From a bacterium (GTDB lineage Bacteria; Hinthialibacterota; Hinthialibacteria; Hinthialibacterales; Hinthialibacteraceae): a stretch of DNA of 64,000 nt. This document shows, piece by piece, positions 1 to 64,000 of this stretch. The stretch spans positions 64,001-128,000 of the forward strand of contig CAXXSM010000021.1 in assembly GCA_963663405.2 (NCBI GenBank), written 5' to 3'. The notes beneath the pieces were generated by a model. That model worked only from the letters and a program-made list of their open reading frames with translations, did no database searches and was not told where the DNA came from. A program made the translations under genes and the position numbers. Numbering within the stretch: position 1 is the stretch's first letter; every line of letters starts with the position of its first letter.

Positions 1-207
1 TTTAATTTTCTGATCTTATCGCATAAAACAACGGCGATTGTCTCCGCAATCCTGCTGTTAATCTTTCTCATGGCTGCCTGGCGTATGGTGCAGAGGCGGA
101 TTGAGATCGCATTGCAGAATTCTCCCCACGCGGTCCCGTATCATAAACCGTTCGCGGATCTGAACGAGATGGATGAAGTGGAGACGGAAAACGAGAATCA
201 CGAATAA
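1..207 (+). CDS. 3' end of a membrane protein (partial, starts before window)
   Basis: Frame 1 is open from base 1 to TAA at 205-207: FNFLILSHKTTAIVSAILLLIFLMAAWRMVQRR...ENENHE, a hydrophobic helix followed by an acidic tail; not in the ORF track. Confidence 0.55.
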   Translation, partial: FNFLILSHKTTAIVSAILLLIFLMAAWRMVQRRIEIALQNSPHAVPYHKPFADLNEMDEVETENENHE

Positions 208-228
208 CAGTTTTGCAGTTCGAATTCG

Positions 229-2055
229 TTATTGATTGTTCATATACGGCGCCATGACGCGGTAGGTGCGGGTCAACGTTTCAATTTCCTGCAAGTAATG
301 CGATTGGTTCCCGGCTTCGACCATCTGATCCATGAGATGATAGATTTTTCGGAGAGCCCATTCACGCGCGATCTCGTAGGTGGCGTTATCGATATCTGGA
401 ACCGGCAGTTCGAAGACGAATTCTTTCTGCTCGTCAAAAGCTTCCCCGACCACGCGCACGGATATTTTCTTTTCATCTTTCAACCGTCCCCATAGCTGGA
501 GTTCCCCTTTCATGTATAGATCGGGCAGTTGCTTGGGATAAATCTCATCTGGATCGACGGTGACGAAATCCGCTTGAATCCGCAGGAGCACAGGATCTTC
601 GATATAGCCGTAAACGGCTTGAATGTGGGGGGATAGTTCATCCCGGTCGCGCTCGAATAACGTCCGGCCCCGGTTGCGGTGCGCGAGCATGTCGAGAAGG
701 TACCGGTTCAATTTTTCGCCCGTGCCGATACAAAAGATCGACGTGCTGGGACCCCGGTAGCGGCTCAAATTGCTGATGATATTCTTGCTGTTTACATCCC
801 CGGCGGTGGGCCGTCCATCGCTGAATAGCAGCATGATGAGTGGCCGCGCTCTCTCCGTCCCTAATTGGACCAGCGGCTCAAGCGATTTATAAATGTCTGT
901 CCGTCCGGATGCGCGAAGAGGGCGGATGAAATCCCACGCGCTTTCTACATTCCCCGGCGTCGCCTCAACAAACGTGTCAGTGAATTTCTGGACGGATTGT
1001 TTGAAACCGACGACGTTGAACCGGTCGCCTGGCCGGAGACGTTCAAGAATATTGTGGATTTCTTTTTTCACGACATTGATACGCAGACGGCCCATACTCG
1101 CCGACGCGTCCAGAACCAGAACGATATCTTTCGGAAGAATTTGGAGCCGTTCGTCCGTCGTCTGGGGGCGGATGCGAATCATGAAATATCCCTCGCCACC
1201 GACATGATGATACGTGAAAAGATCAATCCGGATCAAATCATCCAGCTGGATAAAACGGTCTTGAATTTTTTGAATGGCGATCTGTTCATTCCGCAGTGTC
1301 GTTTGTATGGGGCTGGGACGAATGAGATCGGGGGAAGGAAGCAGTTCCGTAACCGGGGGCAGTTCAATGGGTGGTTCTTCCAATTCCAGTTTGGGAACGG
1401 ATGGCGCAAGGTCCGGTTTTAGCGCCACACTGATCGTCCGGGAAGCGATGGGATTCTCATCAAGAACCGGCGCGGGCAAATCCGATAGGATCCGCGCCGC
1501 CCGGCCTGTACCCCGGCCGGTCAGGGCGATGCGTTTGGACTCTACTTCGCCGTTATCTACATCTTGGCCGGAACGTTCCTCGAATTCACCGACCGCGTTA
1601 TCGCCGGAATCTGTTGTGATCAGGTTATTCGCCGCCTGATCGTCGACGAACATATCTTCGTCTTTCACATCATCAAGTGACGGTGGCGCGTCTCCGGTTC
1701 GCAGGTCAGGAGAAAGCGCGGACAGCGTTGATTCCGCTGATCGCTCAGGAAGCGCGGCGAGTGTCCGCATCTGCTCGTTGAGAGCGCGTTCCCGTTCAAT
1801 TTGTAATTGTTCCTGCGTAGGGCGGGAGATGAAATTGCGGGATTCAAGGTCCGCGAGCCGTACATTAAACAAAGTTTCCACTTCTTTTTCGATCGTATGA
1901 ATCGCGGCGGCCTGCCAATTCTGAGAAAGGTAAATAAACAGCAAATGAACAAGCAGAGACAAACCAATCGCGGCGGCCGCGTAAAGGTCGATCCGCCGGT
2001 TCGCCCATAAAAAGGCTGGTTGATTTTTGGAAGATGTTCCGCTTGCCTGAGCCAT
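229..2055 (-). CDS. Membrane-anchored vWA (VIT/ITIH-like) domain protein with TonB-like N-terminus
   Basis: N-terminal TM GLSLLVHLLFI (S-x3-H), acidic/Pro-rich linker, MIDAS motifs LDASAS...GRTD...FSDG; ATG 2055 (MAQASG) preferred over TTG 2100. Confidence 0.8.
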   Translation of the reverse strand: MAQASGTSSKNQPAFLWANRRIDLYAAAAIGLSLLVHLLFIYLSQNWQAAAIHTIEKEVETLFNVRLADLESRNFISRPTQEQLQIERERALNEQMRTLAALPERSAESTLSALSPDLRTGDAPPSLDDVKDEDMFVDDQAANNLITTDSGDNAVGEFEERSGQDVDNGEVESKRIALTGRGTGRAARILSDLPAPVLDENPIASRTISVALKPDLAPSVPKLELEEPPIELPPVTELLPSPDLIRPSPIQTTLRNEQIAIQKIQDRFIQLDDLIRIDLFTYHHVGGEGYFMIRIRPQTTDERLQILPKDIVLVLDASASMGRLRINVVKKEIHNILERLRPGDRFNVVGFKQSVQKFTDTFVEATPGNVESAWDFIRPLRASGRTDIYKSLEPLVQLGTERARPLIMLLFSDGRPTAGDVNSKNIISNLSRYRGPSTSIFCIGTGEKLNRYLLDMLAHRNRGRTLFERDRDELSPHIQAVYGYIEDPVLLRIQADFVTVDPDEIYPKQLPDLYMKGELQLWGRLKDEKKISVRVVGEAFDEQKEFVFELPVPDIDNATYEIAREWALRKIYHLMDQMVEAGNQSHYLQEIETLTRTYRVMAPYMNNQ

Positions 2056-2143
2056 TGTGACTGTCCGTCTGCGTTTACTGATGTTACAAAGATTCAACAA
2101 ATAATCCGTTAATTTACAGAGAAAATAATAGATGGGTCTTTCT

Positions 2144-2275
2144 TTGTCTGAATCTGGATAGCCTGGATTAAAGGATATCCAGGATGTGAATTAATCACTG
2201 CGATGGAATTTATAATTGAATGCCGATATAAAAATCCTGATCATCCTTTTATCTTGAGCATCCTGATTCAGACAA
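2144..2275. repeat. Imperfect inverted-repeat element, TTGTCTGAATC(A/T)GGAT family, copy A
   Basis: Left arm 2144-2185 ttgtctgaatctggat-agcctggat-taaaggat-atccaggat; right arm 2234-2275 is its approximate reverse complement; related copies at 40172 and 49915. Confidence 0.75.
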
Positions 2276-2418
2276 TAAAATTCTCAGCCGGTCAATTTAC
2301 GTAACATCAGTTAATTATTTGCTATATGTTTAGTCATAAAAGACTGACTATATTGGTACATCCAGCTTTATCCCTAGGATATCTCTGAATCTTGGGTGGT
2401 TGGTGATCGTTTTCAAGA

Positions 2419-4923
2419 TTAATCCTGCTTCTTCTCATCGCCATCATCCGAAATAAATCGTTCCGCGAATTCTAGTTGGGCTTTTTTATACCATTTTGAT
2501 TGTTCGTATCGTTCTTCCAATTCGTTATAAATCGTCAGCGCTTCCGCTTTTTCTCCGACGGCGAAGTGACAGGCGATGCAGTGGTACATCGCTTCCGGCG
2601 TCAGTTCAGGATGATCGAAGATGATCGCGACGCGCAGGAACGATTCCAGCGCGTCTTCATATCGTTCCATCTGTTGCAGCAGCCGTCCGCGATCCGTGTA
2701 TAGAGCGGCTTCGAATGTCATATCGGGATTCCCCAGTTTCTGCATTTCAAGGAGACTCGATTCGTACAAGCGGAGGGCTTCCTCCTGTTTCCCGATTCCT
2801 TCATTCGCTTTGGCGCTGGTCCAGAGGATCTCCGGTTTGAACTTGCTGTCCGGAAATTGTTTGAGGAAGATTTCCGCGTTCTCGAGCGTTTCATCCCATC
2901 GTTTTAACGCCACGAGTTGATTGCCTCTTGCGATGCGGGCGCGTTCGAGAATGGGAGGCGCGTCGAATACCGTGAGAATGCGCTCGCAGATTTGCAGCGC
3001 GTCTTCCGTATCCCCTTGATCGGCGGCGTATAGCACCATCCAAAAGATCACTTCGGAAGGCAGCTTCGCGCCGGTTGGTGTTTTTAAAATCGCATGGAAA
3101 TCCGCGAACGCGCTGGGATAGTTCTTCTCCTGGTAATCACAAAGCGCTTTGCGCAGGCGGATTTCATCGCGATTGGGAAAATTGGGATATTCTTTCAGCA
3201 ACCGTTCATACGTTTCCGCCGCGCGTTTCCGGTCTTGTTGAATCTCAAACAAGTACGCGGTCCAATAGAGCGCCTCGCCCTTTTTTTCGCTGGATTCCGC
3301 TTTGAGAATTCGATCGAGTTCCGCCAGCGCTTCTTTATATTGTTTGAGTTGATAATGCGCGAGGGCTTTCCGGTAGATGAAATCCTCCCGCTTGTCTATC
3401 GCAGGAAATGTGTCGAGAAGAAGGGTGGTCATTTCGATCGCTTTGGAGTAATTCTTCGCGGCGAAGAACGCGTTGACCGCCCAGGAAAGCGCGTCCGCCG
3501 CATTGTTGGAATTGGGATAGGTCTTATAACTCCGCTCAAACAAGGCCGCGCTCTCTTCGTAGCGTTGTAAGCGGTAAAGCGCGTCCGCCCCTTCAAACAG
3601 CGCTTCTTCGGCGTAATCGCTTTTTGGGTCCAATTCGAGGACGAACTGCATTTCCGTATACGCGCGTTCGAACTGTTCAAGTTGGGCGAGTGTTTTCCCC
3701 ATCAGGTAATGAAGATTCGCGCTCATCGATGTGGCTAGAGGCTGCTTGAGGAGGTTCTGACTTTCCCGCAGCGCGCGGGGGTATTGTTCGCTTAAATAAT
3801 AGGACCAGGCGAGCTGGTACCAGCCACGGTCGCGGTATTCCCCCGCGTTCGGATCGGCGATCACTTCGCGGAAATACCGGATCGCTTCGTCATACTGGTT
3901 CTGTTGATAGGCGCAGGTTCCCTGCAAAAAGAGAATCCCTGCGGCGAGATCGGGGGGAAGTGATTGACGCTGAAGCGTTTTAGCGATCTCCAAAGCTTTG
4001 GCGAATTCCCGGCGCCGGTACTGCGCCCAGGCGGCGCCATATTTCGCTTTCGCGATGTTTTCGCCACTGGGAGACGTGGCGATATACGCTTCATACGCTT
4101 TCGCGGCCTCAGCGAATTTATCCATCCGGTAAAGAGTCTGCGCGGCGCGCAGCTGCGCGTCTTCAATCAGCGTGGAATCTTCGGGGATTGTATACTGGCT
4201 GGGATTTTGCCAGAGGTTATTCAAGATTTCCGCCGCTTCTTGATTCCGATCCGATGCGAGAAGCAGTTCCGCCAGAAGGTAGGCCGAGAATGCGGCGTAT
4301 TCACTGTCTTTATAGGACTTGAGTATCTGACGGTACCGTTTTTCGGCGTCTTGGTTTTGATTCAGTTTTTCATGGCTGCGCGCCGCGTAAAAAATCGCGG
4401 CGGCGAGCAGGGATTGATCCTTTGATTCTTGGATGACCCGCAGCAGCGAGGGAAGACCGTCTCCCGCCGTGTCGAGTTTATAACAGATTTCTCCATGCCG
4501 CAGCAGGGCGTCATGGATCTTCTCCCCATCCGGCGCTGTTTTGATCAAATCTTGAAAGCACTGTCTGGCTTGGATCAACGCGACATTGGATTGGACGGAA
4601 CTAATTTTCGCTAGGGAAATCGAGTGTTGGTATAGTGATTCCCCCCGCCGGAATAGAGCGATTTGACGTTTTTGACTAGTAGGATATTTGTCAAGAAAAT
4701 TCGCGTATTGCTTCGCGGCGGTTTCATACATTTTCCGCTGATAGAGTCCGTCGGCGAAATCAAGGTCCAATTGTTCCTGCGTTGGCGACGTGGCCGCCAC
4801 ACCGGTTGTGGGAAGGGCAATATAAACCGCGCAAAAAATCAGCGCAATGCAGAAAATTCGATGGCATGCGCTGGAGAGCCACTTTGCGCGCTCTGAGAAT
4901 ATTGTGATTTCTGGTCTCCTCAT
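2419..4923 (-). CDS. Exported multi-TPR protein (CpoB/BamD-like repeats)
   Basis: Signal-like hydrophobic N-terminus; repeated TPR patterns such as A..Y..FL.KYP.S and ALY..A..Y over ~800 aa. Confidence 0.85.
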   Translation of the reverse strand: MRRPEITIFSERAKWLSSACHRIFCIALIFCAVYIALPTTGVAATSPTQEQLDLDFADGLYQRKMYETAAKQYANFLDKYPTSQKRQIALFRRGESLYQHSISLAKISSVQSNVALIQARQCFQDLIKTAPDGEKIHDALLRHGEICYKLDTAGDGLPSLLRVIQESKDQSLLAAAIFYAARSHEKLNQNQDAEKRYRQILKSYKDSEYAAFSAYLLAELLLASDRNQEAAEILNNLWQNPSQYTIPEDSTLIEDAQLRAAQTLYRMDKFAEAAKAYEAYIATSPSGENIAKAKYGAAWAQYRRREFAKALEIAKTLQRQSLPPDLAAGILFLQGTCAYQQNQYDEAIRYFREVIADPNAGEYRDRGWYQLAWSYYLSEQYPRALRESQNLLKQPLATSMSANLHYLMGKTLAQLEQFERAYTEMQFVLELDPKSDYAEEALFEGADALYRLQRYEESAALFERSYKTYPNSNNAADALSWAVNAFFAAKNYSKAIEMTTLLLDTFPAIDKREDFIYRKALAHYQLKQYKEALAELDRILKAESSEKKGEALYWTAYLFEIQQDRKRAAETYERLLKEYPNFPNRDEIRLRKALCDYQEKNYPSAFADFHAILKTPTGAKLPSEVIFWMVLYAADQGDTEDALQICERILTVFDAPPILERARIARGNQLVALKRWDETLENAEIFLKQFPDSKFKPEILWTSAKANEGIGKQEEALRLYESSLLEMQKLGNPDMTFEAALYTDRGRLLQQMERYEDALESFLRVAIIFDHPELTPEAMYHCIACHFAVGEKAEALTIYNELEERYEQSKWYKKAQLEFAERFISDDGDEKKQD

Positions 4924-4979
4924 TATGACACTTCCAACTTTTTTAATCGTAATCGAACTAAATTGCTACCACTATCTTC

Positions 4980-5423
4980 CTACTCTGATTTAGAAGAAGC
5001 CGATTCGCCTTCCTCCGGTGGCAGAGCCGCGAAAGAGACGTTCCAAACACCGGATTTGGCGCAGGCGTCCAGGATGTCGATCGCCTGCTCCAAATAGGCT
5101 TTTTTGTCCCCACGGATAATAACGGATTGATCGGGATATTGTTTCGCAATGCGCCGCAATAACATCTTCAATTGATCTAGAGTTACTTGGCGTTGGTTGA
5201 TGACAATCGTTCCATCCAGTTTCACATTGACGATCAATTCCCCAAGCGAGCGCTGTGGCGGCGTGGCCGATTCCGCCGTTGGGACGGTGATGGAGATTTC
5301 ATTCTCTAATCGCGCGAAGACCGATGTGGTGATGAAAAAGATCAATAAGAGAAAGATAATATCCAACATCGGTGTCATGGGGATATTCGGATCTTCTTGG
5401 GATGTGCGGGATAGGAATTTCAT
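4980..5423 (-). CDS. exbD: ExbD/TolR biopolymer transport protein
   Basis: IPMTPMLDIIFLLLIFF TM with conserved Asp; VIIRGDK motif. Confidence 0.9.
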   Translation of the reverse strand: MKFLSRTSQEDPNIPMTPMLDIIFLLLIFFITTSVFARLENEISITVPTAESATPPQRSLGELIVNVKLDGTIVINQRQVTLDQLKMLLRRIAKQYPDQSVIIRGDKKAYLEQAIDILDACAKSGVWNVSFAALPPEEGESASSKSE

Positions 5424-5437
5424 AGCAGTAACTCGTT

Positions 5438-6241
5438 TTATTTCTTCCGGGTTTTCTTGTCGCTGATATGCTCCGCGATTTCAACGGCGATCTCTTCCAT
5501 GCGTCCGATGATGGTCTGCATACGTCCCCGGAAGTAGAAAAAGAACGCCATGCAGGGAATCGCCACGATCAGACCGGCGGCGGTTGTGACCAACGCCTGG
5601 GCGACCGCGCTCGCAAGAGCGACCGGTTTCACCGCGCTGATATCAAACGCGATGAAATTGAACGCTTTGATCATCCCCAGCACCGTGCCGAGGATCCCCA
5701 GCATGGGAGCGACGGTCGCGATTTCGGACAGATACCGCACTTGGCGCATGAGGCGTTCCCCCTCCCGCAGACCTACGGATTCCATCGTCGATGAAACCGC
5801 TGAGGGATCGGAGATACGGCGGTTCATTCCAGCGAAGATCACTTTGGCGAGCATACCTTCATTGCGCCGGGTCAGCCGGAAGATATCTTCGAAACGCCCT
5901 TCTCTAAGGTAGTGCCGGATCTGTCTCACGAGTTCTTCGGGAATCAATTTTTTATCATTCAGCGTCAGGCTGAAATAAATCACCAACGCCAGCGCCAAAA
6001 TGGAGAGCAAAAAGATCAGAACCATCACCCAGCCCCCCGCTACGAGCAGATCGTAGAGCGTCATCCCAGCTTGTTCTTCTCCAGTCATCGCATCGATGAA
6101 AGTCGAGTCCGCGATCGACGCGGAAGCGCTCTGGGGTGAAGAGCGGGTCTGCGCTTCCGTTTCCATTATTCCAATCGCGGCGATCAACAAACAGACCATC
6201 GCGAGCCGGCGCCAATAGAGGTTGCGATTCATTTGAGTCAT
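5438..6241 (-). CDS. exbB: ExbB/TolQ/MotA proton channel protein
   Basis: GGWVM TM1; IATVAPMLGILGTVLGMIKAF and ALVTTAAGLIVAIP signature helices. Confidence 0.92.
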   Translation of the reverse strand: MTQMNRNLYWRRLAMVCLLIAAIGIMETEAQTRSSPQSASASIADSTFIDAMTGEEQAGMTLYDLLVAGGWVMVLIFLLSILALALVIYFSLTLNDKKLIPEELVRQIRHYLREGRFEDIFRLTRRNEGMLAKVIFAGMNRRISDPSAVSSTMESVGLREGERLMRQVRYLSEIATVAPMLGILGTVLGMIKAFNFIAFDISAVKPVALASAVAQALVTTAAGLIVAIPCMAFFFYFRGRMQTIIGRMEEIAVEIAEHISDKKTRKK

Positions 6242-6491
6242 CCGGTTTCTATCCTCCGAACGGCAATATCGTCATAGACGAAACAATAGGATAGTAATAT
6301 AGAACTACGGAAAGGACAATAGTCTACCACAGTTTTGACGAATGTTGAGGAGTTTCTATTCAATGATGGGAGAAGAAGTAATCTTTAAAAGAATAGTGTA
6401 CCCTTTGCGTCTTCTATTCGTTAAATACAATGAAGGGAGGATATTTGATTCCACCTTGCGCAACCGGTGATGGACGCCCCTCGAAAACACT

Positions 6492-7904
6492 ATGAACGCG
6501 CGAATTTTACTTGTTGAAGACGACCAGCGGTACGCCGCCCGGTTGAAAAAGAATCTGGCTTTGGAAGGCTATGACGTGATCCTGGCGTCTTCCGGCGAGG
6601 AGGGGATCGAACTGTATGGCCGCGAACCGGTCGATTTAGTATTGTCGGATATTAAAATGCCGGGCATGAGCGGGATGGATCTGCTCAAACAGATCGGCGC
6701 CCAACACGATGGGGGGGAGCATGAAGTTCCCGTCGTATTGCTGACCTCCGTGGATACAGCCCGCATGGCGGTCGAAGCGATGAAAGCGGGCGCGGCGGAT
6801 TACATCACGAAAGACGCCGACCGGGTGGAAATCCTGCTGCGGATTGAAAAAGTCCTGGCGGAAGCGCGGATCCGCGCGGAGAACCGCCTCCTGCGCAGCC
6901 GTATCCAAGATGTCGGAGAATTTGGACGCACAATTGCTGAAGATCCGAAATCGATTACATTGCTTCAAGAAATTGACACCATCGCCGATTCAGGCGCGAA
7001 TATTTTAATTATCGGTGAAACCGGTGTGGGGAAGGAATTGATAGCCCGCTGCGTGCATCAAAAAAGCCCCCGGTCCGATAAACCGTTCATCGATCAAAAC
7101 TGCGCCGCCATCCCCACAGACAACCTTTTTCAATCTGAGATCTTCGGCCATGAAAAAGGCGCGTTTACCGGCGCCATCAACCGCAAACTGGGAAAGTTGG
7201 AACTGGCCGATGGCGGAATTCTCTTTCTCGATGAAATCGGTGACATGCCGCTGGAAAGCCAAGGTAAAATCCTGCGCGCCTTGGAGACACAAGAATTCGA
7301 ACGGGTGGGGGGAACGCGCAAAATCCGCGTTGATATTGCGATCATCGCGGCGACGAATAAAGACCTGCAATTCGAAGTGCGGGAAGGCCGGTTCCGGCAG
7401 GATCTCTTGTACCGGCTCGATATTATCCGGCTGCAAATCCCCTCCTTGCGGGAACGGCCGGGGGATATCATCGCCTTGGCAAATCATTTCCTGGACCAAT
7501 ATACGCGCAAATACCGGCGTCCCCTGCCTGTGATTACAGAGGAAGCCCGCGCGTTTTTTGAGCGTTACCCCTGGCCGGGCAATGTCCGGGAATTGAAAAA
7601 TTTCATCGAACGTATTGTGATCCGGAACCGGGATTGTGAAGCGATCGATCCAGCGCTGCTGCAGCGGGAAGGGCTTTCATTAGAGAACGGCGCATTACTC
7701 TCTACTGGAGGAACAGAGGTGGAGGATGAGATGCCATCGCTGGAAGAGATCGAACGCCGCGCTATCGTCGCCGCGCTGGAAAAAGCAAATTGGGTGCAAA
7801 GCGAAGCGGCAAGAATGCTCGATATTTCCCCCGATCGTATGCACGCGCGCGTAAAAAAATATAAACTGCAGCATCCATCATGGCGCGCGCGAAAAGCGAA
7901 ATAG
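6492..7904 (+). CDS. NtrC-family sigma54-dependent response regulator
   Basis: Receiver (LVEDD, DIKMPG), AAA+ GETGVGKE, GAFTGA, FLDEIGD, WPGNVREL, C-terminal Fis-type HTH. Confidence 0.95.
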   Translation: MNARILLVEDDQRYAARLKKNLALEGYDVILASSGEEGIELYGREPVDLVLSDIKMPGMSGMDLLKQIGAQHDGGEHEVPVVLLTSVDTARMAVEAMKAGAADYITKDADRVEILLRIEKVLAEARIRAENRLLRSRIQDVGEFGRTIAEDPKSITLLQEIDTIADSGANILIIGETGVGKELIARCVHQKSPRSDKPFIDQNCAAIPTDNLFQSEIFGHEKGAFTGAINRKLGKLELADGGILFLDEIGDMPLESQGKILRALETQEFERVGGTRKIRVDIAIIAATNKDLQFEVREGRFRQDLLYRLDIIRLQIPSLRERPGDIIALANHFLDQYTRKYRRPLPVITEEARAFFERYPWPGNVRELKNFIERIVIRNRDCEAIDPALLQREGLSLENGALLSTGGTEVEDEMPSLEEIERRAIVAALEKANWVQSEAARMLDISPDRMHARVKKYKLQHPSWRARKAK

Positions 7905-7918
7905 ATAGGGGAGTAGTT

Positions 7919-8530
7919 ATGAAAAAACGTGGATTTACCTTAATTGAACTGTTAATCGTTGTTGCGATCATTGGTATCTTGGCGGCGATCGCTGTGCCAA
8001 ATTTTCTCAATGCGCAAGTGCGCGCCAAATTATCCCGCGTCATGGCTGATATGAGAAACCTCAGCACGGCGATCGAAATGTACAGCTTCGATAATGGCCG
8101 CTCGCCGGTTGGTTCACTCGAAGGAGTCTCCTTAGGTTTGTGGACATCTGAAATGCGGAGGGCGTTGAAACAATTGACCACCCCCGTTTCCTACATCGCT
8201 GCGCTGCCCAACGATCCATTCATGACGACCCAATACGGCACGTTGGAATCGGACACCGACCGGCGATGCTTTACATACAATTCTATGGAAAATCCCAATT
8301 GGCGGGCGGGGAATTACCAATACGCGTATGATGTGGGATTCACATGGTACATGTTCTCTCCCGGTCCCAGCAATTCCTACGGCGCCCCCTGGCCCGATTA
8401 TCTTCTGGCCGCCAACAATCCCAGCTACAGCGGTCAACCGGACAATCCTACAGACAGGGTCTTCGAAACCAGCAACGGCCTTACATCCGATGGGTGGATT
8501 ATCCGGTCAAATAAAGGCGCGTATCCTTGA
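7919..8530 (+). CDS. Type IV pilin/GspG-like prepilin
   Basis: MKKRG/FTLIELLIVVAIIGILAAIAVPNF class III signal; GGGGAG RBS before ATG 7919. Confidence 0.92.
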   Translation: MKKRGFTLIELLIVVAIIGILAAIAVPNFLNAQVRAKLSRVMADMRNLSTAIEMYSFDNGRSPVGSLEGVSLGLWTSEMRRALKQLTTPVSYIAALPNDPFMTTQYGTLESDTDRRCFTYNSMENPNWRAGNYQYAYDVGFTWYMFSPGPSNSYGAPWPDYLLAANNPSYSGQPDNPTDRVFETSNGLTSDGWIIRSNKGAYP

Positions 8531-8590
8531 TCAGAAAATTATACGACAAAATCTTGCATCTCATTGGGAATAGGATGTTACTAGAATGGT

Positions 8591-9277
8591 TTACAGGTTA
8601 TCGGAAGGAACAAAGCCGTTGAATTCACCCCGGAAGACACCGAAATCGCCATCACTGGCAACGCCATTTGTAGGACTGAAAATAACGACAGGTTGAAGGG
8701 CGGTTTCTCCGTACACACTGTACAATCGGCGGCGGATTTGGAGTTGTGTTGTATTGGGAAGCGGATAAAGGCTAAGCAGGGAATCACTTCGATCTGGTCC
8801 AATGCTGTAAACGCCGATCCCTTGATAACGGGAAAAGTCATCGCCGAGAAAGTCTGGATAGTGGACGTAGATAAACCCATGTTTTGAATCGGTATTCGAT
8901 GAACTGAGGCTGAACGATTCCCCCAGCTCCGATTCAATCTGTTCTGAAATCGAGACGCGTTGGAAAGGATCAGGGACGTTGGTGTCCTGAATATACATGC
9001 CATTGTAGGATAATGGTTCAAGATCGAGACGGGTGTCGTAATAAATGCTGTGTGGATAATAGCCCCGGTCTTGCTGGAAAAGCTGGGCGGCGTTGGCGAA
9101 TTCAACAAGCGTCTGCTTGGCTGCGGTAATCGTTGCCCGGGTCTTCATCTCTAACAACTGCGGAATCGCGATGCCGGATAAAATACCAATCACCGCCAGC
9201 ACGGTTATCAACTCACCTAGAGTGAAACCACGCTCGCAATTTTTATAGTTTGTAACATTCACCATCACAATCCGCAT
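8591..9277 (-). CDS. Type IV pilin/GspG-like prepilin
   Basis: ERG/FTLGELITVLAVIGILSGIAIP; shares DPF, SIGPD and TNGVASDG motifs with the paralogs at 7919 and 56671; exact start uncertain. Confidence 0.8.
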   Translation of the reverse strand: MRIVMVNVTNYKNCERGFTLGELITVLAVIGILSGIAIPQLLEMKTRATITAAKQTLVEFANAAQLFQQDRGYYPHSIYYDTRLDLEPLSYNGMYIQDTNVPDPFQRVSISEQIESELGESFSLSSSNTDSKHGFIYVHYPDFLGDDFSRYQGIGVYSIGPDRSDSLLSLYPLPNTTQLQIRRRLYSVYGETALQPVVIFSPTNGVASDGDFGVFRGEFNGFVPSDNL

Positions 9278-9415
9278 GAAAAACCCCCAGCGGAAAACAA
9301 GACTCTACCTGTTTTTTATTATATAATCATATTTGTGATCTGACAAGATACTTTTTTTTTAAATTTTGTGAAGCTTTTTTACCTTTTTTAGTGTCTCATT
9401 AATTAGGAAAATAAA

Positions 9416-10105
9416 GTGAGGGAAATCAGGTTGATAGATATGGTCGTCGTATCGAATGAACGTATCGCCTCTTCGAAAAGGACGGGCCGGAGTGGATCGC
9501 CTGCCAGCTCGTCCGTAGAGAATATCAACACCGAATCTTTATTATTGCGGGTAAAGGATGGAGATTCTGTCGCGGTGAAAATTCTTTTTGATCGCTATTA
9601 CTTCCAAGTGATCGGATTCATCCGCCGATTTGTCGATGAGTCAGACGTGGAAGATGTAGCCCAGGAGGTTTTCATGAGTGTCTTTCAACGAATGAACAAA
9701 ATCCAGAATCCCTCCGCGTTTGAAGGTTATCTCTTCCGGTCGGCGAAAAACCGCAGCGTCAACTGGCTACGGAAAAAACACCGCCTGCGCGAACTTGTTC
9801 AATTGGTCATCTATGCGGCGAACACGTGGAAGGAAAATACCGGTTCCAACGAAACGGCCCGGCTGGACGCAGTCAATAATCTAATCGAATCGCTGCCAGC
9901 CGAAACTCGAAGATATATCGATCTATTCTACTTACGGAAACAATCACGTGCGGAAATCGCGTCCCAGCTCAACCAATCGCCTTCTACCGTCTATCGGCGG
10001 ATCGCCGAAGCGAGAGCGGCTCTCCTCGAACACGCGCGTTCGAATAATATACAGATTTCTTTTGATGGGCGGCATGGGCTGACCCTAAATGGAATTGAGG
10101 CGTGA
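9416..10105 (+). CDS. ECF-family RNA polymerase sigma factor
   Basis: Region 2 EDVAQEVF...FEGYLFRSAKN; region 4 HTH SRAEIASQLNQSPSTVYRRIAEAR; start could be the downstream ATG (MVVV). Confidence 0.87.
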   Translation: MREIRLIDMVVVSNERIASSKRTGRSGSPASSSVENINTESLLLRVKDGDSVAVKILFDRYYFQVIGFIRRFVDESDVEDVAQEVFMSVFQRMNKIQNPSAFEGYLFRSAKNRSVNWLRKKHRLRELVQLVIYAANTWKENTGSNETARLDAVNNLIESLPAETRRYIDLFYLRKQSRAEIASQLNQSPSTVYRRIAEARAALLEHARSNNIQISFDGRHGLTLNGIEA

Positions 10106-11019
10106 TTATGAATACGAAACCATTCCTGTCCAGTGAACAACTCGCCATGTATCAGGATGGGCTTCTCCCGGAAGAGGACCGGAAGCGGGTTGAAACGCTG
10201 CTGGAGTCAGATCCAGAAACGCAAAACCGTCTGCATGAATTGGAACAATTGGATGAAACCCTTGTCGAATGGGGGCGCCGAAACCGGATGCGCGAGGCGG
10301 TGGCGCGGAACGTGCGATTGAATCGAAGCCACGCGCGCCAAGAGAAACAAACTTGGTTCGTGCTTTCTTCCCCTATGGTCTCCATTGGTTGGGCCGCTGT
10401 CTTCGCCTGCCTATTCACGATTTGGTGGTGGGCTCCATTTTCGTCCCATCCTCCTAAGATTGTCGTGATAGGCGCCGTGGAATGGACAAGAACAGATGGC
10501 GGCGCTGTTGAAGATATACCTCGGATTGGAGATCGTATCCATGTCGAGAAGGGATATCTCGCTCTTCAGATGGGGGATCGCAGTTCCATTCTGGAAGTCG
10601 GAGCCGATTCCCAAGCGCAACTGTTAGGCCCCCGTCATCTCCGGGTGGATCAAGGCGCTGTCTGCAATACTGTAAGCAAAGATCCAAAACATCCCTATAT
10701 AGTGGTTACGCCACACGGTACCGTCCAGGTTCTCGGTACTGTTTTCACTGTCGAGGTCACCGAAGAAAAAACCGTCGTTCAAGTAAACGAAGGGAGGGTC
10801 CGTCTGGTTCCTAATAATCAAAAGACGTCCGATCAAGATATTATTAACGCAGGTTACGCAGCGGATCTCTGCGTGGATCGTGTATCGAAACCACGCAAAT
10901 TTAACCGGACCGAATTTAATCAGTATGTAGCCAAGTCATATAAAATGGCGATCAAACAAGGCGGAATGGACACAAAGGGCATGGCGTCAACGCTAAAGAA
11001 AACCAGCGTGTCTCATTAG
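10102..11019 (+). CDS. FecR-domain anti-sigma factor
   Basis: N-terminal anti-sigma-like helix, one TM, FecR signature VVTPHGTVQVLGTVFTV...VQVNEGRV; overlaps sigma stop by 4 nt. Confidence 0.82.
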   Translation: MIMNTKPFLSSEQLAMYQDGLLPEEDRKRVETLLESDPETQNRLHELEQLDETLVEWGRRNRMREAVARNVRLNRSHARQEKQTWFVLSSPMVSIGWAAVFACLFTIWWWAPFSSHPPKIVVIGAVEWTRTDGGAVEDIPRIGDRIHVEKGYLALQMGDRSSILEVGADSQAQLLGPRHLRVDQGAVCNTVSKDPKHPYIVVTPHGTVQVLGTVFTVEVTEEKTVVQVNEGRVRLVPNNQKTSDQDIINAGYAADLCVDRVSKPRKFNRTEFNQYVAKSYKMAIKQGGMDTKGMASTLKKTSVSH

Positions 11020-11037
11020 AATGATGAAAGGCGTTAC

Positions 11038-13548
11038 ATGGTGGACAGACTTCGAATATCCGGCATCCGGCCGCTGCTCTTGACGGCGGTCATTGCGTCC
11101 CTCATCGCGTCTACAGCCTGCCCCGAACCTCCCACTGTCCAATCCATTCGTTCCTGGACAGGTTTGGAAAATTTAGTCACGGGTATGATTCTCGAACCGG
11201 ACGGCTCGTTGCTTATCTTGGAAAACGATTCCGGTGAATTAACCCGTTTGCATTTGGGCCGGAATAATACATTGCGTCAAATCGAGACCGTGGCTAAAGG
11301 TTTCGAAGATCCCATCGCCCTTGCCCGGACAGATGGCGGCAAATTACTCATCGCGGAACGTACGTCCGGCCGAATTATCTATTTGGATAATACTATTAGA
11401 AGTGTTGTTTATAGAGGATTGGAAGACATTTCCTCTATCCGCTTAGACGCGAACGGATTTCTCTGGGTGACGGAACTCGAACCGGGCCGCCTTTCGCGGA
11501 TCAATCTGATTACCGGTGTGAATCGGCTCATTGCGGAAGGATTGAATTTCCCCAGCGACGTGATCCCTTTGTCCAATGCGCTGGTTGTGTCGGAAATGGT
11601 CGATAACGCCGGTTCGCTTGGAAGGATCACGAACAGCGCTCTAACGCCCATCACTGATGCGGAACTCGTTTCAGGGGAACAACTCATCGGCGTGAACGCG
11701 ATTTCATTATCGTCCATATCTTCTATCACACTGTCCTCAACGATACAAAGCCAGTCCAGTTTAATGGGCGCGGTTACAAACACATCAGTTATCGATCCGG
11801 TCCGTATGGCTGTCGATCCGCGCAATTCAAATCACATCTTTGTCAGTGTACGCTATCTTGAGACAACAAATTCCGTAACAGCGGCTTCTTCCAGCGGGGC
11901 GGTTCTCATAATGGATCGGACCAAAGGAACGATCCTTCGAACTTTCGCGGATGATTTGTATGGTCCGACGGATATTATTCCTGTAAATACTGGAATTTAC
12001 GTGCTGGAAGAACAAGCCGAACGCATCACATTCATCCGGTGGAACGGAAACCGGACGATCATCTGGGATGGACTGGGAACGCCTTCCCGGATTTCAGTCA
12101 CCAACCGATATGGGCTGAATATTCTTGTAACCAGTCAAACACCCAGCGCCCGGCTCCGGCGAATCCGCACGGATGGAACGATCGGTTATTCCTCAGAGGA
12201 AACTCCGCTTCGCGCGAAGGTTGGAGGATTTCTTGAACGGAGCGATGGTTCGCTTCTGATTTCCTTCCCCGCTTTTGGCGCGATCTATTCTTTAAGCTGG
12301 GGCGCAGACGCGGAAATATTTTCGCTGGAAGTATTTTCGCCAACTCGACTGCGGTTGTCTCCCAACGACACAGTCTGGGCGCTCGATCCGATTATGAACG
12401 AAATTCTTCATCTTAATCTCGCTGGACAGATCCTGGGACGGTATCCTGGAAAGGAGTACCAGCTGAACGATTTCGATCTGGAGTGGCCGGAGGAAGATTC
12501 GGATCTAAGCGCGGATTTCATTACTGGCGCGGTTACGGAACGAGCGCTCTATGCGCTGGACAATATAAATGGGCATCTCCTAGTTTATAATCGTGAGACG
12601 GGCGCGTTTGAGCCGATTTACAATCGATCGGACAACACACTCGCATCCTCTGATCGTGTTTTTGTACGAATTCCATCGCGGGGATTCGTCACCGCGCAAA
12701 ATAGTGGACTGGGATATATTCATTGGATTGACGATGATGGCACAGTCACCAAATTGGCGGATGGATTCGATGGGATCACAGACCTGGCTTGGCTTGAGGG
12801 ATGGGGCGTCTTCGCGCTTTCTGAAAATGGCTGGGTTCGATCTCTAAATCTCTCCTTTTCCGATGAAACAGTTGATCAAACAGCCACGTCAACACCCACG
12901 CCCGATACTGGGACCATCGAACCAACGGTGATACCCTCTCGAAATACACCTATTCCGGTAGAAGAGAGTCCAATTCCCATCGATAATCTAAACACTTCCA
13001 CTCCTACACCAACAAATACATCGGCTCCAACACCGACATCGACCGCTACGCCGACACCGACATCAACTTCAACACCAACACTTACATCGACCCTAGTTCC
13101 GACATCAACATCCACGCAGGTACCAACAGCAACGGAAACAGCGGCGCCTACATCTACACCAACGCCGGTTCCCACAACGACAGAGACACCGGCTCCAACA
13201 TCTACGGCAACGCCGGTTCCCACAGCGACAGAGACACCGGCTCCAACATCTACGGCAACACCGATTCCAACAGCGACAGAGACACCGGCTCCAACATCTA
13301 CGGCAACACCGATTCCAACAGCGACAGAGACACCGGCTCCAACATCTACGGCAACACCGATTCCAACAGCGACAGAGACACCGGCTCCAACATCTACGGC
13401 AACGCCGGTTCCTACAGCGACAGAAACGCTAACGCCGACATCTACACCAACGCCGATTCCAACAGCAACACCCACTCCAACATTTACAGCGACGCCTACT
13501 CCTACATCTTTAATTGACACACCCGTCCTTGATTGGCGCCTTCATTAA
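11038..13548 (+). CDS. Secreted NHL/SMP-30-like beta-propeller protein with Thr/Pro linker and C-terminal TPVLDWRLH motif
   Basis: Signal peptide; repeated blade motifs ([24 protein letters not shown]); long PT-rich tail. Confidence 0.8.
13120..13455 (+). repeat. 48-bp coding tandem repeat, 7 units of (V/I)[15 protein letters not shown]
   Basis: Unit ccgattccaacagcgacagagacaccggctccaacatctacggcaaca at 13261 and again at 13309; divergent flanking units. Confidence 0.95.
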
Positions 13549-13631
13549 TTTCATCGCGAAATCCGGCTACACAAACAAAAGAACTGTATCTTGATCTGCT
13601 CTCCTTACACTGTTGATAGTGTGTAAATAGC

Positions 13632-13901
13632 ATGTCGTCTCCCAAAGAGATTATCGCCTACATTTCTTCTCCCACGGGAATGGAAGGTTTTGAATATGAT
13701 CTGCATAACTCCCCAATTAAATTGGCGGATCTGCCCTTCCCAAACGGTCAATACACCGCGCATTATTTCGATCTAAAATCGGGCCCGGCCGGTTCGAGAA
13801 AACGGACAATTCATGATGGAAGGGCGTCCTTTGGCGCGCCCATTTTTATTGATGATCTCGCGATTCATATCATTCACCCCTCCTACGATCAAACCCAATA
13901 A
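13632..13901 (+). CDS. Small hypothetical protein, possibly a detached C-terminal beta-sandwich fragment
   Basis: 89 aa; YTAHYFDLKSG...DDLAIHI resembles the C-terminal domain of 36663..38066 (YTVEWFSP...AVLYL). Confidence 0.4.
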   Translation: MSSPKEIIAYISSPTGMEGFEYDLHNSPIKLADLPFPNGQYTAHYFDLKSGPAGSRKRTIHDGRASFGAPIFIDDLAIHIIHPSYDQTQ

Positions 13902-14054
13902 AACCTGCGTTAAACTTTTTTGCCTTCCCATTGCCTTCTTTGAAGCTTTCCTGCATTTTTCTGTGTCTTATACATTGAAAGGCAGAAAACGAAAGCGCGC
14001 TTTCCAAAACACAACAAAGAAAACAAACACAAAAATAAAAGAGGAGTTAGTACA

Positions 14055-14939
14055 ATGAATCGAGGATTGTTAGTCAAACGAGCCGTATGGGTAATGGGAA
14101 TCGTGATGGTCCTTTCGTGCGTGGGGATGGCGTTGCCCGCCACCTCCCAGATTCTGACATTGGGAAACAACAATAGCGCTGCAAATGGAAACATACGTGT
14201 CATCGGCGCCGGTCAGAGCAACCAAGTTAGAACCGGTCTTATCGGAACCACGGATGACGATGAGGAACTCATTTCCATCGATGGCGTTGGTATTCCCGTC
14301 TCACTAATTGATGAATTGATTGGCGAAGATGGGGATATTGACGAACTGCCGGAAGTCACTGAAAACAATCTCCGCCGTTGGTATCGCTGGTGCTGTCGTT
14401 GCTGCTGCTGGTGTTTACCGTGCCGTTGTTTGAAACCCAGAATGATGGGCGTTCTGACCTCTGTCTCCGAGGATGAAGTCACACTGATCAATGGCTTGGT
14501 CACCGTCGATATCTCCGAAGCGAAAATCTACTTCCCCCCCTGGCGCCGCGCTCTAGAGGTGGATGAAACAGAGGAAGAGGTTGAACCCACCCTCCAAGTG
14601 GGTGACCGGGTGAAAATTTTTGGAACGACTTCAGAAGAAGGCGATTTTATAGCGAAATGGGTCGTGGTTGTTCCTCCTCTCGGAGAAGGGATAATCGCCG
14701 GCCGGTTGGAAGAATACTATCCTGACGCGGGCGTCTTTGGCGCCGCGGGTCAAAAAATCATCTTCGACGATGAAACCATCATCGTGTACAGGATGAGACG
14801 CGTTCAGGCGGCGGATGTCGATTGGACACGGAGAATCTGCGTCCGCGCTCATGTCGAATCCCTCACTCCAGAAGATTCGGGTATACTGCGCGCGATCTTT
14901 ATCGTAGTCAAATTCTTACCCGATCCAGTAGAGCCGTAA
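14055..14939 (+). CDS. Secreted DUF5666-like (OB-fold repeat) protein with a poly-Cys motif
   Basis: GAGGAG RBS, signal peptide, LQVGDRVKIFG...IAKWVVV repeat type, internal WCCRCCCWCLPCRC. Confidence 0.7.
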   Translation: MNRGLLVKRAVWVMGIVMVLSCVGMALPATSQILTLGNNNSAANGNIRVIGAGQSNQVRTGLIGTTDDDEELISIDGVGIPVSLIDELIGEDGDIDELPEVTENNLRRWYRWCCRCCCWCLPCRCLKPRMMGVLTSVSEDEVTLINGLVTVDISEAKIYFPPWRRALEVDETEEEVEPTLQVGDRVKIFGTTSEEGDFIAKWVVVVPPLGEGIIAGRLEEYYPDAGVFGAAGQKIIFDDETIIVYRMRRVQAADVDWTRRICVRAHVESLTPEDSGILRAIFIVVKFLPDPVEP

Positions 14940-14974
14940 ATAAACGAACCACTCCACACACTTTCATTTGTTCG

Positions 14975-15008
14975 CCGGGAAGCGTTCACACGCAACCCGG
15001 TTTTTTTT
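14975..15008 (+). terminator. Intrinsic terminator
   Basis: ccggg-aa-gcgt...acgc-aa-cccgg stem followed by T8. Confidence 0.8.
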
Positions 15009-15041
15009 CATAAATCAAAAATTATCACAAAATCGATTGAC

Positions 15042-15079
15042 GTAACACTATTTACAAATTCGTGTTACATGTATATGAT
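15042..15079 (+). promoter_or_regulatory. Palindromic operator GTAACAC-N13-GTGTTAC (NikR-like) over a sigma70 promoter
   Basis: Perfect 7-bp dyad at 15042-15048/15062-15068 bracketing TTTACA (15051-56), which lies 17 nt from TATGAT (15074-79). Confidence 0.7.
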
Positions 15080-15139
15080 AAAATCAACTCACCTGAAAGT
15101 CCGGTTGAGCGTAAACGATTTATTGAAAGAGAGAAGACA

Positions 15140-15919
15140 ATGAAAAAAACGATCTTTTACGGTACTCTTATGGCAGCAGTATTTGCTTCCAGCGCATTCG
15201 CTCACTTTCCAATGTTAACATGTGACACGATCTTTGGAGAGTCCAACCAACCCGTCCAAATCGTATTCGCTGTTGGGCATCCTTATGAACAGGAATACGA
15301 AAACGCGATGAAACCAGAGCGGGTAACAGCGATTCTTCCAAACGGAAATACGATGGATCTCACCGCTCAATTGCAAGAGAAAAAGATCCCTTACAAGGGA
15401 GAATCCGTTATTGCTTGGAATCTGGAATACAAACCGAGACGAAGAGGGGATACGATCATCGCGTTGGATACAAAACCACACATCGGTGAAAATAACACAC
15501 TCTATCAGGAATACGTAAAATTAATCGTTCATACTGAAAGCGAAAGAGGCTGGCGCCAACGGACGGGGAAACCTCTTGAAATCGTTCCTCTCACCCGCCC
15601 CTATGGAATCGAAGAGGGCGAAGTCTTTACCGCGCAGTTGATGAAAGGAGACGCGCCGGTCGCGGATGAGACCGTCTATATTGAGCGGTTCCTCATGCAA
15701 GCCCCAGATCCCGATGATCTCCCGCCCGAACCTCTCATCACAAAATCCGTCGTCACCGATCCCAACGGCGTTTTTTCCTGCACGCTGCTAAAGCCGGGTT
15801 GGTGGATCTGCGCGGCGGAAGTAGATGATTTGGGCAAAATCGAACGGGATGGAAAAACAATGACTCTCGAAGCGCTGACAGGCTTGTGGATTCACGTGGA
15901 AAAGAAGCAAAAACAGTAA
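15140..15919 (+). CDS. DUF4198 (NikM-like, Ni/Co uptake-associated) periplasmic protein
   Basis: Signal peptide ending AFA/H (mature His1), GHPYE, LEIVPLTRPYG, TDPNGVF...PGWW; ATG 15140. Confidence 0.85.
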   Translation: MKKTIFYGTLMAAVFASSAFAHFPMLTCDTIFGESNQPVQIVFAVGHPYEQEYENAMKPERVTAILPNGNTMDLTAQLQEKKIPYKGESVIAWNLEYKPRRRGDTIIALDTKPHIGENNTLYQEYVKLIVHTESERGWRQRTGKPLEIVPLTRPYGIEEGEVFTAQLMKGDAPVADETVYIERFLMQAPDPDDLPPEPLITKSVVTDPNGVFSCTLLKPGWWICAAEVDDLGKIERDGKTMTLEALTGLWIHVEKKQKQ

Positions 15920-16086
15920 TAATACAATCATCCTCTTCAATCCTTTCATTCTAACGTTCCAGCGTGTTGCCCTATTCCCATCATGTGGCTAAAATAATTC
16001 TTTTACTTTATGTATCCATTATCCATAAGCCTGAAACGGCTTCACAGCCGCCTGCAAGACTATTCCCATGCGTCACGGAGATTGAA

Positions 16087-17613
16087 ATGAACGGCAAGTT
16101 TTACCTCACTACGGCGATTTCGTATGTCAACGCGCGTCCTCACATTGGGCACGCCTATGAGTTTATCGCATCGGATGCGATCTGCCGTTTCCGCCGGATG
16201 CAGGGCAAAAAGGTCTTTTTTCTTTCCGGGGTGGACGAACACAGCGCCCAGGTCGAGAAATCCGCGAAGGATGAAGGCGCGCCGCTGCCCGAATACTGCG
16301 ACCGTATGGCGGCTCTCTTCAAAGACCTGCACGAGCGCGTCGATTCCAGCCTGGATGGATTCATCCGCACCAGCGAACCACGCCACCATGACACAACGAA
16401 GGAAATGCTGCGCCGCTCGTATGAAAAAGGCGATATCTATAAAGGATCGTACAAAGGCTGGTATTGCTATTCCTGCGAAGCGTACTATCAAGAGAAGGAA
16501 CTCACGGAAGGGAATTGCCCCGTCCACAACCGCCCGGCGCAATGGATCGAGGAAGAGAATTATTTCTTCAAATTAAGTTCGTATACAGAACAACTCAAAC
16601 GCCATTACGAAGAATGCCCGTCCTTCGTCCAGCCGGACACATACCGGAACGAGATGCTTGCGCTGATGGATCGTGGTTTGCAGGACATCAGTATATCCCG
16701 GTCCACCACGTCGTGGGGAATCCCTCTGCCCTGGGACAGCGGCCATGTCGCCTATGTCTGGTTCGACGCGCTTTCGAACTACCTCACCGGCGTTGGTTTT
16801 TTGAAAGACGATGAGTTGTTCGACACATTCTGGCCCGCCGACGTTCATATAATCGGAAAAGACATCAATCGCTTCCACAGCGTGTTCTGGCCCGCCATGC
16901 TTCTTTCCACAGATCTTCCATTGCCCGAACAAGTGTTTGTGCATGGATTCATCTATCATCGCGGCGAAAAAATGTCTAAAACCATCGGCAACATTGTCGA
17001 TCCGTATTCGCTATTAGATCAGTATGGATGCGATCCCCTGCGTTATTTCCTCCTGCGGGAAATCGCGTTTGGTCAGGATGGCAACTATTCCGAAGAAACC
17101 CTGATCACCCGCTATAACGCCGACTTGGCCAATGACCTGGGCAATCTATTTTCCCGCGTTTTGTCCATGATCAAGAAATATCGGGATAGCGTGGTTCCCT
17201 CCGCTGCGGGAACGGACGATTCGCTCCGGGACGCTGCGCGGGCGGCAGTCTCCGCATACGAAGGGCATATGGAGAAATACACGCTTCATCTTGCCCTTAT
17301 CAGTGTGTGGGAACTGATCTCCCACGCCAACCGCTACGTCGACGAACAAGCCCCCTGGGCCTTGGTGAAGGACGAGAGTAAAGCGGAAATTCTCGATCGG
17401 GTTTTGCTCAATCTTGCGGAAATGCTGCGGACCACGGCGGTTTTGATCTATCCCTTTATGCCAGCGACAGCGGTGGAGATGTTAACACGTCTCGCCTGTC
17501 CAACCGAAACCGGTTATCCGCTGCTAACCGATCTTAAAAAAGCCGATCTTACCGCAGGCAAAACCGTCACACCCGGCGCGCCCCTCTTCCCACGGTTGGA
17601 TCGAAACGGTTGA
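16087..17613 (+). CDS. metG: Methionine--tRNA ligase (short form without C-terminal tRNA-binding domain)
   Basis: FYLTTAISYVN, HIGH, GVDEH, CYSC...CPVH knuckle, YVWFDAL, KMSKT; ATG 16087. Confidence 0.97.
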   Translation: MNGKFYLTTAISYVNARPHIGHAYEFIASDAICRFRRMQGKKVFFLSGVDEHSAQVEKSAKDEGAPLPEYCDRMAALFKDLHERVDSSLDGFIRTSEPRHHDTTKEMLRRSYEKGDIYKGSYKGWYCYSCEAYYQEKELTEGNCPVHNRPAQWIEEENYFFKLSSYTEQLKRHYEECPSFVQPDTYRNEMLALMDRGLQDISISRSTTSWGIPLPWDSGHVAYVWFDALSNYLTGVGFLKDDELFDTFWPADVHIIGKDINRFHSVFWPAMLLSTDLPLPEQVFVHGFIYHRGEKMSKTIGNIVDPYSLLDQYGCDPLRYFLLREIAFGQDGNYSEETLITRYNADLANDLGNLFSRVLSMIKKYRDSVVPSAAGTDDSLRDAARAAVSAYEGHMEKYTLHLALISVWELISHANRYVDEQAPWALVKDESKAEILDRVLLNLAEMLRTTAVLIYPFMPATAVEMLTRLACPTETGYPLLTDLKKADLTAGKTVTPGAPLFPRLDRNG

Positions 17614-17848
17614 TTTCAATTCCCGGCGTTCTGTCAATTCATACATTCAATTCAAAAAAACAATAATTCTCTACTTCCCGCATTACGAACCAATCAAATC
17701 CTTTCGACAATTCTTTACAACTTTTTTGCCAGGAAAAATTTATTAATGATATATTGTCTGCGTCATTATCTCTTCTTTGTATAATTTATGTTTAGGGCCG
17801 CACAGCCCTTGGTGGAAAATAATCAATCAGTGTGTTTGGAGAAGGTTT

Positions 17849-20446
17849 ATGAGTCTCGACCAGTCTCATTTTCGTTATTTCCCATTCTATAGAACCCACT
17901 CATCAGGCAATAAACAAAATACTTCCTGGACATCCCCTCATGTCCTCATTGGAATACTCATCATCCTTGTTGGATTACTGGCGCCACAAATCAGTCATGC
18001 GGAGAAGACGCTTCTTGGGATCGGCCCGGTTAAATCCGTCGCGTTCTCTCCCGATGGGCGATATGTGGCCACCGCTGGGGATATTGGTGTGATCGTGTGG
18101 GATATCAGCAGCGGCGCCGCGATCCTGATTCATTGGTACAAGGACCACACGGGCGCCGTTCGATCCGTCGCGTTTTCTCCTGACAGTACGAAATTGGTCA
18201 CTGGCAGTGTGGATACGACGGCGATTATCTGGGATCTCGAAGGGGGAGTGGATACCGTTTTTGAGGGACATTCCGCCTGGGTATTATCAGCTGTCTTTTC
18301 CCCCGATGGCGCAACGATCCTAACTGCGGGACTTGATAACGCCGCCCGTGTCTATGATCCAGAGGCGGATGAACAGACGCTGGTCATTCGTGACCGGTTT
18401 ACCGACTTTCTCACGGCGGTTTTTTCTCCCAATGCGAGTAGCATTTTAACCGGTGGACGGAACGGCCGGGTTGTTTTATGGGATCCGGCCAATGGATTGG
18501 AACTCCTCGCGTTTGAAGGTCATACAGGGGATGTCCCATCAGCCGCCTTCTCCCCCAATGGCAGATGGATCATTACGGGCAGCATGGATGGCACGGCGAA
18601 AATCTGGCAGGTTTCGGATGGCTCCGAGCTGTTTTCTCTCACCGAACACAATGGTGGAGTGCCCGCCGTCGCGTTCTCTCCCGATAACGCTTATGTGTTG
18701 ACAGGCGGGGAAGATGGAACCGCCATTCTCTGGGACGTGGAAACGGGGGAATCGATCCGAGTTTTTGAAGGTCATTCTCAACCCATTCGATCTGTCGCAT
18801 TTTCCCCGGATGGTTTGAAAGTACTAACTGGAAGTGATGATGAAACCGCCCGGCTTTGGGATATCTCCGATCTTTATCCAGCCCCGGAAGCCGAAGTGTC
18901 CATCGGTGGAGGCGCCTATGGCGCCCAATCCGGCGCGTATGTTCCCATCGATATTCGAATCGATAATTTGCAAAGCACGCGGACGATCAGTTTTGAATTG
19001 GGCTTCGATTCCGAATTGTTAGAATATGCCGGTGAGGTTTCTATCGTAGAAACCATGTTGACATCCTGGGCGCTGGCGGACGCGTACGAAATCGCGCCGG
19101 GTACGGTCCGCGTATCGGCGGCGGCGCTTGGAGGAGCGGCGGTCAACGGAAGTGGCACATTAATGACGATTCTCTTTAAGGTCAAAGATGAGATCGCAGG
19201 CGGCCGGTACACTTCGATTACCTTCAACCGATTGTTTGACAATTTGACCACAGTCACGCCGTTGGATATCGCTGTGCCAATCGGCTTGAAGGGAGATGTG
19301 GATGGGAGCGGTTATGTGACGGCCGCGGATGTACAGATGACATTCGAGATTTCTCTCGGCCGGTTTCTTCCATCCGTCTATCAACAATGGGCGGGGGAAT
19401 TTACGAGTGATGGAGTGATCACCGCTCTTGATGTGCAGCGGGTTTTCCAAGCCTCACTTGGACGCGACACGGAGTACAGCGCGAAACGGATCGTATCCGG
19501 CCGCAGTGTGCTAACGCCGGTGCTCAAGATCGATGATGTGACGGCTCTGCCCGGTGAAGAGATCTCCATTCCTGTGACCATTGAACCAAATTCCCGTGTT
19601 GCGGCGTTTTTGATCGATTTGCAATACGACATCTCTCGTCTTGTTTTCAATGGGATCGATAAAGAAGGCATGTTAACCGAAGAATTTGGATTCACGGAAG
19701 CGTATGAAAAATCGCCTGGCTCGATCCGGATTTCCGCCGCCGCTCTCGACGCCGCGCCGATTCGAAATGTTGGTACGCTGTTCAATCTAAAATTTACGGT
19801 GAATGAAGCCGCTTTCGGCGCCGCGTCCGTATGGATTCAGGCCCTTGCCGATGACTTGGCGGAAGCGTCGGCGATTGATGGTTTGGTCACAATCAAGGCC
19901 GGGGAAGATCTAGAACCAGACACTCCAGGAGATTCGTTCGATCCGTATATCATCTACCCATTTGATTCGGAAAGCGAGTACATCGAAATCCCCGGAGGCT
20001 GGACCCAAGCGCCGGCCGGTTCGGTCACACTCGGTGAGATCCCCTGGCAGATGTCTGATTACACCGACGGCTTCGGAGCCATCATTACAACCGGGCCGGG
20101 CGAGGTGGAAATATTGCAATTCCCAGAAATCGATGCGGGGGATTCGATGGTTCTTATACAAATATCCATTTATTCAGACAGGGAAACCAGTGTCACTTTA
20201 GCGGCGATAGACGGCGCGATGGACGGCTCCCACATCGCCAACACTCCCGCCTACACCGCCCTCAATCCAAACCAGTACACCCGCCTGTCGATTACATACG
20301 ATCCCCCCGGAACGACGGTCATCCCCATCCTCCAAACCGCCAATCCAACGGGTATCGATACCGCCAAAACCTACATTGACAACCTGAAAATCTATCTCCT
20401 CCCCAAAACCGCGTTAATTCCTGTGTCCCTTTTGTATGGTGAATAA
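17849..20446 (+). CDS. Secreted WD40 + cohesin + dockerin + cohesin multidomain protein
   Basis: Canonical GH..V.SVAFSPDG...WD repeats; duplicated dockerin loops GDVDGSGYVTAAD / EFTSDGVITALD; two cohesin-like domains (V.I.ID...L.FD..L...GTL..L.F.V). Confidence 0.85.
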   Translation: MSLDQSHFRYFPFYRTHSSGNKQNTSWTSPHVLIGILIILVGLLAPQISHAEKTLLGIGPVKSVAFSPDGRYVATAGDIGVIVWDISSGAAILIHWYKDHTGAVRSVAFSPDSTKLVTGSVDTTAIIWDLEGGVDTVFEGHSAWVLSAVFSPDGATILTAGLDNAARVYDPEADEQTLVIRDRFTDFLTAVFSPNASSILTGGRNGRVVLWDPANGLELLAFEGHTGDVPSAAFSPNGRWIITGSMDGTAKIWQVSDGSELFSLTEHNGGVPAVAFSPDNAYVLTGGEDGTAILWDVETGESIRVFEGHSQPIRSVAFSPDGLKVLTGSDDETARLWDISDLYPAPEAEVSIGGGAYGAQSGAYVPIDIRIDNLQSTRTISFELGFDSELLEYAGEVSIVETMLTSWALADAYEIAPGTVRVSAAALGGAAVNGSGTLMTILFKVKDEIAGGRYTSITFNRLFDNLTTVTPLDIAVPIGLKGDVDGSGYVTAADVQMTFEISLGRFLPSVYQQWAGEFTSDGVITALDVQRVFQASLGRDTEYSAKRIVSGRSVLTPVLKIDDVTALPGEEISIPVTIEPNSRVAAFLIDLQYDISRLVFNGIDKEGMLTEEFGFTEAYEKSPGSIRISAAALDAAPIRNVGTLFNLKFTVNEAAFGAASVWIQALADDLAEASAIDGLVTIKAGEDLEPDTPGDSFDPYIIYPFDSESEYIEIPGGWTQAPAGSVTLGEIPWQMSDYTDGFGAIITTGPGEVEILQFPEIDAGDSMVLIQISIYSDRETSVTLAAIDGAMDGSHIANTPAYTALNPNQYTRLSITYDPPGTTVIPILQTANPTGIDTAKTYIDNLKIYLLPKTALIPVSLLYGE

Positions 20447-20525
20447 ACAAGGATGGAACGCCTTTCTTTATTCCCCCTATTCTTCATTCAGAGATAACCT
20501 TAAAATGCTGTAATATTTACACAAA

Positions 20526-21677
20526 TTAACTATAAAATCTACACTCCTTCGCCGCCTCCCATAGCGCGACGATATTCTCCGCTGGGACATCCGCTTGGGT
20601 ATTGTGCACTGTGTTAAATACATATCCCCCGCCCGGTTTAAATGCGCTCATCAGTTCGTTCACCTGCCCGCGCACTTCTTCTGGCGAGCCATGTGAATAG
20701 ACGCCCTGCGAGTCGATTCCACCGCCCCAAAATGTCAGCTGGTCTCCGTAGTTCTCTTTCAAAAATGTGGGAGTCATTCCATTGGCGCTGATTTGGATTG
20801 GATTGAGTATATCTATTCCATTATTAATTATGTCAGGCAAATATTCAACAACAGAACCGCAGGAATGATACCAAAGTTTCGCTTTGGTTTTCGAACGGAT
20901 AAAATCATAGAGCGCTTTCTGACGCGGCTGTACGAGACGATGGTATATCCCCGGTGAAAAGAGAGGTCCCGCTTGCATCGCGATGTCATCGCCCACACAG
21001 ACAACATGTAAGTATTCTCCCACCTCATCCAGAAACACATCATGAAAATCCAACCAGAACTGCAGCGTATGATCCAGCAATTTCTCCACATAGCGCGGCT
21101 CTTCCACCATGTCCATATACAAGTTTTCAAATCCGCGCATGTACCAGCAAATCTCAAACACCACCCCGGTAATCCACACTCACCAACGCATATCCTGTCT
21201 CGTCTGTAAGCCGTTTGGCATATTCTTTCAAACCTTGAAACGATGAAGGATCGCGTCCATCAGGCCAGTCATAATGGTCGATATCATCGTATTTCAAATC
21301 CGCAAGTGGATGTTCGATAATATCCAAATACAGCCCTTCCCCCGGCCGCTTGCCCGGCATCGCCCAGACTACGCCAAATCCATCGCGAATTCCCCAATAC
21401 CCAGGCTTCACTTCGCGCAACTCCGGCGCTGGAGAAAACATGCCAGGCCGGACATATCGCGTATCAATATCGAATATCTCCAACACCGCCTCACTTGGAG
21501 CAGCCAACTGCTGCACCACATCCATAATCTGAATCTCTTCATCAAGCCCATAGTAATCCAAAACGTTCTGATACGCCGGCCCGGTGAATCCCCGTCTGAT
21601 TCCCCCCCAAGTCCAAAGGCACCCGGTCCGGCTCGCAGTGATCCAGCGCAGTCAAAAGACGCTCTCTCTGAATTCAT
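20526..21677 (-). pseudogene. Uroporphyrinogen decarboxylase/MtaA-CmuA family protein, frameshifted
   Basis: Joined frames give MNS(R)ERLLTALDHCEPDRVPLDLGG...GDDIA...YHSCGS...LNPIQ...TFWGGGID...HNTQ; about three single-base insertions near 21669, 21581 and 21178. Confidence 0.85.
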
Positions 21678-21875
21678 CAACAATTCTCCATCTATAAAAA
21701 ATCTCAATCATCCACATATTAGCGTAAAGGACATAAGATTGTAATATGATTTAAAACGAAACCCAGCCTACCCACATTCAAATCAACGAGTATGATCGAT
21801 ATCGAAACCTGCAGGCCGAAGGCCAAAGGAAAAAACCTTCCACCTTCAGTCTTCATCCTATTTACCTAATTTTGG

Positions 21876-21912
21876 TGGGTGGCCAGGGCAAGGGTTTTTC
21901 ATCTGCCTTGGC
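21876..21912 (+). repeat. REP-like palindrome, GGGT..CCAGGGCAAG...TCTGCC(C/T)TGGC family
   Basis: tgggtggccagggcaagggtttttcatctgccttggc; related copies at 40320 and 51744 on the opposite strand. Confidence 0.65.
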
Positions 21913-22235
21913 GCTACGTTCCGGAAAATTATGGCAATGGGAGAACAAAGCCTTCTCATTGGCGCCCAGACGATCAATATCACAACCTGCAGATAGTTGG
22001 GGCGTCCAACAATAAAAAAATATACAAACAGATTAAAGTAAAAACACACCGCGCCGCCCCCCCAGCGGCGCGAAAATTTCAAAAGAAATATCCTTGTTCA
22101 ATCGGTGAGAAAATACAGTTATTTTTTCCTCAGGCTTATCTTCTTCTTTCTCTTCCGGGGTATCTTTTTTCGTCCCGGAGTATTCCCGATCCACTTCTAA
22201 ATCCATCCTTTCCAATTCGGAGGATGAATCTTTTC

Positions 22236-23142
22236 TCACGAATTCAGGGGGGCTGTTTGGGAATAGGTTCCATTAACCGTGACATTGAATTTCATCGAGG
22301 AAGAAGATGGAAAATCAGATCCACTCACACTCGTCTGCATATCGATATCGATCTCCATATCCGATTCTTCATGAAGGGAAAGAAATATGCCCTTTATCGA
22401 TCGCAAACCGAATATCCCCTTTTCCAGCCGTCGCATATTTCTTGAAGACAAAATCAAGAGAAACGGCGCCTAGTTTTTGACTGGTTGTATTCGGCTCAAA
22501 CGAGATATCGCTCTCATCGAGATACGTTTCTGTTTCGATCACCGCGATCTTCTCTCCCTCTTCTTCGATCACATCTTTTAACGTATAGGTCGAACTGAGA
22601 ATCAATTCTTTCGATGCGCCCGTCATCGGAATTACCCGGTCCGCGTTCCATCTCGCCCCAATCTCGACCGGCTCTTCGGGAAACGTCAGCCAGGGATTTT
22701 GCTCTGCGGGAGAACGTCCCACATTGGCCATATTGGATTTCGCGCCGGGCAGCGTCGGTTCTTTCAACACCTTCCCGCTGCTGTTAATTGTAAGCAGCAA
22801 GCGCGTCGAATTACGGATACCGAGGAGGCTCCGTAGATTCTGCTCTTCCCCTTGGTTGATCATGGTCATCTTCGGAATTCCGATCTGGATCGTCGCGGCG
22901 CCGTCATTATCAATCTCCACCGTTTTAAACGACATCACAATATCCATGCTCACATCAATGGGGATATCCATCGAACCGGTTTTGGTCACTCCCATATTAT
23001 GGTTCCGCATGGTTAGATAATAGGTGTCATCCAACACGAAAATATTCTTTAAAAGATACGATTCAGCCGAATTCGCAACCGGAATAACGGCCAGTAACGT
23101 CAATAAACCAAATCCAAGCGTACAAAAAGAAAAACGTTTCAT
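22236..23142 (-). CDS. Secreted beta-rich hypothetical protein (DUF6263-like), frameshifted near 22392
   Basis: Signal peptide, FPEEPVEIGARW motif; continues as KGIFLSLHEESD in ORF 22236..22457 and may extend to ~22119 through further indels. Confidence 0.6.
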
Positions 23143-23268
23143 GAAAAACTCCTTTCGCGGCGCCGCGCGGTGAATGAACTCTCAATATAACGTCTATACA
23201 GATTAAAGAGTATCATAATTATCCCCCATCCAGCCACAACATCTAAATCTGACGGTATAAAACTCCAG

Positions 23269-24552
23269 TTATTTCTCCCAAGGAATAAATTCCTCTTTGC
23301 CCCCAAGGTATGGACGAAGAACTTCGGGAATCACGATCGATCCATCCTCCCGCTGATTATTTTCCAAAATGGAGATCATCAAACGCGGTGTCGCCAATCC
23401 CGATCCGTTGAGCGTATGCACGTAACGCGGTTTCCCCCCACCGTCTTTCGGACGGTACCGGATATTCCCCCGCCGCGCCTGGTAGTCTTCGCAATTGCTG
23501 CACGAAGAGACTTCGTAATACGAGTCCTGTCCCGGCAGCCAGACTTCGATATCGAAGGTTTTCGCCGACTGATTCCCGATATCCCCCGTCACCAGCAACG
23601 TCGTCTGGTAATGTAGACCCAATTCCTCTAACACATGTTCGGCGTCTTTGACGAGTTTATCCAATTCGTCGTACGAGGTTTCCGGCGTGGTGTATTTATA
23701 CATCTCCACCTTATTAAATTGATGGATTCGCACCAGCCCACGTTCTTCCGCCCCATATGTCCCCGCCTCTCGCCGGAAACAGGGCGTGAGCGAGGTGTAA
23801 TAGAGGGGCAGATCGTCCTCATCGATGATCTCGTTGCGGTAGAGGCTCGTCAACGGCACTTCGCTGGTGGGCAGGAGATAGAATGGATCGTCTTTGCATT
23901 TATACAACTGGTCTTCAAACTTGGGCAGGTTGCCTGACGCGAAGGTTGTCTCCCGATTCAACAATAACGGTGGAATCACGCTGACGAACCCCCGCGCGCG
24001 GTGATGTTCACGCATGAACGTCAACAGCGCCCATTCCAGTTCCGCCCCCCAGCCGATATAGAGCGGGAACTGCGCCCCGGCGATTTTCGCCGCGCGTTCC
24101 AGATCGAACAGCCCGTTCATCTTGCCCAATTCCAGGTGGTTTCTCGGTTCGAAGTCAAATTCCCGCTTCGTTCCGTGGGTTCGCACGACCTGATTGTTCC
24201 GCTTGTCCATATCGGTCGGGACCGATTCGTGAGGGATGTTGGGCAGTTCAGAGACTTTAAAGTTGAGCGTATCGACGACCGTCTTGAGTTGCGATGTTTT
24301 CTCTTTAGCCTCTTTGGAGAGGGATTGCATCTCCTTCATCAGATCCCCGGCGTCTTCTTTCGCTTTGCGTCGTTTCGCGATTTCCTGGTTGACCGTATTT
24401 TGCCGCGCTTTCATCGCGTCGGTCTCGGTCTGCAAGGCGCGCCGCTGGGTATCCAGTTCGACGATTTCATTCAACGAAATCCCCGGTTCCCGGCGCCGGA
24501 GTTGTTCCTCCACCCAATCTTTCTTCTCACGAATGAGTTTAATATCCAGCAC
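23269..24552 (-). CDS. serS: Serine--tRNA ligase
   Basis: GGAGG RBS then GTG 24552 (MLDIKLIRE); LLPTSEVPL, CFRREAG, RIHQFNKVE, EVSSCSNC, HTLNGSGLA. Confidence 0.97.
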   Translation of the reverse strand: MLDIKLIREKKDWVEEQLRRREPGISLNEIVELDTQRRALQTETDAMKARQNTVNQEIAKRRKAKEDAGDLMKEMQSLSKEAKEKTSQLKTVVDTLNFKVSELPNIPHESVPTDMDKRNNQVVRTHGTKREFDFEPRNHLELGKMNGLFDLERAAKIAGAQFPLYIGWGAELEWALLTFMREHHRARGFVSVIPPLLLNRETTFASGNLPKFEDQLYKCKDDPFYLLPTSEVPLTSLYRNEIIDEDDLPLYYTSLTPCFRREAGTYGAEERGLVRIHQFNKVEMYKYTTPETSYDELDKLVKDAEHVLEELGLHYQTTLLVTGDIGNQSAKTFDIEVWLPGQDSYYEVSSCSNCEDYQARRGNIRYRPKDGGGKPRYVHTLNGSGLATPRLMISILENNQREDGSIVIPEVLRPYLGGKEEFIPWEK

Positions 24553-24737
24553 GTAGACGATCCTCCTTCTATCGAATAACCAAAAATGTTCTATCGAGAT
24601 CAAAAAAAACGCAAAGCGCCCTTTAACCAAGCGCAGACGCCAAGCCTTTAGTATAGTATAGAAACAACCAGACAAAAATGGAGAGCGGGAACGATCCCAA
24701 TCAAATAGACTTTGGAGAAACCACGCCAAATAAAAAA

Positions 24738-24775
24738 CCCAGCGCGGAATGGCTGGGGGGCGATTCCGCGCTGGG
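24738..24775 (-). terminator. 38-nt GC hairpin copy 1, with U-tract on the minus strand
   Basis: cccagcgcggaat-N12-attccgcgctggg; followed by TTTTTT on the minus strand. Confidence 0.8.
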
Positions 24776-24807
24776 AGTTGTGGCTCCTTTCTCTTTTTAG
24801 TGAATTG

Positions 24808-25845
24808 TTATTCGTATAAGGACGCGTCCTTTGTGGAGGCTTGGATGTCGCTGATGTCCCAGAGGTGGACATTGTCACCATGTAAGATCATCAGATATTT
24901 TCCATTCTTTGAGAAAGAGTGTTGATGTGAACCTCCTGGAGGAAACGTTCTTACAATTGTCCATGAATCAAATTGAACAAGAGCCATTTCAAAATTTATT
25001 ACTAAAAGCAAGTACTTACCGTTTGGTGAAAATGTTCCACCAATACAAATATTGTCATCGTTTACATTAAAAACGCGCTTTCGTTCTTTATCATCCGCGT
25101 TCCAGACTTCAAACACAGTCACGCGTGTTGATGAATCTGGCCAATCTACACGCATACTAATTATATTCTTTTCATCTGGTGCAACGATCACACCTCTTTC
25201 AAAGAAAGACAATAACTCTCCGCTAAAAGCATCATATATGTAACCATTTTGATTGGAATTTACATATATTCTTCGATTGTCTTGCAAAAAAACAGCGGAA
25301 TTTAAAAGGAAATCATCTGATATTATATTGGCAATTGTATTCGTTTTGATATCCAATATAAAAATTGAATTTTCCTTATTGTCATGCAATATCATTCCGA
25401 TAAGAAGAGAGTTACCATTAGGAGAGAAACTGATGGTAGAAGATTCTGAATTAAAATCAATATTTGTCGCTTCTAATTTGAATGTATTGACAATCGAACC
25501 GTCTTTAACATCCCAGACTGTGACAACCGCCCTATTATCACAAGCGGCGACAAGGCGGCTATCTTCAGAAAATCGGATTCCAACAATAACCATGAGTGGA
25601 TCATTGTCGGTGGGTAAAGACCGTACAATTTCACCTGTCGAAGTGTCATACAAATTGACGTTCCCTTTGGAGGATAATACTATTAACGAACCATCGGGCG
25701 CCAAATCAGCGCGGCAAAACTTTGTATCAGCTTGGATATTTAACAAAGGTTCTTCCTGCGCCTGCGCTAAACTTACAAATATGCATATGCCAATACTAAG
25801 TATGATAGTTTTTTGAATTTTGTGATAATGTCTTTTCGTTTTCAT
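24808..25845 (-). CDS. Secreted WD40 beta-propeller protein
   Basis: Signal peptide (AQA/QEE), FSPNG/FSEDS blades, ends LWDISDIQASTKDASLYE; close paralog of 27136..28167. Confidence 0.85.
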   Translation of the reverse strand: MKTKRHYHKIQKTIILSIGICIFVSLAQAQEEPLLNIQADTKFCRADLAPDGSLIVLSSKGNVNLYDTSTGEIVRSLPTDNDPLMVIVGIRFSEDSRLVAACDNRAVVTVWDVKDGSIVNTFKLEATNIDFNSESSTISFSPNGNSLLIGMILHDNKENSIFILDIKTNTIANIISDDFLLNSAVFLQDNRRIYVNSNQNGYIYDAFSGELLSFFERGVIVAPDEKNIISMRVDWPDSSTRVTVFEVWNADDKERKRVFNVNDDNICIGGTFSPNGKYLLLVINFEMALVQFDSWTIVRTFPPGGSHQHSFSKNGKYLMILHGDNVHLWDISDIQASTKDASLYE

Positions 25846-25900
25846 GATAGACCGTTTGAGTATGTTAATCTGTAGTTCAAATATATTCGTTGTTTTGAGA

Positions 25901-25938
25901 CCCAGCGCGGAATGGCTGGGGGGCGATTCCGCGCTGGG
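25901..25938. repeat. 38-nt GC hairpin copy 2
   Basis: Identical to 24738-24775; no U-tract. Confidence 0.85.
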
Positions 25939-25950
25939 GGGAGGTGGTTC

Positions 25951-27030
25951 TTACTGATACACTTGAGAATCGGGGACTGAGGTGACTAGATCGCTGATAT
26001 CCCAGATGTGGATCGTGTTCCCGTTGACGGTCAGGAAGCGTTTTCCATCGGGGAAGAACTTGACGATGTAATCCGCAGTGGTTGGCGAATTTTTCTCACT
26101 CGCGCGTTCGATTGAGTACGAGCGCAGAGAATCCCCTGTGTCCGCATTGTAGATTACACGCTCGGACATTGTGTTCTTTTCTTCGTTTATAACACCAGGG
26201 ATAAGCACTGTTTTACCATCAGGGGATAACGCCACCGTCTCTGTTTTACCTGCTGTATGCGGTAAGGTATGTATGATTTCCCCGGTTTCAAAATCCCATA
26301 AGCGAACATTCCATCCACCAACAGTAATTATCTTCTTCCAATCGCTTGAAGGTGATGATGCATCACCAAAAAAAACTATACCTGTCAATTCATCATCTTC
26401 TAAATCTAATATTGATGTACCACCACCTTCAACAATCAACACTTCTCTTCCATTTGGTAAAAACGTCAGAGAAGTTATCCAACTACGTTCCTTATATCTT
26501 CGTATTTCTTCTCCCGTCTTGACATCCCACATTTGCAGATAGCCGTTGACATCGCCTGTTAGCACTCTCTGACTATCAGGGGAAAAGGCAATACCGAGTA
26601 TCCCGGCTACAAGTGTTTTTCCCCGGCTGGGATCGCTGACCGTCCCACTTTCCAGGGTATGAATTAACGCCCCTGTCTCTACATCCCATAATTTCGCCTC
26701 AAACGCATCCGAGCCAGTCATGACATATTTTCCATCCGGAGAGAAGGCAGAACTGTAGATTAAACCTCGTTTTCCTTCTAGAAAAACAAGTTCTCTTCCC
26801 GTTTTCGCATCAAAGATGTGAGCATTAGAAAAATCAGCCCCTAAAATTTTCTCTCCATCGGGAGAGATGGATACTGTGCTAAGCGTGTACGGGTTTTCAG
26901 CTTCGAGATTTACAATAGGAATTGATAGAATCGGCTGTTCTTGTCCCGATACAGGCAAAGACAAGAAAATCATTGCGAAAAGTGGAATTGCACAATACGT
27001 TTGGTTGAGATTAGACATTTTCTTATTCAC
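25951..27030 (-). CDS. Secreted WD40 beta-propeller protein
   Basis: SAFSPDGKYVMTGS...KLWDVETG repeats; ends IWDISDLVTSVPDSQVYQ. Confidence 0.87.
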   Translation of the reverse strand: MNKKMSNLNQTYCAIPLFAMIFLSLPVSGQEQPILSIPIVNLEAENPYTLSTVSISPDGEKILGADFSNAHIFDAKTGRELVFLEGKRGLIYSSAFSPDGKYVMTGSDAFEAKLWDVETGALIHTLESGTVSDPSRGKTLVAGILGIAFSPDSQRVLTGDVNGYLQMWDVKTGEEIRRYKERSWITSLTFLPNGREVLIVEGGGTSILDLEDDELTGIVFFGDASSPSSDWKKIITVGGWNVRLWDFETGEIIHTLPHTAGKTETVALSPDGKTVLIPGVINEEKNTMSERVIYNADTGDSLRSYSIERASEKNSPTTADYIVKFFPDGKRFLTVNGNTIHIWDISDLVTSVPDSQVYQ

Positions 27031-27066
27031 TTTGTTTTCATGATTGATCTTTTTCTTATTTCAAGT

Positions 27067-27104
27067 CCCAGCGCGGAACGGCTGGGGGGCGATTCCGCGC
27101 TGGG
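27067..27104. repeat. 38-nt GC hairpin copy 3
   Basis: One substitution relative to copies 1 and 2; no U-tract. Confidence 0.85.
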
Positions 27105-27135
27105 GGGGTGGTTCCTTTCTCTTTTTAGTGAATTG

Positions 27136-28167
27136 TTATTCGTATAAGGACGCATCCTTTGTTGAGGCTTCAATATCGCTGATATCCCACAGTTTAACGT
27201 TATCACCTAGAAAGATCATCAGATATTTTCCATCCTTTGAGAAAGAGTGTTGATGTGAACCACCTGGAGGAAACGTTCTTACAATTGTCCATGAATCAAA
27301 TTGAACAAGAGCCATTTCAAAATTTATTACCAAAAGCAAGTACTTACCGTTTGGTGAAAATGTTCCACCAAGAAAAATATTATCATAGTTTACATCAAAA
27401 ACGCGCGTTCGTTCTTTATCATCCACGTTCCAGACTTCAAACTCAGTCAAACCTGTCTCTGCATCTAGCCAACGCATACTAATAACAGTTTTTTCATCTG
27501 GCGTAATGATCACACCTCTTTCAAAGAAAGACAATAACTCTCCGCTAAAAGCATCATATATGTAACCATTTTGCCTTGAATTAACATAAATTCTTCGATT
27601 GTCTTGCAAAAAAACAGCGGAATTTAAAAGGAAATTATCTGATAATTTATTGGCGATTGTATCCGTTTTGATATCCAATATAAAAATAGAATTTTCCTTA
27701 TTATCATGCAATACAATTCCGACAAGAAGAGAGTTACCATTTGGAGAGAAACTGATGGAAGCATATTCTGAATTAACATCAATATTTGGCGCTTCTAATT
27801 TGAATGTATTGACAATCGAACCGTCTTTAACATCCCATACTGTGACAACCGCCCTATTATCACAAGCGGCGACAAGGCGGCTATCTTCGGAAAATCGGAT
27901 TCCAACAATGTCCATGAGTGGATCATTATCGATGGGTAAAGACCGTACAATTTCACCCGTCGAAGTGTCATACAAATTAATGTTCCCTTTGGAGGACAAT
28001 ACAATTAACGAACCATCAGGCGCCAAATCAGCGCGGCAGAACTTTGAGTCAGCTTGGATATTTAACAAAGGTTCTTCCTGCGCCTGCGCGAAACATCCGC
28101 ATATACAACAGACGATACTGAGTATGATAGTTTTTTGGATTTTGTGATTAAATCTTTTTGTTTTCAT
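27136..28167 (-). CDS. Secreted WD40 beta-propeller protein
   Basis: GGAG RBS; long identical stretches with 24808..25845; ends LWDISDIEASTKDASLYE. Confidence 0.85.
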   Translation of the reverse strand: MKTKRFNHKIQKTIILSIVCCICGCFAQAQEEPLLNIQADSKFCRADLAPDGSLIVLSSKGNINLYDTSTGEIVRSLPIDNDPLMDIVGIRFSEDSRLVAACDNRAVVTVWDVKDGSIVNTFKLEAPNIDVNSEYASISFSPNGNSLLVGIVLHDNKENSIFILDIKTDTIANKLSDNFLLNSAVFLQDNRRIYVNSRQNGYIYDAFSGELLSFFERGVIITPDEKTVISMRWLDAETGLTEFEVWNVDDKERTRVFDVNYDNIFLGGTFSPNGKYLLLVINFEMALVQFDSWTIVRTFPPGGSHQHSFSKDGKYLMIFLGDNVKLWDISDIEASTKDASLYE

Positions 28168-28201
28168 GATTGGTGTCTCCTTTAACTAATGTTTCTAATT
28201 G

Positions 28202-31072
28202 TTAATTAAAACGAATGATCATTGGGTTTACATTAACATTGGGGATAATGTATATAGTTTTTCCCTTGTTTGAATCATAGTTACCAGGTACTTGCGTTTG
28301 ATAATCTAATGTAACAGGTGACGAAGAAAAATTAAATTGATAAATATTGGCATTTAGATAGGATGTATTACCGGGCGCATAGAAATTACGATTTTCCGAA
28401 TTTGGAAATACCTCATATTCATCAGTGTGGCTATCAAATCGCCAAATTGCGCCCCATTTTTCACCATTCGCATTGATCCATCCGCATCGGATAGTACCAT
28501 CTTCAAGATTCCAATAACCTAAAACATCTTGCTCATATCTCTCATAGTTTTCTTCTTCTTCGAAACCAGCTGGGATCCAACAACTGTATCCTGCTAAATT
28601 AAGGCCGGGTTTACCAGATCCACCTTTGAATAATAGTTCAGCCACCTTGCATATCTTACGCTCCACATCATCGCTTTGATACATACAAAGTGCTGGACAC
28701 CATGAACTATATGGGTGAGAAAAATAGATGCTTGAATGCCAGGGTCTTCTCTCTATTTCCGTCAACATTGTCGCATCCATCAAAACACGGCGAAGATAGA
28801 ATATCGCTTGACTGGTTTCAGTAAAATCCTCATTCTTTAGAAACGCATATTCTGTGATTGAAAAATCGGGGCGATATCCACCTCGATTACATGTATCAAA
28901 AATATCATCAATTCGTTGCAACCATGTTTTTCTACTACCATTAGTTTGGTGAAGATCTTCTGGAGGACAATACATACTACCATGTATAGAAATCACTTCT
29001 GGCAGCCGATGGAGAGAACCACCTGATTCACTTCTTACTGTATCGATAAAGCCACAGTAAAACGCGCGATCATACTTGCCGATACCAGGCACATCACCAT
29101 CTGGATAGGATAGTGTTTTGTGATCTGCATTGCTCCCCCCACTATGAATTTTCAAATAAGGCCATTCGGACTTAATGCGGTCTCTCGCTTCCAAGTAGTA
29201 TAATGCGAAATTACCTCCAGCATTATACGCATTTGAAGGAGTACTAGTGTTACCCCAAAGTGATTCCCCAGCTTCTTCATTTCCCAATTCAACATCGGTG
29301 ATTGTATTACTTATAGTTCCATCAATATAATCACTAACTCGATTCAGTCGATACATGACAAAACTTGCATATTCATCGGCGTCAGGTACATTATTACCTG
29401 TGTCATAACTGCCCTCTTCCAAGCAATGCATCCAACAAGTTGAAGCGCCAGCTACGAAACAAGGAACAACTTTTAATCCCTGATCATACGAACTATCGAC
29501 GATTGTATCGATATAGCCTGAATAATAATCATGAGCAAAATAGCGGATACAATGCAAGTGATCTTTTTTCTGTCTCTCAAGATTCGTGTCAAGAGCAACA
29601 CTAGTGAACGCGTTATGAGCGCCGAAGAGTGGTGAATCATATATCACCGTAAGACGGGGACGTTGTAAAACCGTTCCGTATTCGCAGGAACGAATTTGAA
29701 AGAATTTGTATAGAGGAAGATCGTCACTTGTGATGATAAAGCCACGATCCCTTACATACGATGTGCCAGAAGCAAGTTGGATAGTCATTGCATTTGTCAC
29801 ATCAAAATCGATATAAATGTTATCTTGATTGGCAGGCAAAACAACAGGAGGTGTCATCGGCTCATCGAATGAACCACCTGCTGTACTCCAGCTGGTGCCA
29901 CTAAGCCGATTATTGTAAGTTACATAGCTTTCATACCAATTTTCAGTCACGGAGAAAGCGCGAGCTTCCGCATCGGATGTCAGATTGCTATCGTTCATAT
30001 ACAATCGTAATGTAGCGGCATTAATGATAGTAGCCGAACTAATTACAATATTTACTATGAATCCAAAAATCAGCCGATCGTCATCGTTGTCGAATGTAAA
30101 AGATGTTGCCGATCCATAATTTGTGGTTGGACTGTTCTCATTGAGTAAGGAATCTTCCGTATAATTGTTGCTAAAAAACGAATGGCTTGGATCGATCGCG
30201 ATATCCCCATACGGCGCGTTCGCCAAATCTCCCAAATGAGCGGAGATTTCAGCGGTTCCGGGAGCGTTTTCGTTTAGCTTCCAATACTGCGCAGTGCGGA
30301 TTTGGGGGGATTCATCGATGGATTCGATCGGGTCTCCGTTTTCATCCAAGGGATACGCCTCCACCGGGCGAAGAGAGCAAACCACTTCACCATCCCGTAC
30401 AAACCGCAACGTCTGGTTTGTATCAATCGGTTCAGCGTAAAGATCGCGCGATTGACCTTCCTGCCTCGCTTCGCTGGTGATGAAGACTTCGGGGATTTCG
30501 AACCGCGCCGTTAAGAACGCGTCCTCTGCCAATACACCTGCGAACACTCCAGCGCGCAGCTGGTCCACATAGGATGCCCGCAGGATGACGTCCACTTTGA
30601 GGATATCATTTATGTAACGGATTGAAAAATCGATGTTGGGGAAGACATCACTCCAACGGATCGTGTCTCCGATGACTTGATAGGCGCCCCAATTCGGCGA
30701 TCCCAATCCCAGCGAACGAAACGCGTCCCCCCGTCCGATTCCGAGATCGGCGAGACGGTAGGTGAACGTGTCTCCTTTGTGGCTGGCCTGATAGGTTCCG
30801 TCATTACGGACTCGCAGCGACCAGATCCCCGTGGTGACCTCGTAGTCCCAATCCGGATCGTTGGAGGAGACCAGATCGGTCACAACCGGCGTCAAATCGC
30901 CTTCCTCATTGTAGTAATATTTTGGATAGCTGAGGAATTCGATCGAACAGGATGAGGTCTGTTCGGCGTTTTCGTAGAGCGGAATCGGCGTAAATGAATC
31001 CGTCTGCCCAAACGCGTAACTAACTATTACAAACGTACAAACAATCGGTAGAAATCGAATTAATTTACTCAT
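28202..31072 (-). CDS. Large secreted protein: unknown N-domain + DNRLRE/CBM96-like domain + putative clan GH-A glycosidase domain
   Basis: GGAGG RBS before ATG 31072, signal peptide; DSLLNENSPTTNYG...ATLRLY...WYESYVTYN...FDVT...RPRLTVIY; ELGNEE and ITEY candidate catalytic Glu motifs. Confidence 0.7.
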   Translation of the reverse strand: MSKLIRFLPIVCTFVIVSYAFGQTDSFTPIPLYENAEQTSSCSIEFLSYPKYYYNEEGDLTPVVTDLVSSNDPDWDYEVTTGIWSLRVRNDGTYQASHKGDTFTYRLADLGIGRGDAFRSLGLGSPNWGAYQVIGDTIRWSDVFPNIDFSIRYINDILKVDVILRASYVDQLRAGVFAGVLAEDAFLTARFEIPEVFITSEARQEGQSRDLYAEPIDTNQTLRFVRDGEVVCSLRPVEAYPLDENGDPIESIDESPQIRTAQYWKLNENAPGTAEISAHLGDLANAPYGDIAIDPSHSFFSNNYTEDSLLNENSPTTNYGSATSFTFDNDDDRLIFGFIVNIVISSATIINAATLRLYMNDSNLTSDAEARAFSVTENWYESYVTYNNRLSGTSWSTAGGSFDEPMTPPVVLPANQDNIYIDFDVTNAMTIQLASGTSYVRDRGFIITSDDLPLYKFFQIRSCEYGTVLQRPRLTVIYDSPLFGAHNAFTSVALDTNLERQKKDHLHCIRYFAHDYYSGYIDTIVDSSYDQGLKVVPCFVAGASTCWMHCLEEGSYDTGNNVPDADEYASFVMYRLNRVSDYIDGTISNTITDVELGNEEAGESLWGNTSTPSNAYNAGGNFALYYLEARDRIKSEWPYLKIHSGGSNADHKTLSYPDGDVPGIGKYDRAFYCGFIDTVRSESGGSLHRLPEVISIHGSMYCPPEDLHQTNGSRKTWLQRIDDIFDTCNRGGYRPDFSITEYAFLKNEDFTETSQAIFYLRRVLMDATMLTEIERRPWHSSIYFSHPYSSWCPALCMYQSDDVERKICKVAELLFKGGSGKPGLNLAGYSCWIPAGFEEEENYERYEQDVLGYWNLEDGTIRCGWINANGEKWGAIWRFDSHTDEYEVFPNSENRNFYAPGNTSYLNANIYQFNFSSSPVTLDYQTQVPGNYDSNKGKTIYIIPNVNVNPMIIRFN

Positions 31073-31169
31073 TAAATCCTCCATACTATTTTGTAAAAAA
31101 ACGTTGATGAAATATCGTTATGAACTCTCATTCTTTCCAATAACCTAAAAATAGGTTCAAACGGACGGT

Positions 31170-31277
31170 TCAATCAAACGTTTCTTTACAAAAAGGAGGC
31201 GGACGGCTCAAGCATTTAAAAATAACTTGACAGATCCAGCCCAAAAAGACTAGAATGAACTCAGAAAAAGGTTCCAT
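31170..31277 (-). CDS. Candidate 35-aa hydrophobic peptide MEPFSEFILVFLGWICQVIFKCLSRPPPFCKETFD
   Basis: AAAGGA RBS 8 nt before ATG 31277; TGA at 31170-72; translated by hand. Confidence 0.35.
   Translation of the reverse strand: MEPFSEFILVFLGWICQVIFKCLSRPPPFCKETFD
31227..31256 (+). promoter_or_regulatory. sigma70-like promoter
   Basis: TTGACA (31227-32)-N18-TAGAAT (31251-56) with no plus-strand ORF downstream. Confidence 0.55.
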
Positions 31278-31339
31278 TGCAGTGTGTCCTTTTTCGAACG
31301 GGCGCGTGACTTGGTTTAGCGGCTAGGCACGCGCCTTTT
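31263..31339 (+). ncRNA. Candidate ~77-nt two-hairpin antisense sRNA
   Basis: Follows the promoter; hairpin gaaaaagg/cctttttc, then terminator ggcgcgtg/cacgcgcc + TTTT. Confidence 0.4.
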
Positions 31340-31749
31340 ATGTTGTTTTCATTCTTAAATCACATCATTCGATCCTTACTATAAACTTGTCTTCATTCTT
31401 TCAAAAATCACCCAAGCGTTAATGGATTCAATGCGATCAGCGTGGACTATAACTCTAGGTTCTTTTCAATCTATGATGTGAGAAAAACGCCTCTGGATTC
31501 CCCGCCGACTCGTCTTACCTGCCGAGACATGAAAACACATTAACAATAACGCGCACCCCAAATACTGTCAACAATTATTTTTGGAACTCTTAAATTTTAG
31601 TTGACAGTTATATACATATAACATCAAAAATTAATAAGACAAAAATAACAACATGTGTAATGTCATATTTGCAATTTGCAAACATGCAAATAAATATCGA
31701 TGGTAAAATTTGTTAATGTATTAGAATATTCGCTTGCAATTCTTATATA

Positions 31750-32934
31750 TTATGAGACAGAAGCGACCGCCCCGGCGTGTGTGTGAATCCGTTCAATCGC
31801 TGAACAGATCACATCGAGTTCTTCTTCCTTCATATCGGAATAGAGAGGGAGGCTTAAGGCGCGTTGTTGGAGGTGGATTGTATTGGTGAGGGTGTTTTCA
31901 TTTGTGGGGGTGTATTGGCGGAAGGCGGTCATTTGATGTAAAACGGGGGAATAATAGACGCGGGTGTGAATCCCATCGTCCAGCAGCGCTTCCGCCAGCC
32001 TGCCGCGTGAGACGCCGAACGCGGTTTCATCCACGGTGATGGAGAAATCTTTGTACGAGGACCGGCAGCCCTTCGTAATTGTTTGGAATCCGATCCCCGG
32101 CAAACGCGCGAGCCGTTCGCGGTAATACCCGGCGGCTTCGTTACGGCGCTGGATCGATGGTTCCAACATCGCGAACGATCGCAACGCCAAAATCGCATGA
32201 AACTCGCTCATCCGGGCGTTTATACCTGGAAAGAGACAATCGTAATTCCCTGGATTCCCATAATTACGTCCTTGGATGATATGCTCCGCGAGCGCGTCAT
32301 CGTTCGTGGCCACGATTCCCCCTTCCCCCGCGATCAACGGCTTAGAGGGGGAAAGGCTGAATACCGCCGCGTTTCCTTCCCCCCCAACAGGCGTTCCATT
32401 GTGGAGCGAACCGAATCCATGAGCGGCGTCGTAGAGCAGAGGGAGGTTATGTTTGTCCGCTAAACATTGCAACGCTTCCACGGGCGCTGGGTTGCCGAAT
32501 TGATGCACGGCGAGAATCGCGGAGGTTTCCTTATGAATGGCCGCTTCCACGGAAGAGAGATCGAGGTTCATCGTTTCCCGGTCTACATCGGCAAAACGCA
32601 ATCGCAGCCGGTTCCAGTCCAGGCAGGTTCCGGACGCGATGAAGGTGAAACTGGGAAGAATCACTTCCGAGCCTTCCGGGAGGCGCAGCGCCTGAACTGC
32701 GAGAAGAAGACCCGCCGTGCAGCTGGATACCGCAATGGCGTATTTCACATTCAAATGAGCGGCGATAACGGCGCCGAATTGTTCCGCATACGGGCCGGTC
32801 GTGAGCATCCCCGTTTCGAATATCTCCCGGAAGGGCTCAACCAAATCATTAAGTGGAGGCAGACAAGGCCGGACAAACGGTAAACTGGGAACGGCCAGTG
32901 GTTCGCCTCCTATAATTGCAGGTAAACTGGGCAT
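31750..32934 (-). CDS. DegT/DnrJ/EryC1/StrS PLP-dependent aminotransferase
   Basis: SSCTAGL, PSFTFIAS, YDAAHGFG, FSLSPSKPLIAGEGG, GINARMSE. Confidence 0.95.
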   Translation of the reverse strand: MPSLPAIIGGEPLAVPSLPFVRPCLPPLNDLVEPFREIFETGMLTTGPYAEQFGAVIAAHLNVKYAIAVSSCTAGLLLAVQALRLPEGSEVILPSFTFIASGTCLDWNRLRLRFADVDRETMNLDLSSVEAAIHKETSAILAVHQFGNPAPVEALQCLADKHNLPLLYDAAHGFGSLHNGTPVGGEGNAAVFSLSPSKPLIAGEGGIVATNDDALAEHIIQGRNYGNPGNYDCLFPGINARMSEFHAILALRSFAMLEPSIQRRNEAAGYYRERLARLPGIGFQTITKGCRSSYKDFSITVDETAFGVSRGRLAEALLDDGIHTRVYYSPVLHQMTAFRQYTPTNENTLTNTIHLQQRALSLPLYSDMKEEELDVICSAIERIHTHAGAVASVS

Positions 32935-33165
32935 GGAGAATTTCCTATACTAGGTGTATAATGTGTACTAGAGTTGTTCAAGGCCAATCTGCAAATTTAT
33001 CTCACAGGCGAGTTCAAAGCCTTAAAAGAATTTGCAGATACCTAAAATTAAAAAATATTGATTTGTTATTGTTTCGTCTTCCCAATCCATTTTCTTTAAT
33101 CAATTCAGAAAACGGATTTTTATTTCACACGATACCACGTATGTAACAACTGAATCTTATAGATT

Positions 33166-33460
33166 ATCACGATTGAGATCAGAACGAACTAATGAAAAAG
33201 AAACTCCGGTAACGGTAGGGTCACGCCTTATCGACCCACCGGGAGTGATCAATGAATACGGCGCCTCATAAAGACGCGACCCACCTACATGGTTATCATG
33301 ATCGAGATCACAACTTGCAAATGAAAATGAGTCGCGGATCAGATAGTTATCCGGACCCATTTTCATATAAACCATCATGATTGAGATCACAACCAGCAAA
33401 TGAAAATGAGTTGCGGGAGATATCTCGAACGAGGAAATCTCGGAAACTCATTTTCATATA
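33166..33460. repeat. Three-unit tandem array with a conserved ~36-nt head and variable hairpins; unit 1 holds a GTAG REP-like doublet
   Basis: ATCA(C/T)GAT(C/T)GAGATCA.AAC....(A/T)AATGAAAA at 33166, 33295 and 33374; ATGAAAATG...CATTTTCAT stems in units 2 and 3. Confidence 0.75.
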
Positions 33461-33700
33461 AAAGAAGAGAATATTGGTAAAAAATAAAGACTTTACACAA
33501 ATTTGTCGATAGAATATAATGGCATTTCAATTATGCCATGGTTTAATCGTGTCTGCAATATGAAACAAATGGATGACACGTATTGGATACGTTATATAAG
33601 AAAATTGACATTCCAACGAATTTCAAGAAGTTTGTTGTATTACCGTATCCACATCCTTGAAAGGCTTCGGGTACAGGGAAAGACCTTGTAAAGAGCAACG

Positions 33701-34573
33701 ATGCATAAGAAGACGAGTCCTAAATACAAAATTGATCAAGCCGAAGTGGAAAAACGGCTTCAAATGGGCAAGGCCGCCGATGAGCTGAGCAAGATGAAGC
33801 AGGAAATGGCGTCAGCGAATCGAGCGATCACGATTACGTCGACAGAAGATGTCCCGTTGGAAAATCTCTCTACAGTTGGTATGGGAGATGAGGAAATTTA
33901 CCTCAATCTCTGCCGGAGTCTTCAGGAATTTCTCGAAAAATTAGGCGAATACGCCTTTTCCCCAAGTGAAATGAGACGTTATTTTCCAAACTCGAAAATC
34001 AAGTATATAATCGGCATTCTCAAAGCCATTGGAATGGAGCTGGAAGCCCGGTATTTAATGGACGTATTCAAGGATCGCGTCAAACAACTCAATGGAGGCA
34101 AACTCCCCACGATCAAAGTCAGGCAGGGGCTTTTTGGGAAAACCACCGAACGCTTGATGAAACCCGAAGAAATCGCGATAAAATACACGTTGGATGAGGG
34201 CGGATCAAAGGAAACAACCGGTGATATCAAATCCATAACTCCATCGGGCACAACGCAAAGTTTATTGGATTACTTGAATACACTCTTCCTTCAAAATGAG
34301 GATATCTTGGATCCACTGAAAAAAGGGCCGCGAAAAACCGCCGCCACATTTCTGCGCACCGTAAAATTGTTAAATCCCACGCCAAAAGATAACAATGAAA
34401 AATTATTTTTCGCTTGTCTACTCACACCAGACAGCATACAACCGAGATCCCGCAATGATAAAGAACGGCTGGTCAAGATGCAGGGGCTATTAAAGAAAGG
34501 ATGTCTATGGCTCGATTCACGAATCGCCGCGAAAAAACTGGTGAGAGAGCCCAACCCGGATACCGGCGCCTAG
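33701..34573 (+). CDS. Hypothetical protein
   Basis: 290-aa ORF with protein-like composition; no motif recognised. Confidence 0.7.
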   Translation: MHKKTSPKYKIDQAEVEKRLQMGKAADELSKMKQEMASANRAITITSTEDVPLENLSTVGMGDEEIYLNLCRSLQEFLEKLGEYAFSPSEMRRYFPNSKIKYIIGILKAIGMELEARYLMDVFKDRVKQLNGGKLPTIKVRQGLFGKTTERLMKPEEIAIKYTLDEGGSKETTGDIKSITPSGTTQSLLDYLNTLFLQNEDILDPLKKGPRKTAATFLRTVKLLNPTPKDNNEKLFFACLLTPDSIQPRSRNDKERLVKMQGLLKKGCLWLDSRIAAKKLVREPNPDTGA

Positions 34574-34732
34574 CCCAGAGACGATTCCTCACCCATTCAT
34601 CACAGATTTTTCTCCCCCTTACCCACGCTCTTTGCTACACTGCACTTGCAAAAACACGTAAAAAAAACGTAAATACCTACACAGTATGAATGCGGTCGAT
34701 TCAATTTACGAACGAAAGAGGGGCGGTGACGT

Positions 34733-35355
34733 ATGGATTTAATCATCGACAACGAAAAAGTCGAAGTAACCGAACCGAAAGAAACCCTTCTTCGTAAGAT
34801 AATCGAGCGGGTTTCCAATGAATTAAAAAATCACAACCGCGTAATCAGTGAAATTTATCTGGACAATCGAGTCATGGGGGATGGGATGATCCCGAAGTGG
34901 CGAACCGGACGATTGAAGAATGTGAGAGCGTCCGGCTCGTGTCGGAAGAACCCCGCAAGCTCGCCCACAAAGTTCTCTACCAGATCGCCGAATATATGCC
35001 CCGCATTGAAAAAGCGTTAATTGAAACCTCCAGCCGGATTCAATCCCGGAAAGAACAAGAAGGGATGGAATTGCTTCATCAAGTCACCACAACCTGGTTG
35101 GAACTCTATCAAGGACTCCAAAGCGCGTTAACAGTGACGGGGATGGATATCGACTCTATTCAAGTGAATGATCAAACGTTTTCCGAAATCAATATCGAGA
35201 TCCAGGATTTTCTCGATGAAATTCAAGAGATGGTGAAAGAACAGCGGTTTCTTGAACTCTCCGATCTGCTCGAATACGAAATCGCCCCCCGCGTCCCCCT
35301 GATTCACGAAGCGATTCTGCTCACAGTACGGGAATTGGAAAAACAGCTGCATTGA
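34733..35355 (+). CDS. Helical hypothetical protein, split by a 1-nt deletion in a G-run near 34876
   Basis: Adding one G joins MDLIIDNEK...VMG(G)WDDPEVANRT...ELSDLLEYEIAP. Confidence 0.7.
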
Positions 35356-35426
35356 AAGAACCGGATCACTCCATCCTGTTTCAGCGAATACCAATCCAGC
35401 CCCCCGATCCTTCTAAAGGAAAGAAT

Positions 35427-36404
35427 TTAAAGCAAACCAAACAGTGAATTCAACGCCGCTTGCGTTCTTTCTAAAGCGGGCTCATTCTCCAGCGCGTTTA
35501 ATTCCTGATTAAATGGTTCACAGGTCAACGGACCGTCGTATCCCATCGTTTGTAACGCATTGATGAATCCCTTCAAATCGATGACGCCTGTCTCGCATGG
35601 TAATGTGCGGCGATTATCCACCTGTTCATCGATCGGGATCCCTTTGGGGGCGTCGTTCACGTGCACATCAACAACGTCATCGTTCGTCAGTTCCGCCAAT
35701 TCATCCAATGCGCCATGTGATGTATACCAATGCCAAGCGTCCAGCAGTAATCCCATGTTGCCCGTTCCGATCGCGTGACAGAGTTCCAGCATCTCTTTTT
35801 GGGTTGATACGAAGGGATAGCGAAAACGGGCGCGGGTTGTGCGGGGTCCGACAAATTCGAGTCCCAACCGCATGCCTTCGTCATTCAGGATGTTCGCCGC
35901 AACTTTTAAACGTTGCCGGTGCTGTTCGAAATTTTCACTATAGGTGAGATCGTTTGTGCCGGGCATGATCCACGTGGAGACGCGGGTCACACCCACACTT
36001 CGCAGAATCTTGGCCTGTTTTACAAATTTCTTGATTCCACTCTTAAAATCTTCCTCGCTGCGCCGGAATTGGACCGGCAGGCCGGCCTGTCCCCATTGAA
36101 TCCCTTTAGCCTTCATTTCCGCCGTGAAATCTTCACGTTCGCTGGGATCGGCTTTCTCCAATTCACCTAGGTTGGCGGTGATGCCTCCAAAACCATATTT
36201 CACCGCATACGCGAGCGTCTGCGGGAGATTCGCACTCACGCCGATCATCCCTGGATTCAGATTTTTATACATTTTCACCTTCTTCTCCGACGCGTCAACA
36301 CGCCCCGCCGTTCCCAACGCCAATCCGGTTCCCACAACCGAAGCCACTTTCATAAATCTTCTGCGGGTAGTCTCTATCTTTTTTGTTTCACGTTCACTCA
36401 ACAT
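35427..36404 (-). CDS. Tat-exported sugar phosphate isomerase/epimerase (AP-endonuclease-2 TIM barrel)
   Basis: TRRRFMK Tat signal; LGLEFVG, LLLDAWHW, VHVND, TCEPF metal ligands. Confidence 0.88.
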   Translation of the reverse strand: MLSERETKKIETTRRRFMKVASVVGTGLALGTAGRVDASEKKVKMYKNLNPGMIGVSANLPQTLAYAVKYGFGGITANLGELEKADPSEREDFTAEMKAKGIQWGQAGLPVQFRRSEEDFKSGIKKFVKQAKILRSVGVTRVSTWIMPGTNDLTYSENFEQHRQRLKVAANILNDEGMRLGLEFVGPRTTRARFRYPFVSTQKEMLELCHAIGTGNMGLLLDAWHWYTSHGALDELAELTNDDVVDVHVNDAPKGIPIDEQVDNRRTLPCETGVIDLKGFINALQTMGYDGPLTCEPFNQELNALENEPALERTQAALNSLFGLL

Positions 36405-36662
36405 AATTCTGCTTCTCCTGATTTTTTTTATCAAATTCTGATTCCCCATCATACTCATCGTAGATGGTTCGATCTAGATGGATGTATATAATGTGAAAGT
36501 GGAAACGAATAATAGAGAACTTCAATTACGAAAAAAAAGAAAAACTGTAAATTTATATAATTCTGCAGGTCTACGCGTCTATTGCAATGGAGGAATCGAT
36601 TTCGTACAATGAATCGATTTTGATGAATTCAATCCAACCCATCAAATGGAGAAAACTCGGCC

Positions 36663-38066
36663 ATGAACGCATTTAAGAATCTCTCTCTTCTCGTTGTTTG
36701 CCTTCTCATTTGCGCGTCCGTTTTTGGGGAGCCAACAAACGGTCCCTTGCAGGTTTGTCCAGATAACCCACGTTATTTCGCGGATCAAAGCGGTGAAGCG
36801 GTTCTTCTAACGGGATCGCATGTTTGGTACAACTTAGTGGATATGGGACCGGGCGATCCGCCTCCTGTGTTTGATTATGAAAAATATCTCGATTGGATGA
36901 CCTCGCTCAATCATAATTTCATGCGCATGTGGACGTGGGAAATGGTGGCTTGGGACACGGAGGGAAACAATCCCAAAAACCGCAATGAGAACACATTCCA
37001 TACGGTCCATCCGTCGCCCTGGAAACGCACCGGGCCGGGAATCGCATTGGACGGCAAACCACGCTTTGATCTAACGGCGTTTAATCCGGATTATTTCAAA
37101 CGACTGCGCGAGCGAGTCACCGCCGCGAGGGACCGTGGGATTTATGTCTCGATCATGCTTTTTGAAGGTTGGGCTATGCAGCGGATTGAAGGTGGATTTA
37201 AATATCATCCCTTCCATCCATCTAATAACAAAAATGGGATTAACGCCGACGCCAATGGTGATGGAAAAGGCCTCGAAGCATACGAACTTGTTATCCCCGC
37301 CGTCACCGCCATTCAGGAAGCCTTTGTCAAAAAGGTCATCGACACCGTCAACGATTTGGATAATGTACTGTACGAAATCTCAAATGAAAACCATCCTGAA
37401 TCAACCGAATGGCAGTATCACATGATTAATTTCATTCACAACTATGAGAAAGATAAACCCGCTCAACATCCAGTGGGAATGACCTTCCAATTCAAGGGTG
37501 GCGCAAATCAAACACTATTCGACAGTCCGGCGGAATGGATCTCGCCAAACAATGAAGGCGGATACCGGGACAATCCACCCGATGGCAAAGGAAAGAAAGT
37601 GATCCTTACCGACACGGATCATCTCTGGGGCATCGGCGGGAATATGGATTGGGTATGGAAGAGCGTCTGCCGGGGAATGAATCCAATCTTCATGGATCCC
37701 TATGACGGCATTGTGCTGGGCAAACCCTTCGATCCCCAATGGGAACCGATCCGAAACAGCATGGGATACGCGCTGCGATACGCAGAGAAAATGAACCTAA
37801 CCGCCATGACGCCACACTACGAGTTGGCGTCCAGCGAATACTGCCTGGCCAATCCAGGAAGCGAATATCTGATCTACCTTCCCACAGGAAACGAAGTCAC
37901 AGTCGACCTAAGCGGCGCTGAAACAGCCTATACGGTCGAATGGTTTAGTCCCCTTAAAGCGCAGTTCCGCATCGAATCAGATATCAAAGGCGGCGCATCC
38001 AGGACTTTAAAATCACCATTTGGTGAAGAGGTGGCGGTGTTGTATTTGAGCTGCGTGGAGAAATGA
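36663..38066 (+). CDS. Secreted DUF6298/DUF4038-like putative glycoside hydrolase with C-terminal beta-sandwich
   Basis: Signal peptide; NPRYF, LTGSH, DNVLYEISNE, DTDHLWG, YTVEWFSP. Confidence 0.75.
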   Translation: MNAFKNLSLLVVCLLICASVFGEPTNGPLQVCPDNPRYFADQSGEAVLLTGSHVWYNLVDMGPGDPPPVFDYEKYLDWMTSLNHNFMRMWTWEMVAWDTEGNNPKNRNENTFHTVHPSPWKRTGPGIALDGKPRFDLTAFNPDYFKRLRERVTAARDRGIYVSIMLFEGWAMQRIEGGFKYHPFHPSNNKNGINADANGDGKGLEAYELVIPAVTAIQEAFVKKVIDTVNDLDNVLYEISNENHPESTEWQYHMINFIHNYEKDKPAQHPVGMTFQFKGGANQTLFDSPAEWISPNNEGGYRDNPPDGKGKKVILTDTDHLWGIGGNMDWVWKSVCRGMNPIFMDPYDGIVLGKPFDPQWEPIRNSMGYALRYAEKMNLTAMTPHYELASSEYCLANPGSEYLIYLPTGNEVTVDLSGAETAYTVEWFSPLKAQFRIESDIKGGASRTLKSPFGEEVAVLYLSCVEK

Positions 38067-38313
38067 AATTTCATAATAATGAAAAGTATAGAAACTAACA
38101 TTTCTTTTTTTTAGACGAAAAAGTGCGAAGATATTTTCGTGAAATTGCGAGTAGTGTTAACGATCTAAAAAAACCAAAGTATGGGTAAATCCAGACAAAG
38201 ATAAAGAAACGCCTATTCAATGGCTTGAGAGTGGAGCGGAGGCAGAGGACGCAAGAATGCTTGGCGCATAAGATTAATTTGATTCTCAATTCTGGATCAT
38301 AATTGTATGCATG

Positions 38314-40131
38314 TTATTCCTTTTCTAATGCAAAATCCAAATGTATGTTTTGTAATGCCATTTTGATCTTCTCATAATAAGCGGGATCGAGCATATCTTC
38401 TCGATTCAGGGGGAGTATCAGGTTTTTGTAGAGGGTTGGATCGTCGAAGAAGATGCTTTTGGTTTGGGATTTGCAGCCTTTTGCGCTTGCGCGGAGGCGG
38501 GCTGTGGCGGGGCATTGAATTATGTAAGCGCCGTCTTTGATGGATTTGGTTTGAATTGTTTTTGGATTGATTTTGCGGTAATCGATGATGTCAATAACCG
38601 CGTTGAGTTTCTTGCCAGTTTGAGCGTCTGTGATTGCGCCCTGCGCAGTGGCTTGGACCGGTTTGGGTGGGGTGAAATCCGGGGGGTGGAAATAGAATGG
38701 ACTTGATATGGCTGCTTGGCGGTCTCCCGATCCAAACGCTTTGACGATATACCACGCCTGTTCCGTTTCCCGGATGGGGAAACCGGTTTCGAATTCATAA
38801 CTTTCCTTATTGCTGAAATTATAGATATGGAATCGTTTGCCGTTCCGGATGATCTCGATCTGCTCCAAGCGGGGCCGTTCTCCGGCCCGGTTTGTGTAAT
38901 CCACTTCCTGCGAGAATGCGGTTAACTCCAACATGCGTTTCTGCTTCGAGCATGGAAAGACACTGCCCGGTGGGGCGCCATCAATTGTGGCCATTAGAAG
39001 CGGGCCGCTGGTTCCGATTGTATGTCCGTTTTGAATCGCGTGGATAATGTTTTCCGATGTAAGCCGTTTTTTGCCGAGATAGACGTAGGTGAGTTTATTC
39101 ATCGGCCGGGCGTCATGCCGGTCGTAGCAGGTGTCGGTAAACGCGCAGACGCCGATCTGGTATCCCCAGTTCAAGTACATCGACCAGACGTTCATAGCGT
39201 TTTTATCATTTGGATTGTCCGTCATCCAATCGATTGAAGAGATCAGATCCGGCGCGGTGAGGAGATCGAAAGGCAGTTCGCGCGCGATGTTGGCAGGGCT
39301 TTCTTTTGTACCGCCGTATTCCCGGACGGGATGTGTATAGATCGTGGTTCCACCTTGTTCAATTAAGGGGCGCAGAATTTCGAAATGCGCGAAGGCTTCA
39401 TGTTGACCGGATGGATAGGAATATTCGTTTCGTCCCAATTCTTGATTCCAATCGAGAACGGGGCCCGCGAGACACGCCATGTGTCCCAGGTGATCTTTTG
39501 GGTATTCTTCGCCAACGAAAGCAAGATACTGTTCGTCTGACACACATTCACAGACTTTCCGGACATCATCTATCGTTGGATATTCACCGGGAACGCTGGA
39601 GTAATACCCGTTGAAACTCGACCAATCAGCGCCTTCGGCGCGGGCGATCGCAGCGGCGGTTTCCGCGTTGACGGCGAACTCTTTTTCACCGTGGCAGATG
39701 TGTTGGTGGGCGTCGCCGCCATACCAGCCGTACTGGGGCATATCGACTTCGCAGCGCAGCTGAACTTGGAGAGATTGCGTTTGTCCAGGTTGGAGAGTGA
39801 GTTTGCCATGATGCGAGCGGTATCGATACGGCCTAGAGATCACAAAGCGATAGCTTCCAGCCGTTACATTAAGGATCGTGTCTCCGGAAATCCAGATCCG
39901 GGGTTCGTGGCGGTAAGTGAATGGTTTACCAACAGCGTCCAATCCCCAGATTCCTTCACCCAATTCGTTCGTTAATGATACGCAACAGGGAAGTATCCGG
40001 CCCTGACGATCGGAAACGTGAATCTCAATCCGCCCTGCGTTCGAAACGGCTGAATCGATGAATGAGATTTCCTCGGCGAATGTGAATACTGGGAAGATGG
40101 CGAATAAAAGTATGAGTGCGTTTTTTGACAT
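38314..40131 (-). CDS. Secreted CehA/McbA-family PHP-fold metallohydrolase
   Basis: WYGGDAHQH, GEEY...GH, YTHP, TSGPLL, AISSPFY. Confidence 0.78.
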   Translation of the reverse strand: MSKNALILLFAIFPVFTFAEEISFIDSAVSNAGRIEIHVSDRQGRILPCCVSLTNELGEGIWGLDAVGKPFTYRHEPRIWISGDTILNVTAGSYRFVISRPYRYRSHHGKLTLQPGQTQSLQVQLRCEVDMPQYGWYGGDAHQHICHGEKEFAVNAETAAAIARAEGADWSSFNGYYSSVPGEYPTIDDVRKVCECVSDEQYLAFVGEEYPKDHLGHMACLAGPVLDWNQELGRNEYSYPSGQHEAFAHFEILRPLIEQGGTTIYTHPVREYGGTKESPANIARELPFDLLTAPDLISSIDWMTDNPNDKNAMNVWSMYLNWGYQIGVCAFTDTCYDRHDARPMNKLTYVYLGKKRLTSENIIHAIQNGHTIGTSGPLLMATIDGAPPGSVFPCSKQKRMLELTAFSQEVDYTNRAGERPRLEQIEIIRNGKRFHIYNFSNKESYEFETGFPIRETEQAWYIVKAFGSGDRQAAISSPFYFHPPDFTPPKPVQATAQGAITDAQTGKKLNAVIDIIDYRKINPKTIQTKSIKDGAYIIQCPATARLRASAKGCKSQTKSIFFDDPTLYKNLILPLNREDMLDPAYYEKIKMALQNIHLDFALEKE

Positions 40132-40171
40132 TTAGTTTCACTTTGAAGGAGATGATTTATGTGTATTATTT

Positions 40172-40300
40172 TTGTCTGAATCAGGATAGACAAGATTCAC
40201 AGGATATTCAGGATAATTTTATCAAGCATCCGATAATGGACTCAATTGACATCATTAATATCCTGATCATCCTTCAATCCTGGCGATCCTGATTCAGACA
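40172..40300. repeat. TTGTCTGAATCAGGAT inverted-repeat element, copy B
   Basis: Left arm 40172-40214, right arm 40260-40300, GAT-ending modules every 8-9 nt. Confidence 0.78.
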
Positions 40301-40319
40301 GAAACTTATCCGCAACTAA

Positions 40320-40378
40320 GCCAGCGCAGAAAAAATAAACGCTCCGGCGCAAGCGCCGGTACTTGCCCTGGGTACCCA
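40320..40378 (-). repeat. REP-like palindrome with an inner hairpin insertion
   Basis: Minus strand: tgggtacccagggcaag-[taccggcgcttgcgccggagcgtttatt]-ttttctgcgctggc. Confidence 0.6.
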
Positions 40379-40421
40379 AACAGTAGAACAACTGTTCTTG
40401 TACTATGTTTCAACCACTCTT

Positions 40422-42536
<2,115 letters not shown>

Positions 42537-42907
42537 TTAACGGATGGCGCGCAGTTCAACAAAAGCGGCCCTTGCCACCATCACCGAAATGGCCGGCCGA
42601 ATCCAATACGACAATTGGGATGATAACTTGGGGGATGTGATTACGGCGTCTGCTATATTGATTATAAGAGTATTAGGAAGGCGTTGATTTAGAGCGCATG
42701 GCAGCCAGGTTTCCTGCGGCGAAAAAAAAAAAAGGAAAATCAGTTATAATTCATATGTAATTGAGTTCCATATCTGCCTTTAGGAATGAAAATTACGACG
42801 ATTTGTGGATAAATCGGGAAGAGTTGTTTTGAGTCATGGAGACAGATTGACAAGATGATCTCAATTTGCGATCATCAATGAATTCAAAATTTAAGCGATA
42901 AAAAGCC

Positions 42908-44125
42908 ATGCCTAAAGTTAATCCAAATATATTGCGATGGGCGCGTGAGACGGCTGGACTTACACATGAAGAAGCCGCAAAAAAACTCGCTATTAAAGAG
43001 GCTCGTGGAGTATCTCCATCCGATCGGCTTAAGGCTTTAGAAGATGGGAAAACAGTTCCTAATCGCTCCATGCTGGTAAAAATGGCTAAACAGTATCGGC
43101 GTCCCCTTCTGACCTTCTACCTCAGTGATCCACCACAAACAGGAGATAGAGGTGAGGATTACCGTATGTTGCCAGAAACCATCGATCAATTCGGCGCGGC
43201 TATTGCCGATGTAGTAATCCGCAGAATTCGCACGCGTCAATCTCTCGTTCGCAATGTGTTGATTGAAGAAGAAGAGGCTGAGCCTCTCCCTTATATTAAT
43301 TCCCTTACAATTAAAAACGGTGTCAAAACTGTTGTTCAGTCGATTCGTAAACATTTGCTTTTCGATCTGAATGAATACCGCAACCAAAAAGGGGCTGAAG
43401 CCGCTTTTTCTTACTTACGGGGACAAACGGAAGAAGCCGGAATTTTCGTATTATTAATTAATAATCTTGGCAGCCACCATACGACAATCAGTGTTGACGC
43501 ATTTCGTGGATTTGCTCTCGCTGACAATATCGCTCCTTTCATTGCTATTAATTCGAACGATTCTAAGGGCGCGTGGTGCTTTACTCTTGTCCATGAACTG
43601 GCTCATTTGTGGCTTGGCGCGACAGGTGTCAGCGGGGAAATGGCGGAAAAGAGCATTGAAAAATTTTGCAGTGATGTAGCAAGTGAGTTCCTGGTTCCAA
43701 AGGAAGAACTGAAAGAGCTTCAAGTCGATCAGAAAACGGATTTTGCAGAGGCTAAAGAAAGGATCAGTATTTTTGGGAGAAAACGTTACGTGAGCAGCAC
43801 AATGATTGCGTACAAACTCTATCGTTCAAACTATTTTGATTACGCATATTTTAAGGAACTACAAGACGCATATAGAAAAGACTTTCTTGCTAATAAAGAA
43901 CGAGAACGCGCCATGCGCCGTGACCAAGGACAAATAGGAGGGCCAAGTTCTTCTATTCTTCAACAATACAGAGCGGGTAAGGCGCTGGTTCGTCTCGTGG
44001 AACGGATGATGTATAGCGGCGCTTTGTGCACAACAAAGGCCGGATTGATTTTAGGAGTTAAAGCCAAAAGCGTTCAAGGAGTCATTGAAGCTGCCCGGCC
44101 CGGATATTTGGTTGTAAGGAGATAA
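42908..44125 (+). CDS. XRE-HTH + ImmA/IrrE metallopeptidase
   Basis: NPNILRWARE HTH; FRGFAL...FTLVHELAHLWLG (HExxH), EKFC. Confidence 0.9.
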   Translation: MPKVNPNILRWARETAGLTHEEAAKKLAIKEARGVSPSDRLKALEDGKTVPNRSMLVKMAKQYRRPLLTFYLSDPPQTGDRGEDYRMLPETIDQFGAAIADVVIRRIRTRQSLVRNVLIEEEEAEPLPYINSLTIKNGVKTVVQSIRKHLLFDLNEYRNQKGAEAAFSYLRGQTEEAGIFVLLINNLGSHHTTISVDAFRGFALADNIAPFIAINSNDSKGAWCFTLVHELAHLWLGATGVSGEMAEKSIEKFCSDVASEFLVPKEELKELQVDQKTDFAEAKERISIFGRKRYVSSTMIAYKLYRSNYFDYAYFKELQDAYRKDFLANKERERAMRRDQGQIGGPSSSILQQYRAGKALVRLVERMMYSGALCTTKAGLILGVKAKSVQGVIEAARPGYLVVRR

Positions 44126-44127
44126 AG

Positions 44128-44625
44128 TTGCTCTATCTCCTAGACGCCAATGTGCTAATCGACGCTAACCGGGACTATTATCCAATCGGCCGTGTTGACG
44201 AATATTGGGCTTGGCTCGTACATCAAGGGGAACAAGACAGGGTTAAAATCCCCATAGAGATTTATGAAGAGATCAATGTAGGAGACGACGCTCTTGCCGA
44301 ATGGGCAAAGCAGAGCACAACCGTTAGAGCATTGCGCCTTGATGAAGAGGTGGATATTGAACTCGTACAAAGGGTTACCTATGAAGGCTACGCCCCCAAC
44401 CTTACTGATATCGAGATAGAGGGAATTGGCCGCGATCCGTTTCTAATTGCTTATGCCTTGGTTGATCCGAATCATAGGTGTGTTGTCACAACCGAAGCCT
44501 CAAAACCAAAAGCAACACGCCAGAATCGTAGAATTCCAGATGTATGCGCTGATTTAAATGTACAATCGATTAATGCTTTTCAGTTCGTAAGGCAACTCGA
44601 TTTTCGCACGACTTGGGATAGGTGA
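44128..44625 (+). CDS. PIN-domain protein (DUF4411 family)
   Basis: YLLDANVLI, DPFLIAYA, VVTTE, IPDVC; starts 2 nt after the peptidase stop. Confidence 0.88.
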   Translation: MLYLLDANVLIDANRDYYPIGRVDEYWAWLVHQGEQDRVKIPIEIYEEINVGDDALAEWAKQSTTVRALRLDEEVDIELVQRVTYEGYAPNLTDIEIEGIGRDPFLIAYALVDPNHRCVVTTEASKPKATRQNRRIPDVCADLNVQSINAFQFVRQLDFRTTWDR

Positions 44626-44774
44626 AAACGAAAAAACGAATATGCAAAGTGAATTCTATAATTGCTTTGTAGCTGAATTGTCGACGGTTTAGGGATTTGC
44701 TAGAGCGGGATGGATTGAATGTGATTTCATTCATTATTTGAAGTCAAAAAGAATTTCATGTTATGTCCAGAACC

Positions 44775-46214
44775 TTAGAAATACTCGGGATCACCTTTGT
44801 ACTGGCGGTCTCTCCTTACATCATGAGATTCATATTGATAATGTACTCCTTTCACGATATGAACTTTGACCGATTCAAGATCGATACGCAGCGTCTCGTG
44901 TCGGAAATCATTGTCATGAGTATCATCCATGGCGTGAGCAAAATCAATAGCGGATGAAATGAAATTCTCCTGGTCTACTTCGTCTTTTTCATTGGCTGAT
45001 CTCTCATAAGGAACACTTTCGAACACGTCGTAATCGATTTCCCATCCATCTTCGTACATGTTGCCCGTGCTCGCCTCGATTTTAGTTCCCTTCGGGATAT
45101 CCATCTCTTTGACGCGCGCCGCCTTGTGAAAGAGCACGACATTTAGGACGTCTCCTTCAATTTGGACTGATGGATACAATATACCATCGAGAACAGGTTC
45201 GTTCTCAGTTGCCAAGAAATCAGCAATCGCTTGTGTCGGAAGGTATTCGAAATCTTGGTCGTCCGGCATGATCGGTCTGATCATACGCTGGTAAAGGGAA
45301 AGCAGGAACGTTGCGTATTCTAACCGAGTGGCTAATCCGGGATCAAATACACTTCCACCCTCAACCACTTTTCCCAGGGCTGTGAGATCAAGCAATCGAA
45401 GGGGACGGATGATATCGAAGCGAGCGACTGCGACATGGCTACCCACTGGCGGTCGAACTTCAGCAATCGCAACATCTGGATTGTTTGCTCCATAGAAAAC
45501 TGATATGCCATGAGCATTCATTCTTCCAGCGCTCGCTAGGGGAGCTGGAGGGGGACCAATATGAAGGTCTGGACGGCAAAGCGCTTCCTTAAGCCTTTCT
45601 TCTGACTGGAAGATACGCGCCCGATAGATTGCGGTAATATTGGTCTCCGGTCCAGCATCAATAACCAGCGGCTTGCCATCGGTTGAAGACATTTTTTCAA
45701 TTCCGCTGAAAATCGACAATAGACATTCTTTCCGGATAAAGAAGCGTGATTCAGTCTTCAATGAACGTTCGAAGGAGCGCCACTGCTCTTGCCACGTGTA
45801 ATCATCGGTCCTAATTTCCTCATAGTAGGATTCTGAATTGAATTCGGACTCATAACCATCTTTACGGGCACTATAATCGAAGTGCTCATCTTCCAGGATG
45901 GCTTGGATGTCTTGTGCTGCAGACTCCGGGATGTCTGCAGCATTCATGATTGCATACACTACCTGCTCGCCGTCACGTTCCCATCCGCCAAAGGGACTGG
46001 GTTCTTCTGGAGTCCTTCTGTAGTGTTGTTTGAAGGCTTTCTCCATAAGCTCAGCCATATACTTAATCGTGTACGACTTGGCTATACTTTCGCAGTAGGA
46101 GCATTGTTTACGTTGACCATTCCTACGCACTTTGCCACTTAAGTATTTATCATTGATGCACTTATAGCAGATCCATTTCGCCTTCAATTCATCAATGCTG
46201 TCATTCTCATCCAT
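44775..46214 (-). CDS. RES-domain protein with Zn-ribbon/HEPN-associated N-terminal domain
   Basis: ICYKC...CSYC; YRAR, GRMNAHGISVFYGA, AIAEVRP, YLPTQAIADF, DGILYPS. Confidence 0.88.
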   Translation of the reverse strand: MDENDSIDELKAKWICYKCINDKYLSGKVRRNGQRKQCSYCESIAKSYTIKYMAELMEKAFKQHYRRTPEEPSPFGGWERDGEQVVYAIMNAADIPESAAQDIQAILEDEHFDYSARKDGYESEFNSESYYEEIRTDDYTWQEQWRSFERSLKTESRFFIRKECLLSIFSGIEKMSSTDGKPLVIDAGPETNITAIYRARIFQSEERLKEALCRPDLHIGPPPAPLASAGRMNAHGISVFYGANNPDVAIAEVRPPVGSHVAVARFDIIRPLRLLDLTALGKVVEGGSVFDPGLATRLEYATFLLSLYQRMIRPIMPDDQDFEYLPTQAIADFLATENEPVLDGILYPSVQIEGDVLNVVLFHKAARVKEMDIPKGTKIEASTGNMYEDGWEIDYDVFESVPYERSANEKDEVDQENFISSAIDFAHAMDDTHDNDFRHETLRIDLESVKVHIVKGVHYQYESHDVRRDRQYKGDPEYF

Positions 46215-46386
46215 TTATCCATCTGCCCTATATCAATCAGAGAAGGTTATCAGCGAATATCTTACATTATTTTATAGCCGATTCTAAAAGTTAAAGCTAA
46301 ATTTAAATATATAAACTTTTTCTCCTATTTGTTTTTCTTATAAATATGTTATGAGATAGTTGACTTTTGTTGATTGAGAAATTGCA

Positions 46387-46611
46387 TTAGATATTGAATA
46401 ATTTGTTATAATGCGCCATACACTTGATCCAAAAGATGCAATGAGGGTTCATATCCAACCACCCGCCTGTAAAACAGCCGAGAATTCCACACATCGCACA
46501 TCTAAATCCTATATAGAACCATCGAACAGCGCCTATATCTTCGTTGAGAGAACATCCAACACCAACATTTGCCAATATAGAAGCGGGCATTATACACTGC
46601 CTATATTCCAT
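46387..46611 (-). pseudogene. Truncated, frameshifted fragment of a small CxxC protein
   Basis: ANVGVG...WFYIGFRCAMCGILGCF; an alternative frame continues VGYEPSLHLLDQVYGAL. Confidence 0.4.
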
Positions 46612-46626
46612 TAAGGTTTTCTGTGA

Positions 46627-47559
46627 TCACTTTGTCCAGTCTGGATCGTAGATATCTCCTGCTGGTGAAGCTAACCAGATAGCCTTACCGCCGTCTTTGT
46701 TGATTTGGAAGATCTCTAGATTGGCTGGTTTCGCTTGTGTGGCGATCGCGAGCGATTTGGAATCAGGTGACCAAGCGGGTCTGCTGATCTCATAATCAAC
46801 TCGTCCATTTTCATTGCTGATTTGTCGTTGGTCAGAACCATCGGGATTCATCAAGAACACTTCCCAATATCCCGTCCGTGTAGACCAAAACGCTATCGCT
46901 TTGCCATCCGGTGACCAGGTTGGAAGCCAATCGTCTGCACGATCGTATGTCAGGCGCCGGCAGTGGGAACCATCTCTATTCATGACATGGATATTCCAAT
47001 CCTCATCCTTCTGGCAATGAAATACGATCTGTTCCCCGTCCGGAGACCAATGCGGATAGGTTTCTGTATAGGGGCTGTTAGTCACATTCTGAGGGGAACC
47101 CCCATCAATGGGAACAACAAAAATCTCAAAATTAATAAGATCCCATTCATGATACGCGATAAACTTGCCGTCCGGCGACCATGCGGGCCCACCGGTATAA
47201 GAACGATGATTTGATAGTTGTTGGAGATTGGAACCATCGGCGTTCACAATGTAGATTTCAGAGATTTCTTTGATCTCTCTCGAAAAGGCGATATGCCGAC
47301 CGTCCGGTGACCAACACGGCTCATAGTCATTTCCCCGATGATCCGTAAGCCGGCGAATATCGGTCCCATCGGCTTTCATCGAGTAGATGTTCTTTATCCC
47401 GTGACTGCTCGAATTGAAAACAATTCTATTTCGCGCTGACAAAATTCTTTTTTCGAGAGTTACACTTTTAATGGGTGGATACTGATAACTGCATCCAGTA
47501 ACGAACATGAATAGACTTAGCAGTATGATGGCGGAGACAGGAATAATTTTCTGAAACAT
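46627..47559 (-). CDS. TolB-like PD40-repeat lipoprotein
   Basis: Lipobox VTGC; repeated P.WSPDG..IAF motifs. Confidence 0.88.
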   Translation of the reverse strand: MFQKIIPVSAIILLSLFMFVTGCSYQYPPIKSVTLEKRILSARNRIVFNSSSHGIKNIYSMKADGTDIRRLTDHRGNDYEPCWSPDGRHIAFSREIKEISEIYIVNADGSNLQQLSNHRSYTGGPAWSPDGKFIAYHEWDLINFEIFVVPIDGGSPQNVTNSPYTETYPHWSPDGEQIVFHCQKDEDWNIHVMNRDGSHCRRLTYDRADDWLPTWSPDGKAIAFWSTRTGYWEVFLMNPDGSDQRQISNENGRVDYEISRPAWSPDSKSLAIATQAKPANLEIFQINKDGGKAIWLASPAGDIYDPDWTK

Positions 47560-48014
47560 TGAACGTGTCCTCCTCGATGCGCTTAAATTGTGGATGAATC
47601 ATCATTCAAAAAAAGACTTGCTGGACTATTATTCACGGAACATAAGTTCACCGATCAAATTTCCTTTTGAGTGATGTATACGTACTATTCCATATCTATG
47701 TTATTAAATGGTTTTTTAATTTATGATAAATTTTCTTGAAAATCAAGTAAAATCTGAAAGATATTCACGAAACAACAATAATTGTTCGAAATACTTTTTG
47801 GTGTTTAATCATTGAATTCAAGGAAAATGATAACGGTTAGTGAATGAATTACAAATTTTCTTTTGGGATGGATTGAACGGGATCTCTTAACAATTTTAGA
47901 GCAAACAGCAAGGTGGTCTCAATTTGCGACCACCTTGAAAAACGCAAGTTCTCCAAGGCTCTCCCTCTCGTTTTAGAGGACTATGCGTCCGAGTTCATGG
48001 GCTTATTGAAAATC

Positions 48015-48643
48015 CTACATGTCCCATTGGTTCAGGTCGACGACCATAGAGTATCGTTCGTTCACTCCGTATATTTCCTTAGTCGCCGAACAGGCTTCTT
48101 CTGATCTGAACACGGTGAATCCGAGTTTCTCCCAGAAGGCTTGGCCGGACTTCTGCTCGTTGAGGAAGCCATTGGCGATACTGGGCAAGACAAGGTGTAC
48201 TTCCATTCGGCTCCAGCCGTGAGTCTTCCCCCAGCGCAGCGAATGCAGCATGAGATTTGTGCCGATACCTTTTCTCCTAAATCTGTCGTTTCGGACAATC
48301 GAGATGCAATTGTGGATAAGTGTCTTGGGCGCGGCGTCTTCGTCTGTGCCCCACCCATAGAACGGATATCTCGGGCGATCTCGCGAGGGAAGAAGTTGTT
48401 GTATCCAAGAATCCTGCCTTTGCGCCAAGCCACAAAACCGCAGCAACCGAAGCGCTTGATCGTGTCACGATACAGCCCCTCGAGCAGATCCCGGTTACCA
48501 GGCGCGAACTTCCCGCAGCACTCGGCGAGACTGCCACAGCCGTGTTCCGGCTCAAGCGCAGCGGGATCGAGAGGATTACTTGCGGACATACATCGGTCCG
48601 GCAGCCATTCAGCGGGTGAGATTGCCCGGATTTCGTAGTCCAT
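48015..48643 (-). CDS. Cys-rich GNAT acetyltransferase, frameshifted near 48362
   Basis: MDYEIRA...FFPREIARDIR joins FYGWG...FRRKGIGTNL...FWEKLGF (acetyl-CoA motifs). Confidence 0.75.
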
Positions 48644-48814
48644 TCCGCCGCTCCCAATATTAGAATTACACATACTCACCTTACACCCACATCCGCTCCA
48701 ACCCGGCGGCGCGGCGGGCGTTGGCCAATTGACCGCGGCGCCTATACCAATGGCTGGAGGCGAATTGCAGACAGAGGCGGTGTTCACGCCGTCCCTTGCG
48801 CTAGCTTGTTATCC

Positions 48815-49210
48815 TTATTTCTTATTGAACTCAATGAGTTCCACTGGGGCTCCGTTGTCGATGAACATTGCCACTCTTACGCCTTCAGAGGGGCTGCTAA
48901 TGTCTCCAAGTAGTTCTTTGCCCTCTATCTCTTTATCAAGATCATCCACTTCAAATGCAATGTGGGGGATCGTTTTGATGAGCTCAGAAATTGGGCTGTC
49001 TTTTTCGAAACGCATCCATTCGATTCCATATGGACTTGTTTCAAAGCCGGAAACATACATCCCGTAGTCTGCAATGTACTTTTCTCCGGGGCGAGGCGCA
49101 TCGATAGGAATCCCCATATGATGGTAACGCCAACCTTGTTTAGTGACAGCAGGCGCCTCATAGTCTAATCTTTTATTTGGATTGTCATAAGAATTTTGGT
49201 TTTCTAACAT
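48815..49210 (-). CDS. VOC/glyoxalase family protein
   Basis: YHHMGIP, PHIAFEVDDL, GAPVELIE. Confidence 0.85.
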   Translation of the reverse strand: MLENQNSYDNPNKRLDYEAPAVTKQGWRYHHMGIPIDAPRPGEKYIADYGMYVSGFETSPYGIEWMRFEKDSPISELIKTIPHIAFEVDDLDKEIEGKELLGDISSPSEGVRVAMFIDNGAPVELIEFNKK

Positions 49211-49260
49211 GATTGTGATTCCATAGGATGAGCAGTATATTTAATGTTTTCCAGTGTTCA

Positions 49261-49722
49261 TCAGGGCGTCTGGTTTTTCGCCATGTTGGCTGGCCTATGG
49301 TGTATGGCGATATATGATTCGGCAATACATTCAAAGGTAGTATCGTGGAATGAAAGAATGAAATGCCGTTTCCCGGACATGAATCGCTCTTTGTTATGAA
49401 ACGGGTGAACTGCATTGATCTTTTCAAGCGATCTGATCCAAGAAGATCCAATTATTTCAAATGCGCCGTAAGGATGCAGACCTTTAGGATAAAGCGGATG
49501 CCCATGAAAAGCCTCATCATTGGGTGGTCCAAAAAGATGCGCATAGGGTCGATTGAATCGAACTGTAGCCGTCTCATCTAGTTCTGAATGATCATCTTGA
49601 ATATAATATTTCACGACTAGCGTCTGTTCGTCTGCCATTATCTCTGGGCACGGCGCGCCGGTACAGGATTGAGGAATGTCGTTCAATTCCTTAATTTCAT
49701 CATTCTGATCAACTTGATACAT
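49261..49722 (-). CDS. Conserved-looking hypothetical protein
   Basis: GAGG RBS; GAPCP, FGPPNDEAFHGHPLY, SSWI, HFILSFHDTTFEC. Confidence 0.75.
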   Translation of the reverse strand: MYQVDQNDEIKELNDIPQSCTGAPCPEIMADEQTLVVKYYIQDDHSELDETATVRFNRPYAHLFGPPNDEAFHGHPLYPKGLHPYGAFEIIGSSWIRSLEKINAVHPFHNKERFMSGKRHFILSFHDTTFECIAESYIAIHHRPANMAKNQTP

Positions 49723-49914
49723 CTCGCGCCTCTTTACTAGCGGATAAATTTTCCAACAGATTTCTGAAATTTATGCTACATTCCTTTATTGGTCAAGTCA
49801 AATGTAAACTTATAACGATAAAAGGCAATTCCGCGTTATCCTCACAAACCAATCTACCTTCGTCTTCTCTGATAGGATTCTTGTTTGGATTAACAAGAAA
49901 ACGTTGTGTATATA

Positions 49915-49957
49915 ATCCTGCATATCCTGTTAATCCTGTATATCCAGATTCAGACAA
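49915..49957. repeat. TTGTCTGAATC element, copy C (right arm intact, left arm decayed)
   Basis: atcctgcat-atcctgtta-atcctgtat-atccagattcagacaa. Confidence 0.72.
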
Positions 49958-49976
49958 TGAATATTCAGAAACCCTA

Positions 49977-50012
49977 AAAAAGGAAAGCCGGAGGTAAACA
50001 AAGCCTCCGGCT
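49977..50012 (-). terminator. Intrinsic terminator
   Basis: agccggagg/cctccggct stem (49986-50012) followed by ttccttttt on the minus strand. Confidence 0.7.
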
Positions 50013-50046
50013 GGAAGGGGAATTATTGCATTGATGTTGGATTAAT

Positions 50047-50837
50047 TTACTGTCGCTGTCCTCTTTGGCCTTGCCCTTGCCCGCCTTGACCGCCACGGCC
50101 TTGGAAGCGCTGCCGCATTTGTTCGCGCTCTTCATCCATTTTCGCTTGTTCTTCTTCGGCTTTGGCTTTCCAGGCTTCCTGCTGTTCGCTCGTTAGGACT
50201 TCGTTAGACTGCTCTTGGAATTTGGCTCCGAGCGTTTCCATTTTCTTTTGCATTTCTTCGAAGCCTTCCGGTGGTCCACCGGGGCCGCCTTGGCCACGGC
50301 CGGCTCCACGCGCGGGTTGAATTTCCTGCATGCCTGTTCCATACGCGAGAGCGATTTCCTGCAGTTTGGCGTGTGTTGTTCGTCTTTAAGATCAAGAAGC
50401 CGGAGCGTTCGGAGTTCGGCGGTGGAGCGAATGCCGAATGCGGAAAGGAACGGTTTAATCGCTTTGAGTTCTTTTTCACTCAGAATCTCTTTCAGCGCTT
50501 TGGCCTGTTCCTCGCTCTGTTCTTCGCGGACTTTCTGCATGGCTTCCCGGCGTTCTTCGCGGGACATATCCCGCATGCTTTCAAAACTTTCCCGCATGCT
50601 TTCGGCGAATTTTTCCTGCAGAGCCGATAGAGCCTTTTCGACTTTTTCCCCGCGTTCAGCGTTCAATACGAGAAGGTTACAGACTGTATCCGCCGCTGAC
50701 TGCCGGCCGAACATACCGCCTGGACCTCCACCCGGTCCACCCCGCATGCCGCCCTGACGTCCCTGGGCGAACGAGGTAGTAATGCCGATCCCAAAAACAA
50801 GCGCTGTCACTGCCATAATGGAAACTGCTTTTTTCAT
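50047..50837 (-). CDS. Periplasmic Spy/CpxP-like (LTxxQ) helical protein, frameshifted near 50373
   Basis: Signal peptide, Gly/Met-rich N-terminus, ILSEKE and VLTSEQQ motifs; frames join as DEQH/AKLQEIALAYGTGMQEIQ. Confidence 0.7.
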
Positions 50838-51111
50838 GTTACATACTCCTTTTCTGTAAAAACAGATGGGATTCACTACGCGATCTAATCACTTATACGT
50901 TATTGTCGAGTACTTATTGAAAGGAGTTCCTTTTTTTTATCGCGACTCATGTTAAATGGGTAAAAAAGGGATTTTTTTACATAATATCTGCCATTTTCTC
51001 TGAAAAAGTCTACTTTTAGTCTATATAGAAGAAGAAAACCGATGGTGGGATGGTTGTAAGGGCTTGATAAAGTAAAACTTTCCTTTAATAGTAGTGATTA
51101 TCACGCTGCGT

Positions 51112-51378
51112 TCAGGAGTGATTTTCTCTATTATGGGCTTCGTAGTAGGTTCGTAGAATCGCATTGATCCGGGTTTGATATCCGGGACCTTGATTTTTAA
51201 GCCATTCCAGAACATCTTCATCCAACCGGATGGTCAATTGCTTTTTTCCAGGCGGTATCACAACCCGCGCTTCTTTAAAGAACGCGTCATCAAGTTCCGG
51301 GATATCACTATAGTCGATCTCCTCGTCGCTCATTGCGTCAATGCGTTCCAAGTCGCTCTTGATAGATTTTTTGCTCAT
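51112..51378 (-). CDS. brnA: BrnA antitoxin
   Basis: IDYSDIPEL, KKQLTIRLDEDVLEWLK..GPGYQTRINAILR. Confidence 0.92.
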   Translation of the reverse strand: MSKKSIKSDLERIDAMSDEEIDYSDIPELDDAFFKEARVVIPPGKKQLTIRLDEDVLEWLKNQGPGYQTRINAILRTYYEAHNRENHS

Positions 51379-51612
51379 GTTTGTTTGCCTTTCTCATTGA
51401 GATGATCCGTGTTTTTTCCCCGCGTTCTGTATGCGCAATAATCACCACACGGCCTTCCAGTATACCAGGGTTATATATCGGTATTCGCCGTAGTCATACC
51501 GTCTATCTTCAAATGTTATGCATGGACCAGTAAACACAATCTCTGCATCCTCAAAACTTAGGCCATGCTTTAAAATATTTATCTGGTTCTTTTCTTCATC
51601 CCATTCGTACAT
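51338..51612 (-). pseudogene. brnT: BrnT toxin with one missing base near 51466 (absent from ORF track)
   Basis: MYEWDEEKNQINILKHGLSFEDA...RYDYGEYRYITL(G)ILEGRVVIIAHTERGEKTRIISMRKANKHE. Confidence 0.85.
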
Positions 51613-51743
51613 GGCACGGACTTTCTATGTAACTACAAATGTACCTACATATGGTGAATTTGTCAACAAAAAAAGGAAAAAAAGAAATATGCTTTGCTGC
51701 TATTAACACTGTTATCTTGGCCGCATAACTTACTGGAGATAAA

Positions 51744-51778
51744 GCCAGGGCAGAAAAAAGCCTTGCCCTGGGTACCCA
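51744..51778 (-). repeat. REP-like palindrome
   Basis: Minus strand: tgggtacccagggcaaggcttttttctgccctggc, 16 nt after the abfA stop. Confidence 0.65.
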
Positions 51779-51794
51779 CTCTGATTCTCTCCGA

Positions 51795-53357
51795 TCAGTC
51801 AATTGTCAAAACGACAACTGATTTTGGCGGGAGGTTGGCGGTTAGGCGGCCTTCTTCGATTTTAGGGGATGAGAAGGGGGTGGGTTTGACGGTTTCCGGG
51901 TTGTCGAATGTGTTGTGGGCTGTGATCGTGTCCGCGGTCAAGACGCGGCCTGTTACGTTCTCCGCTTTGGAGCCGCGCAGTTCGCAGTCGAGGGGAATTC
52001 TATTGTCCGGATCGAAATTGCAGATTGTGAGATGGATCTTTCCCTCTTCATCCTTCGAAGCGGAAACGTTAAGAGCGGGGATTTTATCGCCGCCGAATTC
52101 ATAATCCGCGCATTTTAGTTCGATCGGAAGCAGTTCCGCGCCATGATGAACGGTGTACATTTCATAAACATGGTACGTAGGAGTCAGGAGCGTCTTCTCT
52201 TCTTTGGTCAGAACCATCGCTTGGAGGACGTTGATCGTTTGCGCGATGTTCGCCATTTTGACGCGGTCACAGTGTTGGTTCAATATATTGAGCGTCAAAC
52301 CAGCTACCAGCGCGTCGCGCAAAGAATTCTGTTGGTAGAGGAATCCAGGATTTGTGCCCGGCTCCACTTCATGCCACGCGCCCCACTCATCGACGATCAA
52401 CCCGACTCTCTTTTGGGGATCGAATTGGTCCATGATCTCCGAATGGCCGGTGAGGATCTCATCCATATCGAGCGCTCTCTTGATCTGCGCAAACCAGTCC
52501 TCTTCCTCAAACTTGGTCGCTGAGCGGCTGTTTTTGCCTGTGCCACAATAATAATGAAGGCTTAGCCCGTTCATATTCCGTCCTGCTTCTTTCATCAGCG
52601 TTTCGGTCCATTCGTACCGTCTCCCGTAGGAGCCACAGGCGATTTTATAAATGCGGTTGCCGGAGAAATCGCGCAGGTAGGTTTGGTAACGGCGATAAAG
52701 ATCGGCGTAATAGTCTGATTTCATATTGCCGCCGCAGCCCCAACTTTCGTTCCCAACGCCCCAATATTTTACTTTCCAAGGCTTATCGCGCCCATTTGCG
52801 CGTCGGAGATCGGCCATGGGGCTTTCGCCGCCGAAAGTGACGTACTCAACCCACTGCTGCATTTCCAACACCGACCCGCTTCCCACGTTTCCGCAGATAT
52901 AGGGCTCGCATCCCAGCTGTTCGCAGAGATCGAGAAACTCATGCGTTCCGAAATGGTTGTTCTCTGTAACTTTGCCCCAATGAGTGTTCACCATAGGGGG
53001 GCGTTGGTTTTTGGGGCCGATACCATCTTGCCAGTGATATTCATCGGCGAAACAACCGCCCGGCCAGCGTAAGACAGGAATCTTGATCTTTTTTAAGGCT
53101 TCGACGATATCGGTTCGAATACCGCGAATGTTGGGGATGGAACTGTCTTCGCCGACCCAGATACCTCCATAGATGCACCCGCCCAGGTGTTCGGCGAAGT
53201 GACCGTAGATATTGCGGTCAATCGTCCCGGCGCTTTCATCGGTTTTAACGATCAATTGGTTCTGCGTGGCGCCGCTGGTATTTACGAACAACAGCGTGAG
53301 CGCTGATACAAAAAAGGCGGTTTTATAGAAGACCGCCGTCTTCCTTCTGCGATTCAT
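51795..53357 (-). CDS. abfA: Alpha-L-arabinofuranosidase, GH51
   Basis: [49 protein letters not shown]; signal peptide. Confidence 0.95.
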
Positions 53358-53470
53358 GTTCTTCTCCTCCATACGAATAAACATTAAGTTAAAATGAAGA
53401 ACCATTCTCTCATAATTGTGGTTGTGCTTTAAAGGGTGATCGTCTGAGTTTGAGAAAATTTAAGTGGCTA

Positions 53471-55471
53471 TTAGGCTGGATCGGGGATCGGGAAGGCTCC
53501 TCCAAGGGTAGACGGCGGTGTGTCTTCCGTTTTGGAGGGAGTGGTTTCCGTGGATTCGGTTTCTTCTGGGAGAGGAGGCGCTTCCTGCGGAGTTCCGGCG
53601 CTATCCGAACCGGTGTCCGTTGATGTTTTCGAGCGTTTTGCTTCCGTCTCACTGATGATCGATTTGACTTCATCGGCGCTGAGCACTTCTTTTTTCAGAA
53701 GCGCATGAGCCAGCGCTTCGAGGACATCTTGATTCTCGGTCAGGATGTTTTTCGCTCGATGGAGACACTCATCAACAATCTGCCGGACTTCTTTGTCGAT
53801 CTCGAAAGCGATTTCTTCGCTGTATTCACGGTCTTTGTACAGGTCGCGTCCAAGAAAGACCTGGTTTTCATTCAATCCAAATGTAAGAGGGCCGAGTTTT
53901 TCGCTCATGCCGAATTGGCAGACCATTTTGTGGGCGATATCGGTCACACGTTCCAAGTCATTCTGCGCGCCGGTTGTCACATCGCCGATGATGAGATCCT
54001 CGGCGACGCGGCCTCCAAGAAGAGAGGACATGCGGGCGAGAAGCTCGGCTTTACTCGTTAGATACCGGTCTTCGACTGGAAGATGCATCGTGTAACCCAA
54101 CGCCCGGCCGCGGGGGAGGATCGAGACTTTATGAACTGGATCGATCTCATCGATATAATGACCCGCGATGGCGTGTCCGGCTTCGTGGAAGGCGACAATG
54201 CGTTTCTCTTTTTCGGTGATTGTCCGGCTTTTTCGTTCCGGGCCCGCCGTAACCCGCTCGATGGCTTCTTCAAGGTCCTCCATGTCTACAGCGTCTTTGC
54301 TCCGTCGGGCGGCGAGGAGAGCGGCTTCATTGACCGCGTTGGACAAATCGGCGCCGGAGAATCCTGGAGTGCGCTGGGCGAGGACTTTCATATCGACCTC
54401 TTTGGCGACGACGACGTTTTGGGTATGCACCTCCATGATTTTCTTCCGCCCTACGAGATCGGGCAAGTCGATGACGATCTGCCGGTCAAAGCGGCCTGGA
54501 CGCAATAAGGCGGGATCGAGCACATCGGGCCGGTTGGTGGCGGCGATCAGGATCACCTCTTCTTTTGTATTGAAACCGTCCATTTCGACGAGGAGCTGGT
54601 TCAATGTCTGTTCGCGTTCGTCGTGGCCTCCACCGACGCCGGCGAACCGCTGACGCCCCACCGCGTCGATTTCATCCATAAAAATAAGGCAGGGGGCGTG
54701 TTTTTTCCCCTGCTCAAAAAGATCGCGCACGCGGGACGCGCCCACACCGACGAACATTTCGACGAAATCCGAACCACTGATGCTGAAAAATGGGACATTC
54801 GCTTCTCCAGCAATGGCGCGGGCCATCAACGTTTTTCCCGTGCCCGGCGGTCCATGTAGGAGAACACCATGTGGAATTTTCCCGCCCAGTTTTTGAAATT
54901 TCCCGGGATCTTTCAGAAATTCGACAATTTCTTGGAGTTCTTCTTTCGCTTCGTCACAGCCTGCGACTTCGTTGAATGTAACTTTGGGTTGGTTGTCGCT
55001 ATTGAGCCGCGCCCGGCTTTTACCGAATGACATGGCTTTGCTGCCCCCGATCTGCATTTGACGCATGATGAAAATCCAGACGCCGATTAGCAAAATCACA
55101 GGGAGAAGCGTAGTAAAAATGCCCATCATCCAGCCGCTGTTGGGACTGGATGAGTATTTAAAATCCTTGTGTTTTTCCCCATAGGTTTTGATGGCGTTGT
55201 TGATTTGCCTGTCCTGCGTTTCGGAGGCGGAGTCGTACGTGACTTCGTAAAGTTTCTTCTTATTCTCGCTATCTCCCAGAGCGATAAACTGCCCCGTGAC
55301 TTTGGTGGGATAAATCACGGCGGTAAGAAGTTTGTATTCCGCGTCGTTTTTAAGCACAGCGAAAAATTCTGACAATTCCCATTCGCGCGGCTGTTCCGTT
55401 TGGAACTGGCTGACCAATAAAATGATGATGACCAGCAAAAGGCCGTAAAAGACTATCGTTCGGTTAAACAA
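53471..55471 (-). CDS. ftsH: ATP-dependent zinc metalloprotease FtsH
   Basis: Two TMs, [29 protein letters not shown]. Confidence 0.98.
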
Positions 55472-55828
55472 GATCCGCGTTCCTCTTTAGTTTTTTTTCG
55501 ATCGTTTATTGTTATCTTGAACCACGGCGATTGGTTATGGCTCTTCCCGCAATAAATCCCCATGATTCTAAATAGTATTTTAACTGTTAAAGGGCCTTTC
55601 TGTTACCACTTGGATTGATAATACCATCTTAAATCTTTCGAATTCTCTGTCAAGCAAAGACCTGAAAGATATGACGATTCAATTCGTATCCCTGTTAATC
55701 GTTTAAAAATTGACGTCTCAGCCGTGTGGCGCAGCTCGTCTGTATTGTTTTACGGTTTCCAGGATGATTGTATTTCTTTTGTTGTTTCCCCTTGATTAAT
55801 AATACCGAACCGCGTTTAATCGCATTTA

Positions 55829-55855
55829 GTAATACATAATTATTTTTCGTGTTAC
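55829..55855 (+). promoter_or_regulatory. Second NikR-like operator GTAATAC-N13-GTGTTAC
   Basis: GTAATAC 55829-35, 13-nt AT-rich spacer, GTGTTAC 55849-55; 31 nt before ATG 55887. Confidence 0.68.
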
Positions 55856-55886
55856 TCTTAAAATCAAGAATAGGAGTTTATAAACG

Positions 55887-56693
55887 ATGAAGGTTTCGTC
55901 TATCTATTTCATTCTCGTTTCGGTTCTGTTCCTTGTCTCTTCGGCGAATGGGCAAGAGATTACGCCGATCGGCGATATTAACGCCGTCGATGAGGAAGGG
56001 AACGCTATTTTCGCAGGGCTTCAGACCATGGATCAATATACGATCGAAGGAATTGCGTTAAACGATCCAGGGATCTACTGGGGCGGAGAAGGGGAGAGGA
56101 GTGATTTTATTCTATACGTTCAGGATGATACGGGCGGCATTCAGGTTTACTCGGGGGGATGGTATGGTGGTGGAATTGAGAGTTATGCGGACACACCGGT
56201 CCAGCAGGGGGATCGTGTCCGCGTAACCGGATTGACAGGAAGTTATGGTGGCAAGACCAATGTGAATGAACGCCATAATCCCGATCAGAAGTTTGTGATT
56301 GAAAACCTTGGATACGTTGGCGATCCCGAACCGTTGATTATTGAAGATCTGACCGCCGCTTCGCAGTTTGATTCCACCCGGCAAACCGGAGGTGAATACT
56401 ATCAAGGCCGTCTGGTAAAATTAATGAACGTGCAGATCGTCGATGGGGAATGGGGAAGCGGCGCGATGTTGACTGTTGCGGATTCAATGGGGGGAACATT
56501 CCCCGTTGAACTACGCGCTTCGACGGGTATCGGCGACTATCCCGCGCCGGAAGGAACCTTCGATGTTGTGGGCGTATTCAACCAAGAAGATGAGGAAGCG
56601 CCTTATATCGATAACTATTTACTCTGGCCGCGCTCGATTGAAGACTTTGGTTTGGAGGCCAGTTCCGCTGATGATTGGGATCTGTACAAATAG
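55887..56693 (+). CDS. Secreted tandem OB-fold protein with C-terminal SSADDWDLYK motif
   Basis: AGGAG RBS, signal peptide; YVQDDTGGIQVY, VQQGDRVRVTG, EYYQGRLVKL, LWPRSIED. Confidence 0.8.
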   Translation: MKVSSIYFILVSVLFLVSSANGQEITPIGDINAVDEEGNAIFAGLQTMDQYTIEGIALNDPGIYWGGEGERSDFILYVQDDTGGIQVYSGGWYGGGIESYADTPVQQGDRVRVTGLTGSYGGKTNVNERHNPDQKFVIENLGYVGDPEPLIIEDLTAASQFDSTRQTGGEYYQGRLVKLMNVQIVDGEWGSGAMLTVADSMGGTFPVELRASTGIGDYPAPEGTFDVVGVFNQEDEEAPYIDNYLLWPRSIEDFGLEASSADDWDLYK

Positions 56694-57339
56694 GGATTCG
56701 TTCACTCTGATTGAACTCTTAATCGTGGTGGCCATCATTGGGATTCTGGCGGCCATCGCGGTCCCTAATTTTCTCAACGCCCAGATCCGCAGCAAGATCG
56801 CGGCGGCGAAGGCGCAGATCAGCGCTTGTTACACAGCGTTGGAATCCTACCGGCTGGATGAGAACGCGCTGCCGCCGACGCGGTATTTCTGCCTGGCGTT
56901 GGGAGCTGAGACGTACAAAAAATATTTTGAACTGCCGTATGAATTAACGACGCCAACCGCCTATCTGAGCGTGCGGCCGTTGGATCCGTTTTATTCTTTC
57001 CCAGGCGCGTCCAACGAGGCGCCCGGACAAACGATCAAATACCGGCGGCCCGGCTATGGATATTTCAACAACATGCCGACGCAGGAGGGAATCTGGATTC
57101 CCAAATCGTTCCCCATTGACGATGGGGATTACATTTTTTACAACGACGCCTCGGAGGAACATCCCGCGTCGAAATCTCCCGTGGAATACGGCCTTTGGAG
57201 CGTCGGCCCTATTCCGAAAGAAGAGATCTCGATGAATATTTACGAACCGGTCCCCTCGCATACCTGGTACGCTTCGTCCAACGGTTTGGTCAGCACGGGG
57301 ATCATCGTTCGATTAAGCACGGGCCACTCGGCTCCCTGA
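56671..57339 (+). CDS. Type IV pilin/GspG-like prepilin
   Basis: ATG 56671, MIGICTNRDS/FTLIELLIVVAIIGILAAIAVPNFLNAQ; overlaps the upstream gene by 23 nt. Confidence 0.88.
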   Translation: MIGICTNRDSFTLIELLIVVAIIGILAAIAVPNFLNAQIRSKIAAAKAQISACYTALESYRLDENALPPTRYFCLALGAETYKKYFELPYELTTPTAYLSVRPLDPFYSFPGASNEAPGQTIKYRRPGYGYFNNMPTQEGIWIPKSFPIDDGDYIFYNDASEEHPASKSPVEYGLWSVGPIPKEEISMNIYEPVPSHTWYASSNGLVSTGIIVRLSTGHSAP

Positions 57340-57357
57340 TCTAGAAAGGATGCTACA

Positions 57358-57921
57358 ATGACTTTATATTCCCGTTTGTCTCTTTTGTCTCTAATTTTTA
57401 TCATCGCGATAGTGCCTATAACCATTATGGCTCACAAAGATCATTCTGATGGTCACGATCATTCTCATGATGGAACGATGACCTCTCACGTCGAATTCCG
57501 TCCATTAACCGAAGAGGAACTCGAACGATTCCACGGGCATTTGGGGCCTTTCGTCGTATTAGGCGCCAAAATGGGGGAACACGCGGTGACGGTTCATGAG
57601 ATCCCGCGTTATTTCGGTTTGACGGTCCTCGTGGAATGCCCGGATTCCCCGCCTTCTTCCTGCTTAATTGATGGATTGCAACCATCAACCGGCGCCACGA
57701 TGGGGAAGAGAAACATCAAAATAACACCCGCTGAAGAAGTGAAGGTCACAATCATCAATGATGACAGCGGCAAGAAGGTCATCTACAAACTGAAAGCCTC
57801 CACGAAAGCCCTGTTCAAACGCTGGGCGGACGAAAACACCATCACCATCACAGAACGCGGCCAGCGCGTGTTTAAGATGGAAGCGGAGGCGTTGTTTGAT
57901 ATTCAAGTAATAGAAGGATAA
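57358..57921 (+). CDS. Exported FmdE-family protein with His-rich N-terminus
   Basis: Signal peptide then HKDHSDGHDHSHD; FHGHLGP...LG and SCLIDGLQ..TGATMGKRN FmdE motifs. Confidence 0.82.
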   Translation: MTLYSRLSLLSLIFIIAIVPITIMAHKDHSDGHDHSHDGTMTSHVEFRPLTEEELERFHGHLGPFVVLGAKMGEHAVTVHEIPRYFGLTVLVECPDSPPSSCLIDGLQPSTGATMGKRNIKITPAEEVKVTIINDDSGKKVIYKLKASTKALFKRWADENTITITERGQRVFKMEAEALFDIQVIEG

Positions 57922-58055
57922 AAACGACTTACTTTTGCAAAAATATTCTTCCATTTTTCTTTCCTTTATCAGATTAATTCCTTTCCTCTATAATGTGAAC
58001 GTGGGAAAAATTGCTCATTGATAAACGAATTCAATTGTAAGGGAGAGTTTTTTTG

Positions 58056-58469
58056 ATGAAATTCCATACAGAATATCTCTGGTTTCATGCCAAAAAGCGC
58101 AGGGAGTATTTTAACATCACGCGGGATGTGGAAGAAATCGTGAGTAAGAGTGGAATCCGGGAAGGGATGGTCCTGGTTTCGGCGATGCACATCACCGCCG
58201 CCGTCTACGTCAATGACGCGGAATCCGGTCTCATCGAGGATATTGATGAATGGCTCGATAAACTGGCGCCGTTTGGGCCCGATTACCGGCATCACCGGAC
58301 CGGCGAGGATAACGGGGACGCGCATTTGAAGAATCTTCTTATGCACCATCAGATCATCGCGCCGATAACGGATGGAAAGCTGGATTTCGGACCCTGGCAG
58401 CAGATTTACTACGCCGAGTTCGATGGAAAACGGCGCAAGCGGGTGGTTGTGAAGGTGATGGGGGAGTGA
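58056..58469 (+). CDS. yjbQ: YjbQ/UPF0047 family protein
   Basis: [32 protein letters not shown]. Confidence 0.93.
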
Positions 58470-58493
58470 TGGGAAGATAGATAAAAACAAGGA

Positions 58494-58519
58494 GGGCGGC
58501 TATGTAAGCCGCCCCTTTT
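58494..58519. terminator. Probable bidirectional terminator between yjbQ and ilvC
   Basis: gggcggct/agccgccc stem with T-rich flanks on both strands. Confidence 0.7.
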
Positions 58520-58541
58520 GATAATTCGAGTATCGTTTTTC

Positions 58542-59534
58542 TTACTTCTTGTTCAACCAAGGCATCAAACCGCGCAGTTCCTTGCCGACTTTTTCGACCT
58601 GGCTTTCCATGTCTTTTTTGCGCAGTGCGTTGAAGACAGGGCGGTTGGCTTGGTTTTCGAGAATCCATTCCCGGGCGAATTCGCCGTTCTGGATCTCTTC
58701 CAGGATGTATTTCATCTCTTCTTTTGTCTCATCGGTGATGAGACGCGGACCACGGGTCAGGTCGCCGTATTCGGCGGTGTCGGAGATGCTGTAGCGCATG
58801 CCCGAAAGTCCGTTTTCGTGAATCAAATCGACGATTAGTTTGATTTCATGAACGCATTCAAAATACGCCATTTCCGGCTGATAACCCGCTTCGACCAGGG
58901 TTTCAAAACTCGCCTTGATCAACGCCGTGAGGCCGCCGCAGAGAACGACCTGCTCGCCGAAGAGATCCGTCTCGGTTTCTTCGAGGAACGTGGTTTCGAT
59001 CACACCCGCGCGCCCCGCGCCGATGCCGCTCGCGTACGCCAGCGCGTTCTCTTTCGCTTTGCCGGTCGCGTCTTGGTGAACCGCGATCAGGGCGGGCACG
59101 CCACCGCCATCAACATAGACACGGCGGACCAGATGCCCCGGTCCCTTTGGCGCGCACATGATGACGTCCACATCGGATGGAGGGATGATCTGACCGTAAT
59201 GGATGTTGAATCCATGCGCGAACAACAGCGTTTTTCCTTCTCCCATTTCGCTTTCCAGTTCGCTGTTATAGACGATGGGCTGGAGCTGATCCGGAACAGT
59301 GATCGTCAGGATATCGCCCTGTTTGGCGGCTTCGTTGGCCGTCAGGACATCAAATCCATCGGCTTTGGCCTTTTCGTAATTCGGACCGGGCACTTCGGCC
59401 ACGACGACTTTGATCCCACTGTCTCTAAGGTTTTGTGAATGCGCATGCCCCTGGCTGCCGTAGCCGATGATCGCCACGGTTTTGTCTTTCAATAAATCCA
59501 GGTTGGCGTCCTTGTCATAATACATTTTTACCAT
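58542..59534 (-). CDS. ilvC: Ketol-acid reductoisomerase
   Basis: [41 protein letters not shown]. Confidence 0.98.
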
Positions 59535-59795
59535 ATTCGTTCTCCTTTACACACATATTATGGTTTATATGACTCATTAGAAAGTTGAGTATTGTTTGAG
59601 AATCTCTTATTCATTTTTTCCCCATTAACAATTGTGGGAAATCAGAGGGGTGTTGATTGTCAAACCATTTTGACTTGGTTTGGAATTCTACAAGGGCAAA
59701 GACGGCGATCATACGAACATTTACACAGGTATTTACCCTTGGTTCCCGGCCTGATTTATTTGTTAAGCGCTAACTCAAATAAGCGCAATTACTCG

Positions 59796-60311
59796 TTACA
59801 CGACGGTTTTCAAAACAGTGGAATTCTCCGCCAAGCCGCGCGCCATCGCGACGCGTCCACCCCGCGCTACTTCAATGATACCGTAAGGATCCAATAACTC
59901 TAAGAGTCCTGACAGTTTTCCTTCGCTTCCAGTCGCTTCGACAATCATCGATTCGGGGCCGACATTGGCGATTTTCGCGCCGAACAGATTGGCGATTTGC
60001 GCGATTTCCGTCCGTTCTTTCTTTTTGGCTTTCACTTTGCAGAGCGCTAATTCACGGCTGACGATTTCGCGGTCTTCCATGGAAAAATCATGGACTTCAT
60101 GAATGTCGATCAACTTTCCTAATTGTTTACGAACTTGATCCATGATTTTATCATCTCCCGTCGTCACGATCGTCATCCGGGATTGTTTCGGATTATTGGT
60201 TTCCGCGACGGATAGGCTCTCGATGTTGAATCCCCGCGCGGAAAACAATCCGGCCACCCGCGCCAGCACTCCAGAACGGTTTTCGACTAGTAAATAAAAG
60301 ATATGTCTCAT
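59796..60311 (-). CDS. ilvN: Acetolactate synthase small subunit
   Basis: VENRSGVLARVAGLFSARGFNIESL ACT domain; RELALCKV. Confidence 0.96.
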   Translation of the reverse strand: MRHIFYLLVENRSGVLARVAGLFSARGFNIESLSVAETNNPKQSRMTIVTTGDDKIMDQVRKQLGKLIDIHEVHDFSMEDREIVSRELALCKVKAKKKERTEIAQIANLFGAKIANVGPESMIVEATGSEGKLSGLLELLDPYGIIEVARGGRVAMARGLAENSTVLKTVV

Positions 60312-60330
60312 GATGGTTTCCTCGCTTTTT

Positions 60331-62142
60331 TTAGGCCATGCCTTCCAGGATATGACTCAGTGACGCGCCCGCCGGCACCATAGGATAAACATTCTCTTCC
60401 CGCGCGACCCAGACATCGAGAATCGACACTTTCGTTTGAGAAAGGCATTCCCGGATGGCGTCATCCAATTCACTTTTTTTCTTCACCCGGCGTCCCCAGG
60501 CGCCATAGGCCGCCGCCAGTTGTTCGAAGTCGGGTAGATATTCCGCATTCATCCAAGCGCCGGGATTGGTGTCTTTCCGTGCAACGCCGGGCGCGGGACG
60601 GCTCAGTTCGGTCGCGGAGTAATTCTTACCATAGAACAGGTCTTGCCACTGCCGCACCATGCCCAGCCAGCCATTGTTCATGATAATGATTTTGACCGGA
60701 AGGTTGTTATAGATGGCGGTCGCCAGTTCCTGAATATTCATCTGGATGGAACCATCCCCCGCTATGTCGATGACTTGGCGTTTTGGGAACGCCCGCTGGG
60801 CGCCCAGGGCTGCGGGGAATCCATACCCCATCGTTCCAAGGCCGCCGGACGTAAGCCAGGAGCGGGGTTGGGTGAATGTACAGCGCTGCGCCGCCCACAT
60901 CTGATGCTGCCCCACCTCACTGGCGATGATCGCGTCATCATCCGAAAATTCGTCGATTTTATGGATTAAATATTGGGGTGTGATCAGTTCGGGATCATCA
61001 GACTCAGGGATGGTTAAAGGATATTGTTTTTTCCATCCCTCCACTTTTTCGAGCCATTCTTTTGTATCGCACCGTTTCACCAATTTATTTAGATCCTGGA
61101 GGATATGTTTCGCGTCTCCAATCAGGTCCACATCCACCAATACATTTTTACTAATGGAAGATGGATCGATATCCATGTGGATGATCTTGGCGTGAGGCGC
61201 GAATTCTTCGAGTTTCCCAGTGACCCGATCATCGAACCGCGATCCCACGGCGATCAGGCAATCGCAATCCTGGACAGCCTTATTCGCATAAACCGTTCCG
61301 TGCATACCCAGCATGAGAAGAGAAAGGGGATGCGTTTCCGGAAAGGCGCCGAGTCCCATCAAGGTTGTGGTGACGGGAATCTGGGCCTTGGTGGCGAAGG
61401 TGTATAGTTCCTTGCTCGCGTCCGCATTAATTACGCCGCCCCCGGCGTAGATCAAGGGCCGTTTGGAGGATTGGATGATCTTCCAGGCTTTTTTGATATT
61501 CTCTTCGGGCGCGTCCATGATGATGGTATAGCCGGGGAGATCCGGTTCTGTTGGATACACGTAATTCTCAAGCGTAGTTTTTTGTATATCTTTCGGCAGA
61601 TCGATCACCACTGGGCCGGGACGGCCGGTGCGAGCAAGATGGAACGCGTTTTTCATCAAGATGGGGAGTTCTTCGATTCCCTGTACTAAATAGTTATGTT
61701 TGGTCACGGGTCTGGTAATGCCCACAACGTCGGCTTCCTGAAACGCGTCGTTGCCGATCAACGGGGTGGCGACTTGACCGGAAATCATGACCAGGGGGAT
61801 TGAATCCATCATCGCATCGGCGAGTCCGGTGACCGTGTTGGTCGCGCCGGGGCCGGAGGTGACTAAACAGCAGCCGACCTTGCCCGTGGATCGGGCGTAT
61901 CCTTCCGCCATGTGCATGGCGCCTTGTTCGTGGCGCGTCAGAATGAATTCGAATTTATCCGTCTGGTTGACTAGATCGAACACGTCGATAATCGCGCCGC
62001 CAGGGAAGCCGAAGATGACCTCCACTCCTTCTTTCTCCAGCGCGTCGATCACAATTTGCGCGCCTGTCATGCTGACCGGTTTCGCGGACTGTGGGGATTT
62101 TTTTGTCCGTGTTTTTCGTTTGGTTGGGCTTTTCGCTGCCAT
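60331..62142 (-). CDS. ilvB: Acetolactate synthase large subunit
   Basis: FGFPGGA, RHEQGA, TSGPGATN, VGQHQMW, SGGLGTMG, GDGS...NN. Confidence 0.97.
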   Translation of the reverse strand: MAAKSPTKRKTRTKKSPQSAKPVSMTGAQIVIDALEKEGVEVIFGFPGGAIIDVFDLVNQTDKFEFILTRHEQGAMHMAEGYARSTGKVGCCLVTSGPGATNTVTGLADAMMDSIPLVMISGQVATPLIGNDAFQEADVVGITRPVTKHNYLVQGIEELPILMKNAFHLARTGRPGPVVIDLPKDIQKTTLENYVYPTEPDLPGYTIIMDAPEENIKKAWKIIQSSKRPLIYAGGGVINADASKELYTFATKAQIPVTTTLMGLGAFPETHPLSLLMLGMHGTVYANKAVQDCDCLIAVGSRFDDRVTGKLEEFAPHAKIIHMDIDPSSISKNVLVDVDLIGDAKHILQDLNKLVKRCDTKEWLEKVEGWKKQYPLTIPESDDPELITPQYLIHKIDEFSDDDAIIASEVGQHQMWAAQRCTFTQPRSWLTSGGLGTMGYGFPAALGAQRAFPKRQVIDIAGDGSIQMNIQELATAIYNNLPVKIIIMNNGWLGMVRQWQDLFYGKNYSATELSRPAPGVARKDTNPGAWMNAEYLPDFEQLAAAYGAWGRRVKKKSELDDAIRECLSQTKVSILDVWVAREENVYPMVPAGASLSHILEGMA

Positions 62143-62192
62143 TTTTGTTCCTCCATTTCTCTTCTCATACTCAGTTTTTTATAATTTAAATT

Positions 62193-62876
62193 TCATTCAT
62201 TGCTTTTTGGTTGAAAAATTAAGATTTCTTGTTTTTCAACGAGTGTCCGGTTTTCACGAATCAACCGCCAACCCGCCGATTTCATGGATTCTAGTACGTC
62301 TTTGTATAGGTATCGCTCGGATCTATCTTCATTCAATATTTTTTTCCAGATCACGATGATGGCGGAGCCGCCTGGTTTTAAAAGAGGTTTCATGTCTCTG
62401 TAATACTGCGCTGGATCATCAAGGTGGTGGTGTACATTGCAAAAGAAGAGGAGATCCACACTTTGCGGCGCCAGCATGGGACGGTCCGGCGCCGCGTAGA
62501 CGGTCACTATATTGTTGAGTCCCTCTTCTTTGGCTTTCTTCTGCGCGTATTCCAACAGCCCTTCGTTGATATCGCAGCAGTATACAATGCCGGATGGCCC
62601 AACATGTTTTGCGAAGGGGCGGGTAAAATAACCAGTGCCACCTCCAATATCAGCAATCCGGTCTCCCTCTTTCACACTCATGTAGGCGATGATGTCTTCG
62701 ACTTTCTGCCATTCGGCCCGTTCGGGATCTTCGTATTCATGCGCGAGTATCTTGGCTTGGATTTCTTTTGGAAGGTCCTCGAAATCTTTGTTCCGACCTG
62801 TAGAAGTCAGCGCTGGAATGATTAATAGGACTGCCAAACACCATAACAAACCTTTGTTTCGATACCGGCTATGCAT
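62193..62876 (-). CDS. Class I SAM-dependent methyltransferase with signal-like N-terminus
   Basis: IADIGGGTGYF motif I, VYCCDI, SVDL, LKPGG. Confidence 0.88.
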   Translation of the reverse strand: MHSRYRNKGLLWCLAVLLIIPALTSTGRNKDFEDLPKEIQAKILAHEYEDPERAEWQKVEDIIAYMSVKEGDRIADIGGGTGYFTRPFAKHVGPSGIVYCCDINEGLLEYAQKKAKEEGLNNIVTVYAAPDRPMLAPQSVDLLFFCNVHHHLDDPAQYYRDMKPLLKPGGSAIIVIWKKILNEDRSERYLYKDVLESMKSAGWRLIRENRTLVEKQEILIFQPKSNE

Positions 62877-63021
62877 CGTTTATCCCTTTCTGGATATAGC
62901 TGGGATGTTCTTCTCCCGCCGATCTGAATTTTTGTAAATAGAGTTTTTAATAACTTCCGTTTCTGTTCTCTTTGTCGTTATGGGCTATAGATTTTCAGTT
63001 CAGAAAAAAAATATAGGCATG

Positions 63022-63056
63022 AAAAAAGCCGTGAGCGGTTTGGGTTCGCCCACGGC
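63022..63056 (-). terminator. Attenuator terminator of the ilv leader
   Basis: Minus strand: gccgtgggcg-aacccaaac-cgctcacggc-TTTTTT. Confidence 0.85.
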
Positions 63057-63079
63057 CTTAAGGAGTTTCTTGCTGGGTG

Positions 63080-63175
63080 TTAGCCGCGTCTCCTTAAAGC
63101 AGCAGGCGTACGAACGCCGACGAGTACGACGACGTCAATAAGAACGGCCAGCTGAATCAAAGAAATACGGCTCAC
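63080..63175 (-). CDS. Ile/Leu/Val-rich leader peptide MSRISLIQLAVLIDVVVLVGVRTPAALRRRG
   Basis: AAGGA RBS, GTG 63175, TAA 63080-82; 13 of residues 4-21 are I/L/V; directly upstream of the terminator. Confidence 0.85.
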   Translation of the reverse strand: MSRISLIQLAVLIDVVVLVGVRTPAALRRRG

Positions 63176-63318
63176 GGTTTTTTCCTTTTATTAACTGCTA
63201 TCGAACTGAAAATCTAAATAATTCGAGTAGTTTATTCCTTGTGTGCCGCAATGTCAAGAGGGAACGGGTTAGTTTTTTGTGAGGGGAGAAAAAACATCTG
63301 AATCTTGTGCGCTGGGAT

Positions 63319-64000
63319 TTAGTTTTCCATCGCGTTCAATTTACGGATAGCGCGGTTCATCGCCCGTTTGACGTTGCCCAGCGCGGCGGGGCGCATCTGA
63401 TCGGTCAACGGTTTCACTTCGATTGTAACGATCGGAGGTTCTTGGGGATCCAGGTAACCGGCTTCCCGCAGCGCTTTCAAATATCGCACGAGATCCAATT
63501 CGGAATTCTCGCCGTTATCGATACCGAAGGGGGGATGATTGTCGCCATAATATGGATCTTCACTGTTCTTCATCACACAATTCCCAACATGCGCATGAAG
63601 GAGCAAAGGCGCCGCCGTGGAAATCGCGTGTTCCGGCGTCTCGTTCAAGAGGGGGAGATGAGAAAGATCCAGCATAAGACCGAACCGGGGATAATCCCGC
63701 CGGACTTTCGCCGCCATCTCCACCGCTTCAAGCGTGGGGCCGATCAGACAATTCTTCCCGAACGGTACCCGGTCAAAGGTTTCCACGACGACATTCATTT
63801 CTGGATTCAATTCATGGGCGCGGGCGCAGATTTTTCGAAGTGAATCGATGAACAGTTTAGTTTCTTCCTCCCGGTGTTCTTCGCCGGGATCGACGCCGGA
63901 TATCGTCGCGAAACCAACCACGTTCATTTCGACCGCTTCTTCGAGGCAGTCCATAATTTTATTCACGGCCGTTCTCCGTGTATCGGCGTCACGTGAATGC
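63319..64000 (-). CDS. Sugar phosphate isomerase/epimerase TIM-barrel protein (5' partial)
   Basis: Frame open to the window edge; VVETFD, LDLSHLP, HAHVGN, TIEVKP. Confidence 0.82.
   Translation of the reverse strand, partial: HSRDADTRRTAVNKIMDCLEEAVEMNVVGFATISGVDPGEEHREEETKLFIDSLRKICARAHELNPEMNVVVETFDRVPFGKNCLIGPTLEAVEMAAKVRRDYPRFGLMLDLSHLPLLNETPEHAISTAAPLLLHAHVGNCVMKNSEDPYYGDNHPPFGIDNGENSELDLVRYLKALREAGYLDPQEPPIVTIEVKPLTDQMRPAALGNVKRAMNRAIRKLNAMEN

Follow-up and report, generated by a model that had tools for sequence, protein, structure and literature searches.

The C-terminal domain of the type IX secretion system (T9SS CTD; type A, TIGR04183 / PF18962) closes many unrelated signal-peptide proteins, among them enzymes, adhesins, LRR and propeller proteins; it is found in some lineages only, tens to hundreds of times per genome, and in all this it resembles the C-terminal tag described here. 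The T9SS CTD, which serves to carry proteins across the outer membrane and to attach them to the surface, folds as a beta-sandwich of 70–100 residues, whereas this tag has 9 residues, is unstructured in a structure model and is not matched by Pfam or NCBIfam models (0 of 14 tagged 40-residue tails at E ≤ 10); a TIGR04183 search gave 0 matches in the source genome and likewise in 0 of 14 control genomes. The tripartite signals (LPXTG/sortase, PEP-CTERM/exosortase, GlyGly-CTERM/rhombosortase and MYXO-CTERM) are also short C-terminal signatures on many exported proteins of a lineage, paralogous or not, but in these the signature must be followed by a transmembrane helix and a basic cluster, whereas this tag ends 0–2 residues from the terminus. 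A regular-expression search of the source genome identified no PEP-CTERM tails, its 3 matches all lacking a transmembrane helix. These comparisons agree with an earlier note on this DNA, which had set PEP-CTERM, LPXTG, GlyGly-CTERM and the T9SS CTD aside given that the tails have neither a transmembrane helix nor a folded domain.

Dockerins resemble the tag in being C-terminal docking modules on diverse secreted enzymes. A dockerin is a calcium-binding fold of ~60–70 residues; the tag, in contrast, has no duplicated calcium-binding loop (D-x-N/D-x-D-G...), and none of the 16 proteins of the source genome that have a dockerin-like motif within 90 residues of the C terminus is tagged (0/16). The beta-signal of outer-membrane proteins (BAM) shares with the tag an aromatic last residue, hydrophobic residues just before it and the extreme C-terminal position; however, the tag carriers are soluble enzymes and repeat proteins rather than beta-barrels, and one additional charged residue can follow. 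The hydrophobic positions of the tag do not alternate, and neither W at −4 nor D/N at −5 is known to belong to the beta-signal consensus. The NCBIfam models NF053834 (ultrashort_CTERM) and NF050076 (sort_motif_YLP) are 10–11-position models of very short sorting motifs, but each matches 3 places in the source genome (E 0.3–3.6; one match falls in a frame of 17 codons, the other two in long frames of contig C109) as compared with 208 tagged genes, and controls match in 10–11 of 14 genomes; these models do not describe the tag. We found no description of such a tag in the literature on Sumerlaeota, Hinthialibacter and ultrashort C-terminal sorting, and the words "C-terminal" and "sorting" are absent from the main article texts of PMC9324843 and PMC8092238. 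The nine-residue tail is probably a previously undescribed address or docking label.

The window, a stretch of 64,000 nucleotides from the source genome, a member of the Hinthialibacterota, encodes five proteins whose tails the earlier note had aligned as one motif. Translation confirms that the five tails are present as written, and all five proteins are positive for a signal peptide by our rough heuristic. The first carrier (carrier 1) and its locus comprise the following features:

7880..8530, plus strand: GspG-like pilin/pseudopilin paralogue, three genes upstream of carrier 1 (N_methyl motif; family fam0, 134 paralogues; context only)
8591..9277, minus strand: second GspG-like pilin paralogue, two genes upstream of carrier 1 (fam0 membership; context only)
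9416..10105, plus strand: ECF sigma factor, upstream of carrier 1 (Pfam Sigma70_r2, Sigma70_r4_2, Sigma70_ECF)
10102..11019, plus strand: FecR-type anti-sigma, directly upstream of carrier 1 (Pfam FecR)
11038..13548, plus strand: carrier 1, composed of a signal peptide, ~600 aa of unassigned beta-rich sequence, a Thr/Pro stalk of ~215 aa and the tag (no Pfam family at E ≤ 0.01)
12870..13510, plus strand: Thr/Pro-rich repetitive stalk preceding the tag (from sequence; limits approximate)
13519..13548, plus strand: canonical tag TPVLDWRLH and stop, forming the very end of the 836-aa protein (translation; PSSM 21.1; DNA pattern match at C21:77525-77548)

Judging from their Pfam families and the gene order, the ECF sigma factor and the FecR-type anti-sigma (9416..11019) are probable regulators of the carrier 1 gene. 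Residues 611–836 of carrier 1 give low-complexity matches. The stalk that had been described before the motif is present but not typical: carrier 1 alone among 203 tagged proteins has at least 55% P/T/S/G over the 60 residues before the tag. Of the three folds that had been assigned to the five proteins, the two OB folds (55887..56693) and the WD40 fold (the trio discussed below) stand, whereas the NHL fold of carrier 1 is unconfirmed given its lack of a Pfam family.

The genome-wide census covered the 6,869 predicted proteins of the source genome, with gene calls and a signal-peptide test that are our own rough heuristics. The expression W.[LVIMF][YHFW]$ describes the end of 152 proteins, whose last residue is Y, F or H; these tails seeded a PSSM that reaches a maximum of 6.3 over 30,000 internal 9-mers. 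At a PSSM score of at least 8 the tag is borne by 208 of the 6,869 proteins (~3%), at the exact end in 167, with one further residue (E, K, D, Q or R in most cases) in 37 and with two in 4. Its consensus is [T/V/S]-[P/S/A]-V-x-[D/N]-W-x-[L/V/I/M]-[Y/F/H]-COOH, at times followed by one polar residue. The 9 conserved positions extend back to −9 and include V at −7 and D/N at −5; the hydrophobic ones (−7, −4, −2 and −1) show no alternation. Residue −4 is W in 198 of the 208 members and Y or F in 9, a W share that is partly built in given that the seed expression requires W. An unbiased position test identified W at −4 as the most enriched non-charged residue over the last 12 positions, and an unbiased residue-pair test of signal-peptide versus other proteins ranked V-7/W-4, W-4/L-2 and W-4/Y-1 at the top (p 1e-17 to 1e-20). 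C termini matching DW.[LVIM][YH]$ number 27 versus 0.17 expected from the internal rate (56 in 2,286,455 positions). The core of the earlier consensus, D[WAS].[LV][YH].?$, matches 28 of the 6,869 proteins, and since 23 of these 28 have W, the signal is the W motif.

Three of the five flagged tails, all on WD40 proteins, are not members:

24808..25845, minus strand: WD40 protein, tail ASTKDASLYE (PSSM 3.5)
25951..27030, minus strand: WD40 protein, tail TSVPDSQVYQ (PSSM 10.8, S at −4)
27136..28167, minus strand: WD40 protein, recent duplicate of 24808..25845 with the same tail (PSSM 3.5; copies 86% identical)

The 25951..27030 protein is the only sequence scoring at least 8 that has no aromatic residue at −4, and its closest relatives (in 6 other genomes) and two paralogues in the source genome have non-tag tails with PSSM scores below 0. 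Tails of WD40 paralogues in the source genome range from canonical to W-less. We considered the trio as decayed tags and rejected this reading given that its closest relatives elsewhere are untagged; the trio is not counted. The earlier note had recognized the 24808 and 27136 genes as recent duplicates, which their identity and shared tail bear out, and had counted four independent instances. Judged by PSSM and by the tails of relatives, only two of the five tails (11038..13548 and 55887..56693) are real instances, and the gap-free five-way alignment finds no support; its consensus was too loose.

Lack of enrichment among signal-peptide proteins genome-wide had been preset as one outcome that would speak against a sorting tag. 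The enrichment is instead strong: by our rough heuristic a signal peptide is present in 163 of 208 tagged proteins versus 2,170 of 6,661 others (odds ratio 7.5, Fisher p = 1.9e-40) and in 143 of the 164 tagged proteins of at least 300 aa; the heuristic finds none in 45 of the 208, 15 of which are shorter than 250 aa, and some of these have clearly mis-called starts. The Pfam families in 59 representative carriers include CotH+LTD, CBM9, LamG, LRR, WD40, NHL/SGL, beta-helix, FG-GAP, sulfatase, FGE, esterase, GH5, peptidases C1 and S8, cohesin and PPC/PKD; 30 of the 59 have no Pfam family at 1e-8, and no outer-membrane-protein family was found among them. Carriers are acidic (net charge −0.09 per residue vs −0.014), K/R is depleted in the 20 residues preceding the tag (0.057 vs 0.111), and 5 of the 208 are lipoprotein-like. 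In most carriers the tag directly follows a domain without a linker, an arrangement less typical of a surface tether. One tagged protein (L111) bears a cohesin; anchoring scaffoldins have their cell-surface anchor at the place where this protein has the tag.

The second carrier in the window is an OB-fold protein:

55887..56693, plus strand: carrier 2, exported double-OB-fold protein, DUF5689-like (Pfam; AlphaFold2; Foldseek)
56661..56693, plus strand: tag SSADDWDLY, one extra residue K and stop (PSSM 17.0 at offset 1)

The AlphaFold2 model of carrier 2 has a mean pLDDT of 93.6, with at least 95 in the core and 63 in the last block, and residues 257–268 form no strand. In this model the tag is a flexible appendage off the folded domain, and the second preset outcome against the tag, a tail that folds as the closing strand of its domain, was not seen. 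Foldseek matches the model to tandem OB-fold DNA binders. Orthologues occur in 26 of 35 Hinthialibacterota genomes, and all orthologues with complete ends (26/26) keep W-x-x-[Y/F/L] with at most two extra residues (23 score at least 8) at identities down to 31%; the tag is kept while the sequence immediately before it drifts. Distant homologues (~340 aa) mostly have a dockerin-like module at the place of the tag, and three have PEP-CTERM there.

These data bear directly on the reading that there is no signal, the tails arising by chance, through paralogue ancestry or as the closing strand of each domain. The WD40 trio, one paralogous family with non-tag tails, conforms to it, and among the carrier groups the two largest comprise 47 and 27 proteins. 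However, with tails removed the tagged proteins fall into 83 unrelated blastp groups (52 singletons), the excess is more than 100-fold and restricted to the terminus, the tail is unstructured in the carrier 2 model and in carrier 1 comes after ~215 residues of disordered stalk, and a DNA version of the tag pattern has 62 matches in the source genome versus 2 for the reversed control. We regard this reading as extremely improbable overall: the counts refute it for the W motif, and it holds for the WD40 trio only.

The same DNA pattern has 5–55 matches in 32 of 34 other Hinthialibacterota genomes versus 0–4 in controls, and 35 of 75 Sumerlaeota genomes have at least 5 matches to the strict pattern; a looser pattern gave no excess over the control. 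Over all species genomes a stricter pattern identified 71 loci. Of those from MAGs labelled Omnitrophota, Hinthialibacteria or Sumerlaeota or left unlabelled, 53 of 56 close an open frame of at least 100 codons, as compared with 1 of 15 from other named taxa. A single match in viral contigs, in a 10-codon frame, was dismissed as chance. The tag is found across Hinthialibacterota and in Sumerlaeota, and hardly anywhere else. The earlier proposal of a C-terminal tag that is restricted to a lineage and shared by signal-peptide proteins from many unrelated families is borne out. We rejected the Sumerlaeota without a strict match as a tag-free clade given that OB orthologues there still end in ...RWNLYR and ...SDWRLYE; two such genomes (G049 and G050) have 9 and 13 matches with one extra codon versus 0 and 1 in controls. 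Since there is no clean tag-negative set, we set phylogenetic profiling for a reader aside.

On balance we favor, as reasonably likely, that the tail is an address or docking tag on Sec-exported cargo that is used after export and read by a putative dedicated protein. We posit that a carrier would be exported by Sec and then fold, that the putative reader would recognize its tail while in the periplasm or at the outer membrane, and that the reader would pass the cargo across the outer membrane or hold it at the cell surface, the tag working like a minimal dockerin or a T9SS-type C-terminal signal. The importance of a near-terminal position suggests edge-strand pairing or a binding pocket with one closed end; given that one extra charged residue is tolerated, strict recognition of a free carboxylate is not suggested. 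We are more cautious about a broader proposal, which we consider possible but doubtful, that the tail is the address of a new route across or onto the outer membrane in both candidate phyla that selects folded periplasmic proteins; its reader would be a new machine, or else a T2SS-like apparatus that recognizes a simple peptide, unlike known T2SSs.

A narrower version of such a route, in which a type II secretion/pseudopilus apparatus would recognize the tail as a linear secretion signal, with the many GspG-like pilin paralogues as adaptors, draws on gene neighborhoods. The source genome has 144 pilin-like genes, 134 of them in fam0, and 8 secretin matches. A pilin-like gene lies at most one gene away from 27 of 208 tagged versus 89 of 2,058 untagged signal-peptide genes (Fisher p = 2.5e-6) and at most two genes away from 38 of 208 versus 165 of 2,058, although the p-values for pilin neighbors overstate the effect given that paralogues are not independent. 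Several pilin-then-tagged pairs share a strand with gaps of 5–160 nt, and two pilin-like genes precede carrier 1, at distances of three and two genes. Against this, about four-fifths of tagged genes lack any pilin-like neighbor up to two genes away. The earlier note had placed two carriers in pilin-containing loci; within the window, however, only the carrier 1 locus has pilin-like genes nearby, the OB locus having none. In Sumerlaeota a pilin-like gene lies within two genes at 3 of 20 tag loci, and five genomes of that phylum have 32–68 pilin matches irrespective of whether they have no strict-pattern match (two genomes) or 8–39 (three). PVC phyla also have expanded pilin families, yet the tag was not seen there in a genome-wide scan. 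No PDZ-bearing GspC-like gene was found beside a secretin among the 9 PDZ proteins and 8 secretin matches of the source genome. A co-fold of the co-oriented pilin-like protein P0094 with its tagged neighbor P0095 gave a score of 0.01 (mark 0.34) and has no bearing on binding. Type II secretion substrates have no known defining sequence feature. A pilin/T2SS reader had been suggested for the tag; the modest enrichment of pilin-like genes stands, but given that the evidence is confined to neighborhoods the link is otherwise weak, and we consider this reading unlikely.

The extreme C-terminal position of the tail, whose aromatic last residue is preceded by a hydrophobic one, also raises the idea that it is a ligand of periplasmic PDZ proteases (S41 C-terminal processing peptidases or HtrA/DegP-type) and thus a signal for processing, maturation, turnover or stress sensing. 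PDZ domains of DegS, DegP and Prc/Ctp bind such C-terminal ends, and the source genome encodes PDZ-bearing proteases (4 HtrA-type, 2 S41 Ctp-type and one M56-S41 fusion); its 9 PDZ proteins are ordinary HtrA, S41 and M61 types. However, one or two additional residues, mostly charged, come after the tag in 41 of the 208 cases, and the canonical PDZ pocket has no room for them. Conserved positions extend back to −9. Moreover, PDZ protease families are near-universal whereas the tag is confined to two phyla, and a phylum-wide degradation tag on ~200 unrelated enzymes is hard to explain. We give this idea little credence.

We give still less to the absence of any protein reader, with the aromatic tail instead adhering to the outer membrane, lipopolysaccharide, a capsule or S-layer glycan or other tails. 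This would be consistent with W, Y/F and L/V within nine residues on very acidic cargo, with the position of the carrier 1 tag at the end of a long Thr/Pro stalk and with the lack of a dedicated reader gene in the neighborhoods; beyond pilin-like genes and regulators, our search identified no family common to the source genome and the 20 Sumerlaeota tag loci. In contrast, the strict spacing, the conserved V at −7 and D/N at −5 and the placement at most two residues from the end point to a shaped binding site rather than to general stickiness, and nine residues seem few for lipid or glycan binding. A tag read by a dedicated protein remains the reading that we prefer.

How folded proteins are selected for passage across, or display on, the outer membrane is understood in few systems, and for type II secretion it is still unsettled. 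If our reading is true, a nine-residue tag with a near-invariant W, carried by ~200 unrelated cargos in each genome, would provide an unusually simple handle on folded-protein selection, one that can be synthesized, fused to reporters and used as bait for the reader. It can also be converted at once into an annotation model, and it marks, from sequence alone, the likely exported set (glycoside hydrolases, sulfatases, proteases and lectin-like proteins) of two uncultured phyla.

As chance background we analyzed the whole assembly of G000, the source genome of the window (8.44 Mb, 170 contigs, 82% complete), in which our own dicodon model called 6,869 proteins that account for 84% of the DNA. 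The core pattern of an earlier note, D[WAS].[LV][YH].?$, ends 28 of these proteins, of which 23 have W; the signal thus lies in a tryptophan motif. The pattern DW.[LVIM][YH]$ occurs at 27 C termini against 0.17 expected from the internal rate, and 152 proteins end in W.[LVIMF][YHFW]$. Residue counts at each position of these 152 tails give the consensus [T/V/S]-[P/S/A]-V-x-[D/N]-W-x-[L/V/I]-[Y/F/H], hereafter the tag.

Residue counts by tag position in the 152 tails
Position -9: T 73, V 38, S 23
Position -8: P 35, S 34, A 28
Position -7: V 109, I 24
Position -5: D 41, N 33
Position -4: W 152, demanded by the seed pattern
Position -2: L 94, V 26, I 20
Position -1: Y 91, F 31, H 29

Independently of the seed, W at -4 is the top enriched non-charged residue (2.6-fold) in the last 12 positions of all G000 proteins, and a test of all residue pairs in the last nine positions, signal-peptide versus other proteins, ranks V-7/W-4, W-4/L-2, and W-4/Y-1 highest (p from 1e-17 to 1e-20). 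A PSSM built on the 152 tails, with a cut-off of 8 (null maximum 6.3 among 30,000 internal 9-mers), identifies 208 tagged proteins: 167 end exactly at the tag, 37 carry a single residue beyond it (usually E, K, D, Q, or R) and 4 carry two; position -4 is W in 198 and Y or F in 9. That a further charged residue is tolerated speaks against a PDZ-type mechanism that reads the terminal carboxylate strictly.

Removal of the W tag brought to light a second shared C-terminal module of ~24 residues, VNLLE[IV]PYW.Y.E...LGIV.DC[QSLP]-COOH, which ends ~12 signal-peptide proteins of at least six blast families, among them LRR proteins and a 2,904-aa protein, on contigs that include C55, C27, C111, C149, C4, C132, C130, and C110, all outside the window.

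The five tails that had been proposed to share one motif are all present in the window as written, and this observation is partly confirmed:

11038..13548 (+), carrier 1: tail TPVLDWRLH, tag and stop codon at 13519..13548, PSSM 21.1, member
55887..56693 (+), carrier 2, the OB protein: tail SSADDWDLYK, PSSM 17.0 with one extra K, member
25951..27030 (-), WD40 protein: tail TSVPDSQVYQ, PSSM 10.8, not a member
24808..25845 (-) and 27136..28167 (-), WD40 proteins: tail ASTKDASLYE, PSSM 3.5, not members

Above the cut-off, only the 25951 protein lacks an aromatic residue at -4; its nearest relatives in six other genomes of the family, like its two G000 paralogues, have non-tag ends that score below 0. 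We therefore reject the WD40 trio as tag carriers and regard it as a single paralogous family that has a tail of its own; the window thus contains two true carriers. WD40 paralogues in G000 have tails ranging from canonical (..VENWDLYDK, ..VAVDDYMLY) to W-less. Within the trio (24808..28167, -), the outer two WD40 genes are 86% identical and the one between them has diverged (23% identity): a tandem duplication has recently taken place around an older paralogue.

The expected enrichment of the motif in signal-peptide proteins genome-wide holds for the W tag: a simple heuristic, which marks 34% of all G000 proteins and therefore over-calls, flags 163 of 208 tagged proteins versus 2,170 of 6,661 untagged ones (odds ratio 7.5, p = 1.9e-40), and 143 of the 164 tagged proteins at least 300 aa long. 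Some of the 45 tagged proteins without a signal peptide are clearly mis-called starts or fragments. With tails stripped, the 208 carriers form 83 blastp groups, including 52 singletons; the biggest have 47 and 27 members. Carriers are acidic (net charge per residue -0.09 vs -0.014) and rarely lipoproteins (5/208). A Pfam scan of 59 of 60 representative carriers found CotH+LTD, CBM9, LamG, LRR, WD40, NHL/SGL, beta-helix, FG-GAP, cohesin, and PPC/PKD families together with enzymes (sulfatase, FGE-sulfatase, esterase, GH5, and peptidases C1 and S8), and no family at 1e-8 in 30 of the 59. The omitted representative, carrier 1, was scanned separately and matches no Pfam family at E <= 0.01, leaving its earlier assignment as NHL unconfirmed. 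Its Thr/Pro stalk, previously taken as an expected feature of an anchor or handle, is an exception, such a linker occurring in 1 of 203 tagged proteins. An antisense 214-codon open frame within this repeat (12876..13520, -) is most likely an artefact of repeat composition.

The "OB folds" assigned to the 55887 protein are backed by an AlphaFold2 model (55-sequence alignment) and by Foldseek matches to tandem OB-fold DNA binders. The model has a mean pLDDT of 93.6, with 95 or more in the core and 63 in the last block (residues 261-268), and residues 257-268 contain no strand; in carrier 1, ~215 residues of low-complexity stalk precede the tag. Folding of the motif as a closing strand, which would have refuted the sorting signal, is therefore not seen.

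None of the 208 tagged proteins has a transmembrane helix or basic tail after the motif, so tripartite sorting signals, which have both, do not fit, as the earlier note had held. Searches of 14 tails against Pfam and NCBIfam models gave no match at E <= 10. The NCBIfam ultrashort-motif models NF053834 (ultrashort_CTERM) and NF050076 (sort_motif_YLP) matched only three places in G000, none of which corresponds to a gene called as tagged; most controls also match. In distant homologues of the OB protein other modules sit where the tag does: a dockerin-like module in homologues of ~340 aa, one named Sedimentisphaerales, and PEP-CTERM in three others. These homologues show the tag position to be one where lineages exchange surface-sorting or docking modules. 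We did not find the tag described in the literature searched, which included two genome papers covered by term look-up; it is real, and undescribed in the libraries and papers covered.

A separate 889-aa protein in the window (17777..20446, +) combines a WD40 propeller, two cohesin domains, and motifs resembling dockerin, but is untagged. This protein and a cohesin protein at another locus that does carry the tag (L111) hint at a cohesin-dockerin surface system in the phylum.

The DNA pattern GTNNNNRAYTGGNNNNTNYWYTRR has 62 matches in G000 versus 2 with the reversed control, and 5-55 matches in 32 of 34 other Hinthialibacterota genomes (controls 0-4); the low counts are G001 (1) and G027 (3). 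OB orthologues occur in 26 of 35 Hinthialibacterota genomes, G027 included. W-x-x-[Y/F/L], followed by at most two more residues, is retained in each of the 26 whose end is complete, and 23 reach the PSSM cut-off of 8, at identities as low as 31%. Sources name the nearest homologues of the OB protein Candidatus Hinthialibacter or Candidatus Omnitrophota, and we take the phylum to be Hinthialibacterota. A stricter pattern, run on every species genome, gives 71 loci: 9 titled Omnitrophota or Hinthialibacteria, 14 titled Sumerlaeota, 33 titled only "bacterium", and 15 from other named taxa. It closes an open frame of at least 100 codons at 53 of 56 loci in the first three categories versus 1 of 15 in other taxa. 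That one (L024, ..NTTVDNWPLY), in a record labelled Gemmatimonadaceae, ends a frame of at least 309 codons and could reflect chance or a stray carrier. Among 75 Sumerlaeota genomes the strict pattern has five or more matches in 35 and none or one in 26. We reject the view that the pattern-poor genomes are tag-free, their OB orthologues still ending ...RWNLYR and ...SDWRLYE. Some Sumerlaeota clades (G044, G045, G049, G050, and G056) favour a form with one extra residue, ..W-E-[LIV]-[YF]-E or ..W-E-L-Y-R, so the exact-end pattern misses it; the one-extra-codon version is strong in G049 and G050.

The earlier interpretation, a lineage-specific secretion or attachment tag, is partly supported. Its proposal that the pilin/T2SS-like apparatus reads the tag is weakly supported, by one fact: 27 of 208 tagged genes have a pilin-like gene no more than one gene away, versus 89 of 2,058 untagged signal-peptide genes. 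However, most tagged genes have no such neighbor, a pilin-like gene lies within two genes at only 3 of 20 tag loci in Sumerlaeota, and pilin paralogues are equally numerous in Sumerlaeota genomes regardless of pattern count. Two carriers in the window had been placed in pilin loci; this stands for carrier 1, and no other carrier is near pilin-like genes. The carrier 1 gene is directly downstream of an ECF sigma and FecR pair, and the pilin-like genes are:

7880..8530 (+), GspG-like pilin/pseudopilin paralogue
8591..9277 (-), GspG-like pilin/pseudopilin paralogue

Their family numbers 134 paralogues of ~200 aa in G000 (144 pilin-like genes in all), is modestly enriched beside tagged genes, and is similarly large in five Sumerlaeota genomes. 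Also in the window, 14055..14939 (+) encodes a 294-aa signal-peptide protein that matches no Pfam family and contains an unusual cluster of Cys, Arg, and Trp (..RRWYRWCCRCCCWCLPCRCLKPR..).

The tail is selected, position-bound, and unstructured, and is carried by exported, unrelated, acidic proteins of two phyla. We infer that it would be read after Sec export by a putative envelope protein, which would move its cargo across the outer membrane or retain it at the surface.
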